Shown here: positions 1 through 37,128 of the stretch, piece after piece
Numbering within the stretch: position 1 is the first letter of the stretch
How the letters are laid out: each line of letters begins with the position of its first letter
Virus record (IMG/VR): IMGVR_UViG_3300023284_002577
Location: 1-37,128 of that record
From: a virus
Length of the DNA: 37,128 nucleotides
Direction: 5' to 3' (one strand)
Notes under the pieces: generated by a model
The model's database searches: none
What the model saw: only the letters and a program-made list of their open reading frames with translations
What the model was told of the DNA's origin: nothing
Made by a program: the position numbers and the translations under genes

Positions 1-144
1 TTCATCAAGTTTTATAAAATCTTCGTATTTTGCATCAAGCGGCATATCGTAATATACATACACTTCAATGTCTTTGTAGATGCATTCGCGATAAAATTCG
101 TAAGCAGTTTCTTCGCAATTTAAATCATCATCGGAATGGCACCA
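1..144. repeat. Terminal direct repeat, copy A (identical to 36985..37128); circularisation overlap
   Basis: Read directly: bases 1-144 (ttcatcaagttttataaaatc...tcggaatggcacca) recur exactly at the 3' end of the window. Unit length is 36984 bp. Confidence 0.95.
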
Positions 145-219
145 AAATTCTTTGGATAACCGAAATTCTGAGCTAGTCATGATGCTCAGTATTTTATCTG
201 CATTATCTGCATAGTTCAT
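1..219 (-). CDS. 5' part of an acidic 124-aa hypothetical protein that wraps the junction (3' part at 36829..36984)
   Basis: ATG at 219 preceded by GAGGAAA. Translation MNYADNADKILSIMTSSEFRLSKEFWCHSDDDLNCEETAYEFYRECIYKDIEVYVYYDMPLDAKYEDFIKLDE continues in frame into ORF 36829..37047. Confidence 0.7.
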   Translation of the reverse strand, partial: MNYADNADKILSIMTSSEFRLSKEFWCHSDDDLNCEETAYEFYRECIYKDIEVYVYYDMPLDAKYEDFIKLDE

Positions 220-232
220 AATAGTTTCCTCT

Positions 233-261
233 TTGTTAATTACTGCCGACTCGTATATAAT
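233..261 (+). promoter_or_regulatory. Sigma70-like promoter of the late operon (TTGTTA-17-TATAAT)
   Basis: TTGTTA at 233-238, 17-nt spacer, TATAAT at 256-261, in the divergent intergenic region upstream of terS. Confidence 0.55.
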
Positions 262-319
262 AGCATCTGAGACAAGATTAAATATCAGTCAAATCTTAAA
301 CTTATGTAAGAGATCACCG

Positions 320-757
320 ATGGAAAAAGAAAGAAAGCTGACTTTTAAGCAAGAACTGTTTGCTAAAGCTTATGTAGCTACAAAAGGAAATGGAATTAAG
401 TCTTATAAAAGAGCGGGTTATGCGTGTGAGAATATGGCAGATACAGCCATCGGTTCCGAAGCTTCTGATCTTCTGAGGCACCCCGTCGTTTCCCAGAAAA
501 TAGAAGATCTACGCGAAGAGATGCACTATAGGCTAGGTGTAGACGAAGAATCTCTGTTGATCATCGGAAAAGAACTCTTGGATTCAGCTAATGATACAGA
601 TGAAATACGGGGCGGGGTAGCGGCATTAAATGAGTTGAACAAAATGCTCGGTCGTCACAAAGCTCCTCAAGCTTCAAAAGATGACGTACAGATTCACAAA
701 GTTCAATTAGTGGGGATGCCGGACAACGGCCATGTTAATAAAGAGGAAAAAATATGA
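320..757 (+). CDS. terS: Terminase small subunit
   Basis: Motif LTFKQELFAKAYV...GNGIKSYKRAGY...SEASDLLRHPVVSQKIEDL resembles Terminase_2-type small terminases. It sits upstream of terL. The ATG at 320 is chosen over the TTG at 233, which overlaps the promoter. Confidence 0.75.
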   Translation: MEKERKLTFKQELFAKAYVATKGNGIKSYKRAGYACENMADTAIGSEASDLLRHPVVSQKIEDLREEMHYRLGVDEESLLIIGKELLDSANDTDEIRGGVAALNELNKMLGRHKAPQASKDDVQIHKVQLVGMPDNGHVNKEEKI

Positions 758-1095
758 GTGATAAAAAAGAATATGTAGTTATTGTGCACGGCATATCAAA
801 GCCTCGGAGCTATTCGATCGAACTATTTCGCAAAGGGAAAAAAGGAGAGGTTGGAAATTGGCCCGATGAATTTCTATGGCAGATCGCGAAAAAAACTGAG
901 GGATGGGAAGGTTCCAACTTTGTTTTTAATGTCCCCGAAGCAATAGGGGTGACACGCACCTTTTTGCTATTACCGGATAATGTTCCTCATTTTGAGTTGA
1001 GTGAGTTGAAAAGGCGACTGGATTGCTGGGATGGGGAAAAATCTTCGTTGTCCAAGATCGTTGAGACCGCAATGCGGGAAATAGAAAAGCTTTAA
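754..1095 (+). CDS. Hypothetical protein between terS and terL; paralogue of 23210..23554
   Basis: ATGA overlap with terS. Shares PR(S/T)Y.IE... and L...WDG(E/K)K.SLS motifs with the early-strand 114-aa protein. Confidence 0.7.
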   Translation: MSDKKEYVVIVHGISKPRSYSIELFRKGKKGEVGNWPDEFLWQIAKKTEGWEGSNFVFNVPEAIGVTRTFLLLPDNVPHFELSELKRRLDCWDGEKSSLSKIVETAMREIEKL

Positions 1096-1096
1096 T

Positions 1097-1116
1097 TGTG
1101 GATAAGCTGTGGGTAA
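1097..1116. promoter_or_regulatory. Pair of DnaA-box-like 9-mers (TGTGGATAA, TGTGGGTAA), 11-bp phasing
   Basis: TGTGGATAA at 1097-1105 is the exact reverse complement of the DnaA box consensus TTATCCACA. The second box at 1108-1116 matches 8/9. The pair follows the TAA stop at 1093-1095. Confidence 0.6.
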
Positions 1117-1134
1117 CTCATGTATAATGCATGA

Positions 1135-2547
1135 GTGATCAATCAAACTGTAGACCCTCAAATCATGGCCCCACAACCTGGGCCTCAAACTGCTTTCTTG
1201 GCTACCAAAGCTGATATCGCGATCGGAGGAGGTGCAGCGGGGGGCGGTAAAACTTACGGATTGATTCTTGATCCGATTCGATTTTTCAACCTCGACTATA
1301 TTAATGGGGCAATCTTCCGCCGTCACCAAGAAGATTTAACATTGCCGGGTGCTGTTTGGATTGAGAGTCAAAAAGTCTATGCGCAACTCGGCTTAACGCC
1401 AAATCTTACTAAGCTTCAATATCGTTTTTCCAAAAACTCTTATCTCAAGTTTAGCGGCCTACAATACGAGTACACCGTGCTCAAGTGGCAAGGAGCGCAA
1501 TTAGATTTCCTCGGATTCGACGAGTTGACTCACTTTTCTGAAGATCAGTTCTGGTACTTAATCGGCCGGCTGAGAAGTGTGAGCGGTCAAATAACGCCCT
1601 ATTGTCGAGCGACTTGTAATCCCGAAAAGGGCTGGGTCTTTGAGTTATTGGAATGGTGGATTGATAAAACTACGGGTTATCCAATTCCTGAGCGTAGCGG
1701 GAAGCTGCGTTGGTTGCTTCGGATCGATGATGTTAAATATTGGTTTGACACTAAGCAAGCTGCACTAGATCATCGGGATCGTGTCAAGCTATCGGACAAA
1801 ATACAACCACTGTCCGTGACATTCATTCCCTCTACCCTCAATGACAATCAAATACTGCTCAAAAATGATCCAACATATTATGCAAAGCTTGCGCAACTCT
1901 CCGAAGCTGAGAAACAAAAACTGTTGTACGGCCGATGGTTCTTTGCTCCGACGGGTAAGCTTTTCAAACCCGTGTGGTTTCAGCATTTCGTGATTGAGCC
2001 AGATCAAAAAGAGGTCATCCTCATTACGACGGACACAGCGAGTTCGATCAAGACAGCTAATGATTACACAGTCTTTCAAGTCTGGACACGATCCCAAGGG
2101 AAGATTTATTTGTTGAGTCAAATGCGAGGACGCTTTACCGCAAGCGAGCAGCTTAATCTTCTCACGCATCTCATCCTACATACTAAAGCCCGCTATGTGA
2201 GTATTGAGAAAGCTTCTACGGGTTTTCATTTGATCCAGGAAATTGTGCAAAAGACCGGGGTGATCAAATTAGAAATGGATCGCAACAAAGACAAATACAT
2301 GCGAGCGTACGACATTCAAGAATATGTGGAGCGTGGATATTGTTATCTCAACCCGACGGCAGATTACTACACAGATTTTATTTCAGAGCATGCAGCCTTC
2401 GCGCCTGAGAATAAAAATCGATCTAGCGTCTTTGACGATCAGGTGGATTGTTTTATCGATGCTGTACATCATTTACTTGTGGATAAAATAGGGTATAATC
2501 AAACTCAGATTGATTTAAAACCTCATTATACCTTTCGGAGGAAATAA
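1135..2547 (+). CDS. terL: Terminase large subunit
   Basis: Walker A GGGAAGGGKT, Walker B-like LDFLGFDELTHF, and a C-terminal nuclease-like half. 470 aa from the GTG at 1135; an ATG at 1165 (MAPQPGPQ) is an equally plausible start. Confidence 0.9.
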   Translation: MINQTVDPQIMAPQPGPQTAFLATKADIAIGGGAAGGGKTYGLILDPIRFFNLDYINGAIFRRHQEDLTLPGAVWIESQKVYAQLGLTPNLTKLQYRFSKNSYLKFSGLQYEYTVLKWQGAQLDFLGFDELTHFSEDQFWYLIGRLRSVSGQITPYCRATCNPEKGWVFELLEWWIDKTTGYPIPERSGKLRWLLRIDDVKYWFDTKQAALDHRDRVKLSDKIQPLSVTFIPSTLNDNQILLKNDPTYYAKLAQLSEAEKQKLLYGRWFFAPTGKLFKPVWFQHFVIEPDQKEVILITTDTASSIKTANDYTVFQVWTRSQGKIYLLSQMRGRFTASEQLNLLTHLILHTKARYVSIEKASTGFHLIQEIVQKTGVIKLEMDRNKDKYMRAYDIQEYVERGYCYLNPTADYYTDFISEHAAFAPENKNRSSVFDDQVDCFIDAVHHLLVDKIGYNQTQIDLKPHYTFRRK

Positions 2548-2549
2548 AC

Positions 2550-2858
2550 ATGGCTAAATTAACCACTGCCGTTAGAAATAGTCTCCCTCGCTCAGCATTT
2601 GCCCAGCCGGCTAAGAGAGCCTATCCCCTTTACACCCGCGTAGGGAATTCCCCAACGGGTAAACTCATTCCTTCTCCCTCCCATGCAGCGAATGCGAAAG
2701 CACGGGCGGCGCAACATGCTGGCGGCAAACTTAAAAAAAAGATAGATGCAAAAGCTAACCGAATGCTTTATGGATCTTCTAAAGAGCCTGGGAAGGATAA
2801 AAAGAAATCCAAAGAGAATAGCGACAAGATTGTTAACCATATCACTAGGAGATATTAA
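2550..2858 (+). CDS. Small basic hypothetical protein
   Basis: GGAGG RBS and tight packing. The SLPRSAFA...YPL...HAANAKARA motif is reminiscent of small phage head-module proteins. Function unknown. Confidence 0.65.
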   Translation: MAKLTTAVRNSLPRSAFAQPAKRAYPLYTRVGNSPTGKLIPSPSHAANAKARAAQHAGGKLKKKIDAKANRMLYGSSKEPGKDKKKSKENSDKIVNHITRRY

Positions 2859-3220
2859 TGACCAAAAAACTAACTGAAGAAATTGAAGCTCGCGTGGAAG
2901 ATAGCCAACGGGAAGCTCAAGGGGCCCCTCAATCCCTAATACCCAGCGAGGAAATGATCCCTAAAGCGAAACTTCAAGAGCTCATTGATGCAGCCATTAA
3001 AAAAGAAATGGAAACCCAAATTGCCAATCCTTTCAAAAAGAATGATGCGCAAATTCAGGCTTATTTAGATAGAGCCGGGCTTACTAATAAGGATTTTGCC
3101 ATTAAGCTCATGAATTTGCATGTCCAAGCCAAATGGGCGAGTGTTTTACGCGATGAGCATATGGCCTGGGAGAAAGAACAAATTTGGTCTTTTATTCGCG
3201 CAAAATATAAAGCAGACTAG
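2858..3220 (+). CDS. Hypothetical protein
   Basis: TAATG coupling to the upstream gene; helical, charged 120-aa ORF. Confidence 0.65.
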   Translation: MTKKLTEEIEARVEDSQREAQGAPQSLIPSEEMIPKAKLQELIDAAIKKEMETQIANPFKKNDAQIQAYLDRAGLTNKDFAIKLMNLHVQAKWASVLRDEHMAWEKEQIWSFIRAKYKAD

Positions 3221-3222
3221 CC

Positions 3223-5232
3223 ATGCAAATAACTCCTCAACTCATTTGGGACCTTCAAGATAAATGGAAAACGTATATGGAGGACTCCTGGGAACGGGGT
3301 GAAGACAGTATAGATTTCATTGAAAAGTCGGAACAAGGAGGGGACGACACCGACAATAGCCCAAATTTTGAACAGCTCGCTTTTAATTTCATGTACAAGC
3401 TGTTAAAGACGGTTCAAGCCAAAGGTGCTGAAATTGAATTGTCTTTGGCATTGAGCAGTAATTGCGCAGAAGACAGCCCTTCTGAAAAAACTTTCAAAGA
3501 GCTCGTGCATGCTGTCATGATGAATGAGGATAATATTACGGAGCTGGCTGCCTCATTAAGCAAAACTTATTCGTTTGGCCAAGGGATTATTCATGTGAAG
3601 AATCGCAGGGAAAGCGAAGACACGCTGAACGAAGTTCTATGCCTTGAAAATATCGAAGATCCTACCACCGTTTTCTTTGATACTGAAGCGTCTAAAAGCG
3701 ATTTTAATGATGGGAACTTCTGCGGGAGGTTATACAAAGTCTCGGCTAAAAAGCTGCGAGAATTATATGGCGATAAGGTACGCGAAATTCCAGAAGGGGA
3801 TACGGCTCAAGTATGCGATTTTTGGGTAAAAGAAAAGGTTGAAGTCCTCTATATTCCTTTAACTTCTGGACAATATAAACGGGCTGACTTGGTGAAGCCG
3901 CAAATTGATATGCAGAATTTACTCAAGAAGAAAAGAAAAGGGATTGCGACTAAGATGTCCTATTATCGCGTTGTTAAAGACGTGAACACCTTTGTTGAGA
4001 AGCAGAAAAAGCTAGATTTCACGGAGCTTCCTTTAAAATATAATGCTGGGCAAACGATTTGGGACGCTAAGTTAAAGCGATTTGCGAGTTATCCATTTGG
4101 ATCTCATTTACAGGATACACAGATATTACTTAATTACTGTGCTTCTGTGCTTGCGCAGGTGATGAAAACGACGCAGTCCGACAAATGGCTTTTTAGTCCC
4201 ACCCATTTAATGAGTGAGAAAGCCAAAGATGCTGCGGATGAAATTAATGTGCGCGACGGGGGGTTGGTTTTTGATGGAGATTTAACAACGATTCGCCGTG
4301 AACCTTCTCAGCAATTACCCCCTCAATTAATCCAAATGTTTACACAGTTGCAGTCCACTATTCAGGTATTGGCGGGCAGTTATTTTGAAAATGATTCTGC
4401 CACTGTTAAAGCTATTTCGGGCGTGGCTGTTAATAAAATATTTGAACGGGAGGATCTCTTACAGAATCCTGTCATCAAAGCACACATCAAGACAGTTAAT
4501 AATGTGGGGAAAGCTTTAAAAGAAATGATCCCCATCTATTACTGGCAACAACGCACAATTTGCGTCAAAGAAGAAGATGGTACCCAAAAGCGCATTATCA
4601 TTAATCAACAAGATGAAGAACCCAACGGTATTAAGATTATTAAAAACAATGTGAAGGATTTGCGCACTTTATATGATTATAAAATTACGGGGGCGCCTTC
4701 TAAGCGACTTCAAAAACAAAATACCCAAATTGAGTTACAAAAGATTTATCAAGTGTATCAACCGGCTATTCCAATGACGATTGATCTGTATGCAAAATCT
4801 CTTGATATTCCCCTTGCGGATGTGTTGGCCAAGCGATTAGGGGTTAATATTCCTCCGGCGCTTGTCGCCTATGGACGTGGTGATATCAATGAAGCGAAGT
4901 ATCGCGAATTGGCTGCTGAAGCTAAGAAACAAGAACAAATAGAAATGGCGAAGAGCGCACCGGCGCAAGCCTTAAAAGCTAAAACTCAACGGGATCAAGC
5001 CGAAGCGCATAGTACTATCACCAGATCTCAAAGTGATGCTCTCAATGCAGAGACTAATCGGCTCAAAGAAGAATCCAATGCTGCTAACAATCATATTAAA
5101 AGTGTGAGTGACGCAGTTAAAGTTTCTATGGAAAATGCAAATACGCAGCATCAACAAAAGATAGACGTATTTAATAAAATAATCGAACATGACAAGCCGC
5201 TTCAAGAAAAGCCATCAAGCGGGGAATTATAA
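3223..5232 (+). CDS. Portal protein (P22-like, with C-terminal helical barrel-like tail)
   Basis: 669 aa, located after terL. The C-terminal ~110 aa are Ala/Gln/Lys-rich and helical, like the P22 gp1 barrel. Confidence 0.7.
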   Translation: MQITPQLIWDLQDKWKTYMEDSWERGEDSIDFIEKSEQGGDDTDNSPNFEQLAFNFMYKLLKTVQAKGAEIELSLALSSNCAEDSPSEKTFKELVHAVMMNEDNITELAASLSKTYSFGQGIIHVKNRRESEDTLNEVLCLENIEDPTTVFFDTEASKSDFNDGNFCGRLYKVSAKKLRELYGDKVREIPEGDTAQVCDFWVKEKVEVLYIPLTSGQYKRADLVKPQIDMQNLLKKKRKGIATKMSYYRVVKDVNTFVEKQKKLDFTELPLKYNAGQTIWDAKLKRFASYPFGSHLQDTQILLNYCASVLAQVMKTTQSDKWLFSPTHLMSEKAKDAADEINVRDGGLVFDGDLTTIRREPSQQLPPQLIQMFTQLQSTIQVLAGSYFENDSATVKAISGVAVNKIFEREDLLQNPVIKAHIKTVNNVGKALKEMIPIYYWQQRTICVKEEDGTQKRIIINQQDEEPNGIKIIKNNVKDLRTLYDYKITGAPSKRLQKQNTQIELQKIYQVYQPAIPMTIDLYAKSLDIPLADVLAKRLGVNIPPALVAYGRGDINEAKYRELAAEAKKQEQIEMAKSAPAQALKAKTQRDQAEAHSTITRSQSDALNAETNRLKEESNAANNHIKSVSDAVKVSMENANTQHQQKIDVFNKIIEHDKPLQEKPSSGEL

Positions 5233-6570
5233 ATGGTCCCATTAGATATTCAACAAGGTACGCTTCCAGCGGTTGATAGACAGCTTAACAACCCTCGTTT
5301 GCGCGGCGGCTTTGTTAATCTTAAAAAACAAATTCAATTACATCCCAATATCGACAAACTTTTTGATTTCTCAAATGCCCGTGCAATTTTTGAATCTACC
5401 TTTAAAAAGAGAATTATCGTGGTGACACAGGGAGAGGTTTTATATATTGAAAATAATGGGATTAATGTCGTGGGCCCAATTATAGCCACTACCAGTGCTG
5501 TAAGGTTAGCTGAAAATACAGCGAATGAAATCACTATTGTGAATGGGGCAGCTGCGTGGGTTTTTAGTCAGGTAATCAATTCGTTTGTGAAATTAAATAG
5601 TGCAAACAATGGATTTGATCTTTCCAATCCGGTGGACGTTACAGTTTTAAATACTATTACTATTATCGTGGGGGGCACTGATAAGCGCTGGAGTCCGAGT
5701 GAGGCCAATAATGCATTGGAATATGGAGGCAATGAAGTAGTTGTCACTGATAACTCGGTGGGAAATTTAACGGGATGTGAAGATCTAAATAACAACCTTT
5801 TCATTTTTGGCACAGGCGGGGTTCAAAGATGGGTTCCTTCTATTGAAAGATTGCCCACAGATTTCCCTTTTACGCAAGATCCCACCTATCGAGATGATTA
5901 CGGCTGCGTCTCCACAGGTTCTTTAATTACCGATAACAACCAATTATTTTATTTAAGCCAAGAAGGTAAAGTAAGGATGATGACTGATCAGGGTCGCGGC
6001 GACAGCACCAACGACGGCATAGAAAATATCATTCGAAACTTTACAGATCCTACCAATTCTTTTGGATCCTATTATTATCATAAAGGTTATTATTTCTACA
6101 GTTTATCTTTCCCCGATAACAAAAATACGTTTGTTTATTGCCCCAAGGCCAAGCGCTGGAGTGAAAGCGATCAATTGTGGTTAGGATTTTCTGGAAATGC
6201 TTTGCTCGTGGATGGTGTTTATGAAATAAATTCAGATTTCACAGTCAATGGAAAAACACTTGTTATCCAAACCCCTTATTTTATGCCTAAACTCACCAAT
6301 CTCTATGCACGTTCAGTGTTAGGTAGTGTGATGCTAGAGATTACGCAAGGTAAGAATGAAAGTGATGACACACAAGTTTGTTTCTTACAAGTGTCCAAAG
6401 ATAATATTGTGTATGGAAATTCGGTGACGCGTCGTTTATCGGCCACGGCTAAACGCCTCTTTCAATTCAGATGGTACATGAATGTCGCCAATAATGGATT
6501 TTCCTTACGCTTCACTCTTCAATTAAAGCAAGATATTGCGTGTCGAAGTGCTTTTATTTCTCTTTCCTAA
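5233..6570 (+). CDS. Virion protein, possibly P22 gp10-like tail hub / DNA stabilisation protein
   Basis: 445 aa and beta-rich. Motifs LFIFGTGGVQRW and C-terminal VSKDNIVYGN...RLFQFRW...GFSLRF resemble remembered P22 gp10 segments (FIVCFGSSTIEYF; SATTDGINYG...VLWKRVG...GFKLRV). Confidence 0.4.
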   Translation: MVPLDIQQGTLPAVDRQLNNPRLRGGFVNLKKQIQLHPNIDKLFDFSNARAIFESTFKKRIIVVTQGEVLYIENNGINVVGPIIATTSAVRLAENTANEITIVNGAAAWVFSQVINSFVKLNSANNGFDLSNPVDVTVLNTITIIVGGTDKRWSPSEANNALEYGGNEVVVTDNSVGNLTGCEDLNNNLFIFGTGGVQRWVPSIERLPTDFPFTQDPTYRDDYGCVSTGSLITDNNQLFYLSQEGKVRMMTDQGRGDSTNDGIENIIRNFTDPTNSFGSYYYHKGYYFYSLSFPDNKNTFVYCPKAKRWSESDQLWLGFSGNALLVDGVYEINSDFTVNGKTLVIQTPYFMPKLTNLYARSVLGSVMLEITQGKNESDDTQVCFLQVSKDNIVYGNSVTRRLSATAKRLFQFRWYMNVANNGFSLRFTLQLKQDIACRSAFISLS

Positions 6571-6572
6571 GT

Positions 6573-6592
6573 TGTGGATAACCTGTGTATAA
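6573..6592. promoter_or_regulatory. Pair of DnaA-box-like 9-mers (TGTGGATAA, TGTGTATAA), 11-bp phasing
   Basis: A perfect box at 6573-6581 and an 8/9 box at 6584-6592, ending 3 nt before the -35 of the scaffold promoter. Confidence 0.6.
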
Positions 6593-6595
6593 GTC

Positions 6596-6624
6596 TTGAT
6601 TTTAGGTTGAGAGGGGTTTATAAT
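6596..6624 (+). promoter_or_regulatory. Sigma70-like promoter (TTGATT-17-TATAAT) upstream of the scaffold gene
   Basis: TTGATT at 6596-6601, exact 17-nt spacer, consensus TATAAT at 6619-6624. Confidence 0.65.
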
Positions 6625-6648
6625 TTCTTCTAACTAATGAGGGAAATT

Positions 6649-7302
6649 ATGGCCGACGAAAACGTAGCAACTCCTGAAGCAGAAACTTTCACTAAAGACA
6701 AAGTTGAGGAAATGATTAAAAATCGTCTCCGCAAACACATGGATGAAAAGACTCAACTCATGGCTGAAAACGAGGCATTGAAAGCGCAGAATGGTGCGGC
6801 TGCTCCGGCTGCTCCTTCGGCTCCCGCTCAAACTCCCAGCGCTCCTCCGGGCCCCCAGGGTCTGACACCAGAAGCTTTTCAAGAAGGTCTTCAAGAAAAT
6901 AACAAACGTCTTCAAGAACAAATGTCTGTCATGCAGGCTAAGGCGCATTATCAAAATACTGTTCAGCGCATGGTCAATGAAGATGAGAAGTTCAAGAAAC
7001 TCACGGATGGAACCAATTCCTTAGGAGTGCCCGAAGCCGTTGGTATTCATATTGTCAATGCTATTTCTCCTGAGAAAGCTAAAAACGTCCTCACTAAATT
7101 GCTGAGCGATGAGGGGATGAATAACAAAATGAGAGTAGAATATATGGAAGGCAGGTTTAATGAGTATTTAAGCAAGCTCCTTACTCAAAATCCGACCGAT
7201 CCGGACGCTGCACCAGCCTCTGTGCCTGATCTTTCCAATCAAAGCGTCAAGGAAGGGCTGACCCCCAACTATGACAACCTGGATAATTACTTAAACCGCT
7301 AA
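6649..7302 (+). CDS. Scaffolding protein
   Basis: Lies between the portal/hub genes and the coat gene. Helical and acidic, with an Ala/Pro-rich linker (AAAPAAPSAPAQTPSAPPGPQG). GAGGG SD lies 5 nt before the ATG at 6649; the ORF also opens at 6637. Confidence 0.65.
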   Translation: MADENVATPEAETFTKDKVEEMIKNRLRKHMDEKTQLMAENEALKAQNGAAAPAAPSAPAQTPSAPPGPQGLTPEAFQEGLQENNKRLQEQMSVMQAKAHYQNTVQRMVNEDEKFKKLTDGTNSLGVPEAVGIHIVNAISPEKAKNVLTKLLSDEGMNNKMRVEYMEGRFNEYLSKLLTQNPTDPDAAPASVPDLSNQSVKEGLTPNYDNLDNYLNR

Positions 7303-7303
7303 T

Positions 7304-7323
7304 TGTGGATATCCTGTGGATAA
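7304..7323. promoter_or_regulatory. Pair of DnaA-box-like 9-mers (TGTGGATAT, TGTGGATAA), 11-bp phasing
   Basis: An 8/9 box at 7304-7312 and a perfect box at 7315-7323, ending 3 nt before the -35 of the coat promoter. Confidence 0.6.
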
Positions 7324-7326
7324 CTA

Positions 7327-7355
7327 TTGACTTTCCTTAAACCTTCCCGTATTCT
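7327..7355 (+). promoter_or_regulatory. Sigma70-like promoter (TTGACT-17-TATTCT) upstream of the coat gene
   Basis: TTGACT at 7327-7332, 17-nt spacer, TATTCT at 7350-7355. It is followed by a leader of about 120 nt. Confidence 0.5.
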
Positions 7356-7483
7356 TTAATTTCCACTACTAGCGTGAGCATTAGCTAGTCGTTTCCGTAA
7401 CGTTAAAACGAGATCTTTGGCTGTTTGGCTGTAATCTCGCCCATTACGAAATATAAACTCGTAATAATCGTTAAGGAACTCCT

Positions 7484-8782
7484 ATGGCTAATACTTTTTC
7501 AACCACCGAATTTGCGTCCAGAACGCTCGGTACTTTTTTATACACTCATTCTAATCTCTTAAAAAACGCTTATATGGGCGTTGACGAATTCCAAAAGAAT
7601 CGTCATGGTGGATGGGCACCGGGTAAAACTATTGATATTAAATTGCCTGGCAACCCTGCGGTTCAGCTAGGAATTGCGGTTACTGCGCAAGATATTACTG
7701 ATGTTACCGCTGCTTATACCTTATCTGATCAAGATGTGTACAACGTAACTCGGGCTATTAACATCCAAGATATTGGTGTTGACGTAGTCGGGGGTAAACT
7801 GGCCTTTACCTCTAATCCTTTTGAAGATCCAAAGAATTCAAAACGCTTAAGTCCTCAAGCTCGTACATTTATTGACCAATATGCGTTTCCCGCAGGTCAA
7901 TCTATTAAATCTAAAGTCGAGAAAACCATTACTCGAAAACTAAAAAATGCTACTTGGTACACGCCAATTGATACGCCTGCTAAGTTGGGCAACGTCAATT
8001 CGTATGACACGATTGCAGGTGCTCAAACTTTGATGGATGAACTCGGTTTTCAAGAAGAATTTCGCTATGCCTATATGAATCCACGTGATTATCAATCCGT
8101 GTCTTCATCTTTGCAGAATATGTTTAATCAGGAAATTAACGAACCTATCACAACCCAAGGTCGTTACAGAAAACGCGAACTTGCTGGTTTTGAATTTATG
8201 AAAGCCAATACTATTGAAAATACGGCCGAAGCGCCTCAATTTTCAGTGAGTCCAACTTTCACTGTAGCCAGTGTGGCAGCCGATGGCAGTACCATTACTT
8301 TCGCAGGTGTTCAGGCTGTTACCAGTGTCATTTTCAATGCAGGCAGTCTGATTTCAATTCCTAGTGTGAATTTGTTTAACAAAGTAAACGAAGTCACTCT
8401 TGAAACTAAATTAGTCGTGGACGTAGCGGTCGATGCGACTGGAGATGGTGCAGGGAACGTTGTTGTGACTTTGTCTGATCCATTGATAGCGGTCGGTGAG
8501 CAAGCTAATGTGAATGCATTGCCAGCCGGCTCTGCTCCTGCGGAATTATTCCCAGCGCATCGTAATAACTATTTCTGTATTCCTATGGGCTATTTGGCTA
8601 ATCCCCTACCTTTGGGTGACATTGCCTCAGCTGATATGAATACTCACAGAAAAGAAAATATGTATATCACTACCTATGTGCAAGGTTTGGTTCTGAGTGG
8701 TGTGAATACCTTTAGGATGTCTTTCCAATGTCCTACTTTGGCTATTCCTCGTTATCTCATTAATCTGCCAAGCGCGATTTAA
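7484..8782 (+). CDS. Major capsid (coat) protein, P22 gp5-like
   Basis: 432 aa. YAYMNPRDYQSVSSSL and RKRELAGFEFMKANTI align with remembered P22 coat segments SYFFNPQDYKKAGYDL and RQVAGFDDVLRSPKL. It follows the scaffold gene. Confidence 0.8.
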   Translation: MANTFSTTEFASRTLGTFLYTHSNLLKNAYMGVDEFQKNRHGGWAPGKTIDIKLPGNPAVQLGIAVTAQDITDVTAAYTLSDQDVYNVTRAINIQDIGVDVVGGKLAFTSNPFEDPKNSKRLSPQARTFIDQYAFPAGQSIKSKVEKTITRKLKNATWYTPIDTPAKLGNVNSYDTIAGAQTLMDELGFQEEFRYAYMNPRDYQSVSSSLQNMFNQEINEPITTQGRYRKRELAGFEFMKANTIENTAEAPQFSVSPTFTVASVAADGSTITFAGVQAVTSVIFNAGSLISIPSVNLFNKVNEVTLETKLVVDVAVDATGDGAGNVVVTLSDPLIAVGEQANVNALPAGSAPAELFPAHRNNYFCIPMGYLANPLPLGDIASADMNTHRKENMYITTYVQGLVLSGVNTFRMSFQCPTLAIPRYLINLPSAI

Positions 8783-9210
8783 TGGCTTTGATTTATGACA
8801 CGAAAACCACTCCTTATTTGACGCCGCAATTGGAATTTGAACAATTGTCGAAGAATACCGGGGTGGTGGGCCTTGGCCCTAATGTGAGTTTGGCAAGCCC
8901 TTCTTCGCCCGTCCTATTTCGGACCACTGGAAATGGAATCATATATTTAGAAGGGGGGAATGTCCTCGCCGGGGGCGCCGGATTACCTCTGAATAGTGTA
9001 CTTTTAATATTACCGGAAGCCATCGCTCGAAAAAATTCAACAGCAGTGGGAGTTACTTTTTTGATACCTGCTTTGTCCCCGGGAGGGGACAGCTTAGCCT
9101 TTGTGGGGCGAATTGGGGGGAATTTAATTCAAACTGTAGATGTTGCGGGGATTCCGGCTTTCACGAGCTTATATTTTGGCGGTATTTCTTATTTTACAGA
9201 TAAAGATTAA
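8782..9210 (+). CDS. Tandem paralogue 1 of 4 (MAL.YD..TTPYLTP family), virion-associated protein of unknown role
   Basis: Shares the N-terminal MAL(I/T)YD..TTPYLTPx.EFxQL, central TTGNG..YL.G and C-terminal YFT(D/G) motifs with the next three genes. Confidence 0.75.
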   Translation: MALIYDTKTTPYLTPQLEFEQLSKNTGVVGLGPNVSLASPSSPVLFRTTGNGIIYLEGGNVLAGGAGLPLNSVLLILPEAIARKNSTAVGVTFLIPALSPGGDSLAFVGRIGGNLIQTVDVAGIPAFTSLYFGGISYFTDKD

Positions 9211-9221
9211 GGATAAATATT

Positions 9222-9641
9222 ATGGCAATTACTTATGACAAAGTTACCACTCCCTACTTAACTCCTAGATCAGAGTTTAATCAATTAAAGAGGGAGAATC
9301 GAGGAGATTTGGTTTTTGGCCCCAATGTAGGAGCGAGTCAAAGCGGGGTGCCACCTCAATATTTTACTACCGGAAATGGACTTGTGTATCTTCAAGGCTC
9401 TCTTTTTATTAGCGGAAATCCGTTGGTACTCGATTCTATTATCTTAACCCTTCCGGAAGAGGTAAGAAGCAATCATCCTGAGCAAAGTTATTTCTTTACT
9501 ATAGGCGGCCAAATAATTGGAAATGTATCGGAAACATTTTCTGTGAGTTTGGAAGAAAATCGTCTTTTGGTTAAAGATGCGGCCGGCATTGCAACCGGAT
9601 CGGAACTCTTTTTAAGTGGACTCGTTTATTTTACTGATTAA
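9222..9641 (+). CDS. Tandem paralogue 2 of 4
   Basis: MAITYDKVTTPYLTPRSEFNQL...TTGNGLVYLQG...YFTD; AAGGA RBS. Confidence 0.75.
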   Translation: MAITYDKVTTPYLTPRSEFNQLKRENRGDLVFGPNVGASQSGVPPQYFTTGNGLVYLQGSLFISGNPLVLDSIILTLPEEVRSNHPEQSYFFTIGGQIIGNVSETFSVSLEENRLLVKDAAGIATGSELFLSGLVYFTD

Positions 9642-9651
9642 GGGGATTTTC

Positions 9652-10062
9652 ATGGCACTTACTTATGACCAAAATACTACACCCTATTTAACCCCGCGAT
9701 TAGAGTTTGATCAGTTAAATCAACCTACTTCTCAAGGATTTGTGGGAGGAACCGATATAGCGCTTGGAACTGGCGATCTTGAGCCTAAATATCGCACTAC
9801 CGGTAACGGTCTTATTTTTTTAGAAGGGCAGATTTTGACCACTGGCGCTATTTCACAAGACGCAATAATACTGACGTTGCCGGATGAGATTGGAAGAAAT
9901 GCAGCGGCTATAAAACTGGTGGCCCAATCAATAGACGCCGGGGGGATTTCCGCCACTTTTGATTTGACGCTCACCGGAAATGCGATAACGGTAACTGAAC
10001 AAGCTGGGATTGCGGATACCACTACCATCATTTTGAGTAATATTATTTACTTCACAGGGTAA
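9652..10062 (+). CDS. Tandem paralogue 3 of 4
   Basis: Start set at the family-conserved MALTYD (ATG 9652, AAGGGG RBS) rather than the ORF-track start at 9616. Confidence 0.75.
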   Translation: MALTYDQNTTPYLTPRLEFDQLNQPTSQGFVGGTDIALGTGDLEPKYRTTGNGLIFLEGQILTTGAISQDAIILTLPDEIGRNAAAIKLVAQSIDAGGISATFDLTLTGNAITVTEQAGIADTTTIILSNIIYFTG

Positions 10063-10066
10063 AAAC

Positions 10067-10480
10067 ATGGCACTTACTTACGACACAAAGAACACCACTT
10101 ATTTAACGAACCGATTAGAAGTTGCTCAATTGGCTACTGAAAATACGGGTTTATTGACGCTTGGGCCAAAAATGTTGCAGGTGCCGGAACCTTTTATCCC
10201 AAGGTATCGAACTACTGGAAATGGAATGGTTTATTGGGAAGGAAGCGCCACCGTGCAGTTTGAGTTAAATGAGAGTGATGTGGCTTTGTTGCTTCCCCCT
10301 GCGGCAACTAGAATTGTGCCGAGCGCTTTAATTTTAAGTATTGGCGCTTTAGATAACAATTTAAATAGTGCTGTTTTTTCTTTTGGTTTAGAAGGAAGCC
10401 GAATCACTGTTCAAGAAAATGCAGGTGTGCCGGTGGGTACTGTTTTAGTACTGACCGGCGTCAATTATTTCACCGGGTAA
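10067..10480 (+). CDS. Tandem paralogue 4 of 4
   Basis: MALTYDTKNTTYLTNRLEVAQL...TTGNGMVYWEG...YFTG. Confidence 0.75.
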   Translation: MALTYDTKNTTYLTNRLEVAQLATENTGLLTLGPKMLQVPEPFIPRYRTTGNGMVYWEGSATVQFELNESDVALLLPPAATRIVPSALILSIGALDNNLNSAVFSFGLEGSRITVQENAGVPVGTVLVLTGVNYFTG

Positions 10481-10483
10481 AAA

Positions 10484-11176
10484 ATGACGAATACTGTTAG
10501 AACATTGCTAGAAGATGGCCTCTACCTCTCTGTTGCAGACCGGGAGTATTCTCCCGTGGAACCTGATGGTAGCCAAATTAATCAGGCTTTAAACAGCTTT
10601 ATTCAGATATTTGATGCGTTTCGTCAACAGATTCCTTTTTGGGATTTTAAAACTTTAAATGGCGAAGCCGAATTAGTGAATGTGGAAGCGTCTATTATTA
10701 ATGATCTCCGCTATCAAGTTGGCAATACCACTTATCCTATTAAACAAGTCACGCAAATGGAATTTGCAGAGTTCGAAACAGTCATTGGATTACGGGGTTT
10801 GCCTGAAATATTCTGGTTTAACAAAACTACGCAAACTATTTTGGTTTATCCGTTGGCTGATATTTCTACTCGTAAATTTATTATGGGCTTTTTGCCTTTA
10901 ATTACGATCTCAAATCTGGATCAGCCCTTACCGGCCTCGATTCCATCCTTCTTCCAAGGATTTTTGAAATATCAATTAGCCTCTGAATTGTGTGATTATT
11001 ATACGGTTCCGTGGAGTGCTAAAAAAGAAGCATCACGCCTATTTTATTATGAAAAGCTTTTACAAATTTCACAACGAAAACCGAGTCTCCCCTTATTGAG
11101 ACGTTTGAAGAAAACCCTTTACCCGATTCCTTACTTGGCTTACTTGTCAGGTAATTTGCCGCCAGGAGGAAGTTAA
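10484..11176 (+). CDS. Putative head-tail adaptor (T7 gp11-like pattern)
   Basis: 230 aa. The N-terminal ...INQALNSFIQIFDAFRQQIPFWDF and C-terminal IPSFFQGFLKYQLASELCDYY pattern resembles podovirus adaptor / tubular protein A. Confidence 0.4.
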   Translation: MTNTVRTLLEDGLYLSVADREYSPVEPDGSQINQALNSFIQIFDAFRQQIPFWDFKTLNGEAELVNVEASIINDLRYQVGNTTYPIKQVTQMEFAEFETVIGLRGLPEIFWFNKTTQTILVYPLADISTRKFIMGFLPLITISNLDQPLPASIPSFFQGFLKYQLASELCDYYTVPWSAKKEASRLFYYEKLLQISQRKPSLPLLRRLKKTLYPIPYLAYLSGNLPPGGS

Positions 11177-11421
11177 TGGCACGTTTACCTCAACCACCTG
11201 TTGATAAAAATATTGAGACGCTCCATCGCAGCTTAACCGATGTGATTTCATTTATGCGTCAAACTTTTGACCAAGGGTCAAAACATCCTGGGTTTACACA
11301 AGACCAAATTGATTCTTTTACGGATCTTAGTTATTTGGGAACGATTGTTTTTAATACTACAACCAATGAATCTAATGTGTCGTTTTTAGATGGCGCCACT
11401 GTGGACTGGAGGATAATATAA
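11176..11421 (+). CDS. Hypothetical virion-module protein
   Basis: 81-aa ORF, start/stop coupled (TAATG) on both sides. Confidence 0.6.
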   Translation: MARLPQPPVDKNIETLHRSLTDVISFMRQTFDQGSKHPGFTQDQIDSFTDLSYLGTIVFNTTTNESNVSFLDGATVDWRII

Positions 11422-12020
11422 TGATGTGGGCTGGATTAGCAGGCGCAGGTTTAGGCGCATTAATGGGATCTCAAACTCCCGATTACAGTGGGGCAGCACG
11501 TGATTATGGCCAAACCCTGAATCAAGTAGGACAACAATTTAATCCTTATATTCAACAAGGATTTGCAGCGCAACAACAAATGCAAGGGCTCGGAAAGCAG
11601 GCCATGGCAGATCCTGCACATGAACAAAATCTTTTAGCGCAAGGCTTTCAAACTTCGCCTTATCAACAACAGATCATGCAGAATACGCGTAATCAAATGA
11701 ACATGAATGCTGCTCAAACAGGCATGTTGGGATCGACTTCCCAAATGGGTGCGATGCAGAACCAAATGGCTGGCATGCAAAATCAATTCCAACAACAATA
11801 CATTGATCGCGGTCTACAACAATATGATATTGGCCAACAGAACCTACAGAATTTAGGCATGCTCGAATCTCAACAAGGATTTGGGGCGACTAGAAGCCAA
11901 GCCGAACTCGGCTCTCAAGCTGCTCTGGCACGTATGCAAGGAGCAGAGATGGGCGGGAAAGCCTATAATATGTTTGGGGACGCTCTCGGTGGCGCGATTG
12001 GAATGATGAAGGCATTTTAA
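11421..12020 (+). CDS. Gln/Met/Gly-rich internal (ejection-type) protein
   Basis: 199 aa with Gly-rich hydrophobic ends and a Q/M/N-rich core. Position and size parallel P22 gp7. Confidence 0.5.
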   Translation: MMWAGLAGAGLGALMGSQTPDYSGAARDYGQTLNQVGQQFNPYIQQGFAAQQQMQGLGKQAMADPAHEQNLLAQGFQTSPYQQQIMQNTRNQMNMNAAQTGMLGSTSQMGAMQNQMAGMQNQFQQQYIDRGLQQYDIGQQNLQNLGMLESQQGFGATRSQAELGSQAALARMQGAEMGGKAYNMFGDALGGAIGMMKAF

Positions 12021-12021
12021 T

Positions 12022-13428
12022 ATGGGTATTCCTTTACAATCACTAAATATGAAAGCTTGGGCCGCTCCCGATCCATTTTTAAGAGTGGAACAGATTGCGT
12101 CTGGCTTACAAAACATGCGTGCTCAACAAGCCCACCTTCATTTGGCTCAACAACAAGCAGCTCAACAAGCACCTGTGAGTGCCGCACATGCTCAATTATT
12201 AACAGCTCAAGCCCAAGGAATTCCTCAGCATTTAGCCACTGAACAACAAATAAATGATTTAAAGCTTCAACACGCACAGGAGCAAGAAGCTTTCCTTCAA
12301 AAAAATCCTTTGGCGCGTTTTGGTGCCACTGGTCAAAGTTTAGCTGCCCTAAACTATATGTCGTCTCAGGAAGGAAGTGGACTTGGAGGAGCACAACCAC
12401 AGCCAATGCAAGCGCAACAATCCCCTGGCGCAATTGGAGGTGGGGCATCTCAAGTGCAAACTCCCCCGACGGCTCTAGGCAAACCTACGGTGCCTGAAAG
12501 TGGAGAAGATTTCGCTTTATCTAAAATTAAGCAATTCCAAAAATCTGTGGAACCAACAACCGCGGCTTCTTTAGGCATGCAATTTCAAGACCCCCACAAA
12601 AGAGCTTTGGCGGACGCCATGGTAAGGAAACTCTTTCCTACTAATTACCAATCAGTGCGAGCTTCCATGCTTCCTTTGAAAGAGTATTCATTATTACACC
12701 CAAATATTAGGAACCAAGAGGTATCCAAACTTGCTAATTTCATGGATCCAGAAGTCGCAAATCAATATTTAGCGTCTGGCGGAAGTTTAAGAGCCTATGC
12801 AAAACATGAAGGAATTCCTCAAACTCAAATGGATCAATTGATAGCGCAATATGCACCGACGACCAGTATGCTGTCGCAAGTCCAACGCCAAGGATGGAGC
12901 ACCCATATGTTTAATGTGGTAAGTCCTGTGGCGTCTAAATGGTTTGCGCCTTATGTTCGTTCGGTTGAAGGCCTAAGCCCCAAACTAATAACCCAGATGG
13001 TGCTTAACAAAACTAAAGATCAAGATGCTATCGCCAAAGCTATCGCAGGCACAGCCATGCAACTGGAATTGGTTGCTATGCGGATTCAAGGAGCGGGTTT
13101 ACGTTCTAATAAAAGTTTAATCAATATGGCGTATAAAAGTTCTAATTCGACTTTGCGTAGTTTCCAAGCGTTTTTAAAACCGCAAACTTATATAAAGTCT
13201 CAACACTATCTAGGACAACTTTTAAGCTTAGCTCATGATGCCTCTAATAAATTCGTGAGTCATCCATCGGCCCCCGAAGAGAACTTGCCTGCTGGCTTAG
13301 GTGCGCCTTCACAAGCTGCGCCGGCGGACACTGTGCGTGTGCGTTTTAAAGATGGAAATACGGGAACTATTCCAAGAAACTTGCTCGTGCAAGCCCAGAA
13401 AGATGAAGGAGCAACTCTAATTGGCTAA
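12022..13428 (+). CDS. Internal (ejection-type) protein, Gln-rich N-terminus
   Basis: 468 aa, in the position of P22 gp20 (about 470 aa). The antisense ORF 12017..12448 is judged spurious. Confidence 0.5.
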   Translation: MGIPLQSLNMKAWAAPDPFLRVEQIASGLQNMRAQQAHLHLAQQQAAQQAPVSAAHAQLLTAQAQGIPQHLATEQQINDLKLQHAQEQEAFLQKNPLARFGATGQSLAALNYMSSQEGSGLGGAQPQPMQAQQSPGAIGGGASQVQTPPTALGKPTVPESGEDFALSKIKQFQKSVEPTTAASLGMQFQDPHKRALADAMVRKLFPTNYQSVRASMLPLKEYSLLHPNIRNQEVSKLANFMDPEVANQYLASGGSLRAYAKHEGIPQTQMDQLIAQYAPTTSMLSQVQRQGWSTHMFNVVSPVASKWFAPYVRSVEGLSPKLITQMVLNKTKDQDAIAKAIAGTAMQLELVAMRIQGAGLRSNKSLINMAYKSSNSTLRSFQAFLKPQTYIKSQHYLGQLLSLAHDASNKFVSHPSAPEENLPAGLGAPSQAAPADTVRVRFKDGNTGTIPRNLLVQAQKDEGATLIG

Positions 13429-15205
13429 GATAGATTGGAAACAATATTATGATAAACCTGCATCACAAGGCGCAGTGGCTTCTACGCGCCCTATTGATTG
13501 GTCTCAATATTATGATAAAAAACCCCCTCAAGACTATGGCGTACTACATAATATCGGAGCGGGTTTTGCCAATCCATTAATTAATTTAGCAAATCGCACA
13601 CTTGCCCAGGTGCATGGAATTGGTCATTTAGGACAAGAATCAGGAGTGTTGGCTACTGACGCGGCAAAGCCCCACCACATTGATCCAATCCCTCATTCAG
13701 GAAATATAGCCTATGGAATAGGGGATATTGGAAGTTACGCATTGCCTTTTGAGGGCGAAATGAGAGCCGCAAACTTAGCCACAAAAGGTGCAGAGCATCT
13801 TATTCCGGCCTTAGGCACCTTAGCAGAACACAAAGGGATTGCCACCGCAGGACGCGTTGCCAAAGCTGGAGTAGTTGGGGCTGGCACAGCCATTCCCTTG
13901 CGCGATCCTGATACCTCGATTAAAGGAGCTGCCTTGGGTGGCGGAATCGGAGGGGCTTTGGGAGAAACCGCAGGACAACTATTACGCGGAGTGGGTGCAA
14001 GTTTAGGAAAGATCGGGGCTCGTGAGAAACTAGGAAGTCTTTTCCAAAAATCTGTGGGGGCTATCAATCCGATTGATCCCGAAGAAACAGCGCATGACCA
14101 AATGATTAATACAATTGCGCATCATTATTTAAATAAATTAAATGCGGTCAATCCTATTTATAATAATATATTTAAGACTTTGGACGAAAACGGTGAATTT
14201 ATGCAGCGTCCTGATTTAAAAAGTTATCGTAATACTATCGGAGATATGAGTCACCGCGATAGAGGAAAATTAGAATACTCTAATTTAAGATCCTTTATAC
14301 ACCCCGATTTGAAAGCGATTGATGCTAGAGATGTGCACGCTTATAAATCTGAACTCGGCAATAGAATGGCTAAAATTGGCGACACTCATCCTGATTACTC
14401 TACCTATGCGCGTGCTAGAGAAGGATTAGAATTGGATTTAAATAGTTTCTTAAAGAAAACTGGGCAACATCAAGAATATGCGCGCGCCCAAAAATTATTT
14501 AAAAAGGGTGTCGGACCATTTAGAGATATTAAAGTATTTAGAAACGCTATTATGCCTAATTTAGAAAAAGACATTGATATCGCAGATGGGGAAAAAGTTT
14601 ATAAGTTGGGAGGATTTAAAAGCGACACCCCGATTGGGCGAATTACCAAGGCGTTACTTCCTGAGTCTAAAGATCCCACCATGACGCAATTAAAAAAGTT
14701 GCAAACTTTAATGGGGGGAAATATAAAAGATGCAAAAGAACATGGACGAAATGTATTATATGCACAGCATTTCAGACGTCATCCCAATGGTCAAATGGAA
14801 TTAGATATCCCGAATTTCTTAACGCGCGAAAAACAATTAAGCGATGGGCAACGTGATTTTTTAATTCCAAAAGCAGAACAGAAATCGATTGATACTTTGC
14901 GACGATTAAATCTTAATAAATTATCGCCTAAGCAAAAAACTATTTTACAAACTGGCATGGGAGCCTTTTTAGGCCATGCTATTGGACACTATCCTAAGCT
15001 GGGAACCATTGGAGGTGCGATTATGGGCGCTCCTGGATTTCGCGCATTAGAAAAAGGGGCCGCTTCTATATTTTCCCCAAATGAATTAGATGAATTAGTA
15101 GATTTTTTAAATAAAAAACCGGGAGGAGTGGCAGCAAAAGGAAGAGGTGCGGTCTTAGGTTCTTATCTCGGTGCTCAATCTCAAACGGGAGATAACGATG
15201 CTTAA
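13421..15205 (+). CDS. Internal (ejection-type) protein
   Basis: 594 aa, in the position of P22 gp16 (about 600 aa). TTG start overlaps the upstream stop. Internal duplicated motif IDW(K/S)QYYDK and Gly-rich segments. Confidence 0.5.
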   Translation: MAKIDWKQYYDKPASQGAVASTRPIDWSQYYDKKPPQDYGVLHNIGAGFANPLINLANRTLAQVHGIGHLGQESGVLATDAAKPHHIDPIPHSGNIAYGIGDIGSYALPFEGEMRAANLATKGAEHLIPALGTLAEHKGIATAGRVAKAGVVGAGTAIPLRDPDTSIKGAALGGGIGGALGETAGQLLRGVGASLGKIGAREKLGSLFQKSVGAINPIDPEETAHDQMINTIAHHYLNKLNAVNPIYNNIFKTLDENGEFMQRPDLKSYRNTIGDMSHRDRGKLEYSNLRSFIHPDLKAIDARDVHAYKSELGNRMAKIGDTHPDYSTYARAREGLELDLNSFLKKTGQHQEYARAQKLFKKGVGPFRDIKVFRNAIMPNLEKDIDIADGEKVYKLGGFKSDTPIGRITKALLPESKDPTMTQLKKLQTLMGGNIKDAKEHGRNVLYAQHFRRHPNGQMELDIPNFLTREKQLSDGQRDFLIPKAEQKSIDTLRRLNLNKLSPKQKTILQTGMGAFLGHAIGHYPKLGTIGGAIMGAPGFRALEKGAASIFSPNELDELVDFLNKKPGGVAAKGRGAVLGSYLGAQSQTGDNDA

Positions 15206-17765
15206 TGCAGGATTAGCTAATACACCCTTAATTAATTATTTTTGTTATAACATTTCAACATTTATTTCCACATCGGCAGATGGAACTTGTTTTCCTATTC
15301 TCTCGGTGGCAGATGGTGGTAATGGACAGTTACTTATTACGACTAATGACACATCTGTTTTAAGTTTTGGCGTGGCCATTACTATTAGTGGCACGACTTC
15401 CTATAATGGAAATTATACGGTTTTAAGTTTAACGCCCACCACCTTTAATGTGAGTAGCGTTTTTGGCGTCACGGAAACTGGGAACTGGGAATTAGCGGCT
15501 AATATTACTAGCTCAAACGCTGGAGATCCTCTGGATTTTGGCACCATCACTTTCTTTGATCAAGATGATAAAGTCACCTTACAAGATACTTTTAGCGATC
15601 GAAATTTGACTATACCAAATACCAATCCCATCACATTAGATGCCGTGGGATCCTTTCCTCCCATTTACATGATCGAGGAAGCTTATTTTATTATCATCCG
15701 AGATAAGTTTAATAATCTGGTGGCAACCCTCGATAATTATCTTCCCATTGAAGATGCGGATGCCCCTTCAGTACAATTACCTTCTGGAAATTTATTGGCA
15801 AACTATGGTTTTGAAACAAAAGTTAATCAAAATATATTTACTACTGCTTCTGTAGCCCCTAATGAAACACATGTGGTGAGTGCTGGGTGGTTCTGGGAAA
15901 TAACGACCACTGAAACCAATTCCAATAATACTTATGATTATTTAGAACTCGCAAGTAGTGGATTGCTTGCAAATCCTCGAAATGAATTACAATTAAGAAG
16001 CACTAATAATACTTCTGGCAAATCTATCAATAATTTATTTGCGGTGTTGGGAAGTTACAATATGTTCCAAGATGAGCAATTACAACTTTCTATTTTTACC
16101 CGTCTTATTAGTGGAAGCCCCACTACTATTCCGGTCCAACTTGTGCGGACAAAAAATGGGGTGGCCGAAACGCCCATTAATATTGGATCTATTAATATCG
16201 ACGTGACACGCACCCAAGAAACTTTAACTTTCACAGTCCCTGACTTAACCACAGGTGATTATGATAATAATGATGTGCTGCGCATTGTACTTAATTTACC
16301 CCTCAATATCGATTTTCAATTTGGATTTACCGGCGCATGGACTCAATTAAGTCCGAACGGCGAACTTAATATTAATGAAAATCCTATTTCGCTTAGCAGT
16401 GCTCAACAATTATTTGGAAGTGGCCAAGCCACGATGGGCAGTGAAACCCAATTTGAAATGCGTGGTCTTCCCATCGCCATGGGAGAAGCCTCCTTTTTTC
16501 CTTTAAAGACGACGGGTGAGGTCTTTACGGGAGGAGAAAATGTCACGGCCTATGATGAATTTGCCGCGTCGATGCTCCCTGAATTAGATGAAGGCGAAGG
16601 CGTGGAACTGGTTCGAAATGAAGTGATTGGACAGACTCAAACAAATCGGCTCATTGATTATTTACGAAGTCATAATTTAACTCAATCTACCCTAAGTTTT
16701 ATTGCAACCTCTGCGAGTAATGTGGTGAGTGTTGAAACGGGTATTGGGATTGCGGAAGATAGCACGTGGCAAACGAGTGCGGGTCCTCGCATCACGGTCT
16801 CTAAGACGACTGATGAATTAACTTTTAAATTATCTGCCAAAACGACTGGCAATGGCCGGGTGGTCTTTACTTTTGTGGATCAATTCAATGCATTTACGAA
16901 TGCTCACAACCCAGCATACAGTGCCGGCGGAGGAAGCGTATATGCTAGTCGCCCTAGCCCTGGTGTCATGATTAATTGGGTGGGTTCCAGTGATTTTGAG
17001 ACATTTCTGTCCAATAAAAATAGATTTGTTTCATTTATAGACGAATTTACTATAAACAATGGAAGTGCTTCAGAAAATGCGTCTGCTGAATTTCGGTTTG
17101 TAACTAATTATTCTTTCTTGCATAAAACCATTGATGATCTAACTATACTGGTTGGGTCTCCTACGAGTGTGACGGCTTTGATTACCAATACTGGAGAAGC
17201 GTATAAAGGATTTACCGGCGGCACGAAGTCATTTACTACAGGAGTAGGTGCCCTACAGACAACTACCGCTATTCAAGCTGGTTTTATTAGTTACAATGAT
17301 ATTGGCACCAATCCTGGAACGCAACCCGAACAACCAGCTCGCGTGATAAACTTTGGAGGAATTCCAGGTCACGCCGCACGCACAGGGAGCCTAAGCACCC
17401 TGACGGTTTCATTAGATAAAGCCTTAAATGCCTCTCAAATCGCACGGAAAGTGTCCGAGGACGTCAATACGTCTTTTATTCACGACATCACGATTGTGAG
17501 CACGCCTACTAACGGCGACATCGTAGAGATTTCTAATGGAAGCACTGGCTTTAATTTAATTTTCTTTGATACAGCTCTCACTAAACCCACTAATCCCAGC
17601 ACAGTGAGAAAGCCTATTTTCGCCGAATATACGACCTCCCAAACAACCACACAAATTGCGGTCGCCACCGCGAGTGCCATTAATTTAGGGGTCATGGGAG
17701 TGCCTAGAGCAGCTGATTTAGGGTTTACTTTCCCAACGGGTAATCAATTTTATATGTTTTTTTAA
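15198..17765 (+). CDS. Tail fibre / tailspike-like receptor-binding protein
   Basis: 855 aa from the ATG at 15198 (ATGCTTAA overlap with the upstream stop). Ser/Thr/Asn-rich, beta-type composition, distal position in the tail module. Confidence 0.5.
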   Translation: MLNAGLANTPLINYFCYNISTFISTSADGTCFPILSVADGGNGQLLITTNDTSVLSFGVAITISGTTSYNGNYTVLSLTPTTFNVSSVFGVTETGNWELAANITSSNAGDPLDFGTITFFDQDDKVTLQDTFSDRNLTIPNTNPITLDAVGSFPPIYMIEEAYFIIIRDKFNNLVATLDNYLPIEDADAPSVQLPSGNLLANYGFETKVNQNIFTTASVAPNETHVVSAGWFWEITTTETNSNNTYDYLELASSGLLANPRNELQLRSTNNTSGKSINNLFAVLGSYNMFQDEQLQLSIFTRLISGSPTTIPVQLVRTKNGVAETPINIGSINIDVTRTQETLTFTVPDLTTGDYDNNDVLRIVLNLPLNIDFQFGFTGAWTQLSPNGELNINENPISLSSAQQLFGSGQATMGSETQFEMRGLPIAMGEASFFPLKTTGEVFTGGENVTAYDEFAASMLPELDEGEGVELVRNEVIGQTQTNRLIDYLRSHNLTQSTLSFIATSASNVVSVETGIGIAEDSTWQTSAGPRITVSKTTDELTFKLSAKTTGNGRVVFTFVDQFNAFTNAHNPAYSAGGGSVYASRPSPGVMINWVGSSDFETFLSNKNRFVSFIDEFTINNGSASENASAEFRFVTNYSFLHKTIDDLTILVGSPTSVTALITNTGEAYKGFTGGTKSFTTGVGALQTTTAIQAGFISYNDIGTNPGTQPEQPARVINFGGIPGHAARTGSLSTLTVSLDKALNASQIARKVSEDVNTSFIHDITIVSTPTNGDIVEISNGSTGFNLIFFDTALTKPTNPSTVRKPIFAEYTTSQTTTQIAVATASAINLGVMGVPRAADLGFTFPTGNQFYMFF

Positions 17766-17778
17766 TGGAGTAATAATT

Positions 17779-18150
17779 ATGAGCCTCAATAATAGACCTT
17801 TTAAAGTACTGCGCGATGACGAAGGCCAATTAGCCTATGGGATTTATACTCAAAATGCCCGCACGTATGCCAATGATTTTGCGGGAGGGGAAACCTTAAG
17901 TATCCCGATAGGAGTGGATGATGGGTTTGCACTTTTCTTACCAACCCCCGGGGCTAATTTCATTATCTCCGACGAAACTCCTATTCCCGCTTTCCCAGCG
18001 ATTGCCACGGACAATCCAATGCAGGAAACTAATTTAATCATTAATCCTGCCTTAATTGATTTAACCACCTGGTTTACCAATGGAAAAACAACTTTATTTA
18101 TTAAATCAGATGTGGCTCAACAACTTGTCGTTATGGTGTATGCAAAATGA
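17779..18150 (+). CDS. Hypothetical tail-module protein (MSLN N-terminus)
   Basis: 123-aa ORF starting MSLN, as do 18931 and 19370. Confidence 0.6.
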   Translation: MSLNNRPFKVLRDDEGQLAYGIYTQNARTYANDFAGGETLSIPIGVDDGFALFLPTPGANFIISDETPIPAFPAIATDNPMQETNLIINPALIDLTTWFTNGKTTLFIKSDVAQQLVVMVYAK

Positions 18151-18320
18151 ATGGAAATGGGCTTTATCGGTTAAATATTTTTTCTGCTAGCGGTAGCTTG
18201 TTTACCGCTCATTCCACGTACGGACAGCCTGATCCTGGAGGACCCGTGGAAATAGAAGACAATACTGATGGCGCTATCATGGTAGATAATGATGGAGCAA
18301 TTATCCAAGATAATGTGTAA
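18147..18320 (+). CDS. Small hypothetical protein (57 aa), absent from the ORF track
   Basis: ATGA overlap with the upstream stop. Translation MNGNGLYRLNIFSASGSLFTAHSTYGQPDPGGPVEIEDNTDGAIMVDNDGAIIQDNV fills an otherwise empty 180-nt gap. Confidence 0.5.
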   Translation: MNGNGLYRLNIFSASGSLFTAHSTYGQPDPGGPVEIEDNTDGAIMVDNDGAIIQDNV

Positions 18321-18332
18321 GGAGAAAATAAA

Positions 18333-18926
18333 ATGCTAACACGTAAATTAAATGAATTACCTGATGGAATTAGAGTGGGGGGCGATCAAAACCAATCGGG
18401 GGCAGTCAGTAAAGTAGATTGTTTAGGGGTTTCTACGATTAAAAACTGTATAGATCCTACCGCTCTGGGAGATCCTATTACATTAAATTTTTACAACCAG
18501 ATAATAATTCCTCAATTAATCCCAATACCCGTTGAATGGAATATAAGGGTGGTGCCCAGCACTCCCTTTTCTATCTTTTTTGAGCTTCCTACAGCATTTT
18601 TTATGGATATGGTGGTGGAGAGCAATGGGCTTATAAGCGCCACTATTACTTCAGGGCCTAACAATAATTTAAGCTGGACGATCAATGCTAATATTGGCGG
18701 CATAAAAAAAGACATTTCTTTGAACAATCAAACGTGGAATCCAACGAGCACTCTCCATTTCACCGAGAATGGCACTGCGAGTCTCGCTCAATTTGCTGTT
18801 ACCGCAGATGGGGATGAAATTGATATACGCGCTACTACGACCACAGGCCCCGCTTTAGTTTTTCATTTCAACCTGACTCGTCGAAACGGTTCATTTATCA
18901 TCGACGCTTATTATAAAGAAGGATAA
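18333..18926 (+). CDS. Hypothetical tail-module protein, paralogue of 18931..19356
   Basis: The C-terminal 80 aa (LSWTINANIGGIKK...FAVTADGDEIDIR...NGSFIIDAYY) align with LNWRIKGNIDGVSK...FAVANDGDEVEIK...NGNFIFDVSH. Confidence 0.7.
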   Translation: MLTRKLNELPDGIRVGGDQNQSGAVSKVDCLGVSTIKNCIDPTALGDPITLNFYNQIIIPQLIPIPVEWNIRVVPSTPFSIFFELPTAFFMDMVVESNGLISATITSGPNNNLSWTINANIGGIKKDISLNNQTWNPTSTLHFTENGTASLAQFAVTADGDEIDIRATTTTGPALVFHFNLTRRNGSFIIDAYYKEG

Positions 18927-18930
18927 AATT

Positions 18931-19356
18931 ATGAGTTTAAATTTTGGTGTAAAATCAAATCTTAATCCTATCGTGAGATTTCCCAACATTGTGACAAGTC
19001 TACCCTATGTCATTATGACGGACGTGGGTGACATCACTTTCACTATGCAGGCTAATGGCATCATAGAGATGGATAATAATGGGGTGGGCACGCGCATTTT
19101 GAATTGGCGCATTAAGGGGAATATCGATGGCGTTTCTAAAAGAGTGTATGTAGAAGGGGAGGCTCTAAATCCGGTTGTGCTTCTCTATTTAAGTGAAAAT
19201 GGTAATAACAGCACCGATGAATTCGCAGTGGCCAATGATGGGGATGAAGTTGAAATAAAGATATACGAGCAAAATGTGGCTCTGATCGCCTTTCAAATTG
19301 ATGTTGTTTTATTAAATGGAAATTTCATTTTTGATGTTTCTCATTTTCCTAATTAA
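18931..19356 (+). CDS. Hypothetical tail-module protein, paralogue of 18333..18926
   Basis: See the previous entry. It starts with TTATGAGTTTAAAT, as does 19370. Confidence 0.7.
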   Translation: MSLNFGVKSNLNPIVRFPNIVTSLPYVIMTDVGDITFTMQANGIIEMDNNGVGTRILNWRIKGNIDGVSKRVYVEGEALNPVVLLYLSENGNNSTDEFAVANDGDEVEIKIYEQNVALIAFQIDVVLLNGNFIFDVSHFPN

Positions 19357-19369
19357 ATAAGGAATCATT

Positions 19370-19894
19370 ATGAGTTTAAATAAAATTGTAGCCTATAACA
19401 CGGCTTCTCAGTTGGTACCGGTCACCATAGCGGTTGCCCATATTGATGATCCAGCTACGCGCGGCACAAATATATTTCTGTATAAAGATACATGCATGGA
19501 ATTACAGTGGAATGTAACCGAAGATGCGCAACGCTGGTTTAAAATAAATGCCCTGCTAGAGGGTGAATTTACTTTTCATGCGATTTTAGAAAGAACGGGT
19601 GGGAATGTGAGATATGATTCCGATGTTGCTGTGGCGACCCCTGTACCCACTTCTTATTGGCTTATAGATAATACAACGCCTGCATCGAGCGCACCAGGGG
19701 CGGCCGGTGTTTTTCAGGATGAAGATAGCAATTCCCTTTCAATTGAGATGACTTACACACCTGACAGTGGAAAACCTTGTAATTACAGCTTTTCGATAGC
19801 GGCTTATCTTAATTCTAATGCCCCTACGGGTCTTAAGGAAAACTTATCATTAATAGTTCCTACATTTTTTGGATCAAATATCGCACCAGCATGA
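19370..19894 (+). CDS. Hypothetical tail-module protein (MSLN N-terminus)
   Basis: 174-aa ORF. Its start context TTATGAGTTTAAAT is identical to that of 18931. Confidence 0.65.
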   Translation: MSLNKIVAYNTASQLVPVTIAVAHIDDPATRGTNIFLYKDTCMELQWNVTEDAQRWFKINALLEGEFTFHAILERTGGNVRYDSDVAVATPVPTSYWLIDNTTPASSAPGAAGVFQDEDSNSLSIEMTYTPDSGKPCNYSFSIAAYLNSNAPTGLKENLSLIVPTFFGSNIAPA

Positions 19895-20238
19895 AAATAT
19901 TACCTATACTTATACTTTCTATCCTGCTCACGAGCTGCGGAACCATAGGTTCCATGTTGGCCAAGCACGCTTTAGGCTCCTCTGATAAAGGAGTCTCGGT
20001 CGATGCTCAAATAGGTCATCGCCAAAATCAATTGGGCGATCAAATGAAGTTTGATGATAATAGTGGTAAACTAGCCGGAGATGATTATCACGAAATTAAT
20101 GATGCGCAACATGTGACCATCACCAATACGCCTTGGTGGATTAAAGTATTCTTGCTGGTTGGATGGCCGCTGGCTGGCGTCGTTGGCTTTTTTAGATGGC
20201 GAGAGAAAAAGCCTAAAAACCCAATAAGTTCCATGTAG
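19891..20238 (+). CDS. Lipoprotein with C-terminal TM helix (unimolecular-spanin-like or exclusion lipoprotein)
   Basis: Signal peptide MKILPILILSILLTSC with lipobox L-T-S-C. C-terminal hydrophobic WWIKVFLLVGWPLAGVVGFF followed by basic residues. Confidence 0.55.
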   Translation: MKILPILILSILLTSCGTIGSMLAKHALGSSDKGVSVDAQIGHRQNQLGDQMKFDDNSGKLAGDDYHEINDAQHVTITNTPWWIKVFLLVGWPLAGVVGFFRWREKKPKNPISSM

Positions 20239-20247
20239 AACCTTTAT

Positions 20248-20640
20248 ATGCCTCAATCCAGACCTGAATTTCTCTTTGAGCTGGTTTTAAAATCTTATCG
20301 TATTACCTACGAAAAAGAATATTTCTTTGATCTTGAGCGTAAGAGCCGGGCTGATTTCGCTATCCTAGATAAGAAGATATTAATTGAGATTGAGGGGGGC
20401 TCAGAAATGAAGCTCACCACCAAGAGTGGCCACATCATTCGAGGAGGGCGTCATAATTGGGGGGAAGGTTATCGAAATGATTGTGAGAAATACAATAGAG
20501 CAGCTTTTCAAGGCTGGAAACTCTACCGTATCCCTTCTCAGTGGATCACTGAAAATTCTCGTGGAGGGAAACTTAATATTAAGCTTCATGCTGATGCTCA
20601 GAAAGTCATTGATTATCTAAAATCCTGCCTTACTTGTTAA
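20248..20640 (+). CDS. PD-(D/E)XK / DUF559 (Vsr-like) endonuclease-fold protein
   Basis: RADFAILDKKILIEIEGG (D...E.E core), then H..G.GYRND..K...A..GWKLYRI, resembling DUF559-type nucleases. Confidence 0.45.
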   Translation: MPQSRPEFLFELVLKSYRITYEKEYFFDLERKSRADFAILDKKILIEIEGGSEMKLTTKSGHIIRGGRHNWGEGYRNDCEKYNRAAFQGWKLYRIPSQWITENSRGGKLNIKLHADAQKVIDYLKSCLTC

Positions 20641-20973
20641 TGGGTGTCCTAGCCGTTTAGCGAGTTCTTCTCTCTCTTTTATATCTTCTTCTATACACTT
20701 ACATGAATTATTTTGAATAACCATAATCATCTCCTCCTCCGACGTATACGCGCTCACAGGCGAACAAATTCGGATATCATCAAAACCACATTCGTTACAT
20801 TTAACCTCAAAGATAGCTTTATTTTCAGTGGTCTTTATATGTTTTATATTCAATCTTAGGCGGCTCTTCCAATCTGTATACGCATCCATATCCACCCCAA
20901 GAAATTTTGCGGGCGTTAATATATTTTTTATTTCTTTTATGTCATCTCGTAATTTTTCTATTTCATTTTTCAT
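20617..20973 (-). CDS. Hypothetical protein with CxxC...CxC motif
   Basis: 118-aa ORF whose 3' end overlaps the convergent gene 20248..20640 by 24 nt. Contains KCNECG...SCKC. Confidence 0.6.
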   Translation of the reverse strand: MKNEIEKLRDDIKEIKNILTPAKFLGVDMDAYTDWKSRLRLNIKHIKTTENKAIFEVKCNECGFDDIRICSPVSAYTSEEEMIMVIQNNSCKCIEEDIKEREELAKRLGHPLTSKAGF

Positions 20974-21160
20974 CTAAAGCATCCTTAAATTCAATCATTT
21001 CATATTGCTCATCGGTGCGTCCCCAATCATACGCCAGTTCCATACAATCCATAACAAATTTTTGTTCTATTTCGACTTCGCCTATCGTCATAGTATTTGT
21101 AAAAGCGACTATAAATTTTCTGCCTTTAAATTCCATCTCTAGTTCAATTTCATTTTTCAT
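20963..21160 (-). CDS. Hypothetical protein
   Basis: 65-aa ORF. It shares the MKNEIE N-terminus with the downstream gene and overlaps both neighbours by 11 nt. Confidence 0.55.
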   Translation of the reverse strand: MKNEIELEMEFKGRKFIVAFTNTMTIGEVEIEQKFVMDCMELAYDWGRTDEQYEMIEFKDALDEK

Positions 21161-21524
21161 TCATTAAATCCTTTTCTGCATTAGCTATTTCATACCCCTT
21201 TTCCATCGCCTCTCTTACCTGAGGAAAGTTTAAACACTTATCTACTTCAAATGCATAACTACGGTTTTTAAAAAAGAAAGAGAGGAATTTTGTTTCTTTT
21301 TCATCACAACTACATTCTTTGGTAAATGTATATTGAAGAGAGCTTAGTAGGTTCATAACAGTATCCTTTTCCATAAGTTGTATCCCTACCTCAAATGGTT
21401 CACTACATTTCTTACAGGCTAAATTAACTTTTAATGTATATATTTGTTCAATCCCGTACGGATAAGGTTGCTTTTTCTCCATTTCCACTTTTTTAATTTC
21501 CCAATTTGGGGATATATCATACAT
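21150..21524 (-). CDS. Hypothetical Cys-containing protein
   Basis: 124-aa ORF in the tightly coupled early block; CKKC...CSC. Confidence 0.6.
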   Translation of the reverse strand: MYDISPNWEIKKVEMEKKQPYPYGIEQIYTLKVNLACKKCSEPFEVGIQLMEKDTVMNLLSSLQYTFTKECSCDEKETKFLSFFFKNRSYAFEVDKCLNFPQVREAMEKGYEIANAEKDLMNEK

Positions 21525-21903
21525 CTTCCATCATCTCCAACTTTCGTGCCCCTTCCAAAGTTTTTTTAAACAAATATTGAATCAAATAGGCTCCGATTTC
21601 TTCGCTATTGTCATCTATCTTAAATCCAAAGAATTCTTGAAAATCCTGCAATAGATGATAGCATTCATGGACCAGAACTGGCATCGATAATTTTCCTCTT
21701 ATCAGTAAAAATGACCCCTCCGTTGGATCCCTATATACATACGCTCCCAGGGGGTCCTCGGAGATGTCGATTGCCCCCACCACATAGAGTCGATAAGGAA
21801 AGATGGGTATTATAAATTTTACTCCTTTTATTATTTTATCATCCCTTGGAGGAGGTATATTTTTTTGTAAAAAATCTATCTGACTTTTAATTAGTAATTT
21901 CAT
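21517..21903 (-). CDS. Putative zinc metallopeptidase-like protein (HExxH)
   Basis: VLVHECYHLLQD contains an HExxH motif. 128 aa. Confidence 0.4.
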   Translation of the reverse strand: MKLLIKSQIDFLQKNIPPPRDDKIIKGVKFIIPIFPYRLYVVGAIDISEDPLGAYVYRDPTEGSFLLIRGKLSMPVLVHECYHLLQDFQEFFGFKIDDNSEEIGAYLIQYLFKKTLEGARKLEMMEDV

Positions 21904-22108
21904 CTTCCTTCAACCTCTCCAATTGCAGTCTTACTCGATGAATCGTATCATCACCTGCTTCTTTTCCTATTTGATACCCGGTTTTGTAACCTTCTATAAC
22001 AGCTAAGCTAATAGCCTCTATTAAAATAGCATCCAAATTTAAGGGCTTCTTTTTAGAGACGCGCAAAAACTTCATCAGCCATCTTTTTAAATAAAGTATT
22101 ATTCTCAA
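21887..22108 (-). CDS. Hypothetical protein
   Basis: 73-aa ORF containing IEGYKTGYQIGKEAG, a motif related to the GY..G family on the plus strand. Confidence 0.55.
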   Translation of the reverse strand: MRIILYLKRWLMKFLRVSKKKPLNLDAILIEAISLAVIEGYKTGYQIGKEAGDDTIHRVRLQLERLKEDEITN

Positions 22109-22374
22109 GCGGACACCTCTATGATGCCCGAAAACGCTTTTTCTATGCGATCGAGCTGTTTTTTCATCTCATCTATTTGGGTTTGAAGCATATGCGTTTT
22201 GGCTTCCGCCTCTTTATATCCTTGTTTAGCGGCTATTTTAAGACCTTCCTTTATCATGCCATTTTGGGTTTTAATGACAATATCCGAAGCTCCCAAAGAA
22301 CGCAGCAATTTATTTAGAGGCTTTACAATCAAGTTTTCAAGTTCTTGATAAACTTCATGTTGTTTTGTCATCAC
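22105..22374 (-). CDS. Hypothetical coiled-coil protein
   Basis: 89-aa ORF with an ATGA overlap. Confidence 0.6.
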   Translation of the reverse strand: MMTKQHEVYQELENLIVKPLNKLLRSLGASDIVIKTQNGMIKEGLKIAAKQGYKEAEAKTHMLQTQIDEMKKQLDRIEKAFSGIIEVSA

Positions 22375-22567
22375 AATTCCTACAGGGGTGTTTAAAAATT
22401 TCTTTCATCGCATTAATAAAATTAATTTCGCAATTAAAATGCAGGGCGGTGCTTTTTTTACATGCAATACATTCCAAATAAAGATGCGCTACACATTCGG
22501 CACTGGAAAGTCTTCCTTCTAGTGGGCAACTTATAATTTTCCATTTTTGGCATATATCAGTATACAT
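22355..22567 (-). CDS. Small Cys-rich zinc-ribbon-like protein
   Basis: Start moved to the ATG at 22567 (GGAGA RBS), because a 59-aa ORF occupies 22572..22751 in another frame. Motifs ECIACK and CRNC. Confidence 0.5.
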   Translation of the reverse strand: MYTDICQKWKIISCPLEGRLSSAECVAHLYLECIACKKSTALHFNCEINFINAMKEIFKHPCRNCDDKTT

Positions 22568-22571
22568 AGAG

Positions 22572-22751
22572 TCAATCTCCAAAGAATGTTTGAATCGGCT
22601 CTCCGACATTAGGCGGACACTCAGAAAATCTATGTGAATTATCGATATACTCCATAAGATCCGTAAACATTCCATCCGGTATTTCTACTTGTTCTTCAGT
22701 ATCTAACGCTATTTCTAGTTCTTTTAGTTTCTCTATCCATTCAGTTTTCAT
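22572..22751 (-). CDS. Small acidic hypothetical protein (59 aa), absent from the ORF track
   Basis: ATG at 22751, 3 nt after the HAD stop. Translation MKTEWIEKLKELEIALDTEEQVEIPDGMFTDLMEYIDNSHRFSECPPNVGEPIQTFFGD. Confidence 0.5.
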   Translation of the reverse strand: MKTEWIEKLKELEIALDTEEQVEIPDGMFTDLMEYIDNSHRFSECPPNVGEPIQTFFGD

Positions 22752-22754
22752 TTT

Positions 22755-23213
22755 TTACCCCTCAAAATTTGCTACTTGAAAACATGTATATCCTTCATCT
22801 CTCCACATCTTCACCACTTTATTTCTATCATCAAATATTCCCGCCACCCTATCTTTAGGAAATTCTTTTATCCAGTTCTTTTTAAGAATTTCATCGGGGG
22901 TGTTATCTCCTTTTTTCCTCATATAGAGACCTCCCCTAGGAATAATAAAATATTTCCGTAACCACTCTTCTGTCTCTTCTCTAACAGAGTCACATCGGCC
23001 TGAAAAAATAATACAGTCATATTCTTGGCTTAATATATTAAATAAACGTAGTACGTCTATATTAGGGGTATCATGAATGCATTCTTTATAAAAATTTTCC
23101 CAGTCATGATTTCCATCTTCAACGAAATGTCTTCGATGATTAATATTAGCTAAGGTTCCATCTAAATCAAAAATATATATTAGGTTTTTATCCATTTCCT
23201 TTTCAGTTTTCAT
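22755..23213 (-). CDS. HAD-family phosphatase, T4 polynucleotide kinase 3'-phosphatase-domain-like
   Basis: DxDGTL motif (IFDLDGTL) and C-terminal IFDDRNKVVKMWRDEGYTCFQV, matching the remembered T4 PseT C-terminus [20 protein letters not shown]. Start set at the ATG at 23213 (ATGA overlap). Confidence 0.75.
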   Translation of the reverse strand: MKTEKEMDKNLIYIFDLDGTLANINHRRHFVEDGNHDWENFYKECIHDTPNIDVLRLFNILSQEYDCIIFSGRCDSVREETEEWLRKYFIIPRGGLYMRKKGDNTPDEILKKNWIKEFPKDRVAGIFDDRNKVVKMWRDEGYTCFQVANFEG

Positions 23214-23554
23214 CTTTTCGCTCCATTTATTTTCTGTATTTCTGTCATGCAAATAGGGGAAAGAGATTCTTTTTTTCCATCCCATTTCTCTAATTCTTTC
23301 ATAAGATCATAAAAATCTGAAGGCACCCACTCGTATGTCTCTTTCACCTGAATGTTCACACATTCAACATTATCAGCATACTGATCCTTGGGAAATTCTT
23401 TCACACGCTGCATAGAAATCTTTAATTTTATCCAATAAAGTAATTCCTCACATTTAGAATCTTCCCATATTTCTTTTATTTCTATAAAATAAGTGCGCGG
23501 TTCATTAAGAACCTGGATAATTATTTGTGTGCCCTTTCTAGTTTGCATTTTCAT
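23210..23554 (-). CDS. Hypothetical protein; paralogue of 754..1095
   Basis: Shares PRTYFIEI... and LEKWDGKKESLS with the gene between terS and terL. Confidence 0.65.
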   Translation of the reverse strand: MKMQTRKGTQIIIQVLNEPRTYFIEIKEIWEDSKCEELLYWIKLKISMQRVKEFPKDQYADNVECVNIQVKETYEWVPSDFYDLMKELEKWDGKKESLSPICMTEIQKINGAKR

Positions 23555-24284
23555 TCTCCAACTTATCCATCAAAAAGTCTTCTGTGTTTTCAAAAGTTCG
23601 CGTTCCAGCTGCGGGGTCTGATTCGGTATTATCTATCTCCAGAGCTTTTCCATAAATAGCACTTTTACGAATATATTTGGCTAGCTTTTTAATGACTGTT
23701 TTAATAGCCATTTGCTCATACCACTTTCCCCAAAACCTATCCGTTTTAGCTAACGATTTTATTTTATCTATTTCATCTTTTGTCATCACTTCAAATTGTG
23801 ATTGTCCATTTTTATAGCGCAAAATTGCATATACGTGCGTTATAGGAGCGCCTTTGATAAATGCTGGGATATGAACTATCGTAGATTCACTGCCATAGGC
23901 CACTTTAAATTCATCACCTTCACGCACAATTCTGGGCTCAATTAAAGCTATCTCCTCATCACGTAATAACAATTCCATCAAACCTTGATAGCCAATCAAT
24001 AAAGAAGCTTCTTTGCCATAGGGTACCAAATAAATATGTCCAAAAGTGGTGGAAGGCATAAGCCCCAATGACGCACTTTCAATCAAACAACGCGCTAACG
24101 AGGTAACTTCACAAGAAGCTACCATGCTATTCTTCTTTAAATAAAAGAAAAAAGAAGTGATGAACTTCTGAGGAAAATTCGTATCCATAGATGATGGAAT
24201 CACGCTCTTTATCTTTTCTAAAAATCCCGCTCCTTTTAAGTCATTTAAAGTTTTTACCGTCATTTCGCTTTTAGTCTCTAACAT
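23538..24284 (-). CDS. recT: RecT-family single-strand annealing protein
   Basis: 248 aa with the typical RecT core (LIGYQGLMELLLR...IVREGDEF...VYAILRYKNG...VMTKDEIDKI...W...MAIKTVIKKLAKY). Confidence 0.88.
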   Translation of the reverse strand: MLETKSEMTVKTLNDLKGAGFLEKIKSVIPSSMDTNFPQKFITSFFFYLKKNSMVASCEVTSLARCLIESASLGLMPSTTFGHIYLVPYGKEASLLIGYQGLMELLLRDEEIALIEPRIVREGDEFKVAYGSESTIVHIPAFIKGAPITHVYAILRYKNGQSQFEVMTKDEIDKIKSLAKTDRFWGKWYEQMAIKTVIKKLAKYIRKSAIYGKALEIDNTESDPAAGTRTFENTEDFLMDKLENENAN

Positions 24285-24295
24285 GGTTCGGTCTC

Positions 24296-24625
24296 CTATT
24301 TAAAATAAAAATCTATCTTTTTAAGTAAATACTTTTCTATTTCATATTTATTCAAGAAGTTTTTATTTAATTTGTTTTTTATTTTACAACAAACTTCTGC
24401 TTTTTCCGTACTTAATTTTTCCTGCATTTTTTTTATTTTTGTTATATTCTTCTCAGTTTCTGCATCTTGTAATTCTCTTTTATGGTCGGTTATCCACCAG
24501 CAATCTAAGTATTGTGATATTAACTCATCAATTACTCTTTCAGCCATTAAAAGCTGTATAATTGAATCGCCTTCCCCTTTTTTTAATACTCCTCGTTTAA
24601 AAGGATTTAATTTATTCCATCTCAT
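24296..24625 (-). CDS. Hypothetical protein
   Basis: 109-aa Lys-rich ORF between the recT and exonuclease modules. Confidence 0.55.
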   Translation of the reverse strand: MRWNKLNPFKRGVLKKGEGDSIIQLLMAERVIDELISQYLDCWWITDHKRELQDAETEKNITKIKKMQEKLSTEKAEVCCKIKNKLNKNFLNKYEIEKYLLKKIDFYFK

Positions 24626-24885
24626 TTTAACTTCTCCTTAATTTTCTTCCATTCCTCTTCAGTAATATAAAGTTTTTCTATATTAGAAAAATGTAAAGGG
24701 GAAGAGCTACTTGCGACTAATTCTATAGCATTTATCATTACTTTTATAATTTCTTTCAACTCGTGTATTTTTGGCTCTAAATCTACAGTTACTATATTAC
24801 TAATTACTTGAGAATGCGTCTTTACATAATGTAAACTTTCTTTTAATTCTTTGATTTCTTCTTTTAGCTTCTCTATTTTATTCAT
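24622..24885 (-). CDS. Hypothetical coiled-coil protein
   Basis: 87-aa ORF with ATGA overlaps on both sides. Confidence 0.6.
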   Translation of the reverse strand: MNKIEKLKEEIKELKESLHYVKTHSQVISNIVTVDLEPKIHELKEIIKVMINAIELVASSSSPLHFSNIEKLYITEEEWKKIKEKLK

Positions 24886-25760
24886 TTTATTAACAACCTC
24901 CTAAACTTAACTTCTTTCGAAAACTGATCATAAATGCCTTCTTTCTTAAGATACTCAGAATCTATGCGTTTCATTTTACCTTCCTTATAAGAAGCTAACA
25001 CATTTTCATTCTGATCGACAAGCACTTCATTTTCGCCCATGTACATTTTTAAATTCTCTTTGATGTCTTTTATACGCCGTTCATGATGTTTAATTTCTCG
25101 TAGTTCTTCATAAAGTTTATGTGTCTTTTCATCCACCACCACAGTTGATTGAGGTTTAACGCGGATATAATTTTCAATATCTTTTGAGCTTGTAGGAAGA
25201 GGGGGCTTTTTAGGAATGATGTGTTTTTCCCAAAACCTTATTGCACGCTCCATTAAAAGCTTTTCCATTTTTTCATTTCTGTGATAAGTAAAGAGTGCAA
25301 AATCATCATTAGTAAATAACACCGCTATATCCACTTTGTCTGGGTTAGTAATATAGGCATAATGAACTATTTGACATAGGTACTGAGGAGGAACCTGACA
25401 ACTTCCGATTTCTCCCCATGTATGGTTTTTTTTGGCACTTTTAGCTTCTACAGTTATTTTTTTATCGGTAGATTGGGCATCTAAATTACCTCTCAGGAAT
25501 TCATAATGAGGATGAATGACCTGTACATTTCTATCAAGCTCTAAGTTATTAACTGCTTCATAATGATCTAAAATTATCGGTTCTTTCCTTTTCCCCCAGG
25601 ACATACTTTCATTTTGAGGTTGCGGTACATAATTTTCAGGCTCGACAATTCTTTTATAAATATCAAGAGCCGATGTCCACCCCCCGGGAGAGCATCCCAC
25701 AATGGCTGCCATATCTGATCCACCGATCCCATGTCTTCTAAATTCATGAAAGTTTTGCAT
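24882..25760 (-). CDS. YqaJ-type (lambda-exonuclease-fold) recombination exonuclease
   Basis: GIGGSDMAAIVGCSP...WGKRKEPIILDHYE...LDAQ...VEAKSAK...VPPQYLCQIVHY matches the YqaJ viral recombinase domain. It pairs with recT. Confidence 0.88.
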   Translation of the reverse strand: MQNFHEFRRHGIGGSDMAAIVGCSPGGWTSALDIYKRIVEPENYVPQPQNESMSWGKRKEPIILDHYEAVNNLELDRNVQVIHPHYEFLRGNLDAQSTDKKITVEAKSAKKNHTWGEIGSCQVPPQYLCQIVHYAYITNPDKVDIAVLFTNDDFALFTYHRNEKMEKLLMERAIRFWEKHIIPKKPPLPTSSKDIENYIRVKPQSTVVVDEKTHKLYEELREIKHHERRIKDIKENLKMYMGENEVLVDQNENVLASYKEGKMKRIDSEYLKKEGIYDQFSKEVKFRRLLIK

Positions 25761-25855
25761 AATCTTTTCCTTTTTAATGTTTGTACCTTTAGTTTAGTCC
25801 TTTAATCAGGCTTTTCAATCAGCCTTTTGTGACAAGATTTGTAAGCTATCTCTCA

Positions 25856-26056
25856 TTACAAAACAATCCCTAAAAGCAATCCTAACAGCTGCATCAACCC
25901 TCCGATGATTAAATATCTGATTGACCATTTATGTAAATGAATATACTTTATTAGAAAGTCTTTATCAGCGGCTGATAATTTGTATGTTTTCATGTGAAGA
26001 GACACAGCATATAAAAAAACTAAACACCCAAAAATTATTAATATATTCCCTATCAT
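25856..26056 (-). CDS. Small membrane protein (2 TM)
   Basis: 66-aa hydrophobic ORF MIGNILIIFGCLVFLYAV...LIIGGLMQLLGLLLGIVL. Confidence 0.55.
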   Translation of the reverse strand: MIGNILIIFGCLVFLYAVSLHMKTYKLSAADKDFLIKYIHLHKWSIRYLIIGGLMQLLGLLLGIVL

Positions 26057-26211
26057 CTAAACCTTCCCCCAATAATTGTAATTAGAAAAACTATAATCAA
26101 AACAGGAATCACGGTTATGATGCCGGCTAGCAGAGCTGCTATCGATAATTTAATTAAAAAAACCATTATCTGGAAAATTGATAAATGGACTGCTGTTAAT
26201 ATAATGTTCAT
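26053..26211 (-). CDS. Small membrane protein (52 aa), absent from the ORF track
   Basis: ATGA overlaps at both ends. Translation MNIILTAVHLSIFQIMVFLIKLSIAALLAGIITVIPVLIIVFLITIIGGRFR. Confidence 0.5.
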   Translation of the reverse strand: MNIILTAVHLSIFQIMVFLIKLSIAALLAGIITVIPVLIIVFLITIIGGRFR

Positions 26212-32088: not shown

Positions 32089-32247
32089 ATGCACGAATAT
32101 AATCAAATAGAAGAACTGCGTAGATATGAAGAAGGGTGTAGGCAATGGAAACACGATCTGTTAAGAGAAAGCTGCCTTTATTATTCTCTTTCTTCCCCTA
32201 AACATCCAAAATCATTTATTCGTCGCCTTTTTTCTTTCCTATTTTAG
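32089..32247 (+). CDS. Possible 52-aa ORF downstream of the attenuator
   Basis: GGAG lies 4 nt before the ATG at 32089. Translation MHEYNQIEELRRYEEGCRQWKHDLLRESCLYYSLSSPKHPKSFIRRLFSFLF. Its 3' end overlaps the convergent gene by 32 nt. Confidence 0.3.
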   Translation: MHEYNQIEELRRYEEGCRQWKHDLLRESCLYYSLSSPKHPKSFIRRLFSFLF

Positions 32248-32518
32248 GGGGAGCCTTCCGACCCGTTAAAACTGGCCGATACCAAATAAAATGAAATCTC
32301 TGTCCTATCGAGAAATCTAGCATTCCTTCTGTTTTTCCTTCTCTAATCGCATCATGCAGCTCATCGACTAATTTACTCTTCGCATAGGTGTCCCAGACAG
32401 CAAAGGGAATATCTATCTGCCATGCACGCTCAAATCCGTCTTTTAAAGGCTTCTTGGTGGTGGAAAGGATTAAGTACCCCTCTTTGTCGATGAGGTACCA
32501 TTTTTTGTGGTTTTTCAT
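32216..32518 (-). CDS. Hypothetical protein (isolated leftward gene)
   Basis: 100-aa ORF with a GGGGG SD and a basic C-terminal tail. No recognisable motif. Confidence 0.6.
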   Translation of the reverse strand: MKNHKKWYLIDKEGYLILSTTKKPLKDGFERAWQIDIPFAVWDTYAKSKLVDELHDAIREGKTEGMLDFSIGQRFHFIWYRPVLTGRKAPPKIGKKKGDE

Positions 32519-32628
32519 CCCCCATTTTAAGAGATCTCTTACAGAATGTATAGGATTTGGCTTATATTATTTCTGTTTTGTTTGGCTATACTTTGAGGGT
32601 GTTTAATTAATTGAGGAGGGCGCAGCCC

Positions 32629-32790
32629 ATGACTGAGAACGAAAAATGTATTTATAAGATAGGCTTTAAGGATGCCCTTGTTAGATTATACGAGGTACGC
32701 GGCGTCGCGGAACGGGCGCCCAATTTAGTTAAATTTTCAGAAGAAAAATCTGAAGAAGGTATTAAAATGCTAGAGGGGAAAGGACTATGA
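32629..32790 (+). CDS. Mini-gene array member 1 (subtype A, 53 aa), absent from the ORF track
   Basis: MTENEKCIYKIGFKDALVRLYE...; SD GGAGG followed by the hairpin GGGC-GCA-GCCC. ATGA junction to the next gene. Confidence 0.6.
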   Translation: MTENEKCIYKIGFKDALVRLYEVRGVAERAPNLVKFSEEKSEEGIKMLEGKGL

Positions 32791-32960
32791 CTCACAAAGA
32801 AGATTATTTAGACGGATATATGCAAGGCGCTTTAGATGCTTACGGTTGTTGTTGTAATATAAGGGAGGGAGAGGATTTTTTTCCTATTCCAGAAGCCCTC
32901 AGGTTAAGAAACCAAGAAGAAAAAAGAATAAAAAAATATGAGGAGAACCAAGATGATTGA
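32787..32960 (+). CDS. Mini-gene array member 2 (subtype B, 57 aa), absent from the ORF track
   Basis: MTHKEDYLDGYMQGALDAYGCCCN...ENQDD. Confidence 0.6.
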   Translation: MTHKEDYLDGYMQGALDAYGCCCNIREGEDFFPIPEALRLRNQEEKRIKKYEENQDD

Positions 32961-33120
32961 TTACGAAAAAATGTTATATAAAAGAGGATTTAAAGATGGA
33001 ATCATAGAATTTCTGGAAGCCGACTGCAACGTAAAAAATATAAATATATGGGTCGATAAAAAATGCCAAGAGAACATAGAGGAATTAGAGGGAATAGAAA
33101 GGAGGACGCAAGATGACTGA
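32953..33120 (+). CDS. Mini-gene array member 3 (subtype A, 55 aa)
   Basis: MIDYEKMLYKRGFKDGIIEFLE...RRTQDD. Start at 32953 (GAGGAG SD) rather than 32938. Confidence 0.65.
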   Translation: MIDYEKMLYKRGFKDGIIEFLEADCNVKNINIWVDKKCQENIEELEGIERRTQDD

Positions 33121-33298
33121 TAAAAAATATTATTCCGAAAAAAGTTACTGGGATGGATACGAACAGGGAGCCGAGGACGCATTTAATCACGCTAAAGCAC
33201 AAACGGAAGCGGTTCTAAATGATTTTTATTTAACATCGGATATAAGTATGTTGGCTTATAGATTAACAGATTCTAAAAGAGGAGATGTAAATGACTAA
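33113..33298 (+). CDS. Mini-gene array member 4 (subtype B, 61 aa)
   Basis: MTDKKYYSEKSYWDGYEQGAEDAF...; ATGACTGA overlap. Confidence 0.65.
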   Translation: MTDKKYYSEKSYWDGYEQGAEDAFNHAKAQTEAVLNDFYLTSDISMLAYRLTDSKRGDVND

Positions 33299-33461
33299 AA
33301 GAGACGAGTATGTATATAAAATAGCATTTAGAGATGGAATTTTGGTATCTATGAAATTTCTCGAGGGGCTAGAGGACCCACACATGGATATCCGAGAATT
33401 TGTAAATAACCACTGCACTAAAATGATGGCGGAATTTGAAAAGGAGAACAAAGATGACTGA
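33291..33461 (+). CDS. Mini-gene array member 5 (subtype A, 56 aa), absent from the ORF track
   Basis: MTKRDEYVYKIAFRDGILVSMKFLE...KENKDD; ATGACTAA overlap. Confidence 0.6.
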   Translation: MTKRDEYVYKIAFRDGILVSMKFLEGLEDPHMDIREFVNNHCTKMMAEFEKENKDD

Positions 33462-33624
33462 AAGCGAAACAGAAAAATATTTAGCTGGCTATCTGCAGGG
33501 TGCGATGGACGCGGGAATTAAAATACAAGATGCGAATATTGGGCTTAGAATCATGCATGTATATTCTATAGTAACTGACTTGATAGAGAAGAAAGACCAC
33601 GAGGTGAGGAACGAACATGACTGA
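33454..33624 (+). CDS. Mini-gene array member 6 (subtype B, 56 aa)
   Basis: MTESETEKYLAGYLQGAMDAG...; ATGACTGA overlap. The ORF-track start at 33436 is judged too early. Confidence 0.65.
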   Translation: MTESETEKYLAGYLQGAMDAGIKIQDANIGLRIMHVYSIVTDLIEKKDHEVRNEHD

Positions 33625-33802
33625 CCACGAACAAGAAATATATATGAAAGGATATGCAAGAGCCTTGGACACAGATTTTGAATTACTCTTTTTAAAAGGG
33701 TTTCAAAGTGCATCCATTTTAAGGGACTTTAAAGAAAAGCGCTTAATAAATGAAATAGAAAGATTAAATTTAAATAAACCAGAGGTAAAGGATGATGACT
33801 AA
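33617..33802 (+). CDS. Mini-gene array member 7 (subtype B-like, 61 aa)
   Basis: MTDHEQEIYMKGYARALDTDF...; ATGACTGA overlap. Confidence 0.65.
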   Translation: MTDHEQEIYMKGYARALDTDFELLFLKGFQSASILRDFKEKRLINEIERLNLNKPEVKDDD

Positions 33803-34037
33803 TTTAAAAATAGAATGGGATAAATTGGAACTATTAAATAGGAGGGATACCATGCTTATTGACAAAAAAATAGTGGATTTAGATAATTTGACTTATGAGA
33901 TATCTGTGTTACTAGAGAAAAGGATGGGCGTGGAAGAAGGAGACTTGCTAGAACTCAACGATTTAAGTGGCCAACTGGTAGATAAGTTTGATAAGTTTGT
34001 GCATGGGATTGAAAATAAGAGGAAAGATAATGAATGA
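33792..34037 (+). CDS. Hypothetical helical protein ending ENKRKDNE
   Basis: 81 aa; alternative start at 33795 gives an ATGACTAA junction. The C-terminus and following junction are duplicated at the next gene. Confidence 0.65.
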   Translation: MMTNLKIEWDKLELLNRRDTMLIDKKIVDLDNLTYEISVLLEKRMGVEEGDLLELNDLSGQLVDKFDKFVHGIENKRKDNE

Positions 34038-34245
34038 AGAAACTGTTAGCCCAGTCCGTCATCGATTTGAGGAAGCTTCTAGTCAGTATTATATTCTGTT
34101 TAAGGAATTGGATATCTTAAACGAGCTTTCCCTTTTCGTGAATCAAGGTTACTTAACTACCAGGCGAGAATTATTTAACCTTCTTAATGGGGAAGTGCGA
34201 GCTATTATTGAACACTATGAAAATAAGAGGAAAGATAATGAATAA
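34030..34245 (+). CDS. Hypothetical helical protein ending ENKRKDNE
   Basis: Start at MNEETV (ATG 34030, ATGAATGA overlap). Shares the 25-nt repeat GAAAATAAGAGGAAAGATAATGAAT. Confidence 0.6.
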   Translation: MNEETVSPVRHRFEEASSQYYILFKELDILNELSLFVNQGYLTTRRELFNLLNGEVRAIIEHYENKRKDNE

Positions 34246-34483
34246 AAATTCTGAAATATTTAGACAAGCGCGTAGGGATTTTGCCGTAGGCATGCGTGCT
34301 TTTGGAGATTTATTTCACTCTTTACTTCTTCTTTCTTTTGAAAAAAATATTCACTTTAAAGATGACTTCCAGATTCTAAAGTCGGAACATAATAAAATTG
34401 AAGAGAACTTGTGGGATTTGATACAAACATTTGAGATATCTCTTACAGCATCTGACGGCGATAGCCAGCCGCTAGTAAATTAA
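34238..34483 (+). CDS. Hypothetical protein
   Basis: Start at MNKNSE (ATG 34238, ATGAATAA overlap). Confidence 0.6.
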   Translation: MNKNSEIFRQARRDFAVGMRAFGDLFHSLLLLSFEKNIHFKDDFQILKSEHNKIEENLWDLIQTFEISLTASDGDSQPLVN

Positions 34484-34533
34484 CTCCCGTGGTCTATACT
34501 GGATATATGTTAATAAAAAGGAGGGCGAAGCCC

Positions 34534-34695
34534 ATGATGGATCTAAATGAAATTCAAAGGAATATAGAAAATAGTGGCATTGTTAAAGAGATTGATAAAT
34601 TTCGAATAATGCTTAAACATTTTAAAGAATATATTGATAAGAAAGATCAAGATCTTATCGTGATGAGAAGTGAAGTTGAAGGAGAAAGGAAATGA
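34534..34695 (+). CDS. Small hypothetical protein (53 aa)
   Basis: The ATG at 34534 is preceded by GGAGGGCGAAGCCC, the same SD-hairpin leader as at 32615. Confidence 0.55.
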   Translation: MMDLNEIQRNIENSGIVKEIDKFRIMLKHFKEYIDKKDQDLIVMRSEVEGERK

Positions 34696-34985
34696 ATGAG
34701 AAATTTGATATTGAAAAATTGTTAAATAATTATTTTTCCGATGGAAATAATTATAGGAATGATGCGACCAGCGCAAAAGCTACCTTAGACATCTGGAATG
34801 ACACGCACGAAGTTCCTTCGCCAGAAGAACTGATAAGATGTGATCATGTTCTTAGAACGGAGATTACCACCTATATTAAAGAAGAATATAAAACTTTTTA
34901 TTTTGAAAAGATGAGTAAACTACACCGCCAATGTTGGATAGAATTGTGTAAATATGCTCAAAAAAAGGAGAATGAAAATGAATAA
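34692..34985 (+). CDS. Hypothetical protein
   Basis: 97-aa ORF with an ATGA overlap. Confidence 0.6.
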   Translation: MNEKFDIEKLLNNYFSDGNNYRNDATSAKATLDIWNDTHEVPSPEELIRCDHVLRTEITTYIKEEYKTFYFEKMSKLHRQCWIELCKYAQKKENENE

Positions 34986-35160
34986 AGAGAATTGGAAATA
35001 TTTAGACGCGTTTTCTAAAGGAGTAATAGCCGCTTCTTATCAATTATGGCTTAAGGGGGAGGGAAATCAATATCTTACTTCGTCGCTTACTAACGCGGTA
35101 GAAGTTTGCATGCATGAAGCTATAATTGTAGCTGACAGGGAGAATACAGATGATACTTAA
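34978..35160 (+). CDS. Small hypothetical protein (60 aa)
   Basis: ATG at 34978, 7 nt after AAGGAG; ATGAATAA overlap with the upstream stop. Confidence 0.55.
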   Translation: MNKENWKYLDAFSKGVIAASYQLWLKGEGNQYLTSSLTNAVEVCMHEAIIVADRENTDDT

Positions 35161-35554
35161 TACTCAAAACGTTAAAAATACTCTAGAGAAATGGATGCAA
35201 GATAGAAAGATTGAGGATTGGGCAGACATAGATAATTTTGATACGCTCGAACTCGCTGCTCATTTAATTTTAGATAATCCAGAATTGCTACGAGAACTAG
35301 GCATGGAATTTAGAGAACCTCTTTCTACAAGTTTAGGAAAAATGATTCTTTATCCGCATAATGAATTAAATAAAGAAGATTTTTTATTAACACTGTATGG
35401 AGATGTGATTGTTGAAGTTGAAGAATATCTGATGGATGTTTTTAAACAACTCAAAGAAGAAATGTCGGTTGATGAAACGGCTTCGCATTATGTTGATGAA
35501 GAATGGATGCTTGATTCTTATCATCGTGCTGAAGATATGAGGCTCACACGATGA
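35150..35554 (+). CDS. Strongly acidic hypothetical protein
   Basis: 134 aa with 31 Asp+Glu by direct count. Confidence 0.6.
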   Translation: MILNTQNVKNTLEKWMQDRKIEDWADIDNFDTLELAAHLILDNPELLRELGMEFREPLSTSLGKMILYPHNELNKEDFLLTLYGDVIVEVEEYLMDVFKQLKEEMSVDETASHYVDEEWMLDSYHRAEDMRLTR

Positions 35555-35736
35555 TGGAAATAATATACGATATAGGAAAATTTATAATAGGGATTGGGGT
35601 GGTGATTTTGTGTGGGTATGCGATCATCGTGGTAATTTTGATTTTATATAAGCTTCGCCATTTACCCTTTGAATTCATAAAATTGATTTTAGATGATGAT
35701 GATGAAGACCCTTTTCACGACGATTATATTAAATAA
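35551..35736 (+). CDS. Small membrane protein with a poly-acidic tail
   Basis: Hydrophobic IGKFIIGIGVVILCGYAIIVVILILY, then DDDDEDPFHDD. Confidence 0.55.
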   Translation: MMEIIYDIGKFIIGIGVVILCGYAIIVVILILYKLRHLPFEFIKLILDDDDEDPFHDDYIK

Positions 35737-35743
35737 GGAAAAT

Positions 35744-35899
35744 ATGATGGGAATTTTAGGACACATGTTATTTATACTATCTTTAACCCTGGGAGCACTC
35801 TTATTCATTTGCTGGGTGTTGTTAATGATTTACCTTGTTATTTTATATTTTTATATTGTTATTAAGATGACGATTGAACTAATAATGGAGAGGAAATGA
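35744..35899 (+). CDS. Small membrane protein (51 aa)
   Basis: ATG at 35744 after AAGGAA. Translation MMGILGHMLFILSLTLGALLFICWVLLMIYLVILYFYIVIK... Confidence 0.5.
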   Translation: MMGILGHMLFILSLTLGALLFICWVLLMIYLVILYFYIVIKMTIELIMERK

Positions 35900-36108
35900 A
35901 AAATAAATTTATTTGGATAGCGATTGTGTGGATTTCTGTTTTTATAATAGGAGAAGTGGTTGGCGCCATAACTGGTATGTGTGTAGGTCTGTCTTTTTCT
36001 ACTAGTGTTTCTCGAGGGGCGGAGGCAACTATAGGCCCCCTTTGTATAGGTGCTCTGTTCTCGACAGGATGTGCGATTATAGAAGATTGGTGGAGGGAGA
36101 AGCCATGA
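35896..36108 (+). CDS. Small membrane protein (2 TM)
   Basis: 70 aa with an ATGA overlap and two hydrophobic segments. Confidence 0.55.
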   Translation: MKNKFIWIAIVWISVFIIGEVVGAITGMCVGLSFSTSVSRGAEATIGPLCIGALFSTGCAIIEDWWREKP

Positions 36109-36194
36109 AAGAAATGTGTTTAGAAATGTTAGGAGGCATCTGTATGATCGGCTGCTGTGTGTCTATCATAGGGATTCTGTACTTCATTGCTTGA
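36105..36194 (+). CDS. Mini membrane peptide (29 aa)
   Basis: ATGA overlap. Translation MKEMCLEMLGGICMIGCCVSIIGILYFIA. Confidence 0.35.
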   Translation: MKEMCLEMLGGICMIGCCVSIIGILYFIA

Positions 36195-36306
36195 CTCTCG
36201 CGAAGCCATGAGCTACTATTTCAACAACATGAGGAACTACTATGAAAGGTAAAAATCACAAACCTAAAGATCGTGGCAAGAAAAGAAAATAAACGTAAAT
36301 AAAAAG

Positions 36307-36326
36307 AAGCCCCTCAAAAGGGGCTT
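36307..36326. terminator. Bidirectional rho-independent terminator between convergent operons
   Basis: AAGCCCCT-CAAA-AGGGGCTT, an 8-bp stem, flanked by an A-run upstream and TTTC downstream. Confidence 0.7.
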
Positions 36327-36330
36327 TCAG

Positions 36331-36675
36331 TTATGGGGCGGTTCGAGCTTTTAGGAATACGTCTGCTTTTTCTTTGGCTGCCGCTAATTCTATTGCTAAT
36401 TCTGATGATTTTCGGGCTAATCTGTCCGCGGCTTTCATTTTTGCTTTCATTTTTGTTTTCCTTTTTTCTTTTTCTTTTGCTTCTGCCTCTGCTGCTACTT
36501 CTGCTTCTGCTTTTGATACTTCATTCCATGCGTATTCTGAGTCTGCTACTGCTTCTCTCCAGGGTTCCGAGGCTTTCAGGGTTTTGTGTTCGATTAAGTC
36601 TGCTATTGCGTTTAATTTTTCCCAGTTTTTATAGGCTTTGGATGCTTTTTCTCTTAAAATTTCTAGTTTAGTCAT
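36331..36675 (-). CDS. Hypothetical Ala/Glu/Lys-rich helical protein
   Basis: 114 aa with the leader AACAAAAGGATAAAATCATG. The Leu-rich antisense ORFs are judged to be artefacts. Confidence 0.6.
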   Translation of the reverse strand: MTKLEILREKASKAYKNWEKLNAIADLIEHKTLKASEPWREAVADSEYAWNEVSKAEAEVAAEAEAKEKEKRKTKMKAKMKAADRLARKSSELAIELAAAKEKADVFLKARTAP

Positions 36676-36679
36676 GATT

Positions 36680-36808
36680 TTATCCTTTTGTTGAGATTGT
36701 TGAAAAGTTATATCTTATTAATACTTCACCTTCTGATGCTTTTGCTGCCTTTTCTATCGCTTTGGCATGTGCTTCTAAGACTGCTAATTTTTCTTTGCTG
36801 ATTTTCAT
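36680..36808 (-). CDS. Small hypothetical protein (42 aa), absent from the ORF track
   Basis: MKISKEKLAVLEAHAKAIEKAAKASEGEVLIRYNFSTISTKG. Its leader AACAAAAGGATAAAATTATG nearly duplicates the leader of the next gene. Confidence 0.4.
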   Translation of the reverse strand: MKISKEKLAVLEAHAKAIEKAAKASEGEVLIRYNFSTISTKG

Positions 36809-36828
36809 AATTTTATCCTTTTGTTAAT

Positions 36829-37128
36829 TCAACCTTCTTCAGTTGCTTCAATCCCAGTGAGTTTTTGAGCTGCCCACAAAGTGGTGTAAAATTCGTCACT
36901 GTAGGGTTCTAATTCATCGGGTCTGGGCCATTCGATCGCGCCATCATTGATGACTATTCTATTTATGTATTGTTGTAGAGTTTTTTCATCAAGTTTTATA
37001 AAATCTTCGTATTTTGCATCAAGCGGCATATCGTAATATACATACACTTCAATGTCTTTGTAGATGCATTCGCGATAAAATTCGTAAGCAGTTTCTTCGC
37101 AATTTAAATCATCATCGGAATGGCACCA
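36829..37128 (-). CDS. Acidic 124-aa hypothetical protein, truncated by the window end (5' 75 nt are at 145..219)
   Basis: Same reading frame as the ORF starting at 219 once the 144-bp overlap is collapsed. Confidence 0.7.
   Translation of the reverse strand, partial: WCHSDDDLNCEETAYEFYRECIYKDIEVYVYYDMPLDAKYEDFIKLDEKTLQQYINRIVINDGAIEWPRPDELEPYSDEFYTTLWAAQKLTGIEATEEG
36985..37128. repeat. Terminal direct repeat, copy B (identical to 1..144)
   Basis: Exact 144-nt match to the window start. It lies inside an ORF, so it is not a non-coding physical end. Confidence 0.95.

Follow-up and report, generated by a model that had tools for sequence, protein, structure and literature searches.

Several kinds of DnaA-box use are already known, including boxes at the origins of phages and plasmids, DnaA as a transcription factor, double boxes, stimulation of the lambda pR promoter and the box pairs of T5. 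The closest cellular analogue of the locus described here is the E. coli nrdAB promoter, at which DnaA on two high-affinity boxes stabilises RNA polymerase and thereby activates transcription, while high DnaA-ATP represses it (PMC8203912). Read directly, the nrdA promoter consists of TTATCCACA-aag-TTATGCACT running into TTGCAA-17-TATCTT. In vivo, ChIP-seq has found that E. coli DnaA favours tandem boxes with a spacer of 2-3 bp; binding is lost when either box is mutated or the spacer is lengthened by a base, and the binding unit was concluded to be a dimer (Stringer, Fitzgerald and Wade 2024, PMC11317965). That double box was defined on the E. coli chromosome (16 bound regions), with no phage targets or late-gene promoters described, and the mechanism of activation by DnaA is described as poorly understood (PMC11317965). 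Among phages, DnaA has been reported to stimulate lambda pR (Szalewska-Palasz et al. 1998, as cited in PMC8203912), and the injection-stop region of T5 contains DnaA-box pairs in a phage genome outside any origin (bioRxiv 10.1101/866236).

Here we analyse a stretch of viral DNA of 37,128 nucleotides, referred to throughout as the window, in which double DnaA boxes stand 5' of the promoters of the scaffold and coat genes (Table 1). As at the sigma70 promoter of nrdA, two tandem boxes lie directly against the -35 element of these sigma70-like promoters. However, box orientation is opposite, the window reading TGTGGATAA towards the promoter and nrdA TTATCCACA; the nrdA boxes are separated by 3 bp and overlap the -35 by 1 nt, whereas the window has a 2-bp spacer and a 3-nt gap; and nrdA is a cellular nucleotide-synthesis gene, while the window promoters precede phage morphogenesis genes. 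The tandem 2-3 bp arrangement of the ChIP-seq double box is found at all four sites in the window. The proposed resemblance to lambda pR lies in host DnaA being a positive factor on a phage sigma70 promoter, which links transcription to replication, but pR is an early promoter that serves transcriptional activation of the lambda origin and involves no capsid genes. The DnaA boxes of lambda pR lie downstream of the promoter. The T5 pairs differ in their 3-bp spacing, in lying within an untranslated repeat region, in their proposed role of arresting DNA injection and in having no promoter association.

Genome organisation

An exact direct repeat of 144 nt at the two ends of the window (1-144 and 36985-37128) indicates a complete genome, circular or circularly permuted, of ~36,984 bp. 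It is that of an uncultured, P22-like phage. The scaffolding-protein gene probably begins at ATG 6649 (Shine-Dalgarno GAGGG), not at 6637. The early genes of both strands are nearly all ORFans, and a scan of ~40 small early ORFs with Pfam and PHROG gave essentially no matches. Searches of GenBank phages returned no nucleotide match to the window, and the coat protein was likewise unmatched there; genome contigs yielded no relative to a search with the coat protein or to one with its alignment, and a search of viral contigs with the coat protein gave zero matches. An 18-bp tandem direct repeat, ATATCCAACTTATCTTGG / ATATTCAAGTTATCTTGG, at 29442-29477 overlaps the start of a leftward ORF (29469-29759) and may be an operator.

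Table 1. Positions of the DnaA-box elements, predicted promoters and principal genes in the window.
Feature	Position	Strand	Description
P22-like head module		+	Gene order terS, extra orf113, terL, portal (phrog_156), PF11134-like/Hc3 gene, scaffold-position gene, PF11651 coat gene
Site 1, double DnaA box	1097..1116	+	TGTGGATAA-gc-TGTGGGTAA; begins 1 nt past the orf113 stop codon
Single exact DnaA box	2478..2486	+	Within the spacer of promoter-like TTTACT-16-TATAAT (2472-2499)
Site 2, double DnaA box	6573..6592	+	TGTGGATAA (6573-6581)-cc-TGTGTATAA (6584-6592)
Scaffold promoter, sigma70-like	6596..6624	+	TTGATT (6596-6601), 17-nt spacer, TATAAT (6619-6624); predicted start ~6631
Scaffolding-protein gene	6637..7302	+	Assigned by synteny
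Site 3, double DnaA box	7304..7323	+	TGTGGATAT (7304-7312)-cc-TGTGGATAA (7315-7323)
Coat promoter, sigma70-like	7327..7355	+	TTGACT (7327-7332), 17-nt spacer, TATTCT (7350-7355); predicted start ~7362
Structured coat mRNA 5'-UTR	7360..7412	+	Two hairpins; begins at the predicted start site
Major coat protein gene	7484..8782	+	P22 coat family, PF11651
Tail, injection and lysis genes	after head module, to ~20.6 kb
AT-rich early genes	20.6-29.8 kb	-	Include YqaJ exonuclease, RecT and a PNKP-type phosphatase
Putative replication initiator	29634..30422	+	Weak IncFII RepA-like similarity
Site 4, triple DnaA box	30530..30561	+	TGTGGATAA-ctc-TGTGTACAA-cc-TGTGGATAA
Three iterons	30576..30653	+	TTAAGTGTCYTG; exact copies only here; start-to-start spacing 41 + 22 nt
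AT-rich stretch	30655-30700		3' of the iterons
AT-rich early genes	32-36 kb	+

Double DnaA boxes in the late operon

We identified four double-box elements in the window, all on the + strand and made up of tandem 9-mers in the same orientation that match TTATNCACA / TGTGNATAA; the boxes are 2 bp apart at sites 1-3, and at site 4 the first spacer has 3 bp and the second 2 bp. With as many as 3 mismatches permitted, the 20-nt double-box pattern has 4 matches in the window vs 0.00 in 100 dinucleotide-preserving shuffles, and exact TGTGGATAA 9-mers occur six times, again all on the + strand (6/6). Five of the 9 paired boxes are exact copies of TGTGGATAA and one is TGTGTATAA, identical to oriC R2; the remaining three (TGTGGGTAA, TGTGGATAT and TGTGTACAA) are each one position off the TGTGNATAA consensus, and the commonest variable position among the boxes is the degenerate N of TTATNCACA. 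Set beside the boxes of E. coli oriC read directly (R1, gcccTGTGGATAAcaag; R4, ctacTGTGGATAActct; R2, gagtTGTGTATAAcccc), the window 9-mers are of R1/R4 type (TGTGGATAA) or R2 type (TGTGTATAA), with the 3' C flank included. By sequence, these 20-bp elements are genuine double DnaA boxes.

Other classes of site were considered for these elements and rejected. Sites of phage-encoded late activators (of the Mu C, P2 Ogr and P1 Lpa types) were set aside because the motif is the universal host DnaA box and is common to unrelated phages; a scan of the ORFs for a phage-encoded late activator identified none. CsrA-type RNA sites carry GGA motifs, and the variant boxes TGTGTATAA and TGTGTACAA are without GGA. 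There was no support for pac or cos sites.

At sites 2 and 3 the sequence is exactly as an earlier note on this DNA had described it: a box pair, a gap of 3 nt (gtc, 6593-6595, at site 2; cta, 7324-7326, at site 3) and then a promoter. The centres of the two boxes are 11 bp apart, which places both on one helical face, as that note had also proposed. With the start site set 7 nt past the -10, the boxes of sites 2 and 3 span about -58 to -39, with centres near -54 and -43, and the -35 hexamer is left free. The predicted scaffold and coat promoters match 9-10 of the 12 consensus positions, and may be active without help. Together with site 1, these double boxes fill the late operon's only sizeable intergenic gaps, and each of the three late-region pairs begins 1-2 nt past the upstream stop codon.

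The pair at site 1 lies ~20 bp (about two helical turns) nearer to the -10 than the pairs at sites 2 and 3. It ends 6 nt 5' of a TATAAT (1123-1128) upstream of terL, spans about -38 to -19 in the putative terL promoter and so overlies the -35 region; taken on its geometry, this is a repressor-like or -35-surrogate placement. An extended -10 was rejected at this site, as TG directly abuts TATAAT and is not in the TGnTATAAT register. The -10 of this putative promoter forms the centre of a palindrome, CTCATG-TATAAT-GCATGAG (1117-1137), and the GTG start codon of terL at 1135, which is without a Shine-Dalgarno sequence, coincides with the predicted transcription start. This arrangement could represent an operator, a hairpin or a leaderless mRNA. 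The single exact box further along the late region falls within the terL 3' end, ahead of orf 2550, and its significance is uncertain.

A probable plasmid-type origin

Plasmid origins such as those of R1, P1, F and pSC101 classically have a Rep gene with DnaA boxes and iterons after it. Site 4 resembles these iteron-plasmid and IncFII-type origins in its DnaA boxes, its iterons and its AT-rich stretch, as well as in a neighbouring gene that is putatively Rep-like, and is probably a plasmid-type replication origin; the likeness is confined to site 4, and the Rep assignment comes from weak matches. These matches, three in number, agree in pointing to a plasmid-type initiator: the ORF at 29634-30422 matches PF02387 (IncFII_repA) with E = 0.006, below the curated cut-off, and phrog_4221, 'replication initiation protein', weakly (E = 1e-4), while precomputed annotation places PF02387 on this ORF and on one homolog. 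A search of PDB sequences with the ORF returned no match, and its single-sequence AlphaFold2 model was unusable (pLDDT 45). The triple box lies ~107 nt 3' of the Rep-like ORF. The cumulative GC-skew minimum falls near 31 kb, a position confounded by gene orientation. No partition genes were detected in the window. Just 3' of the probable origin, at 30788-30886 and 31064-31134, sit two tRNA or tRNA-like sequences, namely a tRNA-Ser(CGA) gene (ARAGORN and Rfam) and a second, tRNA-like sequence of 99 nt (Rfam only, 31.7 bits).

Conservation among coat-gene relatives

We compared eight metagenomic relatives with coat identities of 45-59% (L001, L003, L004, L006 and L257-L260). A sigma70-type promoter (TTGACw, 16-17 nt, TAnnnT) stands 5' of the coat gene in 8/8, its position kept throughout, and the earlier note's view that promoters inside such a head operon are unusual does not hold for the coat promoter in this phage family, all of whose members compared here have it. 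Not a single exact DnaA box was found in the eight. Since these relatives have the coat promoter without the boxes, promoters of this class can do without them, and on this comparison the coat box pair is an addition to a pre-existing promoter. At the junction between the PF11134-like and scaffold genes the window has a gap of 66 nt vs 4-16 nt in 7/7 relatives that carry the junction, and the 66-nt scaffold promoter cassette is absent in all seven. By this difference in length, the scaffold box pair and promoter are a cassette inserted uniquely in this phage.

The coat mRNA leader is conserved as well. In most relatives an element of the form yyCCAGTG...CTGCGT...CCGCTTCCATAGCGTAAAA lies 5-6 nt past the -10. 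Its first helix (7368-7373 paired with 7384-7389) shows compensatory changes at 6/6 pairs across nine phages, with 96% pairing vs 18-43% when the partners are slid, and the observed score was reached by 0 of 500 shuffles. A conserved promoter, followed where transcription is predicted to begin by a covarying hairpin, makes a transcript start near 7362 well supported by comparison, and the coat promoter proposed in the earlier note is real in the sense of this conservation. The element matches no Rfam family; it could stabilise the 5' end of the mRNA or serve coat synthesis as a translational operator. The loop consensus of helix 1 is CTGCGTa, and the second, short hairpin has the form CGyT...ArCG. 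In L006, which is without DnaA boxes, three copies of the 11-bp sequence CTATCTGTCCC followed by GTAGCTGCCC/GTAGCTGATAGC occur at 9790-9860, just 5' of the coat promoter region, which suggests that phages of this family combine different upstream binding sites with one conserved promoter.

Recurrence in other viral contigs

The architecture at these two promoters recurs in unrelated phages 5' of morphogenesis genes. An exact scan of IMG/VR with the pattern TGTGGATAA-NN-TGTGKATAA-NNN-TTGAY, that is, a box pair, 3 nt and TTGAY, returned 26 contigs (~19 distinct) vs ~0.01 estimated for random sequence, and at least six independent sites outside the window have the identical 3-nt offset. For intact promoters, the downstream genes at a gap of 3 nt comprise genes for a head scaffolding protein (L013, directly 3' of the portal gene, and L028), a scaffold-position gene between the portal gene and that of a phrog_283 major head protein (L024, the same phage as L025, L029 and L031), terS (L015), the tail sheath of myoviruses (L012 and L017) and a tail protein encoded 3' of a baseplate wedge gene (L017 and L011). 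A pair with a 4-nt gap lies ~590 nt 5' of the terL gene in L192, and one with a 6-nt gap lies within the head module of L154, after a minor head protein gene.

The association depends on both gap and orientation. Distinct sequences with TTGAC after the pair numbered 8, 6 and 7 at gaps of 3, 4 and 6 nt, respectively, vs 0-3 at gaps of 1, 2, 5, 7-10 and 12 nt; the clusters seen at 11, 13 and 14 nt belong to origin families of iteron type, TTGAC being part of the iteron. The mirror orientation was flat, with 1-6 per gap. A proper -10 (16-18 nt) follows at 13/23 sites with gaps of 3-7 nt in the orientation of the window, vs 3/34 at other gaps and 2/11 in the mirror orientation. Thus the fixed 3-nt distance emphasised in the earlier note is constant in this phage and in several others but is not universal, good promoters being found at 3, 4, 6 and 7 nt; among the sequences compared, it is a lineage-level constant. 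Small ORFs or a tRNA lie downstream of some gap-6 promoters, so the design is not restricted to late genes. In an unbiased sample, TTGAY stood at +3 in 0/141 tandem-box sites, which marks the promoter-abutting pairs as a special subset, and the tandem boxes of that sample had no orientation bias relative to genes. Most viral tandem boxes do something else and probably act at origins.

Further instances of paired or arrayed boxes were noted during these searches. On the reverse strand of L013 (4575-4594) an exact double box stops 3 nt short of the portal ATG, too close for a promoter or a canonical Shine-Dalgarno sequence to fit between. Neither L013 nor L024 had a nucleotide match among GenBank phages, and the cultured marine podophages nearest to L013 (VvAW1, Vibrio phage 1.211.A and Thalassomonas BA3) have no box pairs. 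A metagenome scan for a box pair, a promoter and the start of the family UTR matched only an unrelated 1-kb fragment (L266), in which positions 654-715 hold another double-box/promoter instance, TGTGGATAA-cc-TGTGGATAA, a 6-nt gap and TTGACC-17-TAGAAT. A double box followed after 11 nt by TTGACCCTAAATGACCCTAGGGTCA...GGGTCAGGGTCAAAA iterons characterises a widespread family of viral contigs, presumably a common type of origin in phages or plasmids (L146, L155, L156, L158, L161, L162, L164, L167, L179, L197, L198, L210, L214 and L216). The cultured, T7-like Escherichia phage P483 (L264, NC_028822.1) has at least six tandem DnaA-box-like 9-mers at ~37250-37381, in a non-coding stretch of the record 5' of early genes, and T5-like Spc35 has a box pair with a 3-bp spacer in its first-step-transfer region. 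These phages could be experimental handles for DnaA-phage interactions.

Proposed regulation and alternative explanations

We propose, with roughly even confidence, that a host DnaA dimer modulates the scaffold and coat promoters, most probably by stimulating them, and that head output is in this way tied to the replication initiator. A host DnaA dimer would bind each 20-bp double box, and DnaA would be used twice, at the plasmid-type origin with its three boxes, three iterons and RepA-like gene, and in the late operon, where DnaA at -58 to -39 would modulate recruitment of RNA polymerase at the internal scaffold and coat promoters. Stimulation would be the likeliest outcome, as with the two tandem boxes that abut the -35 of E. 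coli nrdA. It would raise the output of scaffold and coat, the two proteins needed in greatest amount, and head-protein output would follow the availability of the initiator that also starts phage replication. What we infer here is that DnaA occupies the boxes, in which direction it regulates and that the coupling is physiological. The activator-like placement suggested in the earlier note stands in part: the position of the boxes at sites 2 and 3 and the same design at nrdA speak for it, whereas the pair over the -35 at site 1 and the L013 pair without a promoter do not, and an activator is only one possible role of the pairs. Also counting against the main reading are the coat promoters of box-free relatives, the opposite orientation of the nrdA boxes, promoters that may work unaided and the 0/141 tandem-box sites with TTGAY at +3.

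A wider form of this proposal, which we advance tentatively and regard as somewhat doubtful, is that the pairs define a recurrent, so far unrecognised class of phage promoter. In such a class a DnaA dimer on a double box 3-7 nt upstream of the -35 would drive high-abundance morphogenesis genes (scaffold, coat, terminase and tail sheath); unrelated podoviruses and myoviruses would have acquired it independently, and it would gate virion production by the initiator that also controls replication, and by the DnaA-ATP or titration state.

DnaA may instead have a negative effect, whether by repressing, by roadblocking or insulating, or by serving as a copy-number timer, which we think unlikely. Bound just past the upstream stop codons, where every late pair begins, DnaA would block read-through or hold the promoters off, and phage replication, with ~10 high-affinity boxes per copy, would titrate DnaA and release late expression. 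Both roadblocking of elongating RNA polymerase by DnaA (PMC11317965) and repression by DnaA (PMC8203912) are documented, and the overlap of site 1 with the -35 region, the promoterless L013 pair immediately 5' of the portal gene and promoters that are already near consensus are in keeping with such a role. At sites 2 and 3, however, the 3-nt gap frees the -35 hexamer and no third, weak box overlies the promoter; nrdA, the closest cellular analogue, is activated from high-affinity boxes; and titration would strip DnaA from consensus boxes last.

It is also possible, if rather improbable, that the late boxes have a part in replication or in managing DnaA and not in transcription, and that their proximity to promoters is incidental, intergenic DNA being scarce. 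They might form a sink for DnaA and in that way shut down host initiation, assist the origin as auxiliary elements or help to organise the genome. The late pairs do occupy the sole sizeable intergenic gaps of the late operon, but the scaffold gap exists only through insertion of the box-plus-promoter cassette. Likewise, most tandem boxes in viral contigs are not beside promoters, many flanking iterons, and cultured phages have box arrays in non-promoter regions (P483 and the T5-like injection-stop region); incidental proximity is nevertheless difficult to reconcile with an identical 3-nt offset at two window sites and at the independent sites elsewhere, or with an enrichment of -10 elements that depends on orientation and gap.

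Recognition of the boxes by a phage-encoded protein of DnaA-like specificity, for example a late activator, which the earlier note had offered as an alternative to DnaA itself, is very improbable: ~40 early ORFs without recognisable function and a small helix-turn-helix-like ORF (26713-26979) leave room for such a protein, and the different 11-bp tandem repeats against the coat -35 of L006 hint at phage-specific regulators in the family, but neither tblastn nor phmmer with E. coli DnaA found a DnaA or domain-IV homolog in the window (best E > 1), the motif is the universal DnaA box with its flanks, unrelated podoviruses and myoviruses share it, and the same boxes stand at the probable origin, where plasmids use host DnaA. 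The same tandem boxes are found in GenBank phages of Streptomyces, Microbacterium, Lactococcus, enterics, Vibrio and Pseudomonas, and in Microviridae, the hosts of motif-bearing phages belonging to Actinobacteria, Firmicutes and Proteobacteria. An identical motif in phages of such different hosts fits a universal host protein and not a phage-specific regulator.

Implications for phage late-gene control

The timing of late genes in small phages that use only the host RNA polymerase is known for few models (Q antitermination; Mu C, Ogr and Lpa). Promoters of capsid and tail genes under the control of DnaA would, if real, re-use the universal replication initiator as a transcription factor and be a host-factor alternative to phage-encoded late activators, sigma factors or antiterminators. 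Full-text literature searches found no description of DnaA boxes at the promoters of phage morphogenesis genes, so this variant is new, within known kinds of DnaA-box use; its architecture is computationally well supported, and its regulatory function is predicted. Given how nearly universal the DnaA box is, cassettes of this kind would be portable from host to host, and this portability fits their apparently independent acquisition, the boxes being absent from all eight coat-gene relatives. Action of DnaA at these sites would add phage targets to the DnaA regulon and link virion output to replication potential, to the growth state of the host and possibly, via DnaA titration, to phage copy number. 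The presence of boxes both at the likely origin and at the scaffold and coat promoters, with a like design in several unrelated phages, suggests that virion production in this phage may be wired to the host replication initiator.

Follow-up and report, generated by a model that had tools for sequence, protein, structure and literature searches.

What does a phage gain from seven very small genes laid end to end and alternating between two kinds of protein, and how did they come to lie in that order? The initial annotation of this DNA, a stretch of 37,128 nucleotides that we call the window, read the order as the triplication of a two-gene A-B cassette. We prefer a different answer, to which we give a probability of roughly 55%. 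The array would be a hyperplastic accessory block, a coupled operon of single-gene cassettes bounded by their junctions, whose products are small modulators directed at the host.

Layout of the operon

The window is a novel phage genome of ~37 kb, complete and assembled as a circle, and its portal is of the P22 type. A scan of its gene content finds RecE-like and RecT-like genes. The mini-genes occupy the promoter-proximal end of an operon that runs rightward, has ~16 small genes in ~3.5 kb and lies between the replication region (a RepA-like gene and tRNAs) and the packaging genes. Nearly all genes of the operon start within the 3' end of the preceding gene (ATGA or ATGAYTRA) and have a strong ribosome-binding site (SD). 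The features of the locus are listed here; L001 and L002 are the two contigs that carry a related locus.

32216..32518, minus strand: left anchor gene, 100 aa, divergent orientation; 91-94% nucleotide identity in L001 and L002
32519..32628, no strand: divergent intergenic region, 110 nt, with the SD of A1 (AGGAGGGCGCAGCCC-ATG); conserved in L001 and L002
32629..32790, plus strand: A1, 53 aa, motif YKIGFKDA; the sole near-neutral member (pI 6.2); missing in L001
32787..32960, plus strand: B1, 57 aa, motif YLDGYMQGALDA; missing in L001
32953..33120, plus strand: A2, 55 aa, motif YKRGFKDG
33113..33298, plus strand: B2, 61 aa, motif YWDGYEQGAEDA
33291..33461, plus strand: A3, 56 aa, motif YKIAFRDG; orthologs in L001 and L002 (P0009)
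33454..33624, plus strand: B3, 56 aa, motif YLAGYLQGAMDA; missing in L001
33617..33802, plus strand: B4, 61 aa, motif degenerate (YMKGYARA) and present a second time as FLKGFQSA; kept in L001
33795..34483, plus strand: three coupled genes (33795-34037, 34030-34245, 34238-34483)
34978..35160, plus strand: a further mini-gene with the motif (YLDAFSKG), the eighth, 60 aa; has orthologs in both L001 and L002
35150..35554, plus strand: right anchor gene, 134 aa, very acidic (pI 4.4), conserved
35551-36108, plus strand: three transmembrane mini-proteins at the 3' end of the operon
36307..36326, called on the minus strand: terminator-like hairpin between the operon end and the convergent gene 36331-36675

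The seven ORFs begin with ATG exactly where the initial annotation placed them (32629, 32787, 32953, 33113, 33291, 33454, 33617) and tile 32629-33802 with lengths of 53, 57, 55, 61, 56, 56 and 61 aa, in the order A-B-A-B-A-B-B. The spacing of 158-178 nt between starts was also given correctly, as was the overlap at every junction, which is 4 or 8 nt long (ATGA or ATGAYTRA). One count needs to be changed: five of the seven, not four, fall below 60 aa when counted from the ATG. The A1/B1 junction reads ATGA, the B1/A2 junction reads ATGATTGA, and the remainder read ATGACTGA or ATGACTAA. There are 6 occurrences of ATGACTGA in the window against 1.24 expected, and four of the six are array start codons. 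Every array gene (7/7) has a 4-6-nt SD core located 6-10 nt 5' of its ATG, while a comparable SD is found in about half (19/37) of the genes surveyed outside the array operon.

Because the starts and stops overlap and the SDs are strong, the array is most likely carried on one polycistronic mRNA, its genes being coupled by termination and reinitiation. The operon promoter presumably lies within 32519..32628. A promoter scan finds no consensus sigma-70 promoter 5' of the array; in the intergenic region it returns a weak plus-strand candidate (TTGTTT-18-TTTAAT) and a leftward promoter-like site (32552-32524). Early expression is assumed, from position and gene style only.

Among the flanking genes, the left anchor has no significant match in Pfam, PHROGs or NCBIfam (best PHROG E 0.048), and the sole homologs of the right anchor in 5.8 billion proteins are its counterparts in L002 and L001 (88-96% aa identity). 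We considered a second tandem paralog family at 33795-34483 and rejected it, as the similarity is gone once eight junction-encoded C-terminal residues are trimmed. All that 33795-34037 and 34030-34245 share is a 36-nt junction that is present in duplicate and codes for the tail ENKRKDNE. This pair (33795-34245) shows that a junction element can be copied while the gene body is not.

Two families of coding mini-genes

The initial annotation treated the seven as genuine genes, and the ORFs, SD sites, overlaps, family statistics and purifying selection all bear this out. Comparing A3 with its L002 ortholog over the full length gives a dN/dS of 0.34, which indicates that the mini-genes are under purifying selection. 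One could still argue that the ORFs are untranslated and that the pattern is the by-product of a repeated DNA or RNA element, given that all are shorter than 62 aa and have no database homolog beyond three contigs. We give this idea almost no weight. It must contend with strong SDs and in-phase stop/start overlaps in 7/7 genes, with that dN/dS, and with a motif conserved at the protein level despite saturated synonymous sites. Nor is there any tandem DNA repeat beyond the junctions, and an Rfam scan of the window matches only tRNAs, outside the array.

The division into two motif-defined families, A with three genes and B with four, is upheld by shuffle z-scores of 4-11 within families, computed after removal of the junction-encoded residues. 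Within A the scores are 7.9 (A1-A2), 5.5 (A2-A3) and 4.7 (A1-A3); within B they are 10.1 (B1-B3), 7.7 (B1-B2), 4.5 (B2-B3) and 4.6 (B3-B4). Every A-vs-B pair scores 2.8 or less. The shared motifs that had been proposed are therefore significant within A and within B, but not between them. We dropped common ancestry of the two families, since hhalign covers only 18 residues at a probability of 5.6%; on these sequences A-to-B kinship is not demonstrable.

Similarity is limited to the first ~20 residues, around the pattern aromatic-x-x-G/A-aromatic-x-x-G/A. When the C-terminal halves are compared by themselves, no A pair reaches significance, and in B the scores are marginal (z 2.2-3.0) for pairs that include B4 and for no others. 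The motif is present in 7/7 array genes against 0.036 expected, and it is also found in non-orthologous mini-genes of L001 and L002. An echo of it had been noted in minus-strand genes at 21887-22108 (YKTGYQIG, 21988). This does not belong to the family because such matches occur at background frequency, the motif regex matching at only 7 places outside the operon, this one included, among ~26,000 residues from six-frame ORFs.

AlphaFold2 models, built from alignments of 5-6 rows, give A2 a helix at 3-25, a loop and a helix at 30-54 (pLDDT 81), and B3 helices at 3-19 and 27-55 with a modest pLDDT of 68. The mini-proteins are thus predicted to be acidic helix-loop-helix hairpins of ~55-60 aa. 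The pI is 4.6-5.0 in six of the seven, and no DNA-binding signature was found in the acidic mini-proteins. In the models the small-xxx-small stripe of helix 1 appears suited to tight helix-helix packing, and the loop and helix 2 seem essentially free to vary.

Could the first ~20 residues instead be a targeting signal, for capsid packaging and co-injection or for a common partner, attached to unrelated cargo? The similarity is N-terminal only, the remainder diverges freely, and the motif sits on many non-orthologous cassettes. There is also a precedent in the T-even internal proteins, diverse defense inhibitors that share just a capsid-targeting sequence (PMC3012670). We think this very unlikely here. 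The prediction puts the motif inside helix 1, as an integral part of a compact hairpin rather than a leader that could be detached, and it comes in two distinct flavors. No prohead protease was recognized among 20 larger proteins scanned, and the mini-genes are distant from the head genes, their operon being early or accessory in style.

Searches outside the window place the family on three contigs. Profiles run against 5.8 billion and 1.84 billion proteins confine it to the window, L001 and L002. Megablast against 50,697 phage records, run with the array region and with 20 kb of the genome, gives no match. Scanned with Pfam, PHROGs and NCBIfam, the seven proteins and their neighbors return nothing significant; in Pfam there is no match even at E <= 10 for the seven, and none for any of 17 members. 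A sequence profile search of the PDB with the mini-proteins found nothing, and Foldseek found zero matches for the A2 and B3 models in the PDB and for A2 in BFVD. In tblastn against phages A2 has no match; the one match of B2 (E=2) is due to chance, because it falls inside a 1067-aa Vibrio phage protein. One extra hit of the profile searches, P0008, is spurious, a 1402-aa eukaryote-like repeat protein whose score is the sum of nine weak repeats. Using the 134-aa anchor and the portal as queries, no related locus was found in viral, genome and metagenome collections.

Exchange of single genes between relatives

The window was compared with L001 and L002. Both relatives keep the flanks and the size of the slot, seven mini-genes in 1174-1188 nt, with a different selection and order of genes. 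Genes shared between the window and L001 are 94-98% identical despite the differing cassette content. In L001 a single unrelated gene stands in place of A1 and B1, B3 is absent, which leaves A3 directly before B4, and two further mini-genes have been added; its motif-bearing genes include some that are neither A nor B. The A2-B2-A3 block is intact there, with two amino-acid changes in A2 and one synonymous change in B2. L002 has a single A-type gene, and canonical B genes are absent from it. A cassette that we call X3 is 91% identical between slot 7 of L001 and slot 6 of L002, and the identity runs from the ATG to the next SD although the junction types differ on each side. The unit of exchange in this comparison is the single gene.

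All five breakpoints between the window and L001 fall within the SD..ATGACTRA junction, as do both ends of X3 between L001 and L002. The comparison covers three genomes, so the cassette dynamics rest on few events.

Within the motif window pS is 0.75-1 and pN is 0.18-0.34, and synonymous sites are saturated for most pairs, A2-A3 being the exception. For this reason no recent in-situ duplication is visible. The same saturation, again except for A2-A3, contradicts the idea, which we considered and rejected, that the motif owes its spread to an extended junction copied recently at the DNA level.

These results do not support the triplicated two-gene cassette. In that model the products of an A-B module would act as obligate heterodimers, such as a four-helix bundle of two hairpins. 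The window order is A-B-A-B-A-B-B, A2-B2-A3 are together in L001, both families are predicted hairpins with a small-xxx-small stripe in helix 1, and a single hairpin of 55 aa would probably have to bury its hydrophobic face against a partner. However, L001 lacks A1 and B1 jointly but B3 singly, it has motif-bearing genes that are neither A nor B, and in L002 the one A gene stands without a canonical B. The similarity orders of the two families are incongruent as well, A1-A3 being the most distant A pair and B1-B3 the closest B pair. Together with the saturated synonymous sites and the 18-residue hhalign result, this makes a triplicated module of obligate A-B pairs quite unlikely in our opinion. 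Since single genes are reassorted in the relatives, the array is a hypervariable block of single-gene cassettes and not a triplicated A-B pair.

The comparison also bears on whether the products serve the phage itself, in replication, transcription timing, assembly or superinfection exclusion, with their variability reflecting co-variation with other phage modules. The operon does lie between the replication region and the packaging genes and ends in three membrane mini-proteins, and no known anti-defense domain was found. But the window and L001 differ in cassettes while being 94-98% identical in the shared genes, which core functions would not easily tolerate, and acidic proteins lacking a DNA-binding signature do not suggest such roles. 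We regard a role in the phage's own program as unlikely. The initial annotation had likened the diversification to counter-defense or host-takeover loci, and the likeness holds in that the region differs between close relatives, as is typical of accessory loci.

A model for the array

In the hyperplastic accessory block that we propose, each cassette would be bounded by a portable junction consisting of the SD and the start/stop overlap, which also encodes the C-terminal ..(N/D/H)D of one protein and the N-terminal MT(D/E) of the next. The mini-proteins would be small protein-binding modulators of host factors, with the conserved helix 1 as a common scaffold or dimerization surface and the variable remainder setting target specificity. 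A part in host takeover or counter-defense is plausible, and the different gene selections of relatives in one slot fit with mini-proteins that are dispensable and host-directed.

Cassettes may be reassorted through recombination at short junction homologies, possibly aided by the phage's own RecE/RecT pair. Single-strand annealing recombinases of phages have been reported to drive mosaicism between diverged sequences (PMC3945230). It is important to realize that junction-guided exchange is not proven by the breakpoints, because illegitimate recombination at random sites would leave similar ones if selection then kept only intact genes. A bolder version would make the SD-ATGACTRA junction both a dual-coding linker, for ..[N/D/H/Y]D-stop and Met-Thr-[D/E/K/N], and a micro-homology for excision, insertion and reordering of cassettes, an analog of integrons that needs no dedicated recombinase and is at work across unrelated phage lineages. 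We offer it tentatively and consider it rather unlikely. A scan of IMG/VR for three junctions 150-180 nt apart finds at least 119 loci against 41 in a composition-matched control. Among the loci listed, 27 of 119 are chains in which unrelated 45-70-aa ORFs are coupled throughout; tandem paralogs occur in some of these chains, and one phage group has reassorted cassettes.

If the accessory-block reading is true, the locus is a compact natural library of ~20 two-helix mini-proteins (~55 aa) with a common scaffold helix and differing remainders, which close relatives of one phage swap in and out. Loci of this kind commonly hold anti-defense and host-takeover factors. It is also an unusually clean case of mosaic joints inside an 8-nt start/stop overlap and ribosome-binding site, and it is relevant to a long-standing question, whether linker sequences direct phage mosaicism or selection only filters it. 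Its practical value is limited for now, with the family on three metagenomic contigs only.

Comparison with known systems

Integron cassettes are exchanged by an integron integrase at attC recombination sites. There are no imperfect inverted-repeat sites between the array genes because the genes overlap, and no integrase was recognized among the scanned proteins. WXG100/Esx proteins are ~100-aa helical hairpins with W-x-G in the turn, and Esx pairs form heterodimeric four-helix bundles. The array resembles them in that two kinds of helix-turn-helix hairpin protein are encoded in tandem. It differs in that its proteins are half the size (53-61 aa), match nothing in Pfam and have no type VII secretion setting. 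The predicted loops contain no WxG (A2 residues 26-29, B3 residues 20-26), and partner adjacency is not conserved, A3 being followed by B3 in the window and by B4 in L001.

Soluble helices with GxxxG repeats are known from the N-terminal domain of Yae1/Lto1 (Pfam PF09811) and from the glycine repeats of FliH/YscL. They serve tight helix-helix association, and the small residues often stand next to aromatic or charged ones. The array proteins resemble them in carrying small residues at intervals of four along one face of a soluble helix. They have two or three small-xxx-small steps where the known proteins have long repeats; the longest small-residue run in B1-B3 is G-x3-G-x3-A, and no Yae1_N match appears in Pfam even at E <= 10.

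The nearest parallels are among phage regions. Comparable blocks in which the small genes vary have been described in T4-type phages (PMC2839356, PMC4122927), in SPO1 (PMC6873191) and in anti-defense clusters (PMC7648647). The internal proteins IPI-III of T-even phages are similarly small, with a conserved N-terminus followed by unrelated fast-evolving sequence, and are encoded at a polymorphic locus; in T4 their function is counter-defense (PMC3012670). They differ in sharing no sequence similarity with the array proteins, whose motif is predicted to be a structural part of the hairpin. No protease site or prohead protease was identified for the array. The host-takeover module of SPO1, with 26 small genes (PMC6873191), and anti-CRISPR clusters resemble the array as runs of very small acidic genes that belong to no known family and have strong ribosome-binding sites, in a variable slot. 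In contrast, no array member matches a known takeover, Acr or anti-restriction family, and Pfam, PHROGs and NCBIfam reveal neither an HTH (aca-like) regulator nor a known anti-defense family in the operon.

The closest likeness is to the hyperplastic regions of T4-type phages, where shuffling proceeds by way of PeSL (promoter-early stem-loop) cassettes (Arbiol et al. 2010, PMC2839356; Comeau et al. 2014, PMC4122927). There too the genes are small, mostly ORFan and dispensable, single genes are inserted, deleted or replaced between close relatives, and the exchange points lie at a short conserved regulatory motif repeated between genes. The motif of the array, however, is a translational junction (SD and 8-nt start/stop overlap) and not a promoter-terminator pair; the promoter/terminator scan found neither element at the array junctions. 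The array genes are also fused into one coupled operon, and the phage is unrelated to T4. We rate the array as a new protein family within an already known kind of phage region.

Anatomy of the array

Seven ATG-initiated ORFs tile 32629-33802 on the plus strand, and every junction between them (SD plus start/stop overlap) overlaps, just as the initial annotation had described. They belong to two families, A and B.

Mini-genes of the array and their junctions
Start 32629, plus strand: A1, 53 aa
Start 32787, plus strand: B1, 57 aa
Start 32953, plus strand: A2, 55 aa
Start 33113, plus strand: B2, 61 aa
Start 33291, plus strand: A3, 56 aa
Start 33454, plus strand: B3, 56 aa
Start 33617, plus strand: B4, 61 aa
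Junction A1/B1: ATGA
Junction B1/A2: ATGATTGA
Junctions between the remaining array genes: ATGACTGA or ATGACTAA

All seven genes have an SD core of 4-6 nt lying 6-10 nt upstream of the start, as do 8 of 9 other genes of the operon versus 19 of the 37 surveyed genes that lie outside it. ATGACTGA is found six times in the window, where 1.24 copies are expected. Four of the six mark array starts, and at 28278-28271 on the minus strand a fifth forms another start/stop junction. The junctions also dictate protein residues, namely an N-terminal MT(D/E) and about seven C-terminal residues whose codons make up the next SD and ..DD-stop.

Cassette exchange between relatives

The array sits in a slot bounded by a conserved minus-strand 100-aa gene (32216..32518) and conserved downstream genes. 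The slot holds seven mini-genes in all three contigs that carry it (1174, 1180 and 1188 nt), the window and two related contigs, L001 and L002, but its content differs.

Order of mini-genes in the slot (X and Y, further mini-genes of the relatives)
Window: A1 B1 A2 B2 A3 B3 B4
L001: X1 A2 B2 A3 B4 X2 X3
L002: Y1 Y2 Y3 A(Y4) Y5 X3 Y7

Most X and Y genes have the same helix-1 motif as the array, the rest of their sequence being unrelated. The genes that L001 shares with the window have 94-98% nucleotide identity, and all five breakpoints between these contigs fall inside an SD..ATGACTRA junction. Cassette X3 stands in slot 7 of L001 and in slot 6 of L002, with 91% identity between the two copies; the identity runs from its ATG to the next SD, and the flanking junction types differ. 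Junction types, among them GAGGAGGGCG(C/A)AGCCC-ATGA and GTGAGGAACGAAC-ATGACTGA, reappear before unrelated genes. Cassettes have been reassorted, with the joints in the junctions. The evolutionary unit is therefore the single gene, a cassette with a portable junction at its borders, and not the A-B pair. The earlier proposal that a two-gene A-B cassette was triplicated is not supported by this comparison, since slots and breakpoints show single genes being exchanged. The accessory character suggested for the locus holds up, as slot content varies between near-identical relatives.

Micro-homology in the junctions may guide the recombination of cassettes, possibly assisted by the phage's own RecE/RecT. 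Phage annealases reportedly promote mosaic exchange among diverged sequences (PMC3945230). The same pattern is expected of joints that form at random and are then sieved by selection for intact genes, because that process also predicts breakpoints at gene boundaries. Translation along the array would be coupled, by termination and reinitiation where genes overlap by 4 or 8 nt.

Two families and one motif

We compared local-alignment scores with 1000 shuffles after trimming the junction-dictated terminal residues. The two motif-defined subtypes of the initial annotation are borne out, with significant scores (4.5-10.1) inside each family.

Shuffle z-scores of protein pairs
A1-A2: 7.9
A2-A3: 5.5
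A1-A3: 4.7
B1-B3: 10.1
B1-B2: 7.7
B2-B3: 4.5
B3-B4: 4.6
Any A-B pair: at most 2.8

A separate scoring run gave the same picture. It is the first ~20 residues that carry the within-family signal. C-terminal halves alone give no significant score within A and marginal ones within B only for B2-B4 (z 2.95) and B3-B4 (z 2.17); the family A multiple alignment has weak collinear conservation, e.g. (K/H)C...(I/M)..(L/F)E. Because hhalign of A against B aligns just 18 N-terminal residues at a probability of 5.6%, common ancestry of the two families is not shown.

Adjacent genes in 33795-34245 were also considered as paralogs. Their z of 8 came only from the junction-encoded tail ENKRKDNE and fell to 0.95 once those 8 residues were trimmed. 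A 36-nt junction is duplicated here (34010-34045 and 34218-34253) and gives unrelated proteins the same tail, so junction elements can mimic protein paralogy.

The motif [YFW]xx[GA][FYWLI]xx[GA] occurs in the first 25 residues of all seven proteins against 0.036 expected from shuffling, for a regex composed after the sequences had been inspected. It also occurs outside its definition set, in non-orthologous mini-genes of L001 and L002, and in a further operon gene, at 34978. Over all six-frame ORFs of 45 aa or more it has 16 matches, nine in this operon and seven scattered. The minus-strand echo reported earlier (21988) is one of those seven and so stands at background level.

The seven genes are coding. 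A3 and its L002 ortholog differ with pS 0.60, pN 0.31 and dN/dS 0.34; between paralogs synonymous sites are saturated, with pN 0.38-0.46. In the 15-codon motif window most within-family pairs have pS of 0.75-1 with pN of 0.18-0.34, so protein-level selection, rather than recent DNA copying, keeps the motif. The duplications, or acquisitions, of mini-genes are old.

Six of the seven proteins are acidic, with a pI of 4.6-5.0 and a net charge of -4 to -6; all seven are hydrophilic without transmembrane segments. AlphaFold2 models from shallow alignments predict two-helix proteins, helix-loop-helix hairpins with helices 3-25 and 30-54 in A2 (mean pLDDT 81) and 3-19 and 27-55 in B3 (pLDDT 68). Predicted helix 1 contains the motif, with G/A residues four apart beside aromatics. 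A small-xxx-small stripe is of the kind used in close helix packing, and the motif would form such a stripe. Searches of the mini-proteins against Pfam, PHROG, NCBIfam and PDB sequences gave no match, and neither did Foldseek of the A2 and B3 models against the PDB or of A2 against BFVD.

Distribution of the family and of the architecture

A profile of the seven sequences was searched against 5.8 billion proteins and, with full HMMER, against 1.84 billion cluster representatives; a 17-sequence superfamily profile made a third search. All three place the family on no contigs but the window, L001 (4.4 kb) and L002 (25 kb). A conserved 134-aa neighbour gene has the same distribution.

The mini-gene chain architecture also occurs outside this phage. 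When IMG/VR was scanned for ATGACTRA in threes at a spacing of 150-180 nt, at least 119 loci came up, versus 41 for a composition-matched control motif. Among the matches listed (L004-L122), many unrelated viral contigs contain chains in which ATGACTRA links ORFs of 45-70 aa. In 27 of the 119 loci the motifs are true coupled junctions of such ORFs, which end in [N/D/H/Y]D; the proteins of these 27 are unrelated to those of the array. Some chains contain tandem paralogs (L004, L050, L118, L121), and one phage group (L010, L031, L039, L076, L122) has the same cassettes beside different neighbours. Such chains lower the novelty of the kind and make it more conceivable that the junction serves as a shuffling linker in general. 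What is new is a very narrowly distributed protein family in a locus of unusually clean cassette and junction anatomy; the kind of phage region that houses it is already known.

Genome and operon context

The window's ends (1-145 and 36984-37128) share at least 127 identical bases, so it is either a circular assembly or a complete genome with terminal redundancy, ~36,983 bp long. Among the genes recognised are those for small and large terminase, a P22-type portal, head-closure and major head proteins, RecE-like and RecT-like proteins, polynucleotide kinase, an HTH regulator, a weak RepA-like initiator and tRNA-Ser. The portal shares only ~23% identity with Vibrio and Thalassomonas podophage portals and most proteins have no PHROG; the lineage is new.

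The array comes first in an operon that runs rightward through ~16 small coupled genes (32629-36108), directly preceded by a 110-nt divergent intergenic region and ended by a terminator-like hairpin (36307-36326). Since a promoter scan detected no consensus promoter directly upstream of the array, its "early" expression is an assumption. Three consecutive transmembrane mini-proteins of 61, 68 and 70 aa close the operon (35551-36108), and their sequences diverge among the three contigs.

Several other features lie to the left. Two minus-strand CxxC...CxxC zinc-ribbon mini-genes (28443-28688 and 28933-29175) are clear paralogs (z=43) with a third Cys-rich gene between them (28688-28936); several genes of this leftward operon begin MT(N/K/D) or end ..ND, the junction style of the array. 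An ORF-poor stretch (29200-32200) beside the RepA-like gene (29634-30422) contains tRNA-Ser(CGA) at 31064-31134 and several terminator-like hairpins, and may be an origin or regulatory region. A weak tRNA-like Rfam match at 30788-30886 has no ARAGORN call. The segment 31982-32071 has a promoter-like site close to consensus (TTGACA-17-TAAACT with TG) and, ~45 nt on, a terminator-like hairpin and T-run; it could give a short RNA or regulated leader directed toward the array. L001 lacks ~144 nt (32080-32223) just downstream. Upstream of the 100-aa anchor gene L002 has a SocA_Panacea (antitoxin-like) gene (59-517), where the window has other sequence.

Function and known systems

We infer that the array encodes dispensable, fast-turnover small binding proteins that act on factors of the host, either in takeover or in counter-defence. 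This would fit the variability between near-identical relatives, the small size and acidity of the products and their strong RBSs. It also draws on analogy with T4 hyperplastic regions (PMC2839356, PMC4122927), the SPO1 takeover module (PMC6873191), T-even internal proteins (PMC3012670) and anti-defence clusters (PMC7648647). Because nearly all the checkable defining features of these systems are absent from the array, the sole one present being breakpoints at a repeated motif, we liken it to them rather than class it as a member.
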